In this document: piece by piece, positions 1-64,000 of the stretch
Layout of the letters: every line of letters begins with the position of its first letter
How positions within the stretch are numbered: position 1 is the stretch's first letter
From: Gammaproteobacteria bacterium
GTDB lineage: Bacteria; Pseudomonadota; Gammaproteobacteria; Eutrophobiales; Eutrophobiaceae
DNA: 64,000 nt
NCBI GenBank assembly: GCA_965116495.1
Contig: OZ220696.1
Span: 4,256,001-4,320,000, forward strand
Direction of reading: 5' to 3'
Position numbers and translations under genes: made by a program
Notes under the pieces: model-generated
Told to the model about the DNA's origin: nothing
Databases searched by the model: none
What the model saw: only the letters and a program-made list of their open reading frames with translations

Positions 1-311
1 AAAATGGAAAGGAACCATTCACGGATTGGCTTAATGGATTAAAAGATGCGAAGGTGAGGCGCCGGATTCTTATGAGACTCAGACGTTTGGAACAAGGAAA
101 TTCAGGGGACAGCAAACACATCAGGGATCGGTTATATGAGTTACGTTTATTTTTTGGCCCTGGCTATCGAGTCTATTTCGGCAAAGATGGTGATACAGTT
201 ATCGTATTACTGGCCGGTGGTGACAAGAGTAGCCAGGATAAAGATATCCTTGTAGCACTACAATACTGGCGACATTACAGAAGCAATGACAGACTTAAGA
301 ACGCTCGATAA
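1..311 (+). CDS. RelE/ParE-family addiction module toxin (HI1419/HigB-like), 5' truncated by window edge
   Basis: Frame is open from base 3 (NGKEPFTDWLNGLKDAKVRRRI...). Contains the GNSGD and LYELRLFFGPGYRVYF...LLAGGDKSSQDKDI family motifs and overlaps the downstream antidote gene. Confidence 0.9.
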   Translation, partial: NGKEPFTDWLNGLKDAKVRRRILMRLRRLEQGNSGDSKHIRDRLYELRLFFGPGYRVYFGKDGDTVIVLLAGGDKSSQDKDILVALQYWRHYRSNDRLKNAR

Positions 312-588
312 CCTGGAAGAAGACTACTTTCGCCGGCATCCTCAAGAGGTGGATGCTTACCTGTCTGAGATCTTCGATGAATATGCACGTGACGGCAACT
401 CTGCTTCGTTACTTGCCTCCCTGCGCGTCATAGCCAAGGTAAAAGGAATTTCAGCGCTTGCCATTGAAACGGGCATGTCCAGGCAGGGATTACAAAAAGC
501 GCTTTCACGCAGGGGAAACCCGCGACTGGATAACATCAATGCGATCATACACGCCCTGGGTTACCGCCTGAGGCCAGTGAAAATATAA
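286..588 (+). CDS. Addiction module antidote, HTH (HI1420 family)
   Basis: LRVIAKVKGISALAIETGMSRQGLQKALSRRGNPRL HTH pattern; lies directly downstream of the toxin. Confidence 0.88.
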   Translation: MTDLRTLDNLEEDYFRRHPQEVDAYLSEIFDEYARDGNSASLLASLRVIAKVKGISALAIETGMSRQGLQKALSRRGNPRLDNINAIIHALGYRLRPVKI

Positions 589-650
589 ATCCTGGCCAGC
601 CCAGGCCGAGTTAACGCATGGCGGCAGAAAATGCGTCCAGGATGTACACC

Positions 651-1001
651 ATGAAAAAGACCTACAACGGCTCATGCCATTGCGGCAAGGTACGGTTTGA
701 AGCAGATATGAACCTCGACCATGTCAGGGTATGCGACTGCACGGTCTGCAGGAAACGTGGCGCACTGAACCACCGGGTTGAAGAAAAGGATATTCGAATA
801 TTCACCCCCTTGGATGAATTAATCCAATACAAATGGCACACCATGACCGCGACTGACTACATCTGCCCCGTATGCGGCATTCTGCCGTTCCGCCAGCCAC
901 GCGATAAACCGGCAATATGGACAGTAAATGTCCGCTGCCTGGATGGCGTTGACCTGGATTCAATACCTGTCAAGCAGGTATATGGGAGTACGCTGGATTA
1001 G
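651..1001 (+). CDS. GFA/CENP-V family zinc-binding protein
   Basis: GSCHCG, CDCTVC and CPVCG Cys motifs plus VNVRCL. Start could alternatively be 618. Confidence 0.88.
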   Translation: MKKTYNGSCHCGKVRFEADMNLDHVRVCDCTVCRKRGALNHRVEEKDIRIFTPLDELIQYKWHTMTATDYICPVCGILPFRQPRDKPAIWTVNVRCLDGVDLDSIPVKQVYGSTLD

Positions 1002-1089
1002 TAATTATTGTCATAAAATCGACTGAACGCCAACCTTCTGATACGCTAAGGATTAATCACATGCAGACAAATACCGAAGGGGGCTTAGT

Positions 1090-2328
1090 ATGGCAAAACA
1101 TGTTGTTATTGCAGGTGGGGGCACCGCCGGCATTACGGTCGCCGCGAGCCTGGCGCGCCAGGTAAAAAACAGTGAAGTAGATATTACCGTAATCGAACCG
1201 TCCGCCGATCATTACTATCAGCCCGCCTTTACACTGGTTGGCGCGGGGACATACAGCCTTGAAAAAACCCGGAGAGACGTAAAGAAACTGATCCCGCCAA
1301 AGGTAAACTGGATGAGGGATTCGGTAACCGGATTTGACGCGGAAAATAACACGGTTAAGGTCGGATCAGGGGCAACCGTCAGTTACGACTACCTGGTTGT
1401 ATGTCCTGGTCTCGAATTAAACTGGGAAAAAATTCAAGGCGCGGAAGACGCATTGGGACAGAACGGCGTATCCAGCAACTACTCGCCTGCGCATGCGGAA
1501 TACACCTGGGAGGGGATCAAAAACCTCAAACCGGGTGCAAAGGCCTTGTTCACCCAGGCCCCCCTGCCGTTTAAATGCCCTGGCGCACCGCAGAAAATTG
1601 CCTATTTGGCGGCGGACCATTTACGCAACAAGGGGATATTGAAGGATTGCGAATTACACTTTCTGACCCATGCCCCCGGGATGTTTGCCGTACCCCTGTT
1701 TGCTGCGGAACTGAAGGACGTGGCAGCGCGTTACGGTATCCATGTTCACTTTCAACATAATCTGGTCGCAGTGGATGGGCAACACAAAAACGCCACGTTC
1801 GAGGTAGCAGGAGGTGACCAGAAAGGCAAATCAGTCACTATGGATTTTGACATGCTTCACATGACCCCGCCGCAATCGCCGCCGGAGGTGATAAAGACGA
1901 GCGTGCTGGCGAATGAGGGTGGGTTTGTCGACCTGAATCAAAACACCATGCAACACACCAGGTTTGCCAATGTATTCGGCCTTGGTGACGCAGGTTCTAC
2001 CCCGAATTCGAAAACCGCTGCGGCAGTTCGTAAACAGGCCCCTATCGTGGTGAAAAACCTCTTGACGCTCATCAATGGCGGCAAACTGGACACAGGTTAC
2101 GACGGTTATGCTTCCTGTCCCTTAACCACGGCATACGGGAAAGTGATCATGGCTGAATTTTGTTACGGGGGAAAAGTCACACCGACGTTCCCGCTGGACC
2201 CGCGCAAGGAGCGCTGGAGTTACTGGTGGATTAAAACAACCGGCCTGCCGGTATTCTACTGGAATTATATGCTGAAGGGCTATGAATGGTTTTTAAAGCA
2301 CGATACGGATTTCGTTGAACCGGCCTAG
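1090..2328 (+). CDS. sqr: Sulfide:quinone oxidoreductase, type II-like FAD-dependent oxidoreductase
   Basis: GGGTAG FAD motif, HYYQPAFTLVG, and catalytic-Cys motifs FKCPGAPQK and YDGYASCPL. Confidence 0.82.
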   Translation: MAKHVVIAGGGTAGITVAASLARQVKNSEVDITVIEPSADHYYQPAFTLVGAGTYSLEKTRRDVKKLIPPKVNWMRDSVTGFDAENNTVKVGSGATVSYDYLVVCPGLELNWEKIQGAEDALGQNGVSSNYSPAHAEYTWEGIKNLKPGAKALFTQAPLPFKCPGAPQKIAYLAADHLRNKGILKDCELHFLTHAPGMFAVPLFAAELKDVAARYGIHVHFQHNLVAVDGQHKNATFEVAGGDQKGKSVTMDFDMLHMTPPQSPPEVIKTSVLANEGGFVDLNQNTMQHTRFANVFGLGDAGSTPNSKTAAAVRKQAPIVVKNLLTLINGGKLDTGYDGYASCPLTTAYGKVIMAEFCYGGKVTPTFPLDPRKERWSYWWIKTTGLPVFYWNYMLKGYEWFLKHDTDFVEPA

Positions 2329-2531
2329 GGGTCGGACCAGTCCTATTCTTGATCCGGATAATCAACACGTTCGACTCGACTCTCTGGTCAAAGCCGCTCA
2401 TGCCGTGGGTAAAGAGCTTTCCGTAGCGCTGCATTAGACTTCTGCTGTCAGGCGGATTTTTTCCCTTGAGCAGTTTGGCCAGGTGAGGGTGTGCAATGTG
2501 CGACCTGACCCCGTTTGCATGCGTTTGCATA

Positions 2532-2560
2532 TTGACAGCAAAATCTGCTAGCAGTATAAT
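2532..2560 (+). promoter_or_regulatory. Consensus sigma70 promoter of the fitAB-like TA operon, with palindromic operator
   Basis: TTGACA (2532-2537), 17 bp spacer, TATAAT (2555-2560). Palindrome CTGCTAGCAG at 2545-2554. Confidence 0.8.
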
Positions 2561-2594
2561 ACAAGCCGATTTTAACACCAACGAGGATACGGCA

Positions 2595-2852
2595 ATGAGT
2601 TCTGTTATCACCGTCCGTGATGTCGACCCGGGCGACAAGTCCTGGCTCAAGCGCGAGGCGCGTCATCAAGGCGTGTCGATGGAAGAACTGGTGCGCCGTC
2701 TGATCCACGAGCGGCGCGAGAAATCCGAAAGTCATACAAAACCCTCTGAGGCTTTCAGGCGCTACTTCGGGCCGGATCACGGTGTTGAGCTACCGCTACA
2801 GGAGCGTCATGGTTACCGGCCCCTCGTATTTCCTGAAGATAACCAGCCATGA
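2595..2852 (+). CDS. FitA-like ribbon-helix-helix antitoxin
   Basis: MSSVITVRDVD...LKREARHQGVSMEELVRRLI pattern; GAGG RBS upstream; ATGA overlap with the PIN toxin. Confidence 0.8.
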   Translation: MSSVITVRDVDPGDKSWLKREARHQGVSMEELVRRLIHERREKSESHTKPSEAFRRYFGPDHGVELPLQERHGYRPLVFPEDNQP

Positions 2853-3298
2853 CCGCGCCTGTCGCCCGGCTCCTGGATACGAATGTTGTCTCGGAGATGA
2901 TGCGGCCCGAACCGGCGCCGCAAGTCGCGGAATTTCTCGACGCGGTCGCCGCAGACGGAATCGGTCTGTCCTGTGTGACTGTCTGGGAAATACTCAACGG
3001 CATCGGCAGGCTCGACCACGGGCAGCGCCGGTCGGATATTACGGAGCGATTCCAGGGTATGCTGGACGATGTCTTTGAAGATCGGGTTTTTGGCTGGACT
3101 GCTGCCGACGCACAAATTTGCGCTGAGATTATGGAAACAAAGCGCCGCAAAGGAGAGCCGCTCGATAGCCATTTGCCGGATGCGATGATTGCCGGTACTG
3201 CGGTACGCCACGGACTCACTATTGTCACACGCAACGAGCGAGAATTCCGTAATACAGGCGCCAACGCAGTCAACCCCTGGATAGAGTTACCGGACTGA
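2849..3298 (+). CDS. vapC: VapC/FitB PIN-domain toxin
   Basis: LLDTNVVSE, DAMIAGTA and TRNEREF PIN motifs. Confidence 0.92.
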   Translation: MTAPVARLLDTNVVSEMMRPEPAPQVAEFLDAVAADGIGLSCVTVWEILNGIGRLDHGQRRSDITERFQGMLDDVFEDRVFGWTAADAQICAEIMETKRRKGEPLDSHLPDAMIAGTAVRHGLTIVTRNEREFRNTGANAVNPWIELPD

Positions 3299-3348
3299 AG
3301 TAAAAACAGTGACCCTCTCCAGAATTCACAGACCGATTATTTCATTAT

Positions 3349-3594
3349 ATGCATATTTCATTGACACCTAAACTCGAGGCAATGGTCAAATCAAAGGTTG
3401 CATCGGGCATGTATAATAATGCCAGTGAAGTCATCAGGGAGGCACTCAGATTTATGGACCAGAATGAAAAACTTCTCTACCTGCTTAAATCAGAACGGTT
3501 ACGCTACGAGGTAGCGCAGGGAGCAATAGAGGCTGAGCAGGGTAATTTCAGCCCGCGCACCGTACAGGATATTCTTGATGATATGAATTCGTAG
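3349..3594 (+). CDS. parD: ParD-family antitoxin (CC2985-like)
   Basis: MHISLTP...VASGMYNNASEVIREALR signature. Confidence 0.88.
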   Translation: MHISLTPKLEAMVKSKVASGMYNNASEVIREALRFMDQNEKLLYLLKSERLRYEVAQGAIEAEQGNFSPRTVQDILDDMNS

Positions 3595-3609
3595 CCAGGG
3601 ATGGATATG

Positions 3610-3903
3610 ATGGCCAGGTACAGGCTCATACCGAAAGCCGACAGGGATTTGACGCAAATCTGGCGCTATACAAACGAGAACTGGGGTAAATCCCAGGCAA
3701 ATCAATACCTTCAACTTTTCGAGAGCCGCTTTCTGATGCTTTTACGCCACGCGAAGTCAGGTAGAGCGCGAGATGAAGTAAGGAGGGGATATCGTAGTCT
3801 GCCGGTTGAAAATCACGTCATATTTTATCGGGTTATAGATAATGACATCGAAATTGTAAGAGTTCTGCATCAACGAATGGAAGTCAATCAGCACGTATTT
3901 TAA
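3610..3903 (+). CDS. parE: ParE-family toxin
   Basis: ADRDLTQIWRYT..WG..QA..Y, GRARDEV..GYRS, HVIFYR, IVRVLHQRM. Start could be 3601, 3607 or 3610. Confidence 0.9.
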   Translation: MARYRLIPKADRDLTQIWRYTNENWGKSQANQYLQLFESRFLMLLRHAKSGRARDEVRRGYRSLPVENHVIFYRVIDNDIEIVRVLHQRMEVNQHVF

Positions 3904-3981
3904 TATAACGAGCATTCGGCTATACAACGGCTGAGAGAATGTCGATAGAATCCGACCCGGAACTGCTTCAGACCGGAAGTG

Positions 3982-4204
3982 TTGACGTTAGAGCAAAAGA
4001 AAACCCTGAAATTAATCGCAAAGATGTGGACTGATGAAAAATGAACTGTTCAATGAGCTGCTCAAAAGTATGCACGAGATGGACCGGATAGTTCAGGGCG
4101 AGTCAGCGCCCGGCAGAGTAACCCGGTTCACCGAACCGGAGGTCAGGCAGATTCGCGAAAATACCGGCCTCTTAAGGAGGCGCCATGACCGAACTCAACA
4201 TTGA
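3982..4204 (+). pseudogene. Remnant of a RelE/HigB toxin tail plus a truncated HigA/NadS-like antitoxin
   Basis: 3982-4044 reads LTLEQKKTLKLIAKMWTDEK*. 4034-4171 reads MKNELFNELLKSMHEMDRIVQGESAPGRVTRFTEPEVRQIRENTGL and then loses similarity where the Xre HTH should begin. Confidence 0.6.
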
Positions 4205-4379
4205 CGATTGCATCAACGAGACCTGTCCCTGGTCCGGCAAGCCGGTGCAGGCCGACTCGCTGGCCTTGTACGGCGATGATGTCGTCGGGTTTTGCAATCC
4301 TGGATGCCGTGACAAGTTTGAAAGCGCGGTCAGGCATTTTGAGGAAGCGAGGGTGTCGGTTGGAGAACGTATTGATTAA
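4185..4379 (+). CDS. Small YHS/TRASH-like Cys protein
   Basis: CPWSGKPV...VGFCNPGCRDKF; strong AAGGAGG RBS. Confidence 0.7.
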   Translation: MTELNIDDCINETCPWSGKPVQADSLALYGDDVVGFCNPGCRDKFESAVRHFEEARVSVGERID

Positions 4380-4449
4380 AACTCCGTTTCTCTAGAACCT
4401 GCCCGTGGGCAGCTTGTCACTCTCCCGAGCGAATCCCCACAGGCCAATT

Positions 4450-4487
4450 GCTTGGGCTCACTTACGGTAGGCGAAGTGAGCCCAAGC
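4450..4487. terminator. Perfect 14-bp stem hairpin (terminator or REP-like)
   Basis: GCTTGGGCTCACTT / AAGTGAGCCCAAGC, between convergent genes. Confidence 0.5.
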
Positions 4488-4695
4488 TAAAGAATCTCTA
4501 ACAAGGTGTCTTCGGGTTCCCAGGCCACCATGGTGTTTTTTATTTCAGGCCAAAATAAGTCGTCGAGCCTATTTGGATCAGGCAAATGCACCAAGTTTGC
4601 CTTGACTCTTCTTATTCGAGGTTCGCCCTTCTCATTTTTTGGTCGTCAGCAACACCGTGCGAGGCGGGTCAAAATATCCAGGGTCGAAGTATTAA

Positions 4696-5400
4696 TTAAA
4701 CAATGAATCGGACTAACCCATCCCAGGATGTTCTGTAAACAGGACGCTCGCGCGGATCAATCAAACCAACTTCTTCCAGCCGCCAATTCCCGCGTCCGTA
4801 GTTACAGGGGGCGCAAGTAATTACGATGTTATCCGGCACGGATTCTCCTCCCCAGCAATGCGGCAGGATGTGGTCAAACTGGAGCCACAGACATTGGAGT
4901 GCCGCATGTTGGTCGAGGTTCTTTTGGCTACGCCAATATGCAGAATCTGGATATGCTGTCGTTATTGCTTTACGGATTTCGAAAGGAATTACCGGGATTC
5001 CACAAAAGCGGCAGTTGTAACCATCACGAGCAATGATTTCAAGCCGTTGTTTTTTTGTTGGCATCCGGTCATAGACTTTTGGTTCAGGTTTACCTATGCC
5101 TTGAATTTCCCTCCAGCGGTGGTAACGCCATTGTTCCGGATTTTCCCGTTTACCACCCCAGAGTGATTCAGTCCAAGCCCGAATTTCAGGAATATCAGCC
5201 TCATGGAAAAGTTGTTCTGCAGTTTCCCGATCTTGACGAAGATGTGCGTCTACTGCCAGGTCCAGGAGTTCCGCTGCATGGAATATCTCATCTATAGGTT
5301 CTCGCATACAGCGACGAGGCGCCAGAAACTCTTCCAATAAAGCTTTTTCGCAAGAACCATCAGTGTAAGTCAAACTATGCAACATCGTCTTGTACCCCAA
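4696..5400 (-). CDS. HNH endonuclease
   Basis: RDGYNCRFCG, FDHILPHCWGG and NIVITCAPCNYGR (zinc-bound HNH). Start uncertain. Confidence 0.85.
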   Translation of the reverse strand: MGYKTMLHSLTYTDGSCEKALLEEFLAPRRCMREPIDEIFHAAELLDLAVDAHLRQDRETAEQLFHEADIPEIRAWTESLWGGKRENPEQWRYHRWREIQGIGKPEPKVYDRMPTKKQRLEIIARDGYNCRFCGIPVIPFEIRKAITTAYPDSAYWRSQKNLDQHAALQCLWLQFDHILPHCWGGESVPDNIVITCAPCNYGRGNWRLEEVGLIDPRERPVYRTSWDGLVRFIV

Positions 5401-5619
5401 TATTATTTGTCTTTCACCTCGGATAGTAACCTGTCAATAAGTCCGGATCTAATACCTGGCTTGCGACGTTCGGCAAGAGTCTTATCGAAAAAGTCAAAAG
5501 TGAATTTTGAAGCTATCCTGAACCTGCTTAGTCATACATTTCGGTTATACTAAACCATCAACCGATAACTTGGCTCTGCCCTTACAAAATGAAATTTCTT
5601 CTTTGCATGAGGTTTAGGC

Positions 5620-6546
5620 ATGAAATCTGACGTAGCCGACACCCTGATGCGCGTCGCAGCTTTTGGGCACGTGCTAAAGCTGAGCGAAACACAAAATAAT
5701 ATTTCAGCAGAGGAGTTGAGGAGCGGGTTTACTTTTGAAGGTGAGCGCATCCCATTGGTCAACCCGCAAAGAGGTATTTTCAAGCCAAAACAAATGCAAT
5801 ATTTGCTTTCGATCAGGACGGTGTTTCCTCGTCCTGGCAAGCGTGTCTGGTACGATGATCAACGACAGGTACATAGCCAGATATTCGAAAGCCGCGAAGC
5901 CGTCGATTATGCCTTCATGGGGAAAAATCCGGATGCCGCCGACAATCGTTGGCTCCGTGAAGCCTTCGAAAACCGGGTCCCGGTGATCTATTTCCTTGGC
6001 GTCGCACCAGGGCTTTATCAGGCGATAATACCCACATATATCTCTGGTTGGGATGCAAATGCGCTGAAAGCACGGATCGTTTTCGGAATTCCGCATCAAG
6101 CTGACTATGTTGCACCAGAAAGTGTCAGCGAACGCCGTTATGCGCTGCAGACAGTCAAACAACGCCTCCATCAAGCGTCTTTTCGTGAGGCTGTTATTAC
6201 AGCTTATAACGGACGTTGTGCCCTGTCTGGATTTCCGGAGCAGAGATTGCTTGATGCGGCGCACATTATTTCCGACAAAGATGAACAGTTAGGCCAGCCG
6301 GTTGTGCCAAACGGATTGCCGCTTTCAAAAATACATCATGCGGCGTTCGATGCTCACTTTATTGGTATTGATCCTGATTATCGACTGCATGTATCGGAAC
6401 GTCTTCTCCAATTACATGACGGTCCGATGCTTGATGCGTTAAAACAACTAGACGGTGGAATGCTCCACCTTCCGGCGCGGGCGAAGGACTATCCGGACCC
6501 GGACCGGCTATCGCTACGTTACGAGCAATTTAGGGTTGCTGCTTAG
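5620..6546 (+). CDS. Predicted restriction endonuclease: SRA-like N-terminus plus HNH_2
   Basis: C-terminal RLHQASFR...YNGRCALSG..LLDAAHI...NGLPLSKIHHAAFD; N-terminal GIFKP..LSIRT..YDD..DNRWLREA..VIYF. Confidence 0.8.
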   Translation: MKSDVADTLMRVAAFGHVLKLSETQNNISAEELRSGFTFEGERIPLVNPQRGIFKPKQMQYLLSIRTVFPRPGKRVWYDDQRQVHSQIFESREAVDYAFMGKNPDAADNRWLREAFENRVPVIYFLGVAPGLYQAIIPTYISGWDANALKARIVFGIPHQADYVAPESVSERRYALQTVKQRLHQASFREAVITAYNGRCALSGFPEQRLLDAAHIISDKDEQLGQPVVPNGLPLSKIHHAAFDAHFIGIDPDYRLHVSERLLQLHDGPMLDALKQLDGGMLHLPARAKDYPDPDRLSLRYEQFRVAA

Positions 6547-6584
6547 ATTAGTTACATTTCAAAAAGATCACGAAAGTTGTTTCC

Positions 6585-7427
6585 ATGAAAGAACTAAGAA
6601 AATTGAACTTTAATAAACTGATTTCTGTCGGCGTGCCTGATGTTGCGACCTATTCCTACGATGAATATAAAACTAATGGGTATAAGCACAAACCTATAAA
6701 CGGGTATTGTGTTTCGTGCGAAGAAAAAGGATGCAGCAGTTCAACGGACGATGATTCATATAAGCTTACCAACATATCTCACGGCGCACATTCCAGTGAT
6801 TTCTTCCGAGCATATAAGATAAAACAGGATGCCTCAGATTGGCATCATGAACCGATCATGTTTGTGTATGAATCACCGAGCCGGAATTACGATATTTACA
6901 AAGAAGAACGTTATAACGGATATGACAAGCAACCTTCAAAAACTTGGTATTGGATCCATAGCGATTGGGATAGTCCTATTGCGTATCCTAAAGGATTTAA
7001 GGGTGGCGTATATGACGAATTTGTTTGGTGTGCTACATTGACCTTTAAACTTGCAAATGTTTACGTGACAAACTTGGTTAAATGCGGATTAAATAACGTA
7101 GAAGGAAATTTTAAAGGTCTAGCATCATTTAAGAATGAAACCGTTGAAAACTGCTATACGAATTTCTTGAGTGAGGAGATCTCTATCATCAAGCCAACAA
7201 TTATTTTTGCTGTAGGATCCAACATCGAGCGGTGGGTTAATCATTTCGTCAAAGATAAATATTTTGTGCAGCAACTACCGCATCCTGCTGGGAGGCGAAG
7301 AGGCTTCAGGGATGATCATTACAGAGCTATCTACTTCTGGGGTGTGGTAAGGGCACTTCACAAAGCTGAGATCATCAACACCGATGAAGGTTGTGAATTG
7401 GCAAGGCTATATTTGGATAAATATTAA
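6585..7427 (+). CDS. Divergent uracil-DNA-glycosylase superfamily protein
   Basis: MFVYESPS, YVTNLVKC, NC..FLSEEISIIKPTIIFAVG and LPHPA; N-terminal CxxC. Confidence 0.7.
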   Translation: MKELRKLNFNKLISVGVPDVATYSYDEYKTNGYKHKPINGYCVSCEEKGCSSSTDDDSYKLTNISHGAHSSDFFRAYKIKQDASDWHHEPIMFVYESPSRNYDIYKEERYNGYDKQPSKTWYWIHSDWDSPIAYPKGFKGGVYDEFVWCATLTFKLANVYVTNLVKCGLNNVEGNFKGLASFKNETVENCYTNFLSEEISIIKPTIIFAVGSNIERWVNHFVKDKYFVQQLPHPAGRRRGFRDDHYRAIYFWGVVRALHKAEIINTDEGCELARLYLDKY

Positions 7428-7753
7428 ATTTCTACATCTAATCTGTAATTCGCTGGGTTATCCATTTTCCATCAACCGTCAGAGCATCCGAGCCGTGGGC
7501 AAGGAAGCTGCTTACTCAGCAGCATGGATGATTACCGGGAACACCCCAGAGAAAAAAGTGCGAAACAAATTTGACACTACCCAGATCAAATCTGAACATC
7601 TACATGTAATCACTGAATGACCTGACGCCGGAGGATTTCTACCGACGATATCAACAAGCCGGACATCTCGAATTTACGAGTATCATGTTCAGAAGTGAGG
7701 TTCAGAAAACGAAAAGATCATTATAGACACAATTACTGACAGAGAGAGATTAT

Positions 7754-8746
7754 ATGGATGCAATAAAAGCACTAGGATTAAGCCAGCCGGATGATTGGAT
7801 TCTAAAACCCGATCAACATGCAGACTTCCTCCCTGATGAAGCGGCACAACTTGTAGCCATTCTACGTAGTAGCAAAATAAATACTATCATCACAAAATAT
7901 AAAGATGCTGATGAAAAAGCTATACACGCACAAAAAAAATATAAGTTATTTAGCAAATTTGGAATTTCATCCGCTTCCGCCGCTGCATTACTTGGAGCAG
8001 TCCTGTTATTTTTAAAATCCTCTTCGGACCCAGGAACTTTTCTTTACAATGTTGGTGAAAATTATGAAAGGCTCATTCTGAGTGCTGAAGCCATAGCTAT
8101 TGCATTGACGGCTTCATTTAGCTACTTACTCAAGCATGATAAATATTTTATCAAATGGATGAATCAACGTGCGAAAGCGGAGACTGAACGGATACGACTC
8201 TTTGAAACTGTATGCTTTCATAAATGTCCGGATCTCAATAAGAATAATTGTATTGAACTTTACCAATTACAACTTGAATACTTTCGAAGATATCAACTTG
8301 AAGTGCAACTGAGTTATTATAAGGGAAGAAGTGAACAGCATGAGAAAGCTGCGAGTAAATTGATTTCTGTTGGTGGAGGTATTACTTTTTTTATTGTATT
8401 AGCAACTGCAATGACCGGCGTATTTGATAATGGTGAAATTATCGCAGCATTAGCTCTTATGGGGATTGCTGCACCGGTAATTTTATCAGCACACGGTAAT
8501 TTGAAACTCATCAGTCAGGATGAACGTAATTCAATAAGATATACGAATACATATGATCGCTTGTTAGAGTTGGAAGGAAATCTTTCTGATGTCAGGAATA
8601 AAATTTCTAACGGCGACCAAGATGAATTAATAAACTTTGTTAACCTGGTTAACAATGAAATTTCTGTTGAACATCGAGAATGGATTAGAATTCAAGACTC
8701 CGCTGAAAGACCAAACTACAAGCACTCGGATTACATGGAAGAATGA
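7754..8746 (+). CDS. SLATT/DUF4231-like membrane protein with two 2TM modules
   Basis: Two hydrophobic hairpins followed by KWMNQRAKAE, QLSYY and V..EISVEHREW, which resemble SLATT motifs. Confidence 0.65.
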   Translation: MDAIKALGLSQPDDWILKPDQHADFLPDEAAQLVAILRSSKINTIITKYKDADEKAIHAQKKYKLFSKFGISSASAAALLGAVLLFLKSSSDPGTFLYNVGENYERLILSAEAIAIALTASFSYLLKHDKYFIKWMNQRAKAETERIRLFETVCFHKCPDLNKNNCIELYQLQLEYFRRYQLEVQLSYYKGRSEQHEKAASKLISVGGGITFFIVLATAMTGVFDNGEIIAALALMGIAAPVILSAHGNLKLISQDERNSIRYTNTYDRLLELEGNLSDVRNKISNGDQDELINFVNLVNNEISVEHREWIRIQDSAERPNYKHSDYMEE

Positions 8747-8802
8747 TTTGAAGCAGTAGCACCAATAAAACAGATGAAGTGGTTAAACTCTGAATATCGG
8801 CT

Positions 8803-9270
8803 CTAAGTAATTTCACGTGCAAGATTTGACCACGTTACGACTTTTATATTATTAGCCCTTATCCAACGTGGCATTTTATTTGGCTTTCCATCCTTCGTAT
8901 GCGTAGCAATTACAGTTTTTCCCAGTGAGAGACTCTTCTCTACTTCCCATTTCACCCATTCACTGTTATCAGTATATTTTGAAATATGGACGACACAGTA
9001 TGAACTACGTTCTATGCGTTCAGTAATCTTCTGCTTAATATAATCAGCCCGTACGCTATTAAACGGGGCACGTACAGAGTGATCATTAAATTCGATATCA
9101 CTATTATCGTTTTTGGCATTGGCACGCAATAAGTTGACTTCATCCATGTCTTCGGCCGCGAAACTTATGAATACATTACGTTTCCCCCCCTTTAGCGCTT
9201 CCTTTGCCTTTTCTTCAAGGCCGCGAATGTTTCCCAAGGTATTCCACCCTCCGCCGCTACCGCCGCCCAC
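8803..9270 (-). CDS. ThsB-like TIR domain protein (DUF1863/MTH538) with Gly-rich N-terminus
   Basis: RNVFISF..ED and SEWVKWEVEKS (catalytic Glu position). GTG start with GAGGAG RBS at 9278-9283; overlaps the queC stop. Confidence 0.85.
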   Translation of the reverse strand: MGGGSGGGWNTLGNIRGLEEKAKEALKGGKRNVFISFAAEDMDEVNLLRANAKNDNSDIEFNDHSVRAPFNSVRADYIKQKITERIERSSYCVVHISKYTDNSEWVKWEVEKSLSLGKTVIATHTKDGKPNKMPRWIRANNIKVVTWSNLAREIT

Positions 9271-9862
9271 TTACCGTCTCCTCAAACTTGAACTCGTTGC
9301 ACGCTATGCATGCTCCACAAGGTTCTTCCCCACCAGCATGGCATGAGTAAGTGTCTCGAATTCCTTTTTTTTTCGCCATTTCAACAATCTCCACCTTGTG
9401 AAATTTTGAGAGTGGTGCCAAGACTAGTATTTGGCGGCCCATACATGTTGCAATCATTTGCTCCGCATTATGTAAAAAGGTGGTTGTTTGGTCAGGAAAG
9501 AGACTGGTATCTTCATGCAAAAGTCCGATTGAGACAGCATCAGCTTTTACTTGATATGCGTACGCTGAGGCTATAAGCAAAAATAACATGTTGCGACCTG
9601 GGGTGAATGCATCCTCAAGCACATGCATGTTTCGATCCGTCAACCCTGAACGAATGAGAGTTCCGTATCCTTCAAGATTAGCGACTTCAGGTTGTGGTAG
9701 ATTCAGATGTGACATGGCTCTTTTGCAAGCCGCCAATTCAAAGTCGCGTGAGCGCTGACCATAGTCAATAAATAGAGGGAACTGTTGTACGCCTTCTTCA
9801 TGCGCCAATTGTGCTAGCAACGTAGAGTCCAGACCGCCTGATACGAGTGTTACCATGCTCAT
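9257..9862 (-). CDS. queC: QueC-family (7-cyano-7-deazaguanine synthase-like; Cap9-like)
   Basis: SGGLDS PP-loop, DYGQR, PGRNMLFL, and Zn motif YSCH..CGACIAC. Confidence 0.9.
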   Translation of the reverse strand: MSMVTLVSGGLDSTLLAQLAHEEGVQQFPLFIDYGQRSRDFELAACKRAMSHLNLPQPEVANLEGYGTLIRSGLTDRNMHVLEDAFTPGRNMLFLLIASAYAYQVKADAVSIGLLHEDTSLFPDQTTTFLHNAEQMIATCMGRQILVLAPLSKFHKVEIVEMAKKKGIRDTYSCHAGGEEPCGACIACNEFKFEETVSGRR

Positions 9863-9864
9863 AC

Positions 9865-10569
9865 TTACACCATTGCATATCCAGAACTTCGTGCAACGCG
9901 CATTACTATCCAGATTGCCCAGTCTAGGAGGCCAACTTTGACATCCATTTCTAGAGCATGCCTCACTAAGTTTTTTTCCTGCCTCTGATAGTTCGCGAGA
10001 TGAGAGATTGAACCTACTTTTTTAGAATAATAGCCTAAAGCGGTCATATAGTCGATCACATGTCGGTCGATGATTGCAAGATCATAGCTAAGGCAAATAT
10101 TTCTTAAGAACATGCTCGCCTGTTTGGGCCCTATCCCAGGCGTATTTCGGACAAGCCAAGAACGGGTATCGGAGGGTGTTTGAAAGGATGCAAGAAGGCA
10201 TTCAAGACTATCTGACGCTTGTGTAATTACCTGCCTAGTTGCGGCAAGTTGGTTTGCCCGGATTCTCGGGTAACGGTAAGCTCGTTGCCGGTTTTCGACA
10301 TTAAGCCGTTGAATAAGTAGATTATTAAGTTCCATAGCCAGAACACTTTCTGATATGTGCTCATCCAACAAAAGGCTACTCGTGTCGATCGCATCTGCTG
10401 CAGCGACTGCCAGTGGGTAAGGAACTTGGCTGCTAAGCAAACAACAAGAAAGCTCATACCAAAGGCAACGTTCGTCAAGTGTTGGTTTTCGAGAGGCGAC
10501 ACGATTTTCAATATCAGGATAGATGGTTGAAACTGCTTCCGAAAGCCTGTATGGCTCAATGCGAATCAT
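9865..10569 (-). CDS. 8-oxoguanine DNA glycosylase/AP-lyase-like HhH protein (Cap11-like)
   Basis: ELSCCLLSSQ, YRYP..RA, PGIGPKQASMFLRN, LAIIDRHV and LDWAIW. Confidence 0.8.
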   Translation of the reverse strand: MIRIEPYRLSEAVSTIYPDIENRVASRKPTLDERCLWYELSCCLLSSQVPYPLAVAAADAIDTSSLLLDEHISESVLAMELNNLLIQRLNVENRQRAYRYPRIRANQLAATRQVITQASDSLECLLASFQTPSDTRSWLVRNTPGIGPKQASMFLRNICLSYDLAIIDRHVIDYMTALGYYSKKVGSISHLANYQRQEKNLVRHALEMDVKVGLLDWAIWIVMRVARSSGYAMV

Positions 10570-12047
10570 TTGAAGATTCCCGGTATCTTTTTTTCTAACA
10601 ACTCTACGTTTATTTTGCCTAGCAATTTCGTAACAAATCCCTCTAACCGTTCCTCGACTGTAGCCAACTGTAGTTTTGCAGAAAAATTAGCATAATAATC
10701 AAGATTGTGAAGAGAAACTTTTCCAGAAATTCCAATTTCAGCGTCATCTATTGCTGCCTGTGTTACCGAAGAGTCAGCTAATCGGGCTTGGAATTCGAAG
10801 AAATCGAAATGTTGAGTGTGATGAAGTGTTCCCCTCTCTGTGTCAACGGCGTATCGGCACCATTCGAGACCATCAAAGCTATCCGCACCAGCTGCAGTGT
10901 ATACTACAATACTCCAAGGATTTCCCGTACCTAGAAGATGTATCGGTTGATAGAATGGCAACTTGGCCAATTCCTCCCGAATTTTCCTTACTGTACGTGC
11001 ACCTTCGATAAGTCCAGGTCCAAGTTCACGCTCAGGGACAGCAATTAGAGGTGGGTGTAGGTTCTCGGAAATTTCACGAATAATTGTTGGTAAATGTTCA
11101 AGGTCGTGCCCACCCGGTTGAAGTTGTGGTGCATGCACGATAGGGATAATAGGCGCATCGGTTAGTTTCTGATCCTGTCTGATCCCGCCAAGTATTGCTG
11201 AGACTGAAGTTTTAGGTTTCCGTTGTCGAGAGGAAGGATTTATGGGTGGGGCTGGATAGTCAAATGAAAGAACCCAATCGTGCGGCGTTTGACTGAGCGC
11301 TTGCTTTAGATCATCTCGGCTCCAAGTTTTGTTTTCCAGTCTTGTAGCCTCATAGTTGCCAGAGTCGACCATCACAAAACCACCATTTTTACGAAAACGT
11401 GCGAGTGCATTTCTCAGTTGAGTTAACTCCTTCAGTTTTTTTGCACTGGGATAATGTTGCTCAACTAGGTCATAAGCTGAGACTAGAATGGTTGGACCTC
11501 CGCGTAAATTTGTTGAATCGAACGCACCAATTCCGAATACCGAAAGGACTTTTACCGCCTCGAGTGGTTCAAGTCGTGTTTCATATGAAGATGCCGAGTG
11601 GAATAGAGAGGGGAGTTTTATTTGCAGATTTGCAATTTCCTCGGGGCGTTTGGGGGGAAATCTGGGCGAAACAATGGTGGCCAATTTTCTTTGTAATTGT
11701 TTCAAGCCTTCATGATCGCGTTCACCTTTCCAGCATTGCATATCGACTGTGCTCCAAACGGTGTACCCGTAAGGTGCTTTACAGTCCTCAATTGTTGCTG
11801 GAACCAAAGTGATGTTGTTATCTTTAGAGATTTCAAGCTCATTTATCACATTGTCGCTACAGCGTGCCGCCGAAGACCAAATAGGAACCACACATTTCGC
11901 TTTCTGCAATTCTTTCTCGATTTCTATATTGAATTTTCCCGTGACGGTATCGTCCCACCAGACATCCCAGCTTTCTGACAAGATTTCAAAAAGTTGCTTC
12001 GCTTTATCACGGTCGGTGCTTGAATAAATTATGCAAATATCGGCCAA
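10566..12047 (-). CDS. Fusion of N-terminal TIR domain and C-terminal tRNA-guanine-transglycosylase-like barrel (Cap10-like)
   Basis: aa 1-130 TIR: IIYSSTD, VWWD, VVPIWS, SDNVINEL. C-terminal part: MVDSGNYE, IHLLGTG, AGADSFDG, LHNL. TTG start; ATGA overlap with the next gene. Confidence 0.8.
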   Translation of the reverse strand: MADICIIYSSTDRDKAKQLFEILSESWDVWWDDTVTGKFNIEIEKELQKAKCVVPIWSSAARCSDNVINELEISKDNNITLVPATIEDCKAPYGYTVWSTVDMQCWKGERDHEGLKQLQRKLATIVSPRFPPKRPEEIANLQIKLPSLFHSASSYETRLEPLEAVKVLSVFGIGAFDSTNLRGGPTILVSAYDLVEQHYPSAKKLKELTQLRNALARFRKNGGFVMVDSGNYEATRLENKTWSRDDLKQALSQTPHDWVLSFDYPAPPINPSSRQRKPKTSVSAILGGIRQDQKLTDAPIIPIVHAPQLQPGGHDLEHLPTIIREISENLHPPLIAVPERELGPGLIEGARTVRKIREELAKLPFYQPIHLLGTGNPWSIVVYTAAGADSFDGLEWCRYAVDTERGTLHHTQHFDFFEFQARLADSSVTQAAIDDAEIGISGKVSLHNLDYYANFSAKLQLATVEERLEGFVTKLLGKINVELLEKKIPGIFK

Positions 12048-12122
12048 AATATCTTAATCCCAAAGCAGGCGGCTAACGCTCGGAGCAGTATTTGATATAG
12101 CTATTGTAAATTGCATCTTATG

Positions 12123-13205
12123 CTAGTGTGCTGTCCCAGAAATAACTGTGCATAGTCTTTCAACCTTGTTCAAGATAGACTCAGCCGTCGCCGTCCAAAC
12201 GAATGGGCGAGTATTCGCATTATAGTTGTCCACAAACTGCTTGATCTTGTTGACGAGTTGTTTTACTGAGGTAAAGGAGCCCCGCCGGATGGCCGTTTGG
12301 GTGATGAGACCAAACCAGCGTTCCACCTGATTGAGCCATGAGGCATAGGTGGGGGTGTAGTGCACATGGTAACGGGGTCGTTTTGCCAGCCAGGCCTTCA
12401 CCTTGGCATGTTTGTGGGTGACGTAATTATCGACGATCAGATGCACGTCCAGGTCGGCGGGCACGTTCCGGTCGATGTGTCGCAGGAAGGCCAGGAATTC
12501 CTGATGCCGGTGGCGGCGTGTACAGCGGCTGAGCACGGTGCCGGTGGCCACGTCCAGGGCGGCAAACAAGGTGGTGGTGCCGTGCCGGATATAGTCATGC
12601 GTCACCCCCTCGACATAGCCCAGTCCCAGGGGCAACAGCGGCTGTGTGCGTTCCAGGGCCTGGATTTGGGTCTTCTCATCGACACACAGGACCACGGCAT
12701 GGTCGGGCGGGTTCAGGTATAAACCGACGATATCGCGCACCTTCTCGATGAAGAACGGGTCGGTGGATAGTTTGAAGGTGCGTTGTCGTTGGGGCTGTAT
12801 TCCGAACAGGGTGAACCAGCGCTGTACGGTGCTTTTTGAGACGCCGGTGTGCTCGGCCAGGGTGCGTAGCGTCCAGTGGGTCCCGTCGGACGGGGTGGAT
12901 TGCAAGGCGGTATTGATGACCTCGGCCACCCGTTCGTCGTCGTGGCTGCGCGGGCGCCCGGCACGCAGTTCGTCGTGCAAGCCTTCAAGGCCGTGCTCGA
13001 CGTAGCGTTTGCGCCATTTGGCCACGGTATTCTTATTCAAACGCAGCCGTGCGGCGATGGCGCTGCCGGGCTCACCCTCGGCACAGGCGAGGACAATCTG
13101 GGCGCGTTGGACCAGGCCATGTGGCAAGGAACGTGACTGTGCGAGGCTGAGTAACTGACTTTTTTCATCCTGGTTGAGTACAATGGGGGTAGCACGACGA
13201 GGCAT
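12123..13205 (-). CDS. IS630 transposase
   Basis: HTH region, VDEKTQIQAL, HDYIRHGTTTLFAAL, DNYVTHK, HYTPTYASWLNQVERWF. ORF appears intact; start between 13205 and 13232. Confidence 0.95.
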   Translation of the reverse strand: MPRRATPIVLNQDEKSQLLSLAQSRSLPHGLVQRAQIVLACAEGEPGSAIAARLRLNKNTVAKWRKRYVEHGLEGLHDELRAGRPRSHDDERVAEVINTALQSTPSDGTHWTLRTLAEHTGVSKSTVQRWFTLFGIQPQRQRTFKLSTDPFFIEKVRDIVGLYLNPPDHAVVLCVDEKTQIQALERTQPLLPLGLGYVEGVTHDYIRHGTTTLFAALDVATGTVLSRCTRRHRHQEFLAFLRHIDRNVPADLDVHLIVDNYVTHKHAKVKAWLAKRPRYHVHYTPTYASWLNQVERWFGLITQTAIRRGSFTSVKQLVNKIKQFVDNYNANTRPFVWTATAESILNKVERLCTVISGTAH

Positions 13206-13269
13206 GAGCATTTCTCCGGGTAATGGGTTCATGCCTATTATACCTCTTATTTATGGGACAGTACACTAG
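12123..13269 (-). mobile_element. IS630-family insertion sequence
   Basis: Ends CTAGTGTGCTGTCCCAGAAATAA (12123-12145) and TTATTTATGGGACAGTACACTAG (13247-13269) match as inverted repeats at 21/23 positions. TA duplication at a CTAG site; more GC-rich than its flanks. Confidence 0.93.
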
Positions 13270-14444
13270 GTGGATTCAGGGGAATCCTTCGGTATCGCCG
13301 CCCAAAAAGCGAAGTACAGAGCAGAAACAAAGTCATCAGTGATTGTGAAGTTTGGTCCAGCCAAGGCCGTGAACACAGGGTCAACCTTTTCCTCAGCCAG
13401 AACAACAACAGATAATCCCTCGTTATGCGCACGTTGGCCTTTGGCCAAGAGATTTGGTGTCAATACGGTGGCAATAATCAGGACTGTGGTCGGTTCTTGA
13501 AGAATGGCATCTCGATCTATACCATTGAGTTCATAACAGATAACCGTTGCTCCAAGTTCGCATAAACGAAACCGGGCTTCTTCCAAAACATACCGACCAC
13601 CGATTGTGTTAACCTCACCCTCAAGTGAAATTGGGCCAGGTTGAGAGGTGCCGATTGCTACAAGGTCAGACATTGATCCTGAAGGTACGGGGAGTTGGCG
13701 AGTGCTGCAGTACCTTGCAACCGAACGAGACGCAAGATCAGCCGCATAGTATGCAGACATTTTTGCTTCTGCCCAATAAAAGGTGAATATAGCGCTAAAG
13801 ACGTCTCCACTCCCTATTTTAAAGACACTGCTCGAACGATACGCTGGAATGTGGCTCTCCTCTACACCGGGCTCAAATACTATAGCGCCTTGGGCACCTG
13901 CCTTAACAATGATTACCGAAACATTTTGTTCCTGCATAATGCGTTTGGCAGCCAATTTAAGATCATCCTCCCCCGTAATTAATCTAAGCTCAAGCACATT
14001 GAGAACAATAGCAAGCTCTTCGGCGTAAGAACCATTTTCACCGAATGTCTTAGGGGATAAAGCTGTCTGGGGGTCATAGACAGCCCGTTTTGCTTTGACA
14101 ATTGCATCACCTTCCAAAAAACCAAAGCATAACACTGTATCTCCAGAGACTTGGAGTGGCGGCTGCCGCTCGATTTGGTCATAAGAGGGTTCGATGTGGG
14201 GTTGCGATAGAGGATGAAAGTAGGAGAATGCGATTCGGACATTCGAGGGTTGTCCCCGCAATGTTATACCAAGACTTTCAAGGAGTCCGATTCCAGGACT
14301 ATTTCTATCACTTACATATGTGTGAAGCACACTTCCGGGGGATAAATTGCTAACAGCTGCTGCTGCCCGACCGCCAGACCCAAATTCTGCATCCCATTCT
14401 GGAATCATACAAATTTCGTGATATAAACCACCTACAATCTGCAT
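13266..14444 (-). CDS. PfkB/ribokinase-family kinase with C-terminal nucleoside-deoxyribosyltransferase-like domain
   Basis: FGSGGRAAAA, VYDPQ, IVKAGAQGA and KIGSGDVFSA (PfkB anion-hole motif). The C-terminal ~125 aa alpha/beta extension is tentatively NDT-like and degenerate. Confidence 0.75.
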   Translation of the reverse strand: MQIVGGLYHEICMIPEWDAEFGSGGRAAAAVSNLSPGSVLHTYVSDRNSPGIGLLESLGITLRGQPSNVRIAFSYFHPLSQPHIEPSYDQIERQPPLQVSGDTVLCFGFLEGDAIVKAKRAVYDPQTALSPKTFGENGSYAEELAIVLNVLELRLITGEDDLKLAAKRIMQEQNVSVIIVKAGAQGAIVFEPGVEESHIPAYRSSSVFKIGSGDVFSAIFTFYWAEAKMSAYYAADLASRSVARYCSTRQLPVPSGSMSDLVAIGTSQPGPISLEGEVNTIGGRYVLEEARFRLCELGATVICYELNGIDRDAILQEPTTVLIIATVLTPNLLAKGQRAHNEGLSVVVLAEEKVDPVFTALAGPNFTITDDFVSALYFAFWAAIPKDSPEST

Positions 14445-14607
14445 ATTATGTCCTAGGTATCTTTCTTTAGCTCGATTGAGTGTAGTTTCTTAGGGCATCT
14501 CTGGCACAAAGTCTAAAATATTAAGGAAGATGCTGATGCATTATGATCTTAATTCATTATTGGTACATTTTCTCAAATTTACATCGTTCCTTTGCTGTCG
14601 ATACGGG

Positions 14608-15387
14608 TCATAGATCATGCCAACTGGCGTCCATTATATCCCCGTTATCATCAAAACTAATGATCACCCTCTTTACAATATTGAGTTCATGATTAAGTTG
14701 ATTGGGGCGGCCGTATTTTAAGTGTGACTTGAGGCTACCCTCGACCTTCTCGTTAATTAGGGTATCAGTGACTTTGATGTCATAATCATCGAACCATCCA
14801 TAACAGTTTGTAGAAACAGATATCATTTTGTTGGTATATTCCTTCTTAGGCGGGAATAAGTTCATGAGGCTCGTATTTAGCTCGACAACTTCGAATTGGA
14901 TTGGAAACGTAGCTTTGTTGTGAAGTAGGAACCCTAAACTTATGGTGTTCACAGCACCATCTTCTGTTAATGTCCTGTTTATTCTCATGTTATTAAACAC
15001 TAGCTTGCCTTCCACACTGTTTCGATAGCGCCATTCATCGAACCGCAACAGGCCGGTGGGAATGGCTACAAACAACACCCCTACGCCCACGATTAAATGG
15101 AACCAAGGAGTGCCTTGAAGCCAGCCTAGTACGCCAATCACGATGATGATTGCAATAGGTAATATTTTGTATCGCCATTCGTCAATTCGTGATAGACCAG
15201 TGGAAACGGCTACAAACAACAGCACTACACCGACGCCCAGATAGAACAAGGGAATGTCTTCAAGCCAACCCATTACACTAGCCCCGATGGAGAGCGCTAA
15301 GGGTATTACATGTTTTGTCACGGCTTCCTCAGCGAATAGGTTAGCTATCCACTTACTGAATTCTGATGACTTGTGCCTAAAATTCAT
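14608..15387 (-). CDS. Hypothetical membrane protein with internal 48-aa repeat
   Basis: N-terminal hydrophobic segments GWL...DEWRY occur twice, followed by a soluble beta-rich C-terminus. Confidence 0.65.
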   Translation of the reverse strand: MNFRHKSSEFSKWIANLFAEEAVTKHVIPLALSIGASVMGWLEDIPLFYLGVGVVLLFVAVSTGLSRIDEWRYKILPIAIIIVIGVLGWLQGTPWFHLIVGVGVLFVAIPTGLLRFDEWRYRNSVEGKLVFNNMRINRTLTEDGAVNTISLGFLLHNKATFPIQFEVVELNTSLMNLFPPKKEYTNKMISVSTNCYGWFDDYDIKVTDTLINEKVEGSLKSHLKYGRPNQLNHELNIVKRVIISFDDNGDIMDASWHDL

Positions 15388-15547
15388 GTTTGAAATCTTA
15401 TGTCAAAGCAATATTATTATTGCCAAAATATATCGCTACTTTTATAGATGCTAGGAACATGGCACACACATCCACATGCCCCTAAAAATATCTAAACTTT
15501 ACGTGACCTAGTCCCCTGTTGTGATTCACAGGTAGTCCATGGGGAGG

Positions 15548-17029
15548 TCAATACATCTCAAAATACTCCCTATGCTCCCAATCCGTAGGATGAGCCAAAA
15601 ACCGCCCAATCTCAGCCCGCTTGATATGCAGAAAGTAATCAATGTACTGATCTCCGAACCCGGCTCTCAATACCTTGCACCGATCCAGGGCCTCGACCGC
15701 CTGCATAAGCGAATTGGGCAACGGCGGCTTGTCGGTCTGCCCGTAGGGATCCCCCAGCACCGGCTCCCCCGGATCCGTCCTGTTCCGAACCCCGTCCATC
15801 CCGGCATATAACTGCGACGCCATATACAGGTAAGGATTCGCCGAGGGTTCCCCCGAGCGATTCTCGATACGCGTACTCGGCTCAGCGTAACCCCCCACCA
15901 GCCTGAGCATGGCGCCGCGGTTGTCGTGAGCCCAGAGAATGCGGTTCGGCGCCAGCGGGTTGGCGTTGAGGCGCTTGTAGCCGTTGATGGTCGGGTTGGA
16001 AAAGGCGCACAGCGCGGCCCCGTGTTCGACCAGTCCACCGATGTAATGGTAACCGGTATCGCTCAACAGGTTGTCGTCGCTGGTAAAGGCATTGTCCCCG
16101 GTTTCTATATTGCGCAATGACTGGTGCAGGTGCCATCCGCTCGAATAGACGTTGGGTAGGGCGGGTTTCGCCATGAAACTGGCCAGCAGCCCGTGACGCC
16201 GCATCAGGTGTTTGACGGCGGAGCGGAACAGCAGCAGGGAATCGGCCGCTTTGAGGCCGGTCAGGGGGTTGAACGTCACTTCGAACTGGCCAGGCCCCCA
16301 TTCGGCTTCGATGCTGCGCAGGGGCAGGTCCAGCCCGGCCGCCATCTCCCGGATTATCTCCGTCACGTGGGCCACCCTGTCCATGGGGTGTTCGGCATGG
16401 TATTGGAAGCCGTGGCTGAGCGCCTTCACCGCCGGCGGGTCGGGCGGGTGCCCGGCTTCACTGAGCGCCAGTTTCTCATCCTCGATGGTAAATACGTAGA
16501 ACTCGAGTTCCAGCCCGGCGATATAACTGTAGTTCAGGTCCGCCAGTGCATTGAGTGCGTTACGCATTACCTGCCGGGTGTCAAACGGCATGCGGGTGCG
16601 GTCCTTCAGGTACATATCGGCGATGATCCAGGCCGTGTCCGGCGCCCAGGGCAGGATTTTGAAGGTCATCGGGTCCGGCGCCAGCATCATGTCGCCGGCG
16701 CCGCCCATCTGCTCGACGCCGAAGCCGCCGTCCGCCTCGAACAGCGGGAAAACGGGGGTGTTGGATGTGTCTTTGCCGAGGTTGGAGAAGGTATCGGCCA
16801 CGCCGTTCTGCAGGGCCAGCAGGAAGTTGTCCACGCTTAACGCTTTGCCCCGCATGATCCCGTGCTGGTCGCTGTAAACGACCCGTACCGTCGTGACGCC
16901 GTTCTCTCTGATTAATTCCGGCAGTTGCCCGGCGCGTTCCGATTGCTCCTCGTTCCATGCGCCGGCCTCGGCGATGAAATTGTTGTGGCCGACGCTGATT
17001 TCATGTGAACTGTCCTGAGCTGAATTCAT
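15548..17029 (-). CDS. Glutamine synthetase-like gamma-glutamyl ligase (AtdA1/TdnQ-like)
   Basis: DQHGIMRGK, GLELEFY, EWGPGQFE, SGWHLHQS, DNRGAMLR, IENRSGEPSANPYL. Confidence 0.85.
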   Translation of the reverse strand: MNSAQDSSHEISVGHNNFIAEAGAWNEEQSERAGQLPELIRENGVTTVRVVYSDQHGIMRGKALSVDNFLLALQNGVADTFSNLGKDTSNTPVFPLFEADGGFGVEQMGGAGDMMLAPDPMTFKILPWAPDTAWIIADMYLKDRTRMPFDTRQVMRNALNALADLNYSYIAGLELEFYVFTIEDEKLALSEAGHPPDPPAVKALSHGFQYHAEHPMDRVAHVTEIIREMAAGLDLPLRSIEAEWGPGQFEVTFNPLTGLKAADSLLLFRSAVKHLMRRHGLLASFMAKPALPNVYSSGWHLHQSLRNIETGDNAFTSDDNLLSDTGYHYIGGLVEHGAALCAFSNPTINGYKRLNANPLAPNRILWAHDNRGAMLRLVGGYAEPSTRIENRSGEPSANPYLYMASQLYAGMDGVRNRTDPGEPVLGDPYGQTDKPPLPNSLMQAVEALDRCKVLRAGFGDQYIDYFLHIKRAEIGRFLAHPTDWEHREYFEMY

Positions 17030-17104
17030 GCTAATCCCCTGTAATTGCTCTCATCAGGATAATAGCAGTTTATCAATAGGCGGGTTAAGGGTTAAAATAC
17101 GAAA

Positions 17105-17971
17105 ATGAAACTCCCCCACGAACGATTTGATTACTCCGCCATGCCGCAGCGCGAACCGGTCCGGTTTCCGAACGGTGAGCGTATCGCGGTGTACATGATC
17201 GTCAACATCGAAGAATGGAATATCGAGAAGCCCGTTGCCAGGGAGTATGTGACCTCGCCGGCGGGGGTGGTGACCGTGCCCAACGTCCCCAACTGGTCGT
17301 GGCACGAGTACGGCATGCGGGTCGGTGTCTGGCGCATCATGGATGCCCTGATGGCGCGTGGCCTGAAGGCCAACGTCGCCATCAATGCGCGGGTGTGCGA
17401 GGGCGCCGGCGAGCCGGTGGCCCGGGCCATGCGGGATGCCGGCTGGGATTTCATGGGGCACGGGTATGCCCAGGCGCCCATGCACGTGGTCGAGGACCAG
17501 GTGGAGGTGGTGAACAAATCCTTTGCCGTTCTGAAGGATTACACCGGCAAGGCGCCAAAGGGCTGGCTGGGGCCGGGCCTGCAGGAGACCCTGGATACGC
17601 TGGATCACCTGGCCGCGGCCGGGTTCAGGTTTGTCTGTGACTGGCCCATGGATGAACACCCTGTCACCATGAAAACCGCCGCGGGACCGATCATGGCCAT
17701 GCCGTATTCGTTTGAGCTCAGCGACCTGCCGATGATGGTCGTGCACGCACACACATCGGAGGTGTGGCTGAAGCGGGCCAAGGACCAGTTCGACCGGCTC
17801 TACCGGGAAGGCGCGGACCAGCCCAGGGTCATGTCATTGGGTGTGCATCCCTATATAATGGGCGTGCCGCACCGGATAGGCTATTTCGAGGAGGTCCTGG
17901 ATTACATTCTGGGCAAGGATGATGTATGGTTTGCCACGGCCGATGAGTTGTATGACTGGTTCAGCAGGTAA
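17105..17971 (+). CDS. Polysaccharide deacetylase family (PuuE/allantoinase-like)
   Basis: NIEEW, WHEYGMRVGVWR, MGHGY, GWLGPG, HPYIMGVPHRI. Confidence 0.85.
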   Translation: MKLPHERFDYSAMPQREPVRFPNGERIAVYMIVNIEEWNIEKPVAREYVTSPAGVVTVPNVPNWSWHEYGMRVGVWRIMDALMARGLKANVAINARVCEGAGEPVARAMRDAGWDFMGHGYAQAPMHVVEDQVEVVNKSFAVLKDYTGKAPKGWLGPGLQETLDTLDHLAAAGFRFVCDWPMDEHPVTMKTAAGPIMAMPYSFELSDLPMMVVHAHTSEVWLKRAKDQFDRLYREGADQPRVMSLGVHPYIMGVPHRIGYFEEVLDYILGKDDVWFATADELYDWFSR

Positions 17972-17974
17972 TTA

Positions 17975-18049
17975 ACATGGATGCACAGGATATACAGGAT
18001 ATTCATGAGTAAATTATTCAGGAATCCTGTGTATCGTGTGCATCCATGT
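17975..18049. repeat. 26-bp inverted repeat (MITE-like)
   Basis: ACATGGATGCACAGGATATACAGGAT (17975-18000) versus 18024-18049; 2 mismatches. Confidence 0.75.
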
Positions 18050-18081
18050 GAAAATTTCAATCAAGAAAGTAATGAGTGATT

Positions 18082-19281
18082 ATGAGTACAAATATTTCAT
18101 CAGATAAGATATGGACGAGCGATCTGAACAGGACGGATGATATTCTGTCCCGGTTCGACCGCAGCAAATCCGTACATTTTTACGACACGACGTTGCGCGA
18201 CGGCGAACAGTCCGTCGGTGTATGTTTCACCCCGGAGGAAAAGTTCGATATCGCCTGCAGGCTGAGCGACCTGGGCGTATCCAGGATCGAATCGGGCTTC
18301 CCGCGGGTCTCTGCCGACGATACGGCGGCGGTGAAACGCATCCTGGGCGCCGGGCTGCAATCAGAGATCTGGGGCTTTTCCCGGGCCGTCAAGGCGGATG
18401 TCGATGCGCATATCGAACTGGGTACCGAGCATGTGCTGATCGAGATTTCTACCAGCGATATGAAGATCAAGGCCTACGGCTTTACCCGGGACAGCGTCTT
18501 GCAGCGCGTGACGGACGCCATCAGGCATGCCAAGGATAACGGCATCAAGACCGTGAATTTCTTTGCCGTGGACTCGACCCGCAGCGACCTGGGATTTTTG
18601 CAGGATGTTTATTCGACGGCCATCGAGCAGGGCGCCGACGAGGTGTCCGTGGTGGATACCATCGGTGTCTGTTCCCCGGAAGCGGTGGAACGGCTGATCG
18701 GCGAGGTGAGCGGCTGGGTGGGCCCCGATATCCCTATCCACTGGCACGGCCACAACGATTTCGGCATGGCGACCGCGTCCGCGGTGGCGGCCGTGCGCGG
18801 CGGCGCCCGCTGGATCCAGGGCACCATCAACGGCATGGGCGAGCGCGCCGGCAATGCTGATATCTGTGAAGTGGCCCTGGCGCTGCAATGCCTGTATGAC
18901 ATGCCGGTTGAACTGGACCTGACCCGGGCCAGGGACACGTCAAAAGTCGTACAGAAAGCCGGTGGCTACAACGTGGACGGCTGGAAACCCGTGGTCGGGG
19001 AATTCCTCTACACCCGCGAGAGCGGCGCGGTGGCGAACCAGTTCCATATCCCCCAGGCTATCGAACCGTACTCATCCGAGATCGTGGACGCCGAGCGCCG
19101 CATCGTGTTGGGCAAGAAGAGCGGTCTGTCCAACATCAAGCTCAAGGGGGAGGAACTGGGACTGGACATACCGGAGGATAAACGCGCCGGCGTGCTGGCC
19201 GAGGTCAAGGATCTCGGTACCAGGAACGCCCGCCTGGTGACTGACGAGGAATTCAAGGACATCGTTGCACGGATTGTATAA
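18082..19281 (+). CDS. Homocitrate/isopropylmalate synthase-family enzyme (DRE-TIM; no LeuA regulatory domain)
   Basis: DTTLRDGEQ, HGHNDFGMA, GERAGNA and LGKKSG; about 400 aa. Confidence 0.85.
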   Translation: MSTNISSDKIWTSDLNRTDDILSRFDRSKSVHFYDTTLRDGEQSVGVCFTPEEKFDIACRLSDLGVSRIESGFPRVSADDTAAVKRILGAGLQSEIWGFSRAVKADVDAHIELGTEHVLIEISTSDMKIKAYGFTRDSVLQRVTDAIRHAKDNGIKTVNFFAVDSTRSDLGFLQDVYSTAIEQGADEVSVVDTIGVCSPEAVERLIGEVSGWVGPDIPIHWHGHNDFGMATASAVAAVRGGARWIQGTINGMGERAGNADICEVALALQCLYDMPVELDLTRARDTSKVVQKAGGYNVDGWKPVVGEFLYTRESGAVANQFHIPQAIEPYSSEIVDAERRIVLGKKSGLSNIKLKGEELGLDIPEDKRAGVLAEVKDLGTRNARLVTDEEFKDIVARIV

Positions 19282-19304
19282 GGCCCGTAGATGCCCCAGG
19301 GATC

Positions 19305-19459
19305 TATCCGCAGATGACGCAGATTAACGCAGATAAAATATGAAGAACCAGAAAACATACAAGATTATCGACCCGCTATTGTCTGCACACTCAGTACCAA
19401 ACAAGTTCAACTAAAAAGACTTGGTTTTAATCTGCGTTAATCTGCGTCATCTGCGGATA
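19305..19459. mobile_element. MITE-like element with perfect 30-bp inverted repeats
   Basis: TATCCGCAGATGACGCAGATTAACGCAGAT (19305-19334) and its exact reverse complement (19430-19459). Confidence 0.75.
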
Positions 19460-19470
19460 AAATAATCTAA

Positions 19471-20427
19471 ATGAAAGAAATAGAAAAAGTATGCGTCGTC
19501 GCTGCGGGCGCCATCGGCAGCCTGTTGGTGGGACACCTGGGCACGATCGTGGACATGACGGTGCTCACCCGCCGCAAGGAGCATGCCAAAGCCTTGAACG
19601 ACGAGGGACTGCGGGTCAGCGGTAAATCTGAACTGCACGCCAGTGTGCGCGCATCGACGGACGCGGCGGACCTGGGCGAGGTTGACCTGGTCATCATCGC
19701 TTCCAAGGCGCTTGCCGTTGAAGCCTGCGCCGGGATGATCGAGGGTCATTTTCCCGGTGCTCACGTGCTCATGATCCAGAACGGTCTTGGCTGTGAGGAA
19801 ATGGTCAGCCGGTTTGGCGACTGGCCCATCATATCCGGGGTCACGTTCATGAGCGGCACCCGCCATTCCGATACGCACGTGGAATACGAACTGGACACGG
19901 CCACCTGGATGGGACCCTGGGCGGAAGGCAGCGCGACTTATGAATACGTTTGTCAGGTTGCAGAGCTTGTCAACCGGTCCGGCCTGAAAGCAGAGGCCTA
20001 CGAGGACCTGTTGCCGCACCAGTGGTCCAAGCTGATTTTCAACTCGGCGGTGAACAGTATCTCGGCGCTGACGGACCTGCCCCACGTCAAGGACTTCGCG
20101 TTCCAGGACAACCTGGAGGACCTGGGCCACCTGGTCTACGCCATGATGGACGAGGCCAAGCGGATTGCGGAAGCCCGCGGCGTAACCCTGGCGGACGACC
20201 CCTGGATGATGAACGTCAACGCAGTGCGCCAGGGCACTACCAGCGGCGAGGAGTACGCCCACGTCCCCTCCATGCTGGATGACGTGCGCAACAAGCGCCT
20301 GACGGAGATAGACTGGATCACCGGTTCCATCGTGCGCGAGGCGATGAAAGCAGGCGTCCCGGCGCCGTACCATGAGACCCTGTACCGGCTGGTGAAGGCC
20401 CATGAAACGAGCTATGTCGGAAGATGA
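19471..20427 (+). CDS. Ketopantoate reductase (PanE/ApbA) family oxidoreductase
   Basis: AAGAIG, IQNGLG, WSKLIFNSAVN, PSMLDD, TEIDWITG. Confidence 0.88.
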   Translation: MKEIEKVCVVAAGAIGSLLVGHLGTIVDMTVLTRRKEHAKALNDEGLRVSGKSELHASVRASTDAADLGEVDLVIIASKALAVEACAGMIEGHFPGAHVLMIQNGLGCEEMVSRFGDWPIISGVTFMSGTRHSDTHVEYELDTATWMGPWAEGSATYEYVCQVAELVNRSGLKAEAYEDLLPHQWSKLIFNSAVNSISALTDLPHVKDFAFQDNLEDLGHLVYAMMDEAKRIAEARGVTLADDPWMMNVNAVRQGTTSGEEYAHVPSMLDDVRNKRLTEIDWITGSIVREAMKAGVPAPYHETLYRLVKAHETSYVGR

Positions 20428-20430
20428 TTC

Positions 20431-20717
20431 ATCCGCAGATTACGCGCCCCTGCTTCTGACATGCAGAGCCCGCCCCTGCAGTCGTAAGCAGGGGGGCATG
20501 GATATACGCAGATGAAATATCGGTTCGTCATTCCGGCGAATGCCGGAATCCAGTCTAATAACGTACCGCCTGAGGCGGTGTTTTATTTCACTGGATTCCG
20601 GCTTGCGCCGGAATGACGGATGGAAATGCGCTGGAATGACAGTAGTCAAACTCTATACCCTGTGTGTCTGCACAGGGTATAAAAAAACCTGTGCTAATCT
20701 GCGTAATCTGTGGATAA
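20431..20717. repeat. Nested palindromic elements: ATCCGCAGATTACGC-type ends enclosing a CGTCATTCCGGC REP doublet (20526-20618) and other hairpins
   Basis: Left end ATCCGCAGATTACGC; right end GCGTAATCTGTGGAT; internal CGTCATTCCGGCGAATGCCGGAATCCAG ... CTGGATTCCGGCTTGCGCCGGAATGACG. Confidence 0.7.
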
Positions 20718-20764
20718 ACATAATATAATCCTGCATTTGCAGCAGGAACAGTGGGGAGGTATTA

Positions 20765-21694
20765 ATGAAGATATGCATCATTGGTTGCGGCGCCATCGGC
20801 GGGCTGTACGGCGCCCATCTGGCCAGGCTGGACGATGTCGAGGTCTGGGGGTTTGACCTGGACCGCAAGCACGTGGACGCCATTAACCGGAACGGTCTGC
20901 GCGTGACCGGGCTGAGTGATTTCACCGCCACCGTGCATGCCCGCATGGAGGTGAGCGAAATCCCCGAATGCGACTTGGGCATTATCGCGACCAAGACCAT
21001 GTTCACCCGGTCGGCGATGGAAACGGCTGCGCCAATATTCCGCGACGGCGCGGTCTGCTCGGTACAGAACGGTATCGGTAACGAGGAGATCGTGGCTGAA
21101 TACGTGCCGCGGGTGATACAGGGCACCATCTTTCCGGCTGGGCATATCACCGCGCCGGGAGTGATCAACCAGGACGCCGGCGGCAAGACCTGGATAGGGC
21201 CTTTTGCCGTCAACCCTGCCACGATGGCAGAGGTCGAACAACTGGCGGACGCCCTCACGCGCAGCGGGCTGGAATGTCTGGCTATGGAGGACGCCCGCGG
21301 GGCGCAATGGACCAAACTGATATTCAACTCCGCCTCCAATGCCATGGCCGCCCTGACGCGCCTGCCCCACGGGGTGGCCTGCGACCAGGAAGGGGTACGC
21401 AGGATCATGTCGGTCCTGGTGAAGGAGGGCATGGCCGTGGCGGACGCCCTGGGGATTACCCTGGACAGCGACCCGGAGGCGCTGATCGATTACGGCAGGG
21501 AAAAGGCCTATTACCACCCTCCCAGCATGTTGCAGGACGTGATGGCGGAAAGGCTGACCGAGGTGGACGCCCTGAACGGCGGGATCGCAAGGCTGGGCAG
21601 GGAACTGGGTATCCCATGCCCCATGAACGAGGCGTGTGCTGCCTTGATCAAGGGCCTGGAGGCATCCTGGACGCTCAAATATCCTGAACATTAA
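20765..21694 (+). CDS. Second ketopantoate reductase family oxidoreductase
   Basis: GCGAIG, VQNGIG, WTKLIFN, PSMLQD, TEVDALNG. Confidence 0.9.
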   Translation: MKICIIGCGAIGGLYGAHLARLDDVEVWGFDLDRKHVDAINRNGLRVTGLSDFTATVHARMEVSEIPECDLGIIATKTMFTRSAMETAAPIFRDGAVCSVQNGIGNEEIVAEYVPRVIQGTIFPAGHITAPGVINQDAGGKTWIGPFAVNPATMAEVEQLADALTRSGLECLAMEDARGAQWTKLIFNSASNAMAALTRLPHGVACDQEGVRRIMSVLVKEGMAVADALGITLDSDPEALIDYGREKAYYHPPSMLQDVMAERLTEVDALNGGIARLGRELGIPCPMNEACAALIKGLEASWTLKYPEH

Positions 21695-21788
21695 GATGTA
21701 CATCTAGATTCAGGGTAAATATCCGTGAATTTTACTTTTACTCCAAAAATACAGCAAAAATAAATACTTATTGATGAGGAAATGATAA

Positions 21789-22943
21789 ATGACTGATTAT
21801 ATAAACCGTTTTCGACCCAGCCAGGCAGAGATTGAGCGGCGTTACGCCAACGTGCGTGCGGCTATGGCGAAGGAAGGACTGGATGCGCTGGTGGTCAGCG
21901 GTAGCGAATACACGGGATTCGAGGGCGCCGTGCGCTACATGTGCGGGTTCGTGATCCTGCACCGCTATGCCTACGTGGTCATCCCCGCCGATGGCGACCC
22001 TGTCTGCGTATTCCCGCGGGAAGCGACCTGGGTGGGGGACCATTCGGCCACCTTTATCGAGAAACGCGAGTTTCCCGCCCATTGCGGTGAGTGGATGGCG
22101 GACTTCCTGCAGGGCAGGGGCGTCAAGAAGCTGGGCATCTACGGTCTGCAGTACATCATCAACGTGCGTGATTATTCCGCCCTGGCGGCGCAGGACTTTG
22201 AGATTGTCGACTTTGAGATCCAGTTCGACTATGCCCGGGCGCAGAAGAGCGAGGAAGAGATTGCCTCGGTGCGCCATTCCATGGAGATCAACAAGCAGGG
22301 AGTACTGGACGTGATCCAGGGCTACGAGCCGGGCAAGACGGAGGCAGAACTGATGGGTATCGCCGAGAATACCTTTGCCGCAGCCGGCTGCGCCAGGAAC
22401 ACCATGGACATGATCCAGATGGGGCCGAACGGCTCCCTGGAACCGCAGATGGTGTTCCCCTCAAACCGCCCCGTACAGGACAGCGACGGTATGATGTACG
22501 GCCTTGAGATCTCCGGTGAGGGCGGCCACTGGGTCGAGTTTTCCCGTCCCATGTTCCCACAGGGCATGGACGATATCACCAGGGAGATGATGACGGCCTA
22601 CCAGGAATTCCATGAACTGGCCAAGGAACACATGAAGGCCGGCAACACGGCCGAGGCGGCCAGCAACGCCTGCATGAAGCCGATATTCGACCGCGGCTAC
22701 CGCTCCGGCCACGTCTGCGGCCACTCCATCGGCATGACCATGATCGAAATGCCGAGGATAGGCGAAGGCTTCGACTTCGTCCTGCCGGAAGACATGGTCT
22801 GCTCCATGCACCCGCACTTCATGAACCAGGAACGCACCCACTCACTGTACTTCCAGGAAACCTACCGCGTCGGCCGTGACGGCGGCGAACCCCTGTCGGG
22901 GGTGCCGATCAAGGCGTACCAGGGAGGCGAAGAGTCTTTTTAG
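21789..22943 (+). CDS. M24 family (creatinase/Xaa-Pro peptidase-like) hydrolase
   Basis: Creatinase_N-like N-terminus, RAQKSEEEI, GHSIG..EMP. The usual Asp metal ligands appear to be replaced (LEISG, VEFSR, SMHP). Confidence 0.8.
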   Translation: MTDYINRFRPSQAEIERRYANVRAAMAKEGLDALVVSGSEYTGFEGAVRYMCGFVILHRYAYVVIPADGDPVCVFPREATWVGDHSATFIEKREFPAHCGEWMADFLQGRGVKKLGIYGLQYIINVRDYSALAAQDFEIVDFEIQFDYARAQKSEEEIASVRHSMEINKQGVLDVIQGYEPGKTEAELMGIAENTFAAAGCARNTMDMIQMGPNGSLEPQMVFPSNRPVQDSDGMMYGLEISGEGGHWVEFSRPMFPQGMDDITREMMTAYQEFHELAKEHMKAGNTAEAASNACMKPIFDRGYRSGHVCGHSIGMTMIEMPRIGEGFDFVLPEDMVCSMHPHFMNQERTHSLYFQETYRVGRDGGEPLSGVPIKAYQGGEESF

Positions 22944-22950
22944 TCTGGCG

Positions 22951-23002
22951 GTAATTTGGGACACCCATAAATTGACGCTAATTTATGGGTGTCCTGAATT
23001 AC
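22951..23002. repeat. REP-like palindrome GGACACCCATAAATT/AATTTATGGGTGTCC, copy 1
   Basis: Arms at 22959-22973 and 22980-22994; the family recurs at about 23630, 28652 and 36074. Confidence 0.85.
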
Positions 23003-23079
23003 TTCTCGAATCCCACGATCTTAAAATTACCGGATGACAAAGTACTTGTTGATAATTACAATATAATTATAATATCATT

Positions 23080-23373
23080 ATGGAAAATTGGGTCTTCGAA
23101 TGGGACCCTGACAAGGATGTTTCTAATCAAGGGAAACACGGTATTTCATTTGGAGAGGCAAAGACAGTATTCACGGATCAGTTCGCTCGTTTGATAGCTG
23201 ATCCCGACCACTCGCAAGAGGAAGACAGATTTATTCTTCTGGGTATGAGTATCTATTCAAAGTTATTAGTCGTCTGTCACTGTATCAGAACCGGTGAGGT
23301 TATCCGCATCATTTCAGTACGTAAAGCAGACAAACTGGAGCGACGTATCTACGAGGACTTCCGCCATGCGTAA
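23080..23373 (+). CDS. brnT: BrnT family toxin
   Basis: FEWD..K...N..KHGISF.EA..VF, EEDRFILLG, IRIISVRKA. Confidence 0.92.
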   Translation: MENWVFEWDPDKDVSNQGKHGISFGEAKTVFTDQFARLIADPDHSQEEDRFILLGMSIYSKLLVVCHCIRTGEVIRIISVRKADKLERRIYEDFRHA

Positions 23374-23575
23374 ACACTATGATTTCTCAAATTCCAAGCC
23401 TAACCCGTACGCGCAAAGACTTAAAAAACAAATAACAATTCGCATAGACGAAGACACCATTGCCTATTTCAAAAATATGGCTGAGGAAAAAGGGATTCCT
23501 TACCAGGGCCTTATTAATTTGTATTTACGGGATTGTGCCCAATCTCATCGCGACCTGAAGATACAGTGGCAGTAA
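23366..23575 (+). CDS. brnA: BrnA family antitoxin
   Basis: MRKHYDFS...NPY...ITIRID...YFK...IPYQGLINLYL; overlaps the toxin stop. Confidence 0.88.
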   Translation: MRKHYDFSNSKPNPYAQRLKKQITIRIDEDTIAYFKNMAEEKGIPYQGLINLYLRDCAQSHRDLKIQWQ

Positions 23576-23626
23576 TCCGAGCAGGTGAACAGCCCAGGAT
23601 TTGCCGGAAACTTCACCGAGAGGGAA

Positions 23627-23705
23627 AATTCAGGATACTCATAAATTGACGGGAATCCAGGACACCCATAAATTGTGACTAATCTATGGGTGTCCTGAAT
23701 TACTT
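23627..23705. repeat. REP-like palindrome, copy 2 (with extra half copy)
   Basis: CAGGATACTCATAAATT...CAGGACACCCATAAATT...AATCTATGGGTGTCCTGAATTACTT. Confidence 0.8.
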
Positions 23706-23795
23706 ATCCGTATCACCGACATCACCTCCGTCCTTTGCCGCGTTTTTTGTTGCTTATAGCCTTGAGCAGCCACGCAACGGCTCCCGGCGTTGATG

Positions 23796-23918
23796 GAAGC
23801 CAACAACAAAGAAAATGATGCTCTAAATCTCCAGGTATTAAAAACCTATCTCAGATGCCTGAACGAGACAGATAAGGAAGTTTACTCCCGTACTTCATCT
23901 TGTCCTGATACTAACTGA
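23796..23918 (+). pseudogene. Diverged copy of the last 40 codons of the 27209-27796 gene
   Basis: EANNKENDALNLQVLKTYLRCLNETDKEVYSRTSSCPDTN* aligns without gaps to EANNIELDVNNLRILKNFLRCPNETYKEVYSRTSSCLDAH* (27674-27796). Confidence 0.85.
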
Positions 23919-25165
23919 GACGATTCCAGAAGCCAGCGTCGGAGTGGCAACAATCGCACCTTTCGTCTTGTCGCGTACCACTCTACTTCTTCCTCCCCAT
24001 CTGTATCTGCCGTAAGAACGAGAAGTTGGTCGCAGGAAAGAGCCTCAGCGGCCTTGAGCAGTGCGCGTATTTCCCGTCGCCGGGTTTCCGGGCGGGACAT
24101 GTCCTGGCATACCTGGATGAGTTGTGTGACTTGACGGTCTTTCTTGACGACGAAGTCGACCTCCCGCTGTTGCGGGTCCTTCCAGAAAAAGATCTCGCAG
24201 TCGCCATCTAAAGCACGCTTACGAAGCGCAATCGCAACCATGTTCTCAGCGAGCCTGCCTGTATCAGGAGTAAATTGACCGACCCGGGATGTTACGAAGC
24301 CGTTGTCTATGCAATAGATCTTGCGGTTGGCCGTTGCCTGTTCTCTCACTTTGAAGGAGAAACGGGAGAGTGAAAAGAACAGGAAGGACTCCTCCAGATA
24401 CCCGATGTACCTTGCTACCGTGTGAACGCTTTTGCACTGAGTCACGGTAGTCAGCCGGTTCAGTGAGTACTCCCGGGCGATGTTGGCAAGCAGGTAAGCG
24501 GCGAGATCCTCAATGCCGGCGACGGAGCGGATTCGGCGGCGGCGTATGATGTCCTTATACAGGATGGAATCCCACAATGTGGTCAGGTAGAAACCACGAT
24601 CCATATCCCGCAGCAGGGGCTCCGGATATCCGCCGTCCCTGGTGTAACGATGCAACGCCTCGGCCCTTTCATGTTCGGTGAGGTCTGCATCTCGAGAACG
24701 AAGGAATTCACCATACGAAAAAGGAAAAAGCACGATGGGAAGATGGCGTCCGGTCAGGTGGGTCGCCAGTTCGCTGCTCAGCAGATGCGCGTTACTGCCG
24801 GTAAGAATCAGTCGGAAGCCCTGACGCTGGAGGCGATTCACAAACAGCTCCCATCTATCCAGGTTTTGAATTTCATCCAGCAGCAAGTAACGTGGATTAT
24901 CGTATACCTCGTTGACGGCGGCGATAAGCCGGTCGTAATCCGTTACATCGGTCAGACGTTCGTCATCGAAATTGAGATAGCCACGCGCAGAAAAGCGGGC
25001 CAACAGACGCATGGCCAGAAAGGATTTTCCACAACGACGAGGGCCTGTGATAACCCTGATAAGACCATCGTCGCGCAGGGGGCCGGCGAGTTGCCGTTCA
25101 ACGTAACGCTCCTGTAAGCGCCCGTCTAATTCCCGTTTCTGCATTTCCACCACATCTTGGAGCAT
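23882..25165 (-). CDS. AAA_14 ATPase with DUF4143 C-terminal domain
   Basis: GPRRCGKS Walker A, LLDEIQ Walker B, TGSN, GGYPE, KIYCIDNG, EVDFV, IQVC. Confidence 0.88.
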   Translation of the reverse strand: MLQDVVEMQKRELDGRLQERYVERQLAGPLRDDGLIRVITGPRRCGKSFLAMRLLARFSARGYLNFDDERLTDVTDYDRLIAAVNEVYDNPRYLLLDEIQNLDRWELFVNRLQRQGFRLILTGSNAHLLSSELATHLTGRHLPIVLFPFSYGEFLRSRDADLTEHERAEALHRYTRDGGYPEPLLRDMDRGFYLTTLWDSILYKDIIRRRRIRSVAGIEDLAAYLLANIAREYSLNRLTTVTQCKSVHTVARYIGYLEESFLFFSLSRFSFKVREQATANRKIYCIDNGFVTSRVGQFTPDTGRLAENMVAIALRKRALDGDCEIFFWKDPQQREVDFVVKKDRQVTQLIQVCQDMSRPETRRREIRALLKAAEALSCDQLLVLTADTDGEEEVEWYATRRKVRLLPLRRWLLESSQLVSGQDEVRE

Positions 25166-25303
25166 TGTTTCACCCACCACTCTGTTTTGTGTATAAAGCA
25201 TATCATAATACACAAAACTTGTAAGATTTATGTGTTATAAATATATGAATACACAAAAATTACAGAAAAGTTGAGTTTTGAGTCATTTCCTGTCTGAATC
25301 CTT

Positions 25304-27175
25304 TTATCCTGAAAACTCAAACAACCCCGAACTGGATGCAGGCGCCCGGAACCTGTCGGCATACCCTGCTACATCCTCGGGACCCGTGATAGGAATGGAA
25401 CACCTGTCGGGATTGCATATATACAACCTTGCTTCCTTGCCGGACGGGTAGCGGCCGGATTTCTCAAAATGCAGCAATTTGCGCGGGTGGTATACGCCTC
25501 TCGCAGCGTTGAATAATGCCTGTGCATCTTCATGATCAGGATCACCAACCACTGAGAATTCCACGTAGGCGGCGGTGATTTTCTCCAGTAACAGCGCAGT
25601 CTGGCCCGTAATCCGGCCTTCCCGGCGCAGGATTTCAGGTGTGGCAACGGCCCTTATGGTGGCCTCGGGGATCTCCGCATAGTCGCCGTTTTTTGTATAT
25701 ACCCATAAGTCGTAGATAAATTGGGCGGCAACGGCATTCAACTCCAGGGGTTTTCTCGGTGCGATTATGGTTGCCGTTTCGTCGGGTATGGCGGAGTAGA
25801 AGCCGCCGTTTTCCCGGTCATAGAGATTGATCAACAGGGCGTCGGCGATACTGACGGCGTGGTCCAGCCATTTCGGATCGCCGGTTGCGCGGGACAGGGC
25901 CAGTAACGCCGTGCCCATCCAGGCCTGTGCGCCCAGGTATGGCTTGTCATGGGTAACCAGGGGACGCATCCGCTTATCACCTGTTATGGAATCCGTGGCA
26001 TGAACCTGAAATACCCAGCCTGTTTCCGTTGTTCTGTTCTGCAATAACGCATCAACGGCATTGATTGCGGTTTTAAGATAACGGCCATCCCCGGTATTTT
26101 CGTAGGTGATGATATACGCGTTGATCAACTGTGCGTTCTTGTCGGTGTAGGCAGCGTGATCGATGGGAGGGATGCCGTACTTCTGCCGTCCCTGGTCATT
26201 GTCGATCAGCCAGTACTCCACGGTGCTCATGCCGTCCTGCAGGTGGGGCGGATCGTCCTCCTGGCTGGTATAGAAGGTGTTGTTGCTGTCTTTCATCCAG
26301 TCATGAAGGAATTTATCTACCGCGGCGATACCGGCAAGGTACTGGTCATCCCCGCTGTTGGCATAGGCGTGGGAAAATGCGATCAAGGCGCTGGCCTGGT
26401 TGGCAATGCGTTTCTCCGGCACGGCGTTCAGTCCTTTGAAGCGTGGCGGGGATTGATCGAAAGAGCGCACGTAGACCCCGCCCCAGACGGGGTCTACGGC
26501 ATCCAGGTAGGCAGAGCTGGTTTTCAGCGCCAGGCGTTTCAGTTCGTCGTTGCCGTACATGTGGGCGCGCAGGTACAGGTGTTGCAACGGGGCGCCCGTG
26601 GTGGTGGAGATGCCGTTCCTGGACCAGCCGCCGTGTTGTTCATTTAAGCGGTTGTCCAGTTGCACCCGCAGCCGGTTTCTCAATACGGTGATGTCGGTTT
26701 CAACCGGTTCCGGGGGCGCCGAGTAGGGCGCCAGCTCATCGGGAACAATGTTGCCTGCCTGTTTCTGGTCGATGATTTTCTCCAGGATGGGGATAAAATT
26801 GCCCGGTCTCCGGTTACCGGCAAGCGCCAGGACTTGCGTGCCGTCCGCAGTCATGAATATGGTTGCCGGCCATGACCAGTCGGAGTAACGCTCTCCTAAA
26901 TCAGGTTGTGCTTCGGCATCGGCGACAACCGCAACGAAATTCTCGTTGATCAATTTGATCACGTCACCGTGCGTGTAGGTGTCCTCGTCCATCCAGCGGC
27001 ATGCGGTGCAGCCCTCGATACCCACATCCAGGATAACCAGCTTGTCTGTCTGCTTTGCCTGCTCAAACGGCGCCTTGCCCCATTGTTGCCATTGGATTGC
27101 TGCGGGTTCGGCAATTACTGACGTAGTTAAACATATCAGTAATACATTGATTGAAATCTGATTTAATATTTTCAT
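25304..27175 (-). CDS. Exported DUF255 thioredoxin-domain / alpha-alpha toroid protein (YyaL/SPATA20-like)
   Basis: Signal peptide, W..W...FEQAK, CTACRWM..DTY, PEKRIANQA and C-terminal YICNPDRCS. Confidence 0.8.
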   Translation of the reverse strand: MKILNQISINVLLICLTTSVIAEPAAIQWQQWGKAPFEQAKQTDKLVILDVGIEGCTACRWMDEDTYTHGDVIKLINENFVAVVADAEAQPDLGERYSDWSWPATIFMTADGTQVLALAGNRRPGNFIPILEKIIDQKQAGNIVPDELAPYSAPPEPVETDITVLRNRLRVQLDNRLNEQHGGWSRNGISTTTGAPLQHLYLRAHMYGNDELKRLALKTSSAYLDAVDPVWGGVYVRSFDQSPPRFKGLNAVPEKRIANQASALIAFSHAYANSGDDQYLAGIAAVDKFLHDWMKDSNNTFYTSQEDDPPHLQDGMSTVEYWLIDNDQGRQKYGIPPIDHAAYTDKNAQLINAYIITYENTGDGRYLKTAINAVDALLQNRTTETGWVFQVHATDSITGDKRMRPLVTHDKPYLGAQAWMGTALLALSRATGDPKWLDHAVSIADALLINLYDRENGGFYSAIPDETATIIAPRKPLELNAVAAQFIYDLWVYTKNGDYAEIPEATIRAVATPEILRREGRITGQTALLLEKITAAYVEFSVVGDPDHEDAQALFNAARGVYHPRKLLHFEKSGRYPSGKEARLYICNPDRCSIPITGPEDVAGYADRFRAPASSSGLFEFSG

Positions 27176-27208
27176 AGAGGCACACCATATTAAACGGGTT
27201 ATAAGACT

Positions 27209-27796
27209 ATGAAGAGGTCCATTCGGGTAGCACTTGTGGGTTTGGCTACAAGTCTCATTCTATTGACCGTTAATGTCAAATCACAAGCTGAACAGGAACG
27301 TGAATGTACCGTTACCTCGGCTGATCTCAGCAAGCTGACTTCTGACGTATTTGATCAGGGTCTGGACTCTCTCTTGTCGTGGAGATGTCTTGCTGATAGA
27401 GAGGATTTCAGACAAGCACAAGAGTTAATCAAAAAATTCATAATGACCAACGCTGGAAAACTTGATCAGTATGATGTACGAAATTTATATTTTCATTCTA
27501 GTCAGTTAGCGGCTCTCGATGGAAGATATGAGAATGCAATTGAGAAATTTTCCAGGACAATTGATGATAACGACGGCACTTCTCATTTCTTGAGTTGGAA
27601 TGAATATGTGTCAGGCACTATCCATTTCCTGCAAGGAGACATTGAGAAACTGGGCCAGGAAATTAAAAAAATAGAAGCTAACAATATAGAACTGGATGTT
27701 AATAATCTCCGGATATTAAAGAATTTTCTCAGATGCCCGAATGAGACCTATAAGGAAGTTTACTCTCGCACTTCTTCTTGTCTGGATGCTCACTGA
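27209..27796 (+). CDS. Hypothetical exported helical protein
   Basis: Signal peptide; FDQ, YFHSSQLAA, WNEYVSGTIHFL; AT-rich. Confidence 0.65.
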   Translation: MKRSIRVALVGLATSLILLTVNVKSQAEQERECTVTSADLSKLTSDVFDQGLDSLLSWRCLADREDFRQAQELIKKFIMTNAGKLDQYDVRNLYFHSSQLAALDGRYENAIEKFSRTIDDNDGTSHFLSWNEYVSGTIHFLQGDIEKLGQEIKKIEANNIELDVNNLRILKNFLRCPNETYKEVYSRTSSCLDAH

Positions 27797-27846
27797 GAAA
27801 CAGGATTTCTCGTACACGCTACTTGTGAGTACAAACACTCAGGATT

Positions 27847-27879
27847 AGAATTACCGTATTACTGATTTTCAGTAATTCT
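27847..27879. promoter_or_regulatory. Overlapping inverted repeats upstream of AbrB-type antitoxin (likely operator)
   Basis: AGAATTAC/GTAATTCT and ATTACTGA/TCAGTAAT. Confidence 0.45.
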
Positions 27880-27917
27880 GCTATTATTGGAAATCATTTT
27901 CATTATTGGATTTATTC

Positions 27918-28163
27918 ATGGTAAATACATTAATAGTTTCGGAACGCGGACAAATCACTCTTCCGGCGGCAATCAGAAAGCGATTAGGGCTGAAAGGAGG
28001 AGGTGCACTTATTCTGGAGGAACGTAACAGTGAACTGGTCCTCAAACCTGCCGCGGTGATGGAGATCGAAATATATGACGAAGAACAAATTGCGCAGTGG
28101 AATAAGGATGATCAATTAAGTGGTACCGATCGGAATCAAATTAAAAAATCATTGGAACGATAG
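27918..28163 (+). CDS. AbrB/MazE/SpoVT family antitoxin
   Basis: VSERGQITLPAAIRKRLGLKGG. Confidence 0.88.
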   Translation: MVNTLIVSERGQITLPAAIRKRLGLKGGGALILEERNSELVLKPAAVMEIEIYDEEQIAQWNKDDQLSGTDRNQIKKSLER

Positions 28164-28165
28164 AG

Positions 28166-28597
28166 TTGAAACGGATATTTCTGGATGCGAATGTGTTGTT
28201 TACCGCAACGCATAATCCTCGAGGTAAAGCTGCTTTTATTGTAGAGCTTGGGAGGGAAAATTACTGGACATTATATTCCAGCGTCTATGCAGTTGCCGAA
28301 GCCCGGTATAATTTAGAGATCAAGTTTCCGGAACGATTACCCGGGTTTGAAATCCTGCTTGACAGCATCAAAATCATTAAGCACCAGGAAAAGAAAACCA
28401 GCCTTCCAGGTTTGAATGAGAAAGATCAGCCCATATTTCAGGCGGCGATGGAATGTTCCGCAACACATCTGATTACCGGTGATAAAAAGGATTTTGGGAA
28501 GTTTATGAATAAACCCGGAGAAACATTCAGCATTAATATCCAAACCCCCGGTGACTTTCTCAAGGAAATTAACCTTCCCGCGGATTCACATGAGTAA
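28166..28597 (+). CDS. PIN domain toxin
   Basis: IFLDANVLF, KDQPIFQAA, HLITGDKKDF. Confidence 0.88.
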   Translation: MKRIFLDANVLFTATHNPRGKAAFIVELGRENYWTLYSSVYAVAEARYNLEIKFPERLPGFEILLDSIKIIKHQEKKTSLPGLNEKDQPIFQAAMECSATHLITGDKKDFGKFMNKPGETFSINIQTPGDFLKEINLPADSHE

Positions 28598-28651
28598 GCC
28601 CGCTGAAGCGGCGAAAATCGTAATCTGCTGAAGATGAGGCAATTCAGGAGG

Positions 28652-28701
28652 AAATTTGGGACACCCATAAATTGCGGGTAATTTATGGGTGTCCCAAATT
28701 T
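28652..28701. repeat. REP-like palindrome, copy 3 (perfect 22-bp stem), containing the recQ stop codon
   Basis: AAATTTGGGACACCCATAAATT / AATTTATGGGTGTCCCAAATTT. Confidence 0.85.
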
Positions 28702-30494
28702 TCCTGGTGGGTGCGGATGACGGTGAGGAAGGTATCGCCGTATTTTTCCAGTTTGCTCTGGCCTACGCCGGTGACTTGAAGCAGTTCATCCGGGGTGGCG
28801 GGGAGGGTGTTTGCCATTCCGATGAGGGTGGTATCGTGGAAGATTACGTAGGGGGGCAGGCTTTGTTCGACGGCCAGTTGTTTGCGGCGGGCCTTTAGTT
28901 TTTCCAGCAGGTCGGGATCGGTGGTCTGCACGGGGGTTTTATCGCGTTGTTTGCGGGGTGGTTTTTTGAGCTTGTCGTCTTTGCGCAGGAATACCTGGGT
29001 CTCGCCCTGCAGCAGGGGTTTGCTCTGTTCGGTCAGCAGCAGGGAACCGAAGCCTTTCATATCGACGGTTAAAAAACGGCGTGCGATCAATTGCCGGAAC
29101 ACGGAGCGCCATTGCTGCATGTCCAGTTCCTCGCCGATGCCGAAGGTGCTGAGGCGCTGGTGGTTGAACTTCCTCACCTTGTCGTTTTCCTTTCCCAGCA
29201 GCACGTCGATCAGGTGCCTGGCGCCAAAGCGCTGGCCGCTGCGGTAGACGCAGGACAAGGCCTTGCGCGCGGCAGTCGTGCCGTCCCAGGTCGCGACCGG
29301 ATGCAGGCAGGTATCGCAGTTGTCGCAGCGGGCCGGGGATTCCTCGCCGAAATATTGCAGCAGGACATGGCGGCGGCAACTGGTGATTTCGCACAGGCCC
29401 AGCATGGATTCGAGTTTATAGCGTTCGATGCGTTTATGGTTTTCATCCGCGTCCGATTGCTCCAGCATCAGCCGCAGCTTGACTACGTCTTCCAGGCCGT
29501 AGACCATCCAGGCGTCGGCGGGCGCGCCGTCCCGTCCCGCCCGCCCGGTCTCCTGGTAGTAAGCCTCGATACTCTTCGGCAGGTCCAGGTGGGCGACGAA
29601 ACGCACGTCCGGTTTGTCGATCCCCATGCCGAAGGCAATGGTGGCGACGATGATGATCCCGTCTTCCTGCAGGAAGCGCTGCTGGTGCCGGGCGCGCGTA
29701 CGCGCGTCAAGCCCTGCATGGTAGGGCAGGGCCGTCCTGCCCTGCTTGTCCAGCCAGCCGGCGATGGCCTCGGTTTTTTTGCGGGACAGGCAATAGACGA
29801 TGCCGGCGTCTCCCTCGTGTTCCGTCTCCAGGAACTGCAGCAACTGCCGGCGTTCCTCCAGCTTAGTTGTAATCCGGTACTGAATGTTGGGACGGTTGAA
29901 ACCGCTGATAAATACCTTCGCCTGGTTAAGACCCAGGCGCGCCCGGATCTCGTGGCGGGTCCGTTCATCCGCCGTCGCGGTCAGGGCAATGCGGGGTATC
30001 AACGGGAACCGCTGGTGCAGTTGATCCAGGGCCAGGTAGTCCTTGCGGAAATCATGCCCCCATTGCGAGACGCAGTGAGCCTCGTCGATTGCAAACAGGG
30101 CCACCTGCGTCCGTTCGAGCAACGCCAGGGTGCGCTCCTGTAACAGGCGTTCCGGGGCAATATAGAGCAGGTCCGCGTCATTGTTCAGCAGTGCCTGTTC
30201 CGTTTCCCTGGCTGCCTGCGGCGGCAGGGTCGAATTGAGGTAGGCGGCTTTGATACCAAGTTGCAGCAGGGCGCTGACCTGGTCCTGCATCAGGGCAATG
30301 AGTGGCGAGATGATGATGCCTGTGCCCGGGCGGATCAGCGCCGGGACCTGGTAACACAGTGATTTGCCGCCGCCGGTGGGCATGAGGACCAGTGCATCGT
30401 CCCCGGCGAGCAAGGTGTTGATGATGTCCTGCTGGTCCCCGCGAAAGTTCCGGTAGCCGAACGTATTGCGCAGAATATCCAGTGCCTGTTCCAT
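28683..30494 (-). CDS. recQ: ATP-dependent DNA helicase RecQ
   Basis: [36 protein letters not shown], Zn/RQC and HRDC regions. Confidence 0.97.
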
Positions 30495-30590
30495 GTGTTG
30501 TTTCTCCTGTTAACCCTGTACGGCGGATACGGTCCCCGCCCATTACATTATGACGGAAACCCTTCCGGACAGAAGTTTATGCCTGCACTG

Positions 30591-30887
30591 TCAATCTTTC
30601 AATATTTCCCGCGGGAATTTATCGGCAAACTCACCGTCATCCACGCGCAGGGCCGGTTCCACCATGATTTTCCCGTTGACCGCGCACCAGGGTCGTATAT
30701 AGCGGAATACGTCCTCCGAGCTGTCCGCCTCAAAGGCGGCAATGCCCCAGTGGGATGCGGCCTGTCCTTCAAAGATTACCTTCACGCCAGCAGCGCTTTC
30801 CCCCTTGTGCTCCGAATGTCTCAACGTGCCCTTCGTTACCGCGTTAATCTCTTCCGGCATGATTTCAAAATAACAGATAAATAACAT
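30591..30887 (-). CDS. Small hypothetical protein (DUF3303-like ferredoxin fold)
   Basis: AGGAG RBS; MLFICYFEI...GIAAFEADS..V...IRPW...VEPAL. Confidence 0.6.
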   Translation of the reverse strand: MLFICYFEIMPEEINAVTKGTLRHSEHKGESAAGVKVIFEGQAASHWGIAAFEADSSEDVFRYIRPWCAVNGKIMVEPALRVDDGEFADKFPREILKD

Positions 30888-30956
30888 GTCAGTGCTCCTG
30901 GTTGTCTTGAAACGGGTCGGGAGGCGCAGGCGCGGCACTTCGCGGATCCGCCACCT

Positions 30957-31961
30957 TTACAGCCGCCATCGGCCTATTTCCTTTGCTTCGATAATGATCG
31001 GGTTCACCAGTGTCCCCAGACCGTCTATGCTGACTTCCACCGGGCCTTCGACAGTCTGGAAATCGGCATGATGGATGGATTTGCGGCCAGCCGAAGGCTT
31101 GAAGGCAGTGCCGCAGGAGATGATATCGCCCGGGTGAAGCGTATGGAACTGGCTGATGAAACTGATGATTTCCGCGACCTTGTAATTATAGTATCTGGTA
31201 TTATCTTCAGCGATTAACTCATCCCCTGTCCTGCAGGAGACATTCAATTCATCCGGGTTCTCTATCTCATCCCCGGTTACCAGCCAGGGGCCTGAACACC
31301 CGAACGTATCGCAACCCTTGTAGCGCCCGGCGTAGGACAGGTGTTGCCTGACCCGTTCCGTCTCATCCGGGTTATCCTTTTTTGCGTACACCGCCCAGTA
31401 TTCGAACAGGTCTTCGGCGCGCATGTCGTTGCCGGTAATATCATTGAAGATACTGTAACCGAACACGGCATCCAGCGCCGCGGTGGCGGGAATATCCCGT
31501 GTCTCCGTACCGATGATAACCGCCAGTTCCGGCTCCGGGTGCACGCTGCCGTAATAGGGACGGATGCGTATGGGCTGTTGGTGCCCTGCCAGGCAGGAGG
31601 CGGGTTTCAGGAAAAACGCCGGGTGTGCCGGCGCGGAGATTTTTCTCTCGTTGCTCGCCGAGTTGTTCATGGCGACGCCGCAGATTTTACCCGGAGACGG
31701 GACAGGTGGACGCCAGCTTACCTGTTCCATCGCGATAATATGCTCCTGGTATCGTTCTTCGGCAAGCATGTTCAGGGCGACGCTGATTTTTTTCACCAGT
31801 TGCTCCCCGCCCCGGATCAGGTCCTGCATCGAAGTCACCGCCAACCCCTTGAATTGAAAAGGCGATACCGAGAGCAGGCCGTTAACCTCCACCAGCCTGT
31901 CCTCGTCAAGACGGACCACGATCCGGTCCTCCCCGCCATGAATGACAGTGGCAAGCTTCAT
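30957..31961 (-). CDS. Fumarylacetoacetate hydrolase family protein
   Basis: FFLKP, EPELAVIIG, GYSIFNDIT, TLHPGDIISCGT. Confidence 0.9.
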   Translation of the reverse strand: MKLATVIHGGEDRIVVRLDEDRLVEVNGLLSVSPFQFKGLAVTSMQDLIRGGEQLVKKISVALNMLAEERYQEHIIAMEQVSWRPPVPSPGKICGVAMNNSASNERKISAPAHPAFFLKPASCLAGHQQPIRIRPYYGSVHPEPELAVIIGTETRDIPATAALDAVFGYSIFNDITGNDMRAEDLFEYWAVYAKKDNPDETERVRQHLSYAGRYKGCDTFGCSGPWLVTGDEIENPDELNVSCRTGDELIAEDNTRYYNYKVAEIISFISQFHTLHPGDIISCGTAFKPSAGRKSIHHADFQTVEGPVEVSIDGLGTLVNPIIIEAKEIGRWRL

Positions 31962-31965
31962 GGCT

Positions 31966-33243
31966 TCACGGGTTCCGGTATACGCCGGACCGGCGGTCGG
32001 GATAAGGACCCAGCAGGGCTATCAGGATAGTTCCGATAACGACGATACCGGCCACCACCCACAGTGCGCCGATGTAATTACCGGCCCTGTCGTAGTACAG
32101 TCCCATCAGCGGCGCGCCGACCATCGATCCCAGTTGAAACGCCGCAAACATGACACCGTAGATGAGGCCGAACGCGCGCGGGCCGAAGTAGCGGCTGCAG
32201 ATATAGGCTATTTCACTGATCTCCGACCCTGTAGCCATGCCCACGCAGACGGCGGCGACAAACACCAGTACGCCGGCCGTCCCCGTAGCCAGGATGACGA
32301 TGCCTGCCAGCAGGCCCAGCAGGAAACAGGCGGCAACGTAAGGCGCAAAGAAATAATCCATCAGGAATCCCGCCAGGACGCGCCCGGCAATGAGACCCAG
32401 GGCAAGGGCGCTCATACACAGGGCGGCGCTTGCCGGCGCCACGCCGCGGTCCATCAGCATGGGGACCAGGTGGGCGAGAACGCTGGTGATGCCGATGCCC
32501 ACCAGCAGGAACGAGACCAGGATCAGCCAGAAACTGTGGGTTCTCGCGGCCTGCGGGCATGACAGCCCCGGAACCTCAACGTCAACAGGGACAGGGTCAT
32601 CGTCCGCGCTGCTGTGTTCCGGCGGGTCCCCATCCGGCTCAAGTCCCGTTTCTGCCGGACTTTCCTTCAGGACGAATACTGCCATGGGCAATGCCAGGGC
32701 GAAAATGGCCGCGGCGAACCCGGCGTAAGCCATGCGCCAGCCGTGCTCCTCGATCATCATTTGTGCGAACACGGGCACCAGCATCGCGCCGACGCCGAAC
32801 CCGGCAAGGGAGATGCCCAGGGCGATGCCGCGGCGCCGGGAGAACCAGGCGATCAGGACGCGTGAATAACTCTGGGGCAGGGTGCCTGCGCCCAGCAACG
32901 GGATCAGGAAATACAGCAGGTAGAAATGCCACAGGTTGGCGCTGAGCAGGGTCATGGAGGCAACCGTCAGACCCATCAGGATGACGGACGGGATCAATAC
33001 CCGCCGGACACCGAATTTATCGATAATGAGGCCGAGGCAGGGAGAGGCGACGACCACGGCGAAATTGGTCATCGTTACGGCAAAGGATAATTCACCCCGG
33101 GTCCAGCCGAACTCATCCTGCAGGGGTTTAACGAAGACGCCGAAAGCGAATATCGTGAACATCGCATAGCTCAGGCCCATACCGACAAAACCGGTGGCGA
33201 CGTTCCACCAGCCGTAGAAGATCCCGGGTGGTTTGTGACTCAC
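31966..33243 (-). CDS. MFS transporter (OFA/MCT-like)
   Basis: About 12 TM segments; GLIIDKFGVRR and WFSRRRGIALG. Confidence 0.9.
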   Translation of the reverse strand: MSHKPPGIFYGWWNVATGFVGMGLSYAMFTIFAFGVFVKPLQDEFGWTRGELSFAVTMTNFAVVVASPCLGLIIDKFGVRRVLIPSVILMGLTVASMTLLSANLWHFYLLYFLIPLLGAGTLPQSYSRVLIAWFSRRRGIALGISLAGFGVGAMLVPVFAQMMIEEHGWRMAYAGFAAAIFALALPMAVFVLKESPAETGLEPDGDPPEHSSADDDPVPVDVEVPGLSCPQAARTHSFWLILVSFLLVGIGITSVLAHLVPMLMDRGVAPASAALCMSALALGLIAGRVLAGFLMDYFFAPYVAACFLLGLLAGIVILATGTAGVLVFVAAVCVGMATGSEISEIAYICSRYFGPRAFGLIYGVMFAAFQLGSMVGAPLMGLYYDRAGNYIGALWVVAGIVVIGTILIALLGPYPDRRSGVYRNP

Positions 33244-33268
33244 AGGTCCTGTTGTTCAGGGATATAGA

Positions 33269-34183
33269 CTATAACTGTACTTCGTCAGCGAGGATATAAC
33301 CCGGATTTGCCGTGTCTTCCAGCGACCAGCCGCCCATCAGGTAATGATGCACGATGCGTATGGCCGTCAGGCCGACGTGTTCGGCGAAACCGTCCAGGTC
33401 GCCGAACCGGTCTTTCAGTTTGTTCATGACATAACCCTGCATGGGGTCATAAGCCCAGATGGGAACGAATTCCACGAAAGCCTGCTGGCAGGCTTCCTGC
33501 ACTGCCTCTATGTAATCGCAGCCCTTGATAAAGCCCGCCCGGTCGGTAACCCCGTACCGCCCGGGAACAAATGTCTCCCAGTCCAGCTCCAGGAAGCCGC
33601 GCATGAACCTGACGAAGTTGGCCAGGTGGATATCCGGCAGCAGGCCGTAGCGGGCATTGGCGAAGATGGTGTCGGACGAGAACAACAGTTTTTCATCGGC
33701 GAACCAGGCAGCCAGGTTGCCGGAACCGTGGGTGGGCCCCGGGTTTAACAAGACCAGGTCTGTGCCGTCCGCCGTTATCCTGTTTTCCGCACCGGAAATA
33801 ATCCGGGTGGGTTGGCGCTGCCCTTCTGCCTGACGCAGTTTGATGACCCTGGCGCACATCTCATCGGCGATGATTTCCGCGCCCGGCGCCAGGTCGGCGG
33901 CAAAGCCGGCATGGTCCAGGTGGTCGTGGGAATAGATGATCGTGCTGATTTCCTTGCCGGGGATGGCCCGGTTGACGGCGCGCCCGTAGGCGCGCGCCCT
34001 GCCGGGTGTGCCGAAGGTGTCGAAGGCGACTATGCCGTCCCGGCCATCGAGAAAAATGGTCCGGACTACCCCGTCGCTGATCGTCCACAGGCGCTCCGAT
34101 AACTGCTCAACCGACATTTCCGGTTCGAAGGCCAGGTATGCCTGGGCCTTGTCCGAAGTAAATAACCCCCTGTTCTCAGTCAT
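33269..34183 (-). CDS. MBL-fold metallo-hydrolase
   Basis: YSHDHLDH and GPTHG; the third His site reads VPGRY instead of PGH. Confidence 0.85.
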   Translation of the reverse strand: MTENRGLFTSDKAQAYLAFEPEMSVEQLSERLWTISDGVVRTIFLDGRDGIVAFDTFGTPGRARAYGRAVNRAIPGKEISTIIYSHDHLDHAGFAADLAPGAEIIADEMCARVIKLRQAEGQRQPTRIISGAENRITADGTDLVLLNPGPTHGSGNLAAWFADEKLLFSSDTIFANARYGLLPDIHLANFVRFMRGFLELDWETFVPGRYGVTDRAGFIKGCDYIEAVQEACQQAFVEFVPIWAYDPMQGYVMNKLKDRFGDLDGFAEHVGLTAIRIVHHYLMGGWSLEDTANPGYILADEVQL

Positions 34184-34193
34184 GTTCTTCCGG

Positions 34194-35135
34194 CTAGAAT
34201 GGGGTGGTTTCCGGCTCGAAATTACCTTCAATACCCCAGCCGCCGGTCAGGTATTCCTGCATGTACCTGGACAGGTTCATGGCGCAGTATTCATGGTAAC
34301 GGAACAGGTTGCCGAACGACCCCGACAGTTTTTCCCCGGTGTAGCGGCACACGCCGTCCCAGTCGTGGGGGTCAAGCCCGTCGATAATGGCCTGCTGGGC
34401 AAATCCGGCCATCAGGTCGTAGTATTCAAGGTTATCCATGAAGCCCTGCCGGTCCATGATCCAGAAATGGCCGGGGACGAACACGTCCCAGTCAAGACTC
34501 AGGAAACGCTTCATGCAGGGGACATAGGGTTTGAAATGCCAGTCAGGGAAGAACGTGTAACCGACCCCGGGGATTACGGTATCCACCATGAACAGGACCT
34601 TGCTCTGCGGAAACCAGGCCGCGATATTGCCGTCACCGTGGGTCGGGCCGGGATAGAGCAACTCGAAATAGACGCCGTCGATCTCATAGGCTTTGCGCTC
34701 GCCGTCCCAGGCTTCCGTTACCGGGGTCTGGCCGTCGGATTTTCTTGCCGCGACCACCTCGGCGCACAATTTATGGGCAATGATGTCCGCGTCCGGCGCC
34801 AGGTCCGCGGCATAACCGGCATGGTCGAGGTGATCGTGGGAGTAGACGACGGTGTGAACGGGTTTTTGGGGAAATACCCGGCCGATGGCCCCGGCGTAGG
34901 CTCGGGCGGTGCCGGGCGTGGTCAGGGTGTCGAAGGCGATGACGCCCTTGTTTCCTTCCAGGAATATGGAGCGGTAAATGCCTTCGCTGACGGACCAGAT
35001 TTTATCGCGTACGGGGCTGTAGGAAATATCCCGCCAGGCCCCCATGATGGGGTGGGGCGCCGGGATGGTAAATATACCGCAATGGTCACATTCGGGGTGG
35101 CCTGCGTCATTAGTGCCGTTTTCCTCTTCGCTCAC
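34194..35135 (-). CDS. MBL-fold metallo-hydrolase (paralog of the adjacent gene)
   Basis: YSHDHLDH, GPTHGDG, VPGH. Probable GTG start 1 nt after the rpsI stop. Confidence 0.85.
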   Translation of the reverse strand: MSEEENGTNDAGHPECDHCGIFTIPAPHPIMGAWRDISYSPVRDKIWSVSEGIYRSIFLEGNKGVIAFDTLTTPGTARAYAGAIGRVFPQKPVHTVVYSHDHLDHAGYAADLAPDADIIAHKLCAEVVAARKSDGQTPVTEAWDGERKAYEIDGVYFELLYPGPTHGDGNIAAWFPQSKVLFMVDTVIPGVGYTFFPDWHFKPYVPCMKRFLSLDWDVFVPGHFWIMDRQGFMDNLEYYDLMAGFAQQAIIDGLDPHDWDGVCRYTGEKLSGSFGNLFRYHEYCAMNLSRYMQEYLTGGWGIEGNFEPETTPF

Positions 35136-35136
35136 G

Positions 35137-35529
35137 TTATCGTTTGCTGTATTGCGGCCGTTTCCTGGCTTTGTGCAGGCCGACCTTTTTACGTTCCACT
35201 TCGCGGGCATCGCGGGTGACAAAGCCGGCCTGGCGCAGTGTCTTGCGCAGGCTTTCGTCGTATTTCATCAGTGCTCGGGTGATCCCATGACGAATTGCGC
35301 CGGCCTGGCCGGAGATTCCACCGCCGCTGACGCTGACGCTGATGTCGAAATTTTTCAACATGTCGAGCCTTTCCAGGGGTTGCTGAACGATCATCCTGCC
35401 GGTTTCCCTGCCGAAATATTGTTCCATGGTGCGGTTATTGATGACGATATTGCCGCCACCTTTCTTTAAAAACACCCGCGCGCTGGAGCTCTTCCTGCGG
35501 CCGGTACTGTAATAAATCTCGTCTGCCAT
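35137..35529 (-). CDS. rpsI: 30S ribosomal protein S9
   Basis: [39 protein letters not shown]. Confidence 0.99.
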
Positions 35530-35559
35530 GATTATATGTCTGAAGGTTGATGAGTCTTG

Positions 35560-35988
35560 TTATAGTTCCAGTGGTTTCGGCTGTTGCGCGGCATGGCGAT
35601 GATTGGCATCGGCATAAACCCGCAATTTGCGGAACAGGTCCCGCCCCAGGGGGCCTTTCGGCAGCATTCCCTTGACCGCTTTTTCGATCACCCGTTCCGG
35701 TTTGGACCGGATCAGTTTCTCGAAGGTGGTTGATTTGATGCCGCCTGGATAACCGGTATGGCGATAATAGGTCTTGTCGCTGGCCTTGTTGCCGGTTACC
35801 TGGACGTCTTTTGCGTTGATCACGATCACGTAATCGCCGGTGTCCATGTGCGGCGTATATTCCGGTTTGTGTTTCCCGCGCAGCCGCCGCGCAATCCCGG
35901 TGGCAAGCCTGCCCAGGACTTTACCCCTGGCGTCGACTATATACCAGTCATGTTTACTATCTGCCGGCGTTGCCGTGTAGGTTTTCAT
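35560..35988 (-). CDS. rplM: 50S ribosomal protein L13
   Basis: [35 protein letters not shown]. Confidence 0.99.
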
Positions 35989-36073
35989 CGAACTTCACTG
36001 AACCGTAATAAAAGCGCCGATCATACGGATTGTCCCGTTTGCTGTCAATGTTATTCTCACAATTCAGCACCAC

Positions 36074-36150
36074 AATTCAGGACACCCACAAATTCAATTT
36101 ATGGGTGTCCTGAATTTGCGAATTGAATTTATGGGTGTCCTGAATTTGCG
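36074..36150. repeat. REP-like palindrome, copy 4, with duplicated right arm
   Basis: AATTCAGGACACCCACAAATT followed by two copies of AATTTATGGGTGTCCTGAATTTGCG. Confidence 0.8.
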
Positions 36151-36232
36151 TTAAATATCATCGCAGGTGTATATGAAGCGCCCCAACTGTTATAGAATGT
36201 GCGTCTTTCAGCAGGTTTGATGAATATTCGAT

Positions 36233-36868
36233 ATGAATAAACGTGCGTACAGTCTTCTGGATGAGCTGATCATCGGGTTCGACAAGGCCCTGGCCGGGTT
36301 TAAATCCGGCGACGCGCGCCCACATCCGACCGTTGACGAAGCTGATGCCCGGATACAGGGCGCTGACAAGCGTCGCAGCGCCGCGCTGATGCGGGTCAAT
36401 CACGCCGGGGAAGTGGCGGCCCAGGCCCTGTATGCCGGTCATGCCGTCGCCGCGAGGGATGCCGGAATACGCGCTTCCATGCTTGAGGCTGCCGCCGAGG
36501 AAAGCGATCACCTGAACTGGTGCGAGACCCGGGTCAGGGAACTCGGCAGCCATGTCAGTTACCTGACACCGGTCTGGTATGCCGGGTCGTTTGCCATAGG
36601 GGTCGCGGCCGGGTTGTCGGGTGATAAATGGAACCTGGGTTTCGTGATGGAAACGGAGCTCCAGGTGGTCGAACACCTGGATAAGCACCTGGCGCTGTTG
36701 CCGGAGCAGGATCATAAAAGCAGAAAAATATTGCAACAGATGCGCCGCGATGAGCAGCAGCATGCATCCGTAGCCCAGGCCGCCGGTGCAGTTGAGTTGC
36801 CGCGACCGCTGAGAATAATGATGCGCTGTTGTGCAAAAGTGATGACGGGCAGCGCATACTGGCTGTGA
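36233..36868 (+). CDS. coq7: Demethoxyubiquinone hydroxylase (di-iron)
   Basis: LMRVNHAGEVAAQALY, EESDHL, ETELQVVEHL, DEQQH. Confidence 0.95.
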   Translation: MNKRAYSLLDELIIGFDKALAGFKSGDARPHPTVDEADARIQGADKRRSAALMRVNHAGEVAAQALYAGHAVAARDAGIRASMLEAAAEESDHLNWCETRVRELGSHVSYLTPVWYAGSFAIGVAAGLSGDKWNLGFVMETELQVVEHLDKHLALLPEQDHKSRKILQQMRRDEQQHASVAQAAGAVELPRPLRIMMRCCAKVMTGSAYWL

Positions 36869-36909
36869 CGGGTCAGGGAACTTTTACGATTAGTGCTCTC
36901 TAATAAGTA

Positions 36910-37127
36910 ACTAAATAACTGTTCCTAACCCTCGGACACTTTCAAGGCTAAACAGAGATGATATTCAATTCCAGAGGCAGGCCCTCTCGTCATACCGGCG
37001 GATGCCAGTATCCAGAGAGCTTATATGAACGAACAGCTTTATTGGATGCTGGCATTCGCCAGCATGACGGATTGTTGTTATTTTACTCATATCGGAACTG
37101 TAGCAGGGTTAGGAACAGTTATTTAGT
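36910..37127. mobile_element. MITE-like element with perfect 23-bp terminal inverted repeats and an internal CGTCAT-type REP doublet (36988-37069)
   Basis: ACTAAATAACTGTTCCTAACCCT (36910-36932) / AGGGTTAGGAACAGTTATTTAGT (37105-37127). Confidence 0.75.
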
Positions 37128-37228
37128 GTAAGTTGAGCAGCCGCCGTTCCTGCGGATCATGCCGTGTAACAAGGCTGACAAGATAACTATCAATACAATA
37201 TGGGTGAATTCCCATGGGTGACTATTTT

Positions 37229-38623
37229 ATGGCTAAACACTTCTTTTTGACCGCGGGCAGCGTGGTATCCCGCTCAGGCATGGCGCTGATCACGGCCCTG
37301 CTTTATCTGGGTTCCGCCCAGGCAGCCCTGCCCCGGGCAGTGGGTGGACAGGAAGTACCCAGTCTTGCCCCGATGCTGGAAGAGGTAACGCCGACCGTCG
37401 TTAATATCGCCACCGAAGGCCGGGTAAAGGTACGCCAGAATCCGTTATTCTCCGATCCGTTTTTCCGGCGCTTTTTCAATGTGCCGGACCAGCCCCAGGA
37501 AAGAAAAACCCAGAGTCTCGGTTCCGGGGTTATCGTCGATGCCGAACGCGGCCTGGTGCTGACCAACAATCACGTGATCGCCAATGCCGTGCAGGTCACC
37601 GTGACGTTGCGCGACGGGCGTCACCTGGACGCAGAGATTGTCGGTTCCGACCCGGGAACGGACGTGGCCGTCATCAAGGTGCCGGCGGAAAAGCTGACTG
37701 ATATCGGGGTTGCCGACTCGGACGACTTGCGGGTCGGCGATTTCGTGGTGGCCATAGGCAACCCGTTCGGCCTGGGGCAGACGGTCACTTCCGGGATAGT
37801 CAGTGCGCTCAGCCGCAGCGGCCTGGGAATCGAAGGTTACGAGGACTTTATCCAGACGGACGCCTCCATCAACCCCGGCAATTCGGGTGGCGCCCTGGTG
37901 AACCTGGAAGGGGAACTGGTGGGCATCAACACGGCCATATTTTCACGCGGTGGAGGCAATATCGGCATCGGTTTCGCAATTCCCATAAATCTCGCCCTGC
38001 AGATCATGGAGCAACTGCTTGACAAGGGGATGGTGGAACGGGGCTTCATCGGCGTCCAGGTGCAGAATTTAAATCCCGACCTGGCTGAGGCATTCGGGAT
38101 AAAAAACCAGAAAGGCGCGATAGTAAACAGTGTATTGCCCGATTCGCCGGCAGAAGAGGCGGGTCTGCTGCCCGGAGATATCATTACAAGCATTAATTCA
38201 AAGCCGGTGAAAGCCGCCTCCGACGTCAAGAATCATATTGGTTTATTGCCTGTGGGCGAACAGGTGATGTTCGAAGTCCTGCGGGACGGAGAAAGGATGA
38301 CGATGAAAGCCGGGGTGGCTGCCAGCAAGGAGTTGATACTCTCCCAGAGGACACTTGACAAGCGGCTTGAGGGCATAACACTGGGTGATATTGAAGAAGG
38401 TCATCCTTATCACAGCAAAATCAAGGGGGTGATAATCACGGAAATCCAGCGTGGGTCCCGTGGCTGGTCCGCCGGCCTGAGAAAGGGCGATATCATTACA
38501 TCGGTCAACCACAATCCTGTTACCGACCTGCGGGTCTTTTTGCAACTGGTTGATGACATCAAGAATGCCTTGCTGTTCAGGGTAATCAGGGGTGACGCCG
38601 CCGCCTTCCTCGTTATTAAATAA
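37229..38623 (+). CDS. degQ: Periplasmic serine endoprotease DegQ/DegP
   Basis: Signal peptide, TNNHV, TDVAV, DASINPGNSGG and two PDZ domains. Confidence 0.93.
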   Translation: MAKHFFLTAGSVVSRSGMALITALLYLGSAQAALPRAVGGQEVPSLAPMLEEVTPTVVNIATEGRVKVRQNPLFSDPFFRRFFNVPDQPQERKTQSLGSGVIVDAERGLVLTNNHVIANAVQVTVTLRDGRHLDAEIVGSDPGTDVAVIKVPAEKLTDIGVADSDDLRVGDFVVAIGNPFGLGQTVTSGIVSALSRSGLGIEGYEDFIQTDASINPGNSGGALVNLEGELVGINTAIFSRGGGNIGIGFAIPINLALQIMEQLLDKGMVERGFIGVQVQNLNPDLAEAFGIKNQKGAIVNSVLPDSPAEEAGLLPGDIITSINSKPVKAASDVKNHIGLLPVGEQVMFEVLRDGERMTMKAGVAASKELILSQRTLDKRLEGITLGDIEEGHPYHSKIKGVIITEIQRGSRGWSAGLRKGDIITSVNHNPVTDLRVFLQLVDDIKNALLFRVIRGDAAAFLVIK

Positions 38624-38798
38624 GAATTAGGAATTACGAATTAGGAATGAATGTGCCGCCTATGGCGACGGTTTTTCAATGATTCGCATCTATTGGCGAG
38701 CAATATCAAGCCACATAGGAACGTAAGACCTCCAATTCTTAATTCCTAATTGCTAATTCCTAATTCCTAATTCTTAATTCTTAATTCTTAATTAATTC
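38624..38798. repeat. Inverted pair of GAATTAG-type heptamer tandem arrays
   Basis: GAATTAG GAATTAC GAATTAG at 38624-38644; a run of reverse-complement (C/T)TAATTC units at 38733-38798. Confidence 0.85.
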
Positions 38799-39713
38799 CC
38801 GCCTGCCGGGGATGTCGCAGTGCCGGATCATCCGGCTGACCAGTTGCGCCAGTTGTTTTTTCGGGTAGGTATTGCGCCAGGCCAGGGCGACATCCCGTTC
38901 GGGTACGGGGTTTGCGAACGGCCGGTATTCAACCAGCTGGCCAAGCTCGTCGTGCTCCCGTATCGCGGTGGACGGCAGTATGGTGATGCCTGAACCGGTT
39001 GCCACCATCTGTTTGATTGTTTCTATCGAACTGCCTTCCAGGGTCTGTTGTATTTTGTCCTTGGAAAAAGTATCGCTTTTGCAGGCCGGACAGACGTCCA
39101 TGACCTGGTCCCTGAAACAATTGCCCGACTTCAGCAACAGCAGGGTTTCCTCGATCAGGTCGTTCGCCTTGATCTGTTTCTTGTCCGACAGCCAGTGGTT
39201 TTTCGGCAGCATGACCGTGAACGGTTCCTTGTACAATACTTCCAGTGTTGTTCCCGGCTGTTCAAACGGCGTGGAGATGATCATCATGTCGAGTTCGCCG
39301 CGTTTAAGTTGTCCGGCGAGATTCAGCGTGAAATTCTCTTCGATGATGAGCGTCAGGTCGGGAGCCTCCCGGTTGAGCAGGGGAATGAGGTGCGGCAGGA
39401 GAAACGGTCCGATTGTGTAGATGACGCCCAGTTTCAGCGCACCCTTCAACTGGTCTTTCTCCGTCCCGGCGACGGTCTTGATGGCGTTTACCTGCTCCAG
39501 CACGGTAATTGCCTGCTCAACGATACGCCGGCCTATCGGGGTAATCGTGACGTCATGGGGGCGCCGTTCAAAAATTGTCACGTCAAGTTCTTCTTCCAGT
39601 TTCTTGATGGCCACGCTGAGTGTCGGTTGGCTGACGAAACAGGCGGCGGCGGCCCGGCCGAAGTGCAGTTCGCGGGATACCGCGACGATATAGCGTAGCT
39701 CGGTTAAGGTCAT
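38781..39713 (-). CDS. oxyR: LysR-family peroxide sensor OxyR
   Basis: HFGRAAAACFVSQPTLS HTH; GNCFRDQVMDVC redox Cys pair; GSSIETI. Confidence 0.9.
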   Translation of the reverse strand: MTLTELRYIVAVSRELHFGRAAAACFVSQPTLSVAIKKLEEELDVTIFERRPHDVTITPIGRRIVEQAITVLEQVNAIKTVAGTEKDQLKGALKLGVIYTIGPFLLPHLIPLLNREAPDLTLIIEENFTLNLAGQLKRGELDMMIISTPFEQPGTTLEVLYKEPFTVMLPKNHWLSDKKQIKANDLIEETLLLLKSGNCFRDQVMDVCPACKSDTFSKDKIQQTLEGSSIETIKQMVATGSGITILPSTAIREHDELGQLVEYRPFANPVPERDVALAWRNTYPKKQLAQLVSRMIRHCDIPGRRELIKN

Positions 39714-39723
39714 GGGTACGGCT

Positions 39724-40527
39724 TCAGCGGGTAAGTGAGGCTTTCGCCCGGTCGAAAGGGAATTGCCCGACCCCGGATGGTGAAGAATGAAGCGTTTTCA
39801 GTAAGGCAAGGTCGACATAATTGCGGTCGAACGACTCGCCTGCCGACATCCAGAAGGGATTGCCGGGTTCCCCCAGGTGGTTTATAACCAGTGATGCGCC
39901 GGCGAAATCATTATCGATAGTCAGGGGATGCGTCGTGATAATCGTCTTTATTCCCGCCGCAAGCGCGGCAAGATTACCGTTCGTCGTATCTTCTATTGCG
40001 ATACAGCTTTCCCCCTTGAAGTCCAGTTTTTCCAGTGTGTGTTCATACACTGCCGGAGAGGGTTTCTTGTCTGCAACGAGATCGCAGGTGACTACGGTTG
40101 CAAAAAGTTCCCTGCCATAGTTCCCGAACGCACTGTGCAGCAGGGTATTGGCGTTTTCCGCCGAAGAGCTTGTCGCGATTGCCAGTTTCAGATCGGCCTG
40201 TCTGCATTCCCTGATCAGCCGGCGGATGCCCGGGCGTAACTCGATGTTGCTCTCCACCAGTATTTCCCTGTACAGGACCGATTTTCTCTGGTGCACGGTG
40301 TCCGTAGTCCGGTGCAATCCGTCATCAGCCATGCCGGAGCGGCGCAGGCAATGGTAAATTCGTTCCTTGCCGCCGGAAATGGATAGCAGTTGTTTGTACT
40401 CGCGGCGCGACCAGTTCAGGGGGCAACCGCACTCCTCAAACGCAAGATTAAAGGCCTGGCGATGCAACTCTTCCGTGTCGGCAAGGGTCCCGTCCATGTC
40501 AAAGATAATTGCCTTGAGTTCGCTTAT
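39724..40527 (-). CDS. HAD-IA hydrolase (CbbY-like); apparent ATA start
   Basis: IIFDMDGTLADTE..HRQAFN, GGKER, KKPSP, IEDT. The in-frame extension upstream of ATG 40497 is needed to complete the DxD motif. Confidence 0.8.
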   Translation of the reverse strand: MSELKAIIFDMDGTLADTEELHRQAFNLAFEECGCPLNWSRREYKQLLSISGGKERIYHCLRRSGMADDGLHRTTDTVHQRKSVLYREILVESNIELRPGIRRLIRECRQADLKLAIATSSSAENANTLLHSAFGNYGRELFATVVTCDLVADKKPSPAVYEHTLEKLDFKGESCIAIEDTTNGNLAALAAGIKTIITTHPLTIDNDFAGASLVINHLGEPGNPFWMSAGESFDRNYVDLALLKTLHSSPSGVGQFPFDRAKASLTR

Positions 40528-40539
40528 CGCCTGTCTCCA

Positions 40540-42192
40540 TCAAATATTGTCCGGGCCCGATTCGCCACCTGTATCATGTTTCCGGATGAGATTGTACGCA
40601 GCCTGCCGCGCCTCATCAAGCGTGTCGACGAGATGACCCTGCGGAACCTGTCCCAGGATATTAAGGGTGCGGAGAGTCTCTTCGATGGTGTCCGAGAGAC
40701 CCGCCACGAGGATTTCGGTGTGTTTTTCCGAGGCCGCGCTCAGGAGACTCTCCACGACCATGGCGGCGCTGTCGTCAAGGTACGTGGTTTCAGAGAAATC
40801 AAAGATGACGAGCTCATGGTCTTTGATATCTCCGCCGATTACTTCAACCAGCCTCCTGGAGGATGCAACGGTGAAACTGCCCCTGAGCGCCACCAGGCCG
40901 ACCCGGGCCGAGTAGGGGTCAGTCACGGCCATATCCTTGTATTCCGAGAAAAACGTCCGGTCCAGCAGCGGCACGGAAATCACGCTGTCGAGTTCCAGGG
41001 ATTCCAACTGTTGTGCGTGCGTCATCCCCGCAGCAATAAGGCCTATTGCCACAGCGGTGACCAGGTCGACGAACACGGTCAGGGACAGTGTCAGCAGCAT
41101 GACGATCAGGTGTTCCGGCCTTATGCGGTGGACCAGGGTCAAAATACGCCAGTCAATGATGTCCCAACCAATTTTTACCAGGATACCCGCGAGGACGGCA
41201 TGGGGAATCGGTTCCACATACTGACCCATGCCAAGCAACAACATCAGCAGGAGTACGGAACGCAACGCACCCGATAGGGGAGAATTACCCCCGGCGCGTA
41301 TGTTGGTTACGGTGCCCATGGTTGCTCCTGCTCCCGGCAACCCTCCGAACAGGCCCGCAACCATGTTGCCCAGGCCCTGGCCCACCAGTTCCCGGTTCGG
41401 TTTATGCTGCTCACCGGTGAGCGAATCGGCGATCAGGGAAGTGAGCAGGCTGTCCACGGAACCGAGCAGGGCAAGGATAATTGCAGGCTCCACCGCACTG
41501 GCCAGGAAATCGACTGATGGCGCGGTGAATTGCAATTCCGGCAGTCCCATGGGTATTTGCCCGATAACCGGGGCATCAGTCAGCCACAGCACGCCCAACA
41601 ATGTGCCGGCGATTAATGACACAAGGGGAAAGGGTATATACCTGCCCAGCCGGCGCGGCCAGAACGCACCGATGGCCAGACTGACACTGGCGATGACAAC
41701 AGCGCTGGTATTGATATCAGCCAATGCATCGGGCAGGGCGTTCAGCGCGCCCATGGGTCCGTACGGAGAGGTAGGCGCACCCAGGAAAGGCAGAAGCTGT
41801 ATCAGGATGATAATAATACCGATACCGGACATAAACCCGGAGATAACCACGTAAGGGGTATACGCTACGAAACGGCCGAGTTTGGATATACCCAGCAGCA
41901 CCTGCAGCAGGCCGGCCATGACAACCACGACCAGAGCTTCGCCCAGGGTGGACGCATGGGTGGTTACAATGACAGCCATCGCCACCGTCATCGAAGGGGT
42001 GGGCCCCGATATCTGTGAACGGGTGCCACCAAACACCGAGGCAAAAAACCCGACCGCGATGGCGCCGTAAATACCGGCTGCAGCCCCCAGGCCCGACGCC
42101 ACGCCGAACGCCAGCGCGACCGGCAGCGCGACAATTGCCGATGTGATACCGCCGATGATATCTCCGCGAAATGCTTGGAAATTGTAGTTCAT
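40540..42192 (-). CDS. SulP-family anion (sulfate/bicarbonate) transporter with STAS domain
   Basis: GDIIGGIT..VALPVALAFG, QISGPT, NRELVGQGLGN; STAS motif DFSETTYLDDSA. Confidence 0.92.
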   Translation of the reverse strand: MNYNFQAFRGDIIGGITSAIVALPVALAFGVASGLGAAAGIYGAIAVGFFASVFGGTRSQISGPTPSMTVAMAVIVTTHASTLGEALVVVVMAGLLQVLLGISKLGRFVAYTPYVVISGFMSGIGIIIILIQLLPFLGAPTSPYGPMGALNALPDALADINTSAVVIASVSLAIGAFWPRRLGRYIPFPLVSLIAGTLLGVLWLTDAPVIGQIPMGLPELQFTAPSVDFLASAVEPAIILALLGSVDSLLTSLIADSLTGEQHKPNRELVGQGLGNMVAGLFGGLPGAGATMGTVTNIRAGGNSPLSGALRSVLLLMLLLGMGQYVEPIPHAVLAGILVKIGWDIIDWRILTLVHRIRPEHLIVMLLTLSLTVFVDLVTAVAIGLIAAGMTHAQQLESLELDSVISVPLLDRTFFSEYKDMAVTDPYSARVGLVALRGSFTVASSRRLVEVIGGDIKDHELVIFDFSETTYLDDSAAMVVESLLSAASEKHTEILVAGLSDTIEETLRTLNILGQVPQGHLVDTLDEARQAAYNLIRKHDTGGESGPDNI

Positions 42193-42226
42193 GGGAGTGG
42201 AATCCATTCGAGAAATAAACCTTTAT

Positions 42227-43756
42227 TTATATCCGTGCGCTTGCTTTGTTTCTGATTATTATTTCCTGCCACTGTGCCGGGCCGGTGTGATGGACGGAAT
42301 TACCTCCGACGTCCACGGCAACGGTAACGGGCATGTCCTTTACCTCGAATTCATGGATGGCTTCCATGCCCATCTCAGCGAATGCAACCACCCTGGAACC
42401 GGTTATAGCCCTGGATACCAGGTAGGCGGCGCCGCCGACGGCCGTCAGGTAGACCGCTCCGTGTTTCTTTATGGCTGCCAGTCCTTCCGGGCCGCGTTCC
42501 GCCTTGCCGATCATGCCGATCATGCCTGTTCTCTCCAGCATCAGGTCGGTGAATTTATCCATCCTGGTTGCCGTGGTGGGTCCTGCCGGGCCGACAACTT
42601 CATCCCTGACCGCATCGACCGGACCCACGTAGTAGATGAAACGATCGGTAAAATCTACCCCCTCCGGGAGCGGTTCCCCCTGCAGCAGCAGGCTGTTCAA
42701 ACGCTTGTGTGCGGCATCCCTGCCGGTCAGTAATTTGCCGCTGAGCAGCAGGGTTTCGCCGGGGCGCCAGGCGGCCAGGTCATCCCGGCTGAGCGTGTCC
42801 AGGTTGACGCGCCGGGAGCCGGGGCCGGCTTCCCAGCTTATTTCCGGCCAGTCATCCAGGCTGGGGGGCGTCTGCAGGGCAGGACCGCTGCCGTCCAGGA
42901 TGAAATGCGTATGACGGGTGGCGGCACAGTTGGGAATCAGGCCCACGGGCAGGGACGCGGCATGGGTGGGATAATCGATGATCTTCACGTCCAGCACCGT
43001 GGTCAGGCCGCCCAGGCCCTGCGCGCCTATCCCCAGGTCGTTTACCCGGTCGAATATTTCCAGGCGTAATTCCTCCAGTTTCGATTGCGGGCCCCGTTGT
43101 TTCAGTTCCTGGATATCTATCGGATCCAGCAGCGCCTCCTTTGCCAGCACCACCGCTTTCTCCGCCGTGCCGCCGATACCGATACCCAGGATCCCCGGCG
43201 GGCACCAGCCGGCGCCCAGGGTCGGCACCACGTCCACGACCCAGTCCGAGATACTGTCGCTGGGGTTGAGCATCGCCATTTTAGCCTTGTTTTCGGATCC
43301 GCCGCCCTTGGCCGCAAGCTGGACCTCTACCTTGTCGCCCGGCACCACCTCCATGTGGATGACCGCCGGCGTGTTATCGCCGGTATTTTTGCGCGAGCCG
43401 GCAGGTTCCGCCATAATGGAGGGCCGCAAAATGTTATCGGGGTGGGTGTAGGCGCGCCTGACGCCTTCATTGACCATATCGGCGACACTCATCCTAGTAT
43501 CATCCCAGCGCACATCCATGCCGATTTTAACGAATACCGTGACAATTCCGGTATCCTGGCAGATTGGCCGGCGCCCTTCCGCGCACATCCTGGAATTGAC
43601 CAGTATCTGCGCCAGCGCATCCCTGGCTGCCGGGGATTCTTCCCGCTGCCAGGCAGCGTGTACTGCGGCCACAAAATCCTGCGGGTGGTAGTAGGATATG
43701 AACTGCAACGCATCAGCGACGCTGTCGATCAGGTCATCAGCTTTGATTGTGGTCAT
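42227..43756 (-). CDS. Class I fumarate hydratase (Fe-S)
   Basis: RPICQDTG, KGGGSEN, GWCPPG, CAATRH, GPTTATRM. Confidence 0.95.
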   Translation of the reverse strand: MTTIKADDLIDSVADALQFISYYHPQDFVAAVHAAWQREESPAARDALAQILVNSRMCAEGRRPICQDTGIVTVFVKIGMDVRWDDTRMSVADMVNEGVRRAYTHPDNILRPSIMAEPAGSRKNTGDNTPAVIHMEVVPGDKVEVQLAAKGGGSENKAKMAMLNPSDSISDWVVDVVPTLGAGWCPPGILGIGIGGTAEKAVVLAKEALLDPIDIQELKQRGPQSKLEELRLEIFDRVNDLGIGAQGLGGLTTVLDVKIIDYPTHAASLPVGLIPNCAATRHTHFILDGSGPALQTPPSLDDWPEISWEAGPGSRRVNLDTLSRDDLAAWRPGETLLLSGKLLTGRDAAHKRLNSLLLQGEPLPEGVDFTDRFIYYVGPVDAVRDEVVGPAGPTTATRMDKFTDLMLERTGMIGMIGKAERGPEGLAAIKKHGAVYLTAVGGAAYLVSRAITGSRVVAFAEMGMEAIHEFEVKDMPVTVAVDVGGNSVHHTGPAQWQEIIIRNKASARI

Positions 43757-43839
43757 GGAAATACTTCGTTTGCCCGCTCGGGGTATAGTAATAGTATAAC
43801 GCAAGCCTTGAAGATGCGAGTAGTCATACGAGTGGTCAT

Positions 43840-45156
43840 ATGCTTCCTCAGGAAATTATCAGAAAGAAACGTAACGGCGAGGCGCTTGATGCGGCTGAGA
43901 TTCTGTTTTTCGTCGATGGCCTGAGTGACGGTTCCATCTCGCCTGAGCAGGTTTCGGCGTTGGCCATGGCCGTTTATTTTCAGTCCATGGATGCTGCTGA
44001 GACCGCTGAACTGACCCGCGCGATGGCGCATTCCGGGAGCATCATTAACTGGGCCGGGGAGGGGATTGCAGGACGGGTGGTCGATAAACATTCGACGGGC
44101 GGGGTGGGGGACAAGGTCAGCCTGGTGCTGGCGCCCATGGTCGCCGCCTGTGGCGCCTATGTGCCGATGGTTTCCGGGCGCGGGCTGGGGCATACCGGCG
44201 GCACCCTGGATAAGCTGGACAGCATTCCCGGCTATGACAGTGCGCCGGGGTTGGAAACATTCAAACGGGTGGTTGCTTCGGTCGGTTGCGCAATCATCGG
44301 CCAGACACCGGAACTGGCGCCGGCGGACCGGCGCTTTTATGCTATCCGGGACGTGACCGCGACCGTGGAATCCGTACCGTTGATTACCGCATCGATCCTG
44401 TCCAAGAAGATGTCCGCCGGTCTTGCCGGCCTGGTCATGGATATAAAGACCGGCAGCGGCGCGTTCATGCAGACTGAGGAGGATGCACAGGCGTTGGCGG
44501 GATCCATAAGGAGTACCGCGACCGCAGCCGGTTTGCTCGTGCAGGCCGTGATTACCGATATGTCGGAGGTGTTGGGGCACAGCGCCGGCAATGCTCTTGA
44601 GGTGCGCGAGACGCTGGAGTATCTGACTGGCGTACAGCGCGACCCGCGCTTGCATGAGGTGACCCTGGCGCTGGGCGCGGAGATGCTGGTCCTGGCAGGG
44701 GTGGAGCAAGACCGTCAGGCGGCGCGGGACAACTTGCAGGCAAAACTGGATGCAGGGCAGGCTGCCCGGGTGTTTGCCGACATGGCGCGCGCGCTGGGTG
44801 GACCGCCTGACCTCATCGAACGCATGGATTACTACCTGCCGCCCGCGCCCGTGGTCAAACCGGTGTTTCACAGGCACGAAGGATACGTTGCCGCTATCGA
44901 CGTGCGCCAGGTGGGTAACCTGGTGGTTGCCCTGGGCGGTGGCCGGCGCCGGGTTGAAGAGGCCATTGACCAACGCGTTGGTTTGACCGATATCGCCGGT
45001 ATCGGCGCGCGCATCGACTCACACACGCCCATCGCCATGGTGCATACTCGCGATGAAACTGGCGCTGAACTGGCCCGGGAGGCCTTGGCGCAGGCCTTCG
45101 TGCTGGCCGGGGGAAAGCCTTTGTCCAAACCCGTTGTCAAAAAATATTTTGATTAA
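43840..45156 (+). CDS. deoA: Thymidine phosphorylase
   Basis: DKHSTGGVGDK, SGRGLGHTGGTLDKL, SILSKK. Confidence 0.95.
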   Translation: MLPQEIIRKKRNGEALDAAEILFFVDGLSDGSISPEQVSALAMAVYFQSMDAAETAELTRAMAHSGSIINWAGEGIAGRVVDKHSTGGVGDKVSLVLAPMVAACGAYVPMVSGRGLGHTGGTLDKLDSIPGYDSAPGLETFKRVVASVGCAIIGQTPELAPADRRFYAIRDVTATVESVPLITASILSKKMSAGLAGLVMDIKTGSGAFMQTEEDAQALAGSIRSTATAAGLLVQAVITDMSEVLGHSAGNALEVRETLEYLTGVQRDPRLHEVTLALGAEMLVLAGVEQDRQAARDNLQAKLDAGQAARVFADMARALGGPPDLIERMDYYLPPAPVVKPVFHRHEGYVAAIDVRQVGNLVVALGGGRRRVEEAIDQRVGLTDIAGIGARIDSHTPIAMVHTRDETGAELAREALAQAFVLAGGKPLSKPVVKKYFD

Positions 45157-45171
45157 ATGATAAAATATTTT

Positions 45172-45187
45172 TTGACTCTATGGTCAG
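45172..45187. promoter_or_regulatory. Putative RutR box
   Basis: TTGACTCTATGGTCAG compared with consensus TTGACCAnnTGGTCAA; lies upstream of the TonB receptor operon. Confidence 0.6.
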
Positions 45188-45355
45188 AAATTACTATAAT
45201 TACCCAGTCACCGGATTGCCGTGGCGGTAACCGGCATAATTTTGGAAGTTCTGACAAGTCCGTCCTGGACTTGTCAGGGCGAGACATCCTTGTATCGCAG
45301 GAAACTCTGGCTTAATCAGAGTTTCCTCTTCATAGTCCGTATGGAGGATAGTGAA

Positions 45356-47548
45356 ATGGGTAGCATCAAAATATCACCGGCTGGAAACGGTAGCCGTTTT
45401 TCTGTTATCTGCACGTTACTGTCCGTGGTCATGCTGATACCGGCCAAACCGGCAGTCGCCCAGGACGAGGGTAACGGCGCCGGCGTATTCGAGGAGATCG
45501 TGGTCACGGCAAGAAAGCGCGAGGAAAGCCTGGAGGAAATTCCCGTGGCGCTGACTGCGTTTACCGGTGATGACATCGCCAACCTGAACATGGGTGACCT
45601 GTATGACGTCGGCAAGAACGTGCCCAACCTGTTCATCGGCAATTTCGGCAACGGCAACCAGAACCATACCAGCGTGTTCATGCGCGGCGTCGGCACCCAG
45701 GATCACATCATCACAGTCGACTCCGCCGTAGGGTTGTACCTGGATGGCGTTTACCTGGGGCGGCAGGTAGGTTCGAACCTGGGCCTGTCCAATATCGAAC
45801 GGGTGGAAGTGGCGCGCGGCCCCCAGGGTACCTTGCATGGGCGTAACTCCATCGGCGGAGCGATCAACATCATCACTAAAAAACCTGACGGTGAGAATGA
45901 GGCCACGGTCACGCTGCAAGGGGGCACCCGGGCCCGCGGCAAGTTCGACTTCTACGGTTCCACTGCGTTATCCGACCAGGTGGCCGCCTCCGTGACCGGT
46001 TTTTACAACCGGCGCAACGGGGTGGGTGAGTTCATCAACCAGCCGCAGACGGACGTGGAACTGGGTCAGATTCGTGAAGGCGGTGTGCGCGGCATGCTCA
46101 ACTTTACGCCTTCCGAAGATTTCTCCCTGCTGTTGACCGCGGATTTCTCCGATGGCTCCCACGGCCAGACCCCCACCTATTTCAATGCGCCGCCGGGGCA
46201 GTACCCGAACGGGCTGCCCGGCAGCCTGTTTGCCGAGGACCCCGATGACAATGCTTCACCCGCGGACAATATCGTCAAGCAAACCAGCCAGGCCTACGGC
46301 TTTTCCGCTAGCGCGGACTGGAACCTCACGGATGTCTATGCGCTGAAATTCATCGGCAGTTACCGCTTCAGCGACTATACCGGCGGCACCGACCAGCAGG
46401 ACAGCCTCGGCGCGATCGTCTTCCCGGAGCGGGGTGAGGCCGACCAGTACTCGGCTGAATTGCAACTCCTTGCCGAGTTCGCCAACTGGAATTTCGTGAC
46501 CGGCGCGTATTATTTCACCGAGGACGGCGAGACGGTATCGCGCCCCTTTGAGTTGTTCCCGCCGTTTGTGACCGACGGTGAGATCAACGTGACCCAGGAC
46601 GTGGAGAGTTACGCATGGTTCGGCTCAGTGGACTATTCGGTTACCCCCTCCCTTGCCATCGGTGGCGGCCTGCGCGTCACCCATGACAGCAAGGATGCTA
46701 CCGGTGTGGCCGCGCTGTTCCAGCCGGCCATTCCGGTGGCGCGTTCCGAGGACTGGACCGAACTAAGCTGGGATGCTTCTGCGACGTACGCCATCAACGA
46801 GGACGTGAATTTTTACGTGGCGTTCTCCCGCGGCTACCAGAGCGGCGGGTTTCCGGCGCGGCCGTTCGGCGGCGATGCCACCTTCGTCTCCTTTGACCCG
46901 CAGTTCGCGCAGAATTATGAGGGTGGTTTCAAAGGCGTGCTGGCGGACCGGTTGCGCTTCGCCGCGACCGTGTTCTGGACCGATTACACGGACTTGCAAT
47001 TGCAGACCAACCGCTTCGACCCGGAGTTCGGATTTCTGACCATTACCGAGAATGCGGGTGAATCCCGTGCCTGGGGCGTGGAGGTCGAGGGTAACTTACA
47101 GTTGAATGATTACTTCAGCGTACAGACTGCGGTGGGCTACCTGGATGCGGAATTTACCGAGGTGGACCCGGCGGTAAGCGGCACCGTCAAGGGCAGCATC
47201 CCGCAGTTGACGACGGACTGGACGTTTTCCATCTCACCGGAGTTGACAATGCCCATGAACGGTGGGGCTACGCTCAGCCTGCGCCTGAATTATAATTACC
47301 GGGGCGATATGTATGGCGAGGCGAACAACGTGCCGATGAACCGGATTAGCAGCCGCGAACTGCTGGATTTCAATATCCGTTATCAACCGGCAGATCCAAG
47401 CTGGCATGTTGTGCTGTACGGTGAGAACGTCCTGAACGAGGTCTATGACACGGCATCGGGCACCTTCGGCAATCCATTTTCCATTACCTTGCGCAGCAAT
47501 GACCGGAGTGAGTTCGGGGTGCGGATTTCCAAGTCGTTTGGAGGTTAA
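45356..47548 (+). CDS. TonB-dependent receptor
   Basis: GGAGG RBS, signal peptide, EEIVVTARKREE, IERVEVARGPQGTL.GRN..GGAINI; ends SF-GG. Confidence 0.93.
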   Translation: MGSIKISPAGNGSRFSVICTLLSVVMLIPAKPAVAQDEGNGAGVFEEIVVTARKREESLEEIPVALTAFTGDDIANLNMGDLYDVGKNVPNLFIGNFGNGNQNHTSVFMRGVGTQDHIITVDSAVGLYLDGVYLGRQVGSNLGLSNIERVEVARGPQGTLHGRNSIGGAINIITKKPDGENEATVTLQGGTRARGKFDFYGSTALSDQVAASVTGFYNRRNGVGEFINQPQTDVELGQIREGGVRGMLNFTPSEDFSLLLTADFSDGSHGQTPTYFNAPPGQYPNGLPGSLFAEDPDDNASPADNIVKQTSQAYGFSASADWNLTDVYALKFIGSYRFSDYTGGTDQQDSLGAIVFPERGEADQYSAELQLLAEFANWNFVTGAYYFTEDGETVSRPFELFPPFVTDGEINVTQDVESYAWFGSVDYSVTPSLAIGGGLRVTHDSKDATGVAALFQPAIPVARSEDWTELSWDASATYAINEDVNFYVAFSRGYQSGGFPARPFGGDATFVSFDPQFAQNYEGGFKGVLADRLRFAATVFWTDYTDLQLQTNRFDPEFGFLTITENAGESRAWGVEVEGNLQLNDYFSVQTAVGYLDAEFTEVDPAVSGTVKGSIPQLTTDWTFSISPELTMPMNGGATLSLRLNYNYRGDMYGEANNVPMNRISSRELLDFNIRYQPADPSWHVVLYGENVLNEVYDTASGTFGNPFSITLRSNDRSEFGVRISKSFGG

Positions 47549-47562
47549 GCGCTGACGCCGGA

Positions 47563-48411
47563 ATGGCTGTCTCGCTCAGAGCAGCCTTGCGTGAACTGTT
47601 GGCGGACTGGCGTACTGACCTGCCTGAGGTATGGTCACAGGTGCTGGAGGGCGTGGAGCCTGCTTTCGATGACGTGGATGCGCGACTGGAATTGCATCCC
47701 TGGGAACCCATCTTTCCGTCCCGGCGTGATTTCGTGCTGCCGGACGAACCCCCTGACGCGCACCTGTTGCGGGCCTTCGACGGTCTGGCGCCGGACGCGG
47801 TGCGCTGCGTGGTGATCGGGCAGGACCCGTATCCCGGCATCGGCTTTGCTACCGGACGGGCTTTTGAAGCCGGGGGCTATCGCTGCTGGAGTGAGTTGGA
47901 AAACATGTGGTCGCACAGCATGAGAAGCCTGATCCAATCCGTCTACGCGTTCCGTTCCGGCGACCCGGATTATGCCGCGAACATCAACAGGTGGCCGGAC
48001 GTGCTACAGGCAATCCGCGCACCAGGCAGCGGCTTCCCACCGCCGCGCCGCTTGGCGCAGGAGTGGGTGGACCAGGGCGTATTATTGCTCAATTCCAGTT
48101 TTACCCTTTCCCGCTTCTCCGTGGCGGGCGACCCCCATCAACTGCGCGGGCACCTGCCGTTGTGGCGGCCCATACTGGCGCGCCTGGTACACTACTTTTT
48201 CCGGCGCAACGCCGTGTTCCTGCTGTTTGGCGAGGTTGCGCTGAACGTAGCCTGTGCCAGTGGTGTAGTGAGGCAGGATGAGGTCGAACAGCATCCGGCC
48301 ATCGTGGCGGTGCCGCACCCGGCGGCGGACGACTTTTTACGACATCCCAACCCGTTTGTCGCCTGTAATGAGAAACTGCTTGCCACCGGCGCACGCCCGA
48401 TAAGCTGGTGA
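47563..48411 (+). CDS. Family-1 uracil-DNA glycosylase-like protein
   Basis: VVIGQDPYP, ATGRAF, WVDQGVLLLN, PHPA. Confidence 0.8.
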   Translation: MAVSLRAALRELLADWRTDLPEVWSQVLEGVEPAFDDVDARLELHPWEPIFPSRRDFVLPDEPPDAHLLRAFDGLAPDAVRCVVIGQDPYPGIGFATGRAFEAGGYRCWSELENMWSHSMRSLIQSVYAFRSGDPDYAANINRWPDVLQAIRAPGSGFPPPRRLAQEWVDQGVLLLNSSFTLSRFSVAGDPHQLRGHLPLWRPILARLVHYFFRRNAVFLLFGEVALNVACASGVVRQDEVEQHPAIVAVPHPAADDFLRHPNPFVACNEKLLATGARPISW

Positions 48412-48427
48412 GTATGACAGGGGCAGC

Positions 48428-50062
48428 ATGAACCGGGAATACGACTACATCGTGGTGGGCGCGGGTTCGGCCGGTTGCGTGCTTGCCAACCGGCTCTCGG
48501 CCGGCGGGGAGAACCGGGTGCTGTTGCTGGAGGCCGGCAGCCGGGATACGAACTACCTGTTCCGCTTGCCGATGTTAATGGGCAAGCTGATGCACTCCGG
48601 CATCTACAACTGGAACTATCACACGGAGCCTGAACCCAATCTTGCCGGCCGTGCAGTGTATTGGCCGCGCGGCAAGGCGCTGGGCGGTAGTTCAACGATC
48701 AACGGCATGATTTACGTGCGTGGCAACCCGGCCGATTACAACGGTTGGGAAGCGCTGGGTTCACCGGGCTGGTCATACGAACAAGTCCTGCCGTATTTCA
48801 AACGGTCTGAAGGACACGTGGACCGGGATGATCCGTATCATGCACACCAGGGTGAGCTGACGGTGCAACGCGCACGCGCGCAGAACCCCATGTTTGATAC
48901 GTACATCGAAGCGGGCCAGCAGGCCGGTTATCCGTTCACTGACGATTTCAACGGCGCGCGCCAGGAAGGTTTCGGGCGTTACGACTTTACGATCAGGCAC
49001 GGCAAACGTTGCAGCGCGGCCACGGCCTTTCTGGACCCGGCGCGGGAACGCAGCAATCTCACGGTGGTCACCAATGCGCTGGTGCACCGGGTTGTTTTTT
49101 CCGGCGCCCGCGCGGTCGGTGTGGCCTACCGGGTTGGTGGTAAACTCGTCGAGGCCCGGGCGGGGAAGGAGATCATCCTGGCTGCCGGGGTGGTCAATTC
49201 TCCGCACTTGCTGATGCTGTCCGGCATCGGCGACAGCGAGGAACTGGGACGGCACGGCATCCCGCTGGTGCAGCACCTGCCGGGAGTGGGTAAAAACGTG
49301 CAGGACCACGTGGATTGCTGCCTGGTGTATGAGTTCACGCAACCGGTATCGCTGTATAACGATTTGCGCATGGACAAGGTGACGCTGGGTGTGATACAGG
49401 CGGCCCTGTTCGGCACGGGGTTCATCACTACGTTCCCCTATGAAGCCGGTTCCTTCATCAAATCATCGGCCAGCCTGGAGGTCCCGGATATACAGACGCA
49501 CTTCATGCCGGCCACGGAAGCGAGTGCGAACTTGCACTGGTCGTTGCCATTCGTGCGCAAACAGGCAACCGGCGCCAATCACGGTCTGACCATCAGGGTA
49601 GGGCCGCTGAACCCCGGTAGCAGGGGCAGTATCGCGTTGCGTTCCGCCGACCCGTCCGACCCGCCCCTGATCCGCGCCAACTACCTGGCGCACCGGCGTG
49701 ACGTCGAGACCACCATCGCCGGCGTGCAACTCCTGCGCGAGGTAGTGGCGCAGCCGGCTTTTGCCGGAGTGAGAGGCCGGGAACTGGCGCCGGGTCCGGC
49801 GTATCAAACCGACAAACAACTGGCGGACTGGCTGGTGGATGCGGCCATGACGACCTTGCACCCGGTCGGTTCCTGTAAAATGGGCTCCGGCGCCGATGCC
49901 GTGGTGGATGCACAACTGCGCGTGCACGGGACCCGGGGATTGCGCGTGGCCGATGCCTCGATCATGCCGGTCATCACGCGCGGCAACACCAACGCCCCGG
50001 CTATCATGATCGCGGAGAAGGCCAGTGATATGATCCTGGATCGCCAACCTGAGGATAACTGA
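48428..50062 (+). CDS. GMC oxidoreductase (choline dehydrogenase-like)
   Basis: [32 protein letters not shown]. Confidence 0.92.
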
Positions 50063-50063
50063 C

Positions 50064-50384
50064 ATGATCATCGACCACCGCACCTACACCTTTCGCCCCG
50101 GCACTTTGAAACAGTGGCTGGAAAAGTACCAGACGCAAGGACTGCCGCTGCAAAAAAAGCACCTGGGACAATTCCTGGGGCTGTTCACCACCGAAGTCGG
50201 CAACCTGCACCAGGTGGTTTTCATGTGGGGATATGAAAGCATGGGAGACCGGGAGCAGCGCCGCGCGGCCATGGACGCCGACCCGGAATGGCAGCGCTTC
50301 ATCGACGAAATCTGGTCCCTGGGCATCATCCAGACACAGGAAATAAAATTTCTTCGCCCGGCTTCGTTTTCTCCCATCAAGTGA
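50064..50384 (+). CDS. NIPSNAP family protein
   Basis: DHRTYT..PG, G.L.QVV.MW.Y....[12 protein letters not shown]. Confidence 0.88.
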
Positions 50385-50468
50385 TGTGTGAGGGCGTTAA
50401 TTGGAAAGAGTATTAAGGTAACGACGTAATATGGAACATCATCATTTTATTGCCGCGACGGGTTGACA

Positions 50469-51914
50469 ATGGAAAGTTCTCTGTGGAATCAGGACCTGGC
50501 CCCGACGGGAGCGCGGCAACGTACCTGGAGTTGGGTCAATATCTCGGCGCTGTGGGTGGGTATGGTGATTTCCGTCCCCGCGTACCTGCTGGCCTCGGGC
50601 CTGATGCAGGAGGGCATGGCCTGGTGGCAGGCAGTCTTGACGATATTCCTGGGTAATCTCATCGTCATGATCCCGATGTTGCTGAACGGCCATGCCGGCG
50701 CCAGGTACGGGGTACCGTTTCCGGTGTTGCTGCGCGCGTCTTTTGGCGTCGCGGGAGCAAAGTTGCCGGCCCTGTTACGCGGACTGGTGGCCTGCGGCTG
50801 GTTCGGTATCCAGACCTGGGTGGGGGGCTTCGCCATCTACCAGATACTCAATGCCGTATCCGGCGATGCGTTTGTGGGCGCGGCCACCCCGTTTATTGAC
50901 ATCGACCTGGCCCAGTTGTCCTGTTTTCTGGCGTTCTGGCTGCTGCAACTTGTCTTCATTGAGAAAGGCACGGAGTCCATTCGCTGGCTGGAGACCCTGG
51001 CTGCGCCCTTTTTGTTGCTGGCCGCGCTGGCCCTGCTAGTCTGGGCGTATGCACGCGCCGGCAGTTTTGGCGATATATTGTCGGCGCCGTCGGCATTTGT
51101 GCACGGCGGGGAACGGGAAGGAGAATTCTGGCGGGTGTTCTGGCCCGGCTTGACCGCGATGGTGGGTTTCTGGGCCACTATGTCGCTCAATATCCCGGAT
51201 TTCACCCGCTATGCACGCAGCCAACAGGACCAGTTACTCGGACAAGCGTTGGGTTTGCCCGTTCCCATGGCGCTACTGGCCCTGGTGAGCGTGTTCGTTA
51301 CCTCCGCTACCGTTCTCATCTTCGGGGAGGCAATCTGGGATCCGATCGTTATCGCCGGACGCCTGGACGGGGCCGGAGTCATCCTGGGGTTGCTGGCATT
51401 GACGATCGCGACCTTGACCACCAACCTGGCCGCGAACGTGGTCGCCCCTGCCAACGGTTTTTCCAACCTGGCGCCGGGCAGGATATCCTTCCGCCTGGGT
51501 GGCTATATCACCGCCGGGATTGGCATTGCGATCATGCCCTGGAAACTGCTGGAATCCGCCGGGGCCTATTTGTTTGTCTGGCTCATCGGTTATTCGTCCC
51601 TGTTGGGCCCTATTGCCGGGATTATGATCACAGATTATTTTTTCGTGAGAAAATGTCATCTGGATACTGCCGAGTTGTACCGGGAGCAGGGGGCGTATGC
51701 GTATACCCGGGGTTGGAATGTGTGCGCGCTGACAGCGCTGTGCCTGGGTATTGCGCCCAGCTTGCCGGGGTTTTTGCACGCGGTCGGTTTAACGGATGAT
51801 TTGCCATCCTTTTTTACCGGCTTGTATGATCATGCCTGGTTTGTCGGCGCGTTGCTGGCCGGGGCCGTTTATTATGTATTGATGCAGTTTGGTTGCCAAA
51901 GGGGATGGGCTTAA
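50469..51914 (+). CDS. NCS1 nucleobase:cation symporter
   Basis: YGVPFPVLLRASFG, WFGIQTW, NIPDFTRY, TNLAANVV. Confidence 0.93.
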   Translation: MESSLWNQDLAPTGARQRTWSWVNISALWVGMVISVPAYLLASGLMQEGMAWWQAVLTIFLGNLIVMIPMLLNGHAGARYGVPFPVLLRASFGVAGAKLPALLRGLVACGWFGIQTWVGGFAIYQILNAVSGDAFVGAATPFIDIDLAQLSCFLAFWLLQLVFIEKGTESIRWLETLAAPFLLLAALALLVWAYARAGSFGDILSAPSAFVHGGEREGEFWRVFWPGLTAMVGFWATMSLNIPDFTRYARSQQDQLLGQALGLPVPMALLALVSVFVTSATVLIFGEAIWDPIVIAGRLDGAGVILGLLALTIATLTTNLAANVVAPANGFSNLAPGRISFRLGGYITAGIGIAIMPWKLLESAGAYLFVWLIGYSSLLGPIAGIMITDYFFVRKCHLDTAELYREQGAYAYTRGWNVCALTALCLGIAPSLPGFLHAVGLTDDLPSFFTGLYDHAWFVGALLAGAVYYVLMQFGCQRGWA

Positions 51915-51948
51915 GTCCGTCCTCCTGCAAATTAAGGGGACACGTCAA

Positions 51949-52953
51949 GTGGAATTTGGTATCTGTTTCAAGGGGAATGCCAGTCCGGAGCGGGCGCGCG
52001 ACCTGGTGCGCCTGGCGGAGGACGGCGGATTTGGCTACTGCTGGTTTTATGACTCGCACATTCTCTGGCGCGATTGTTATGCCGCCATCGCCATGTGCAT
52101 GGAGCAGACCAGCATCATGCGTTTCGGACCTTGCGTGACCAACCCGAATATCAGGGACTGGTCCGTGGCTGCCAGCATGTTTGCCAGCCTAGCCCTGCAG
52201 AGCGGCGGCAGGTTTGACATCGGCCTGGGGCGGGGTGACAGTTCCATGCGGGTCATGGGCAGGAAACCGGCCACTCTTGCCCGCCTGGTCGAATTCACGG
52301 AGACGGTAAAAGCCCTGGTCCGGGGTGAGAGCGTGACCTACCCGGAATGTCCCGAGCCGGTGCAGTTCAGTTGGAGCGCAGGGTATGAACTCCCGGTATG
52401 GGTCGCCGCGTACGGCCCCAAGGCGCTGGCCACCGCCGGCCGGCACGGTGACGGCGCCATCCTGCAGATCGCAGAGCCGGCGCTGGTGGCCTGGTTCGTG
52501 CAGCAGTGCCGCAACGCCGGTGACGCAGCCGGACGGGATATGTCGGATTTCCGGGTTATGTCAGCCGCGCCCGCGTATTTCGGTTCCCGGGATGAATGTA
52601 TTGAAGCAACCCGCTGGTTCCCGGCAATGGTCGGCAACCACGTCGCCGATATTGTCGAGAAATACGGCGCAGACACCACCGCAGTGCCGCAAAGTCTGAC
52701 TGCCTACATTGAACAACGGCGCGGCTACGACTATAAAAAACACGGCCGCAACGACAACCCTTTTCTGGATTTCATAACGCCCGACATCGTCAGGAGCTTC
52801 TGCGTGCTGGGCTGCCCCGCCGACCATATTGCCAAATTAAGAGAACTGCAACAGGCCGGGGTAACGCAGTTCAATATCTACCTGGACAACGGCAGGGAAG
52901 AGGAGATTATCGCCACCTATGCGGATGCCGTTATCCCGGAGTTTGTGGATTAG
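51949..52953 (+). CDS. LLM-class (probably F420-dependent) oxidoreductase, TIGR03842-like
   Basis: WFYDSHILW, GPCVTNP, GLGRGDS, AAYGPKAL, WFPAMVGNHVAD. Confidence 0.8.
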   Translation: MEFGICFKGNASPERARDLVRLAEDGGFGYCWFYDSHILWRDCYAAIAMCMEQTSIMRFGPCVTNPNIRDWSVAASMFASLALQSGGRFDIGLGRGDSSMRVMGRKPATLARLVEFTETVKALVRGESVTYPECPEPVQFSWSAGYELPVWVAAYGPKALATAGRHGDGAILQIAEPALVAWFVQQCRNAGDAAGRDMSDFRVMSAAPAYFGSRDECIEATRWFPAMVGNHVADIVEKYGADTTAVPQSLTAYIEQRRGYDYKKHGRNDNPFLDFITPDIVRSFCVLGCPADHIAKLRELQQAGVTQFNIYLDNGREEEIIATYADAVIPEFVD

Positions 52954-53018
52954 CCGGAAAAATATATGTCGGAGTGCGCCCTCAGTGCCTCCATCCGTAT
53001 AAATCCTGCGGTATCATT

Positions 53019-53053
53019 GTTGTAATTCTTCCATGATATGGAAGAATTACAAC
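53019..53053. terminator. Perfect 16-bp hairpin between convergent operons
   Basis: GTTGTAATTCTTCCAT-gat-ATGGAAGAATTACAAC. Confidence 0.6.
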
Positions 53054-53155
53054 GTAAAATATGCGTTACCGGATGACACTGGAACTGGAAATTCGAGGCA
53101 AATAAATCATTCTTGTCAATGTGGGCAAGCGTGAGCAGGGTTATTAACCAGTGTT

Positions 53156-54691
53156 TTAGCGATTACTCGGAAACGCAAACTGCGCTTGCTCCACGGAATC
53201 TGTCGGCCAGCGTTGGCTGATGGTTTTGCGGCGGGTGTAGAAGCGGACGGAGTCGGGGCCATAGGCGCTCAGGTCGCCGAACAGGGAGCGTTTCCAGCCG
53301 CCGAAGCTGTGGCTGGCGACCGGCACCGGCAGGGGGACGTTGACGCCGACCATGCCGATGCGGACGTGGTCGGTGAAATAGCGGGCGCTGCCGCCGTCGC
53401 GGGTGAAGATGCAGGCGCCGTTGCCGTATTCGTGGTTGTCGATGAGTTGCATCGCTTCCTGTAGCGTACCTGCCCGTAATACGCATAGCACCGGGCCGAA
53501 GATTTCCTCTTGGTAGATGCGCATGTCCGGCGTTACCCGGTCAAACAGGCAGCCGCCCAGGAAGTAGCCTTCCGCTTGATGGGGTATGTTCAGCCCACGC
53601 CCGTCCACTACCAGTTCTGCGCCTTCCTCTACCCCGGAATCGACGTAGCTGCGCACTTTTTCGCAATGGGGCTGGCTGATCAGCGGCCCCATTTCATTGT
53701 TGCTGTCAACACCGGGGCCAATCTTCAGGTCCGCCACGCGCCGGGACAGTTTTGCCACCACTGCATCGGCCACCGCGTCACCCACGCATACCACCGCGGA
53801 GATGGCCATGCAACGCTCGCCGCAGGAGCCGTAGGCGGCGCCCATCAACGCGTTCACGGCATTGTCAAGATCCGCGTCCGGCATCACTACCGCGTGATTC
53901 TTGGCGCCGCCCAGCGCTTGTACCCGTTTACCGTGAGTGGTGCCGGTCCGATACACGTATTCGGCCACGGGGGTGGAACCGACAAAGCTCACTGCCTGTA
54001 CCGTGGAGTCGGTGAGCAGCGCGTCCACGGCTTCCTTGTCGCCGTGCACGACATTGAATACCCCATCCGGCAGGCCCGCTTCCTGCAGCAATTCAGCGAT
54101 ACGGGTGGGCGCGCTAGGGTCTTTTTCCGAAGGTTTCAGCACAAACGTATTGCCGCAGATGAGCGCCATGGGGTACATCCAGAGCGGCACCATGGCCGGG
54201 AAATTGAACGGCGTGATGCCGGCCACCACGCCCAGGGCTTGAAATTCCGACCAACTGTCGATGCCGGGGCCGACGTCCCTGCTGTGCTCGCCCTTCAATA
54301 ATTCCGGCGCGCCGCAGGCATACTCGACCACCTCCACGCCGCGCACAAACTCGCCGCGGGCGTCATCCAGCACCTTGCCGTGTTCCTCGGTCAGCAGGCT
54401 GACGATCTCATCGGCATGCTGCTCCAGTATTTCCTTGAAGCGGAACATGATGCGGGCGCGCTTCAGCGGCGTAGTACTGCGCCAGGTCGGCCAGGCCGCG
54501 GCAGCCGCGGCAACGGCCTGTTGCACGGTTGCCTTGCTGGCCAGCGCCACCTGGCGTACTACTTGGCCGGTGGCAGGGTTGTACACGGCCTGGGTGCGTT
54601 CGTCACCCGGCGTTACCGGTTGGCCATTGATGAAATGGCCAACCGGGGACTCGCTTTCATTCAGGTTTTCTGCTGCTTGTATTGCGGTCAT
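53156..54691 (-). CDS. mmsA: CoA-acylating (methyl)malonate-semialdehyde dehydrogenase
   Basis: ITPFNFPAMVPLW, GGAKNH, GERCMA, EIFGPV, VGVNVPLPVP. Confidence 0.93.
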   Translation of the reverse strand: MTAIQAAENLNESESPVGHFINGQPVTPGDERTQAVYNPATGQVVRQVALASKATVQQAVAAAAAAWPTWRSTTPLKRARIMFRFKEILEQHADEIVSLLTEEHGKVLDDARGEFVRGVEVVEYACGAPELLKGEHSRDVGPGIDSWSEFQALGVVAGITPFNFPAMVPLWMYPMALICGNTFVLKPSEKDPSAPTRIAELLQEAGLPDGVFNVVHGDKEAVDALLTDSTVQAVSFVGSTPVAEYVYRTGTTHGKRVQALGGAKNHAVVMPDADLDNAVNALMGAAYGSCGERCMAISAVVCVGDAVADAVVAKLSRRVADLKIGPGVDSNNEMGPLISQPHCEKVRSYVDSGVEEGAELVVDGRGLNIPHQAEGYFLGGCLFDRVTPDMRIYQEEIFGPVLCVLRAGTLQEAMQLIDNHEYGNGACIFTRDGGSARYFTDHVRIGMVGVNVPLPVPVASHSFGGWKRSLFGDLSAYGPDSVRFYTRRKTISQRWPTDSVEQAQFAFPSNR

Positions 54692-54820
54692 GGTTCACTC
54701 GGTTCTCGCTTGTAGTCATTCGCTCTTGTATTGTCTGGCAACACTTACCATTCCCGCAACGCTTGTCCCCGTATGGAGTTGAGCGGGGGTGGAAATGGTA
54801 CATCTCTCATACCATTCCCG

Positions 54821-57206
<2,386 letters not shown>

Positions 57207-57256
57207 AAATCGTCTTTCACGAGTGACACGAAGGTTCAACAAAGGTAAATTGTAAA

Positions 57257-57388
57257 CAGCAGTTCCCGCTAACGCCAGTTGGATAGCTGGGGAGCTGGGG
57301 TCAGAGTAAAAATTGGCCGACAGGTACACGTTAACCCTGGATCGCTGGGATTTTTACTCTGACCCCGGCATTTAGCGGGAATTACTGC
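57257..57388. repeat. Nested inverted repeats (GGGGTCAGAGT REP-type inside an imperfect outer IR)
   Basis: Perfect GGGGTCAGAGTAAAAAT (57297-57313) / ATTTTTACTCTGACCCC (57350-57366); outer TTCCCGCTAA/TTAGCGGGAA. Confidence 0.7.
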
Positions 57389-57424
57389 ATTATAAAAATA
57401 AACTTTATTTCTGGCAAGAATTAT

Positions 57425-57440
57425 TTTATCCTTTGGTCAA
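57425..57440. promoter_or_regulatory. Putative RutR box in the divergent promoter
   Basis: TTTATCCTTTGGTCAA, with a perfect TGGTCAA half-site. Confidence 0.55.
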
Positions 57441-57466
57441 ATATTTTTGGTTGGTTTTTATTACAA

Positions 57467-58141
57467 GTGAAACTTGAGTCGAACTCGTCCTTGTTGGCAG
57501 AGGTGGCTCCGTCCGGGCAAAAGCGGAGCAGGAAAGAGAGCCGAATCCAGGCCCGCAACAGGGAAAAAATCCTGTCTGCGGGGACGGAGATTTTCTCCTT
57601 GTACGGTTTTCGCGGGGCTACCCTGGACCAGATCGCAGCGCGGGCGCAGATGTCCAAACCGAACCTGCTGTATTATTTTTCCTCCAAGGAAGAGCTCTAC
57701 CTGGCGGTATTGAGTGATATCCTGGAGATCTGGTTACAACCCCTGAAGGAGTTGGATGAGAAGCAATCGCCGGAACACGAAATCGGCGCCTATATCGACC
57801 AGAAGATTGAATTCTCCCGGCTCTACCCCATGGCCTCGCGGGTATTCGCCAATGAGATCGCCGCCGGCGCGCCCATCCTCAAGCCGGTGCTGGATACTTA
57901 CTTGCGTGGCGTGGTAAAGAAAAAGGCCAGGGTGATACGGAAGTGGATCAAACGCGGGGAAATGGCCGATGTTGATCCCTATCACCTGATCATGATGATC
58001 TGGGCAGTGACCCAGCATTATGCCGACTTCGCCGTGCAGGTGGACTCCGTGCTGGGGAGAAACCTGGATGAGCAACGTTTTTACAACCAGACCCGGAAGA
58101 ACATCAAGCGGATTATTATGAAGGGGATACTGGGGAATTAG
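57467..58141 (+). CDS. rutR: TetR-family pyrimidine regulator RutR
   Basis: GATLDQIA...MSKPNLLYYF, SRVFANEI..GAP, IWAVTQHYADF. Confidence 0.88.
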   Translation: MKLESNSSLLAEVAPSGQKRSRKESRIQARNREKILSAGTEIFSLYGFRGATLDQIAARAQMSKPNLLYYFSSKEELYLAVLSDILEIWLQPLKELDEKQSPEHEIGAYIDQKIEFSRLYPMASRVFANEIAAGAPILKPVLDTYLRGVVKKKARVIRKWIKRGEMADVDPYHLIMMIWAVTQHYADFAVQVDSVLGRNLDEQRFYNQTRKNIKRIIMKGILGN

Positions 58142-58217
58142 GAATTACGAATTAGGAATTAGGAATTACGAATTAGGAATTAGGAATTACGAATTAGGAA
58201 TGGGAATTGGGAATTAG
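58135..58217 (+). repeat. Heptamer tandem repeat (GAATTAG GAATTAC GAATTAG)x3 plus three trailing units
   Basis: Read directly; the first unit contains the rutR TAG stop. Confidence 0.9.
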
Positions 58218-58227
58218 TCTTTCTCAG

Positions 58228-59418
58228 GTGAATAAGCGCAGGATTACCCTCACCAGTTTCCTGGCTTATTTCGTCATGTCTGCGGTCATCTCGCCGCTGG
58301 GCATTGTCAGTGCGCCGATTGCGGGGCATTATGATATTCCGGTCACCACGGCGACTGCCGGGTTCAGTTATCTTACCGCGGGGATACTGGTGGGTACCCT
58401 GGTTTCGCTGGTTATTTTCGACCTGTTCAGGCTCAAGCATATTGTGCTGAGTTGCTCAGTGCTGACCTGTGTGTCCCTGGCCTGTATTTACCTCGTCGAT
58501 AGCTACCTGTTGTTCCCCGTCTGGCTGTTCCTGGTCGGTCTGGCCTGTGGCGTGAACCTGACGGCCGCGATCATTGTCATCACCAATATCTATGACACCC
58601 GGTTGCGCGCCTCCGTGATGCTCCTGACTGATTCGTTCTACAGTATGGCAGGCGTGCTCAGCACCTGGCTGGCGGCCCGGTTCATCCTGCACCAGTTGCA
58701 TTGGGGCAGCGCCTACCTGCTGGCGTTTCTGGTGTCACTGGTTATCATCTGTATTGCCTGGTTTTCCAGCTTTCCGTCCACGTCCCGGCGGGAAGTCCCT
58801 CGCACCGACAACAGCACAGGCAAATTCTGGCCTGTTGAAATATTCCTGGTAGGCGCCGCCATCCTGGTCTACCTGACCGGTTTTGTCACCATCTATTCCT
58901 GGATCCCCAATTACACGCAGGCGCGTTTCAACCTGGATGCCGAGGTCGCGGGCGGCCTGGTCAGCCGCTTGTTCCTGGGTATGTTTATCGGCCAGTTGGT
59001 GATGTTCTGCCTGGCCCTCAAGCTGGCGCCGGCCCGGATTATCTTTGTCGCCGGGGTGCTGGCTACGCTGCTGAGCTTCAGTTTATGGAGCGCCGATAGC
59101 GCCTCTCACCTGAGTATCAGCATAGTTATCCTGGGGTTGGTGACCGGCGGCTTGCTGAAACTGATCATTGCCTTCGGCACCATATTGATAGCGTTGCCCA
59201 GTCCCAGGATGATCAGCTTCCTGATCTTCAATTCAGCCCTGGGCACTGCGCTGGCGCCGGCCCTGAGCGCCATTATCGTGGAGCAATACGACATGGTTGC
59301 CGCGCTGCGTTTTACCAGTTTATGCTATTGCGTGATGATTGCCCTGCTGGCGCTGGCGTATGTTCTGCAAAAACGGACAACGGCAAGCAGGGGAGTGGCC
59401 AATGAACCTGTCATTTGA
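58228..59418 (+). CDS. MFS transporter (TsgA/FucP-like)
   Basis: About 12 TM segments; RITLTSFLAYFV, LLTDSFYSMAG. Start is GTG 58228 or TTG 58207. Confidence 0.8.
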   Translation: MNKRRITLTSFLAYFVMSAVISPLGIVSAPIAGHYDIPVTTATAGFSYLTAGILVGTLVSLVIFDLFRLKHIVLSCSVLTCVSLACIYLVDSYLLFPVWLFLVGLACGVNLTAAIIVITNIYDTRLRASVMLLTDSFYSMAGVLSTWLAARFILHQLHWGSAYLLAFLVSLVIICIAWFSSFPSTSRREVPRTDNSTGKFWPVEIFLVGAAILVYLTGFVTIYSWIPNYTQARFNLDAEVAGGLVSRLFLGMFIGQLVMFCLALKLAPARIIFVAGVLATLLSFSLWSADSASHLSISIVILGLVTGGLLKLIIAFGTILIALPSPRMISFLIFNSALGTALAPALSAIIVEQYDMVAALRFTSLCYCVMIALLALAYVLQKRTTASRGVANEPVI

Positions 59419-60652
59419 ACCCTATTCTGCGGCATTTGCGCGCGACCCGTATCGGGTCTATGCCCGCTTGCGGGAAGAAAGCTCATTGTATTACCACGTA
59501 GCATGGGACACCTGGCTGCTGTCCCGGTACGAGGACATCAAGACGCTGGTGATGGATGCGCGCCTGGGCCGCACCATGGACCACGTGCTGACGCCGGAAG
59601 AAGTCAGTGCGTATCGTGCAAAACTGGCGTGGGACGCAGCGCCCAACCACAGTCGTTACGTGAAGGTTTCCATCATCGACAGCGAGGGTGATCTTCACGA
59701 CCGGTTAAGGAAGGCGGTATTCAGGTTGTTCACCCCCGCGCGCACCAATGATCTGCGCGGGTTTATCCAGGGGGTGATCGACCGTCAGATCGACGCGCTG
59801 GCGTCTCTGGAAGAGTTCGATTTCATTGAAGACCTGGTGGCGCCGGTGCCGGGGTTTGTCATCGGGGAGATGCTGGGTGTGCCGGAGCGGGACCGGTCGC
59901 AACTGCGCACCTGGTCGGAAAACATCGTGCAGTTCTTCGAGCCGGAACGCACTGCCGTGCACCGGCAACTGGCCGAGCAGGCCACGCTGGAGTTTGCCGC
60001 CTACCTGGAGACCCTGGTTGAGCAACGCCGTGAACAACCCGGCTCCGACCTGCTCTCCGAGATGCTCGCATGGCAGGATGGCGGCGTCCGCCTCAGCCAC
60101 GATGAGTTGTTATCAACCGCCATGACCATTCTCATGGCCGGGCACGGTTCCACCATCGACGCCGCCGGCAATGGTATGCTGGCCCTGCTGCAACACCCTG
60201 AGCAGTCCGCCGCGCTGCAAGCCGACCCGGGACTGATCCGCACCGCGGTGCAGGAAATGTTCCGTTTTGAGGCGCCGTTGCCGTATTTCCATCGCTATGC
60301 CCTGCAGGATATGACCTACGGGGGACACACCTTTCACAAGGGCGCGAAGTTCGGGTTCCTGTATGCCTCCGGCAGCCGGGATGGGGCGTGTCTTCCCGCG
60401 CCGGATACGTTCGACATCCGCCGCGACCCCAACCGTCACCTGGCCTTCGGCGGCGGCGTGCACCATTGCCTGGGCAACCACCTGGCGCGGCTGAATATGG
60501 AGATCATGTTCAACACCATAGCGCGGCGCCTGCCGGGTTTGCGGTTGGCAACGGCGCCGGATGCACTGGAATGGAAGCGCGGGATACAGAGTCGCGGTCT
60601 GGCGAAGTTGCCGGTGCTACTGCGCCCGCAACATATGCGGTTTCACCAGTAA
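59402..60652 (+). CDS. Cytochrome P450
   Basis: DPYRVYARLRE, AGHGST I-helix, ExxR (EMFR), HLAFGGGVHHCLG. Confidence 0.95.
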   Translation: MNLSFEPYSAAFARDPYRVYARLREESSLYYHVAWDTWLLSRYEDIKTLVMDARLGRTMDHVLTPEEVSAYRAKLAWDAAPNHSRYVKVSIIDSEGDLHDRLRKAVFRLFTPARTNDLRGFIQGVIDRQIDALASLEEFDFIEDLVAPVPGFVIGEMLGVPERDRSQLRTWSENIVQFFEPERTAVHRQLAEQATLEFAAYLETLVEQRREQPGSDLLSEMLAWQDGGVRLSHDELLSTAMTILMAGHGSTIDAAGNGMLALLQHPEQSAALQADPGLIRTAVQEMFRFEAPLPYFHRYALQDMTYGGHTFHKGAKFGFLYASGSRDGACLPAPDTFDIRRDPNRHLAFGGGVHHCLGNHLARLNMEIMFNTIARRLPGLRLATAPDALEWKRGIQSRGLAKLPVLLRPQHMRFHQ

Positions 60653-62101
60653 CCGCTCCAGTAGTTCGAACAGCAACTCCACCAGTATGGCCAGGCCCGC
60701 GGCGGGGAGCGCGCCTTGCAGGATCAGGCCGGTGTCGTTCAGCGCCAGACCGGTGACGATGGGTTCGCCGAGGCCGCCGGCGCCGATGAACGCGGCCAGC
60801 GTGGCGGTGCCGATGCTGATCACGGCCGCGGTGCGGATACCGGCGAGGATATTCGGCAGGGCCATGGGCACCAGTACGTGGCGTAACTGTTGCCGGCGGG
60901 TCAGGCCGATGGCCGCGGCCACCCGCTTCAACAGCGGATCAATCGTCACCAGAGCGGTAACGGTGTTGCGCAGTATCGGTAACAGTGAATACAGGAACAG
61001 AGCGATGATCGCCGGTTTCTCACCGATGCCGAACAGCGGGATCATCAGCGCCAACAAGGCGATGGAAGGTATTGTCTGCAACAGGCCGGCCAGGTACACG
61101 GTGACGTTTGCCAGGGTGCGCGCCCGGAACACTACGATGCCTAAGGGCAACCCGACCAGACAGCCCAGTAAGAGAGCAATAGCCGTGAGTTTGAGATGGG
61201 TGAGGGTATTGCCCAGGATGGTCGCGGCAAGCGAGGCTTCAACCCGCGCCTCACCCAGGCCCTCTCCCCGCAAGAACCCGCTCGCGACTTCGGCGAAGCT
61301 GGCGCCGTCGATGGTCGTCATCCGGTTCAATTCCTGCATGCGCCGGTCGTCAAGACTGCCCGCCAGCCGTCCCAGGGCCGTTTTGGCCTTGTCCGGCAGG
61401 TCCGTGCGCACGAACGGCACGGCCAGGTAGCGCGGAAAAAACCCGCGGTCATCGTCCAGTACGGCCAGGTTATAGCGGGCCAGTTCCCCGTCGGTGGAAT
61501 AGGCATCGGTAATGTCGATGGAACCATCAACCAGGGCCTGGTACGCCAGTCCGTGTTCAATGCCGGTGGGTTTGATGGTGAGGTTGTAAGCGCCGGCCAG
61601 GCCAGGCCAGCCGTCCTCCCGGTTCATGAATTCCATGGAAAAGGCCGGCGCCAATTGCGGGTGTTGTACCAGGTCGGAGATACGTACAATCCCTTTCTCC
61701 GTCGCCATTCCCTGCCTCATCGCCAGGGCGTAAGTGTTGTTGAACCCCAGCGGCGCCAGCGCCTGCAAGCCTAGTGTTGCGACGGCCGCATTCAGTTGCG
61801 CCAGGTCCGGCGCCGGGCCGTCCAGTTTCAGGATGGCCTGCGCCAGGGTCCCGGTATATTCCGCGTACACATCAATTTCACCGTTCACCAGCGCCTGGTA
61901 GCAGACCAGGGTGCCACCCAGCCCGAATTTCCGTTCGACGGCAAACCCTTCCCGTTCCAGCGTCTGGGCGATGATCTCCCCCAGCAGGTAGCCTTCATTG
62001 AAATTCTTGCTGCCCACGGTAATGCGTTCCTGCGGCCAGGCAACCCCGGTCAGGCACAGCAGGAGCAGCAACAGGCAGAGGCGGCGCAGTTCAGGCATCA
62101 C
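60617..62101 (-). CDS. Osmoprotectant (glycine betaine/choline) ABC transporter, fused substrate-binding and permease
   Basis: VGSKNFNE, YAEYTGT, FNNTYAL, LQTIPSIALL, IGAGGLG. Confidence 0.92.
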   Translation of the reverse strand: MMPELRRLCLLLLLLCLTGVAWPQERITVGSKNFNEGYLLGEIIAQTLEREGFAVERKFGLGGTLVCYQALVNGEIDVYAEYTGTLAQAILKLDGPAPDLAQLNAAVATLGLQALAPLGFNNTYALAMRQGMATEKGIVRISDLVQHPQLAPAFSMEFMNREDGWPGLAGAYNLTIKPTGIEHGLAYQALVDGSIDITDAYSTDGELARYNLAVLDDDRGFFPRYLAVPFVRTDLPDKAKTALGRLAGSLDDRRMQELNRMTTIDGASFAEVASGFLRGEGLGEARVEASLAATILGNTLTHLKLTAIALLLGCLVGLPLGIVVFRARTLANVTVYLAGLLQTIPSIALLALMIPLFGIGEKPAIIALFLYSLLPILRNTVTALVTIDPLLKRVAAAIGLTRRQQLRHVLVPMALPNILAGIRTAAVISIGTATLAAFIGAGGLGEPIVTGLALNDTGLILQGALPAAGLAILVELLFELLERLLVKPHMLRAQ

Positions 62102-62837
62102 CCGTCTCCATATTGGCCAACAATCCGCTTACATAGTCATCAGCCGGGTCTGCAACGATGTCCTCCGGGCTGCCTTGCCGTATGACCCGGCCCTGCTTCA
62201 GAATCACCAGATATTCGGCGAGTCGGGCCGCCTCACTCGCATCATGGGTCACCAACAGCACGGCGCGGTCTCCCGCTTGCTTCAGTTGCAATATCTCCTC
62301 GTAAATGGACTCCCGGGTAATGGCGTCCAGCGCCGAGAACGGTTCATCCAGCAGCAACAGCGGCGGGTCCAGCATCATTGCCCGGCATAGCCCCACCCGC
62401 TGCGCCTGGCCGCCGGACAGGCTGTGCGGGTAGCGGGCGGATAATTCATCGGACAGCCTGAACAGGCCCAGCAGTTCGTTATAGCGTTGCGTTATCCGTC
62501 CCGGTGACCAGCCCTCCAGCCTGGCCACCAAGGTGACGTTGTCACGAATGCTGAGATGGGGAAACAGCCCCGCGCCTTGCACTGCATAACCCATGCTGCG
62601 GCGCAGGGCGGGTAGCCGTGTGTAATCCAGCGCTGCGCCAAACACACGTACCGTGCCGCGCTCCGGTCGGATCAACCCGTTGATGAGTTGCAGCAGGGTG
62701 GACTTGCCGCTGCCGCTCTCACCCACGATAGCCGTGGTTTTGTTTACCGGCAGCGCCAGCGTCAGGCCATGGATGACCGGTTTGTCGTTGTAAGACTTGC
62801 TTATCTGGTCAAATTCAACAGCGTACAGCAGCGACAT
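62091..62837 (-). CDS. Osmoprotectant ABC transporter ATP-binding subunit
   Basis: GESGSGKST, LSGGQAQRV, LLDEPFSALD, VTHD. Confidence 0.92.
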   Translation of the reverse strand: MSLLYAVEFDQISKSYNDKPVIHGLTLALPVNKTTAIVGESGSGKSTLLQLINGLIRPERGTVRVFGAALDYTRLPALRRSMGYAVQGAGLFPHLSIRDNVTLVARLEGWSPGRITQRYNELLGLFRLSDELSARYPHSLSGGQAQRVGLCRAMMLDPPLLLLDEPFSALDAITRESIYEEILQLKQAGDRAVLLVTHDASEAARLAEYLVILKQGRVIRQGSPEDIVADPADDYVSGLLANMETGDA

Positions 62838-64000
62838 CAGGCGGCCAGTTGCCGCAACACGTAATGCAGGATGCCGCCGTGGTTGTAGTACTCCCATTCT
62901 TTCGGGGTGTCCACCCGGACTATAGCGGTGAATGCTGTGGTGGTGCCGTCATCAGTGGTAGCGCTGACCGTGACTTCACTGGCGCCGGTCTCCAGGCCCT
63001 GGATGGAATAGGTTTCCCGGCCGCTCAGGCCCAGGCTGTCGGCGCTCTCGCCGGGTTGGAACACCAGCGGCAGTACCCCCATGCCGACCAAGTTGGAACG
63101 GTGTATGCGCTCAAAGCTGACCGCTATCACCGCGCGCACGCCGAGCAGCCTGGTGCCTTTAGCCGCCCAGTCCCGGGATGAACCGGTGCCGTATTCGCTG
63201 CCGGCCAGGACGATCAAGGGGATATCTTCTTCCTTGTACTTCATCGCTGCCGCATAGATAGACATCTGTTCGGCGGAAGGCTGGTGTACGGTCCACCCTC
63301 CTTCGGTGCCCGGAGCGAGCTGGTTTCTCAGGCGGATATTGGCAAAGGTGCCGCGCATCATCACTTCGTGGTTGCCGCGCCGGGAACCGTACGAGTTGAA
63401 ATCCACCGGCTTTACCCCGTTATCGATCAGGTACTTGCCCGCCGGCGTATCGGCCTTGATGGCGCCGGCAGGAGAGATGTGGTCGGTGGTTATGCTGTCG
63501 CCCAGCTTGACCAGTACCCTGGCGTCCCGTACCGGTTCAACCTTGCCCGGCGTGGCGCTCATGCCCTCGAAATACGGCGGGTTCTGCACGTAGGTGGAAT
63601 CGTTATTCCATTGATACCTGTTGCTCTCCGTGACGTTGATGCCGGTCCAGTTGGCGTCGCCGGCGAATGCTTGCCGGTATGATTGGCGGAACATGTCCGA
63701 ATCAATCGATGCCGCGATGACGGCATTGATCTCGGCCTGGCTGGGCCAGATATCCTTCAGGTAGACGGCGTTGCCGCTTGCGTCGTGGCCCAGGGGGTCA
63801 TTCTGCAGGTCGATATCCACCGTGCCGGCTATGGCGTAGGCCACCACCAGCGGCGGCGAGGCCAGGAAGTTCATTTTAACCTCGGCGTGTACCCGGCCTT
63901 CAAAGTTGCGGTTGCCGGAAAGCACCGACGTTGCGACCAGGTCACCCTCCCGGATGCCGCGGCTGATTGCTTCCGGCAGGGGGCCGGAATTACCGATACA
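62837..64000 (-). CDS. acnA: Aconitate hydratase A, 3' part (5' end beyond window)
   Basis: [44 protein letters not shown]. Confidence 0.96.

Follow-up and report, generated by a model that had tools for sequence, protein, structure and literature searches.

The locus analyzed here raises the question of why a small TIR-domain protein, encoded directly behind a QueC-family enzyme, begins with a run of glycines, and whether that tail is the acceptor of a 7-deazaguanine group. So far, CdnD is the one substrate for which protein deazaguanylation is firmly documented. In the CBASS precedent, according to the accessible text of the preprint (bioRxiv 10.1101/2025.04.06.647259), the initiator Met is removed, 7-carboxy-7-deazaguanine (CDG) is adenylated and joined by an amide bond to Gly2, and the tagged tail is handed over to Cap10. 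The preliminary description of this locus proposed an equivalent reaction for the TIR and took the modification as established for the QueC-family defence enzymes Cap9 and QatC. This is firm for Cap9 acting on CdnD but less so for QatC, for which the accessible text of one paper reports a low-level NDG peptide with no intact-mass shift and a reaction that could not be reconstituted.

Operon layout and setting

The window, that is, the whole stretch of 64,000 nt that was analyzed, covers positions 4,256,001–4,320,000 of contig OZ220696.1 (GCA_965116495.1, Gammaproteobacteria, Eutrophobiaceae). On its minus strand, the gene order is pfkB, IS630, TIR-cap10, cap11, cap9 and the tailed TIR, followed by a convergent SLATT gene:

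7754–8746, plus (convergent): double-SLATT membrane protein, 330 aa (Pfam and NCBIfam SLATT_1; two SLATT repeats)
8803–9270, minus: ThsB-type TIR, 155 aa (Pfam PF08937, ThsB_TIR, E 2e-20)
9283–9241, minus: ribosome-binding site GAGGAG (9283–9278), 7-nt spacer, GTG start (9270–9268) and tail codons to 9241
9257–9862, minus: Cap9-like QueC-family adenylating enzyme, 201 aa (Pfam QueC, E 5.5e-40; PADLOC QueC, E 1.9e-28)
9865–10569, minus: Cap11-like Ogg-HhH glycosylase/lyase, 234 aa (Pfam PF22175, E 2e-23; NF002305)
10566–12047, minus: TIR-Cap10 fusion, 493 aa, with an N-terminal TIR (E70) and a TGT-like barrel (Pfam TIR_2, TGT)
12123–13265, minus: IS630-family element (Pfam DDE_3/HTH), at the pfkB stop, breaking no ORF
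13266–14444, minus: PfkB/ribokinase-family kinase, 392 aa (Pfam PfkB; GxGD intact)

The IS630 element is present as a single copy in the genome, and an IS-free allele, on a contig of 99% identity that stems from a separate study, joins position 12122 directly to 13266. Promoter and terminator scans stayed at chance level (13 vs. 14.4 and 7 vs. 7.6, respectively). Adjoining the SLATT gene, positions 4696–7427 contain a pair of genes for HNH nucleases together with one of the UDG superfamily, which probably belong to the same defence island; a UDG-like gene also lies next to the SLATT gene in a related contig. Upstream of pfkB, a 259-aa protein (14608–15387, minus), in which a hydrophobic segment occurs twice (…RIDEWRY… / …RFDEWRY…), has no match in Pfam, PADLOC or NCBIfam. 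A second TIR defence locus of the same genome (L128:6285-10663; G000:C1 ~3,102,300-3,106,700) is found near queA-tgt and comprises a TIR, a transposase-split SIR2-like gene, identified by motif reading, and a tail-less ThsB. In the congener G408, the module recurs in divergent form (L131:5600-11916), with the tail MGGGTGSR and an IS within TIR-cap10; a tail-less TIR and a SLATT-like gene come after it, amid many IS elements.

The small TIR and its glycine tail

Downstream of the ribosome-binding site, the GTG is followed by the codons GGC GGC GGT AGC GGC GGA GGG TGG AAT (GGGSGGGWN; 9241–9283, minus strand, with the leader), a base-for-base match to the signal, spacing and tail first described. 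An in-frame TAA immediately 5′ of the GTG leaves no possible start further upstream. Within the ORF, a tail-less start is conceivable at codon 12, where a TTG follows GGAGGG, but just 10 of the 65 homologs scored share the TTG. The GTG is peculiar to the window’s lineage (89/89 homologs start with ATG). The start overlaps the queC ORF (9257–9862), as noted at the outset, and does so by 14 nt; a 14-nt overlap occurs in 4 of 85 TIR/queC junctions and a gap of 0–2 nt in 59, and the overlap was rejected as a conserved feature and is regarded as incidental.

The glycine-rich start is more than chance. In the 4.34-Mb genome, no start codon but that of the small TIR leads into GG[GS]4 with 100 aa or more still to come. 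All four Gly codons are in use at positions 2 and 3 among the 89 homologs, so conservation acts on the protein sequence. The protein is built of a disordered tail, a conserved helix (L18, A22, K23, L26) and a TIR core, in which the glutamate of the W-x-x-W-E motif (E109) is invariant across 68 sequences. The AF2 model of the Met-less protein agrees with the predicted order of tail, short helix and TIR: residues 1–12 are disordered (pLDDT <50), residues 13–26 form a helix and the TIR α/β fold follows. The closest PDB sequence is BcTir (8FZ9, E 5e-20). The Met-less protein has a calculated mass of 17,336 Da, and its tryptic peptide GGGSGGGWNTLGNIR one of 1401.68 Da.

Conservation of the tail and linkage to QueC

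Related loci were gathered from genomes, plasmids, viral contigs and metagenome contigs through TIR-core or helix patterns, leaving the tail unused. This yielded 93 loci, with the metagenome scan represented by the best 80 of at least 108 matches; two were dropped, one with its N-terminus cut off (L007) and one a distant tail-less TIR without QueC (L008), leaving 91. The tail is found in 89 of the 91, the other two being truncated at contig ends, and Gly2 is invariant among the 89 (87 MGG, 2 MGS). QueC lies upstream in 83/83 tailed loci with at least 200 nt of upstream sequence; the tailed loci include near-duplicates, and the counts do not represent independent events. Other TIR matches within the related loci are all tail-less (0/28). 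Viral contigs contributed one locus, and a search of 350 genomes from a single alphaproteobacterial family added none. Among the best 120 listed of the 600 protein homologs found, the window’s own protein included, 115 start with Met-Gly and 54 match the strict CBASS motif. This motif, M(G/S)G(G/S)GG, is satisfied by 48/89 tailed homologs, and the window’s tail, MGGGSG, deviates from it at position 5.

As a control, 30 ThsB loci were chosen by Pfam score from 401 genomes. Two are tailed, both abutting QueC and OGG, 27 have neither within 1.5 kb, and one was left uncalled (Fisher p 0.002 for the tail–QueC association, uncorrected for kinship). Whether the Gly tail occurs only in TIRs beside queC had been put forward as a check; the tail proved conserved in the queC-linked homologs and was present in none of the unlinked ThsB TIRs examined.

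A deep search recovered close relatives both with and without the tail, which identifies tail and helix as a separable addition and makes the earlier picture of a portable graft plausible. A quick tree of 103 TIR cores left 55 of 100 branches open, with a tail label that missed variants such as MGGA and MGGK, and is too weak to fix the number of tail origins. Two close TIR-core relatives (P0136, P0137) are tail-less and fused behind another domain, one of them as a TIR-TIR fusion. A second, divergent group of Gly-tailed TIRs (P0201, P0202, P0209, P0215, P0216, P0240, P0253, P0262) is separated from the first by tail-less relatives.

Helper proteins resembling Cap9, Cap10 and Cap11

Aligned with Cap9 (9NTO), the QueC-like protein places S8, D12 and S13 at S18, D22 and S23, R90 at R86, and F122/D124 at Y115/D117. 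The SGGxDS and RN motifs, an aromatic-x-Asp base site and four Zn cysteines are present, and the His of the canonical YxQxHxxE motif is absent. At the base site, Phe replaces Tyr115 of Cap9 and Gln replaces the Cys after the base-reading Asp (FPDQ in 72/76 homologs). Each of the canonical QueC motifs YxQxHxxE, YPDC and Cx8CxxCxxC is found in 0/76 Cap9-like homologs, and the protein falls below the TIGR00364 cut-off (130.3 vs. 150.3 bits). By sequence score, it is closer to canonical QueC (2PG3, E 1e-16) than to Cap9 (9NTO, E 2e-12). A search for type IV CBASS Cap9 in the 401 genomes that also served for the ThsB control (E ≤ 1e-22) returned just this module (2 matches) and two canonical QueCs.

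The TGT domain of the fusion has Cap10 (9NTN) as its top PDB match (E 7e-19 with a profile). Residues D73, S74, D122, H226 and D248 of Cap10 correspond to D228, S229, D263, H370 and D392, which are invariant in 39 sequences. Around K154, alignments disagree and give no clear equivalent; an invariant His, H305, is nearby in TIR-Cap10. By these alignments, the tag-binding residues of Cap9 and Cap10 appear largely kept. The glutamate of the fused TIR, E70, is at least 90% conserved among the fusions. The module exists in two subtypes, with Cap10 fused to a TIR in 48 loci and standing alone in 11, 8 of these directly behind a SLATT gene.

The PfkB protein is predicted with high confidence (AF2 pLDDT 91), and a fold match (Z 25) over residues 1–263 covers a full ribokinase fold. 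It is followed by an uncharacterised C-terminal α/β domain of ~120 aa that has no nucleoside-deoxyribosyltransferase match in Pfam. Among loci with sufficient flank, pfkB is linked to the module in 29/43 of the fused type vs. 0/8 of the stand-alone-Cap10 type.

Effectors and the predicted signal

The SLATT gene lies 56 nt from the stop of the small TIR, and its two repeats match the SLATT clusters of related modules; its product is likely a ThsH-like effector, judging from sequence. A TPR-S/MAP3K_TRAF_bd gene accompanies 29 of the 43 well-flanked modules and a SLATT gene 22; at least one of the two is present in 39, rising to 41 if other TPR-S fusions (trypsin, α/β hydrolase) are added; these counts come from profiles built from the same loci, without a background set. 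The TPR-S/MAP3K_TRAF_bd genes of relatives, candidates for a type VIII effector with a putative N-terminal hydrolase, have PDB matches to MAP3K5 alone.

SLATT and CMP-hydrolase-TPR effectors (ThsH and ThsI) define Thoeris types VII and VIII, and canonical cADPR activates both. Because the SLATT and TPR-S neighbours resemble these effectors, and because the closest solved TIR is BcTir, canonical cADPR seems, on balance, the better guess for the module’s signal. This guess is weakened by the missing background control and by BcTir itself, which comes from a TIR/TPR pair and was reported to be devoid of NADase activity (bioRxiv 10.1101/2023.05.26.542521). The small TIR is predicted to belong to an anti-phage signalling system.

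Supply of the 7-deazaguanine substrate

In the host genome, a single contig that is 99.5% complete, neither QueD nor QueE nor canonical QueC is present, unfiltered profile searches included, and there is no match to YhhQ; Tgt, QueF and QueA are kept. By the known route, the host therefore makes no CDG. Searches of 11 module-bearing genomes found QueE and canonical QueC missing from the same six, the window’s host included. Completeness is 98–100% for five of the six and unknown for the sixth; in one of them, TIR-cap10 is split by an IS. Tgt is present in 11/11. The PTPS (QueD) search also gave no match in G415, despite the queE-queC present there (L139, G415:C1:255500-263000), which reflects either a divergent QueD or a search miss. 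Absence of QueD from the PTPS search alone is thus weak, and the conclusions rest on QueE and QueC. The module is not confined to CDG-making hosts; in QueE-less ones it may be inert, scavenge the base, use another ligand or rely on phage-made CDG.

A proposed mechanism

We consider it probable that Gly2 of the small TIR is a deazaguanylation acceptor for the QueC-like enzyme, given that the tag-binding residues of Cap9 and Cap10 are largely retained. The initiator Met would be removed, and the helix at residues 14–27 would dock the small TIR on Cap9, which would adenylate CDG and couple it to the amine of Gly2 (+176 Da). Once tagged, the tail would enter the pocket for the base in Cap10's barrel. 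Since this Cap10 is itself fused to a TIR whose glutamate is intact, the tag would tether the small TIR to the Cap10-fused TIR. Upon infection, both TIRs together would produce a signal from NAD, canonical cADPR being the most likely one; this would switch on the membrane effector of the SLATT type, so that infection is aborted. Cap11 would reverse a transfer step.

The acceptor role claimed for the tail in the preliminary description is thus supported by its linkage to QueC, by the Cap9/Cap10/Cap11 set and by the retained residues, but not by the strict CBASS motif, missed at position 5. The explanation is weakened further by a host without QueD, QueE or canonical QueC, by a Cap9-like score nearer canonical QueC, by FPDQ and by the lack of a clear K154 equivalent. 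It also loses strength because the effector gene is convergent and outside the operon, and because an IS lies between pfkB and the other genes.

If true, deazaguanylation would gain a second and simple test system in a TIR of 155 aa, whose output from NAD can be measured, and one conjugation toolkit would serve signalling enzymes of unrelated kinds. The fusion of TIR and Cap10 points to TIR assembly as a concrete role that the tag may have, and the QueE-less hosts raise the question of the base’s origin.

Alternative explanations

A possible reading, compatible with Gly2 as the acceptor and less probable than it, is that the module, by ancestry a deazaguanylation system, is carried in this host and other QueE-less ones as an inert passenger on mobile islands. 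The module genes have a GC content of 43–47% vs. 55% for the genome, the IS630 element sits inside the operon, and both the congener’s TIR-cap10 and the other TIR/SIR2 locus of the genome are interrupted by IS elements. QueE-less hosts are moreover not above background: in the family holding three module hosts, QueE is present in 19/81 genomes, with no enrichment of QueE-lessness, and canonical QueC is present in 2/18 congeners of the window’s host. Against inertness, the five ORFs are intact in the window and, by full-length profile matches, in three other QueE-less genomes (99–100% complete). The 99%-identical allele keeps the tail and its GTG unchanged and, of the 12 substitutions that it shows in TIR and QueC, 9 are synonymous (binomial p 4e-4 vs. 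25%; one depth-3 contig).

It is rather improbable that the tail is the QueC-like enzyme’s substrate for a group that is not CDG-derived, such as another carboxylate or purine derivative, possibly made via PfkB. Such a group would suit the six of 11 hosts that are without QueE and a clade that has FPDQ rather than YxDC, and QatC is likewise suspected of a different substrate. The aromatic-x-Asp pair by which Cap9 recognizes the edge of the guanine is nevertheless retained, as is the Cap10 base pocket. As for PfkB, its gene stands beside 5/6 QueE-less and 2/5 QueE-positive module copies, an association that is not significant (Fisher p 0.08–0.20), and the absence of pfkB from all eight stand-alone-Cap10 loci means that it is no core part of the module.

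Phages encode 7-deazaguanine pathways. A speculative extension of the acceptor reading, to which we give little weight, is that in CDG-less hosts the base would be supplied by the FolE/QueD/QueE of phages that protect their DNA with 7-deazaguanines, or by PfkB-driven salvage of such nucleosides. Tagging would then dock the small TIR on TIR-Cap10 to form an active two-TIR cADPR synthase, and the modification would serve as an infection sensor and not as constitutive priming.

Least of all is it credible that the QueC-like protein is a metabolic preQ0/ADG synthase, the TGT-like protein a dpd-like modifier of DNA or RNA and the Gly tail an unrelated flexible leader: the top sequence matches are canonical QueCs and the host has QueF and Tgt with no other QueC, but neither module nor host has QueD or QueE, the canonical motifs are absent in 76/76 homologs, the protein scores below the TIGR00364 cut-off, the TGT domain matches Cap10 best, and the tail tracks QueC at every checkable locus.

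Comparison with known systems

Type IV CBASS (10.1101/2025.04.06.647259; PDB 9NTO, 9NTN), as far as the accessible text describes it, shares with the module the helpers Cap9, Cap10 and Cap11, a Met-Gly-Gly tail followed by a helix, and the catalytic and base-reading residues. The module differs in having a TIR for the CD-NTase, a TIR-fused Cap10, an added PfkB and FPDQ in Cap9, and the strict tail motif in just 48 of its 89 homologs. Among the 10–11 locus proteins, none matches a CD-NTase in Pfam or PADLOC; the TIR stands in its place.

QatABCD, in the accessible texts (PMC13279940, PMC13376578, PMC13639016), likewise pairs a QueC-family enzyme with a partner whose N-terminal glycine tail is essential. 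QatC, however, is a larger protein whose base site reads Thr-x-Thr, QatB has the motif MGTS, and the system has no TGT or TIR. QueC cluster 4 (PMC13329287) shares a short QueC-like enzyme beside a PfkB protein. Its signature, CHx5CxxCxGCxK, is found in 0/76 Cap9-like homologs, and the cluster is read as purine salvage in the accessible part of that paper, which nowhere uses the word TIR.

With Thoeris types VII and VIII and BcTir/BcTpr, as described in the accessible texts, 39/43 modules have SLATT or TPR-S effectors in common; those systems consist of two genes. The BcTir chain (138 aa) aligns with the small TIR from the first strand onward and is without tail or helix.

Closest are the Thoeris operons with cap9, cap10 and cap11 already reported in a December 2025 preprint (bioRxiv 10.64898/2025.12.03.692087, Fig. 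6G, S10B), which share, in its accessible text, a ThsB TIR with the catalytic Glu, an effector, and cap9, cap10 and cap11. The window operon likewise holds cap9, cap10 and cap11 together with the TIR, and a linked SLATT gene. In that text, AF3 models (ipTM 0.62 for TIR-Cap9 and 0.79 for TIR-Cap10), which are predictions only, show contacts like those of the CD-NTase. The tagged-TIR idea is thus not new, the same prediction being made there, and the surprise is limited accordingly. The main text does not contain the word PfkB, and the accessible text mentions neither a fusion of TIR and Cap10 nor a survey of tails, a predicted signal or the CDG pathway of hosts; the fused form may still appear in its figure or tables. 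Outside subscription journals and bioRxiv supplements, the literature yielded no test of deazaguanylation on a TIR and no description of the form with PfkB and TIR-Cap10. To the operons of the preprint’s accessible text, the window locus adds a subtype with a TIR-Cap10 fusion and PfkB, the SLATT/TPR-S neighbours (39/43 modules) and the QueE-less hosts (6/11).

Follow-up and report, generated by a model that had tools for sequence, protein, structure and literature searches.

Introduction

What might a TIR domain do on the polypeptide chain of an enzyme that handles a modified guanine? The question is raised by a gene at 10566..12047 on the minus strand of the window, by which we mean the whole stretch of 64,000 nucleotides of gammaproteobacterial DNA that was analysed. 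The gene encodes, from a TTG start, a protein of 493 aa in which an N-terminal TIR_2 domain is joined to a barrel related to Cap10 and the tRNA-guanine transglycosylases (TGTs). The operon around it is likely to be anti-phage, and a second TIR protein encoded there is predicted to be tagged with a modified guanine. Two questions are explicitly left open for type IV CBASS: how Cap10 activates its deazaguanylated enzyme, and what accepts the tag. Genomes and metagenomes with a TIR on a Cap10 chain number in the hundreds, cultured strains of Pseudomonas, Rhizobium and Ruegeria among them, and the family therefore offers a material in which single residues (E70 and D392 of the fusion, G2 and E109 of the small TIR, ThsB) can be tested against a measurable small-molecule output.

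Architecture of the fusion

The TIR_2 domain occupies residues 1-125 (11673..12047, minus strand) and the barrel residues 143-493 (10566..11621, minus strand). Residues 4-118 match TIR_2 in Pfam (E 9e-12), the barrel falls just below the cut-off of Pfam TGT (E 6e-6, residues 354-476) and is recognised by the TGT model of PADLOC (E 1e-20), and the top PDB sequence match of the fusion is Cap10 of type IV CBASS (9NTN, E 7e-8); the isolated TIR has no significant sequence match in the PDB. An AlphaFold2 model built on a 63-sequence alignment has a pLDDT of 92.5 and a pTM of 0.91, and the high pTM suggests that the TIR is held in a fixed pose against the barrel. When this model was searched with Foldseek, Cap10 came first (E 3e-13, TM 0.72 on the target) and was followed by bacterial and mammalian TGTs. 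The TGT-like barrel of the original prediction is thus borne out by structure, and the motifs that it named (SDNVINEL, DSGNYE, HLLG, DSFDG) are all found in the sequence. We regard the identity of the parts described here and below as highly probable.

The fusion itself is real. A homologue search of 8000 candidates returned 1278 matches. Among the 120 homologues listed, 118 have TIR_2 on one chain with the barrel, which rules out a chance read-through or an artefact of gene calling; two further collections agree. Because these homologues are full-length, they also support the TTG start. A 391-aa product, P0004, is identical to the TIR-less part of the fusion, so the TIR is missed by some gene calls. 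Neither a short form standing alone (none of 18 candidates scored) nor a longer fusion turned up when searched for, which is weak evidence.

Gene neighbourhood and distribution

The start of a Cap11-like gene for an OGG/HhH glycosylase of 234 aa (9865..10569, minus strand; Pfam Ogg-HhH, E 2e-23) overlaps the stop of the fusion gene. It is followed by a Cap9-like QueC of 201 aa (9257..9862, minus strand), which has an SGGLDS loop and zinc cysteines and reads FPD, the aromatic-x-Asp form, at the base-reading site of Cap9 (Y115/D117). Next comes a ThsB-type TIR of 155 aa with a GTG start (8803..9270, minus strand), and all three genes are tightly coupled on the downstream side of the fusion. This protein keeps S36, W105 and E109, its N-terminus, MGGGSGGG, resembles the deazaguanylation acceptor of CBASS, and it is predicted to be both the acceptor of the tag and the cyclase. 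A gene for a SLATT membrane protein (7754..8746, plus strand) converges on the operon and is a candidate effector of the ThsH kind. It belongs to a divergent SLATT subfamily, and we tie it to the system because the same subfamily adjoins TIR::Cap10, directly upstream, in L058 and L061.

On the other side lies a gene for a PfkB/ribokinase-family kinase (13266..14444, minus strand) with a GSGD motif and an unassigned C-terminal domain. In relatives it opens the operon, and the gap between pfkB and the fusion gene there has a median of 65 bp (51 relatives). In the window an IS630-family element (12123..13265, minus strand), present as a single copy in the assembly, stands between the two, at the stop-codon CTAG of pfkB. 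The element is outside the system. Its insertion is recent, since a near-identical allele in run X6 lacks it and joins 12122 to 13266.

For comparison we used a GTDB set consisting of the best 80 of 180 loci, in which fused status was assigned by HMM. The fused TIR is present in 61 of these best 80, and these 61 loci also have QueC (60), OGG (59), PfkB (54) and, at a distance of 8 kb or less, a SLATT or TPR-S gene (58). The 19 other loci of the same best 80 of 180, which by HMM include the contig-cut L049 and also L067 with its different TIR, have QueC in 18 cases, SLATT in 16 and PfkB in none. As the Cap10-Cap9-ThsB module occurs without the fused TIR in 17 of the best 80, the fused TIR is dispensable for the core. 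ThsB follows QueC in 79 of 81 loci (the same 80 and the window), and its tail is Gly-rich in 78 of those 79. In a metagenome set of 80 loci, the TIR model scores in 72 of 81 barrel ORFs, the rest being mostly cut by contig ends; OGG, QueC and a Gly-tailed ThsB are repeated in all 49 loci with enough downstream DNA, and PfkB is found in 32 of the 51 with upstream DNA. No PfkB was seen in the locus DNA examined of the deeper fused members L051, L058, L060, L061, L064 and L073.

The barrel as a Cap10-type protein

The fusion and Cap10 share about 20% identity in a structural alignment, and the functional residues correspond. In the alignment with 9NTN, D73/S74/D122 of Cap10 become D228/S229/D263 and the pair H226/D248 becomes H370/D392. 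D228 and S229 are each kept in 120 of 121 aligned rows, D263 in all 121, and both members of the pair likewise in 121/121. His305 (120/121 rows) falls at about the place of Cap10 K154 in a profile alignment only, and is a probable stand-in for that lysine. According to Wassarman et al. (10.1101/2025.04.06.647259), D73, S74, D122 and K154 of Cap10, a homodimer formed on the former tRNA-binding face, read the deazaguanine on Gly2 of the partner in type IV CBASS, and D248 and D73 are needed for defence. Because the catalytic Asp/His pair of Cap10 is kept, the barrel is probably a Cap10-type enzyme and more than a reader of the tag.

With the tRNA-guanine transglycosylases (bacterial Tgt; TgtA, 1IQ8) the barrel shares the fold, the DSG motif and the catalytic Asp, but it scores far under the NCBIfam cut-offs and lacks the CxCxxC zinc site. 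The absence of this motif, to which the original prediction had drawn attention, extends to all 83 barrel ORFs from the 81 loci. As the host genome also has a separate tgt, a housekeeping tRNA TGT is ruled out.

Probable binding of ThsB

The barrel had been proposed to bind the small TIR once this carries a deazaguanine. The Cap10-like nature of the barrel, its intact pocket, the MGGGSGGG tail and the QueC encoded in the operon all speak for this, and we consider it probable that ThsB is tagged by Cap9 and bound by the barrel. Modelling of the two proteins as a complex adds weak support for the binding. A single job with the full fusion and residues 2-155 of ThsB, whose output listed no interface residues and hence no contact between the two TIRs, gave a score of 0.53 as against 0.00 for the best control, with 83% or more of the contacts shared between runs and a partner pLDDT of at least 75. 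The mark used for such scores is reached by 116 of 157 solved pairs and 2 of 215 mismatched pairs, and the pairs that reach it with scores of 0.60 or less comprise 18 solved pairs and both mismatches. The score may also reflect likeness to the solved Cap10-CdnD complex.

Loss of cyclase residues from the fused TIR

A serine in strand beta-A is a general TIR motif. In a profile alignment, Ile7, Asn66 and Glu70 of the fusion stand opposite Ser36, Trp105 and Glu109 of ThsB, so that the fused TIR has lost both the beta-A Ser and the Trp of the WxxxE motif, and keeps the glutamate (codon 11838-11840) in helix alpha-C. The claim that the TIR keeps the catalytic-position Glu is therefore upheld. Glu70 is present in 117 of 121 aligned rows and Gly37 of the BB loop in 114 of 121. 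Trp at the fourth position before the glutamate (E-4) is found in 0/117 homologues, 0/61 GTDB rows and 2/71 metagenome rows, with Tyr in three of the 117 homologues; Ser before the beta-A Tyr is found in 4/121, 0/64 and 7/72 rows, respectively, the three sets being partly overlapping and of shared ancestry. Unfused TIRs of the same subfamily, 18 in number from 300 genomes of the phylum, have Trp in 14 and Ser in 15 cases. In ThsB, S36 is kept in 77, W105 in 79 and E109 in 78 of 79 rows (GTDB loci from the best 80 of 180, plus the window). The frequency of the fused-TIR glutamate, about 97% of rows, is more than a pure scaffold might need.

Manik et al. report that E-4 is aromatic in every cyclase TIR of their survey, that mutation of this residue shifts the product to linear ADPR, and that W204A reduces the activity of AbTir. 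The fused TIR has Asn66 at this position. Because ThsB keeps the Trp and the Ser and the fused TIR has lost both, the cyclic signal is likely to come from ThsB and not from the fused TIR. The switch that had been envisaged, in which two TIR NADases are brought together, is weakened by the loss of the very residues that unfused relatives keep. Conservation is lowest in the fused TIR, at a median pairwise identity of 36%, the barrel having 45% and ThsB 65%; a tight interface between the fused TIR and the conserved ThsB therefore fits poorly.

As for its origin, the fused TIR groups with a widespread TIR_2 subfamily that is found at the N-terminus of unrelated proteins. Derivation from the ThsB gene that lies just upstream of an unfused Cap10 in L074, L075, L077, L079 and L080 is rejected, because these upstream TIRs belong to the ThsB family, whose profile gives hardly any alignment with the fused TIR (probability 1.5%). 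In L067, a TIR of the AbTir family (E 3e-35 to the solved AbTir) is fused to Cap10 and keeps Ser, Trp and Glu. Its assignment to a separate family rests on the PDB match, the L067 branch of the TIR tree being very long. The barrel of L067 groups with the unfused clade with a support of 99 in a quick tree with a long branch. A second origin of the fusion is thus likely, seen in one locus, which suggests that the tethering of a TIR to Cap10 has been selected more than once.

A proposed mechanism and its alternatives

In the reading that we tentatively favour, the barrel binds the tagged tail of ThsB and gates its signalling, and the fused TIR serves in assembly as a partner that does not cyclise. 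By analogy with type IV CBASS, Cap9 would couple 7-carboxy-7-deazaguanine (CDG) to Gly2 of ThsB. The tagged tail would then be held in the guanine pocket of the barrel with ThsB parked there, a step to which the complex model lends weak support. As the Cap10-bound partner is inactive in CBASS, according to Wassarman et al. (10.1101/2025.04.06.647259), ThsB may be held off by binding alone. On infection the barrel would, to judge from D392 and H370, transfer the tagged ThsB to an acceptor or release it, and Cap11 may reverse this transfer or release. ThsB would finally assemble, the tethered TIR nucleating or capping the assembly, and would make a cyclic ADP-ribose signal, most likely cADPR. 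If the fused TIR does co-assemble with ThsB, the result would be a bacterial example of a TIR enzyme that is heteromeric and that a protein modification gates.

Several other roles can be envisaged. The fused TIR could be a plain NAD+ hydrolase, forming a second NAD-depleting effector arm whose trigger would be the clustering of Cap10 dimers by tagged ThsB; in this form the model of the original prediction is at its strongest. The retention of Glu70 and Gly37 agrees with such a role, as do the shift from cyclic to linear ADPR on loss of the Trp, which according to Manik et al. does not always kill activity, the homodimeric state of CBASS Cap10 and the need of TIR NADases for self-association. 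We nevertheless think it unlikely, because a separate SLATT or TPR-S effector lies near nearly all fused loci, the beta-A Ser has been lost together with the Trp, whose replacement in AbTir is the reported cause of reduced activity, and a dimer would be small for a TIR filament. It could also be a brake or recycler that turns leaked cyclic signal or NAD+ into ADP-ribose, which would then pass to PfkB, thereby setting a threshold against autoimmunity. Some TIRs hydrolyse cADPR, and a domain with Glu kept and Trp lost would suit this task, as would the presence of PfkB in most fused and none of the other GTDB loci and in well over half of the metagenome loci. Loss of Cap9 or Cap11 raises toxicity in CBASS, as stated by Wassarman et al. 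(10.1101/2025.04.06.647259). However, the link to PfkB lies mostly inside one clade of the barrel tree and so is not independent evidence, and the six deeper fused members named above are without PfkB in the locus DNA examined; we consider a brake quite improbable. Our judgement is equally sceptical of a fused TIR that never meets ThsB and serves as a phage-sensing or localising domain for the Cap10 reaction, with a structural Glu. Its rapid divergence relative to the other parts, its confidently modelled packing on the barrel and the wide occurrence of its subfamily on unrelated proteins would all be expected of such a domain, but a second TIR family has also been fused to Cap10, which argues for something specific to TIRs, and no candidate ligand was found.

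The two remaining alternatives concern the barrel and appear very unlikely. It had originally been proposed as a non-catalytic reader whose binding to the tag would be sufficient to activate ThsB, and the absence of the zinc site and of tRNA-binding features agrees with this, as does the fact that Wassarman et al. (10.1101/2025.04.06.647259) report no identified acceptor for Cap10 in CBASS. The invariance of D392 and H370 speaks against a reader alone, as do the requirement for D248 in CBASS defence and the inactivity of the Cap10-bound partner there. In a relay of the two domains, finally, the fused TIR would cleave NAD+, ADP-ribose or ribose so provided would serve as the acceptor, perhaps after shaping by the PfkB kinase inherited with the fusion, and the barrel would couple tagged ThsB to this acceptor; in hosts that, like this one, cannot make CDG, the circuit might be armed only by what the infecting phage makes. 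We rate this as hardly probable, and, were it true, a protein-base-ribose link would be built as the activation step.

Relationship to known defence systems

Cap10 of type IV CBASS from Rhizobiales (9NTN; 10.1101/2025.04.06.647259) shares with the present protein the zinc-less barrel, the pocket and the D248/H226 pair, and it likewise has Cap9 and Cap11 alongside and a partner whose tail is M(G/S)G(G/S)GG-like. The present protein differs in its N-terminal TIR, in His305 apparently taking the place of K154, and in having ThsB and not a CD-NTase as partner. Cap9, Cap10 and the optional Cap11 of that class are all present, but no CD-NTase was found among the scanned neighbours in the window or the recurrent neighbour families of the 80 GTDB loci (best 80 of 180), and membership in type IV CBASS is rejected on this ground. 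By analogy, the system may work in the manner of type IV CBASS, the CD-NTase being replaced by a TIR cyclase.

Some Thoeris operons also encode Cap9, Cap10 and Cap11, as stated by Yirmiya et al. (10.64898/2025.12.03.692087, Fig. 6G, S10B), who modelled the binding of ThsB to Cap10 (ipTM 0.79) and to Cap9 (0.62). These operons share with the locus the set of TIR, effector and Cap9/10/11; in the window, the Gly-tailed ThsB has the catalytic Glu and a SLATT gene is adjacent, as judged from sequence. The locus fits this class as a variant in which Cap10 bears a remodelled TIR and a PfkB gene is usually present. The text of that report mentions neither a TIR::Cap10 fusion nor PfkB, which its figures or tables may show; our literature search found no paper on the TIR::Cap10 fusion, and an earlier mention is possible. 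According to the same source, type VII (ThsH, SLATT) and type VIII (ThsI, CMP hydrolase-TPR) Thoeris have effectors that respond to cADPR. They share with the present loci a ThsB-type TIR and the SLATT or TPR-S effectors that adjoin it in most cases, but they consist of two genes and have no deazaguanylation genes, and the SLATT gene of the window is divergent and on the opposite strand. The TPR-S neighbours match TPR-S and MAP3K_TRAF_bd in Pfam, and the label of CMP hydrolase for them is presumptive. QatABCD is similar in pairing a QueC-family enzyme with a Gly-tailed partner in anti-phage defence (QatC acts on QatB at its N-terminal glycine), but it has neither Cap10 nor a TIR, and its QatC is larger and apparently uses a substrate other than CDG.

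Supply of the base

The host genome is 99.5% complete and in one contig, and has tgt and queF. It contains no queD, no housekeeping queC, no YhhQ transporter and no match to two queE models, and tblastn found no match in it for six QueD-like and three QueE-like proteins taken from other genomes. Because queD, queE and the housekeeping queC are absent, the tagging of ThsB would have to proceed here without de novo CDG. Of 80 relatives, 50 were searched, and 44 of these have a PTPS/QueD match, in some cases a weak one; five of the remaining six were examined, and the housekeeping queC is also absent in four of these genomes, whose completeness is not given. The presence of the operon in hosts without queD and queE raises the question of where the base comes from. 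Salvaged or phage-made CDG may be used instead, or the operon may be idle in hosts without the genes for CDG. An idle operon would fit the insertions in this genome and in G053, which is also without queD. The module is unevenly spread in the genus: in addition to the present genome, one of 22 genomes has it, in the form of a distant copy that an insertion sequence has disrupted.

Queuosine Genes and a Possible Second Locus in the Host Genome

In the whole host genome (G000), both tgt and queF were found, and searches for queD, queE, a housekeeping queC, and YhhQ found none of them. This organism is a salvager of queuosine precursor and carries a Cap9 that needs 7-carboxy-7-deazaguanine, its proposed substrate. 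Two additional ThsB-type TIR genes are located at G000:C1:3102299-3106521, with the housekeeping tgt (3110810) 4-9 kb away, and this pair suggests a second Thoeris-like locus.

Further TIR::Cap10 Loci and Their Annotation

A Pirellulales MAG (L067:650-2098) encodes a fusion of an AbTir-family TIR, with an intact WxxxE motif, and a Cap10 that belongs to the unfused clade (Cap10 without TIR); this locus is probably a second origin of the TIR::Cap10 fusion. The operon is also present as a distant copy in G053, another genome of the host's genus (L086:7600-13916), where an IS interrupts TIR::Cap10, a ThsB-SLATT pair follows immediately downstream, and numerous transposases occupy the flanks. TTG/GTG starts, which were seen in 19 of 51 loci, may hide the fusion from annotations; a 391-aa entry in the protein collection (P0004) is identical to residues 103-493 of TIR::Cap10 and lacks the TIR.

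Genes Within and Around the Operons

The unfused SLATT-Cap10-Cap9-ThsB modules of eight loci (L062, L065, L068, L070-L072, L078, and L079) are embedded in, or adjacent to, what look like type I restriction-modification gene clusters. At L002, L003, L006, and L016, the operon is flanked by an alpha/beta-hydrolase and TPR-S-trypsin-like protease pair, which either replaces or accompanies SLATT.

In the window, a single-copy IS630 (12123-13265) lies within the pfkB stop codon, and an allele without it is present in run X6. The C-terminal domain of PfkB (13266-13680; ~130 residues), in which E289, G298, D371, F372, Y377, and W381 are conserved, had no match in a family search; it may resemble nucleoside deoxyribosyltransferase-like domains. 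Upstream of pfkB on the same (minus) strand, a 259-aa membrane protein (14608-15387) is possibly a further effector; it matches SLATT_1 weakly (E 0.005), and none of the 80 GTDB loci (best 80 of 180) has a homologue.

The stretch at 2496-7427 resembles an island, with apparent toxin-antitoxin pairs (PIN-like and ParDE-like). It also encodes two HNH proteins, and a gene of the uracil-DNA-glycosylase family lies there next to the SLATT gene.
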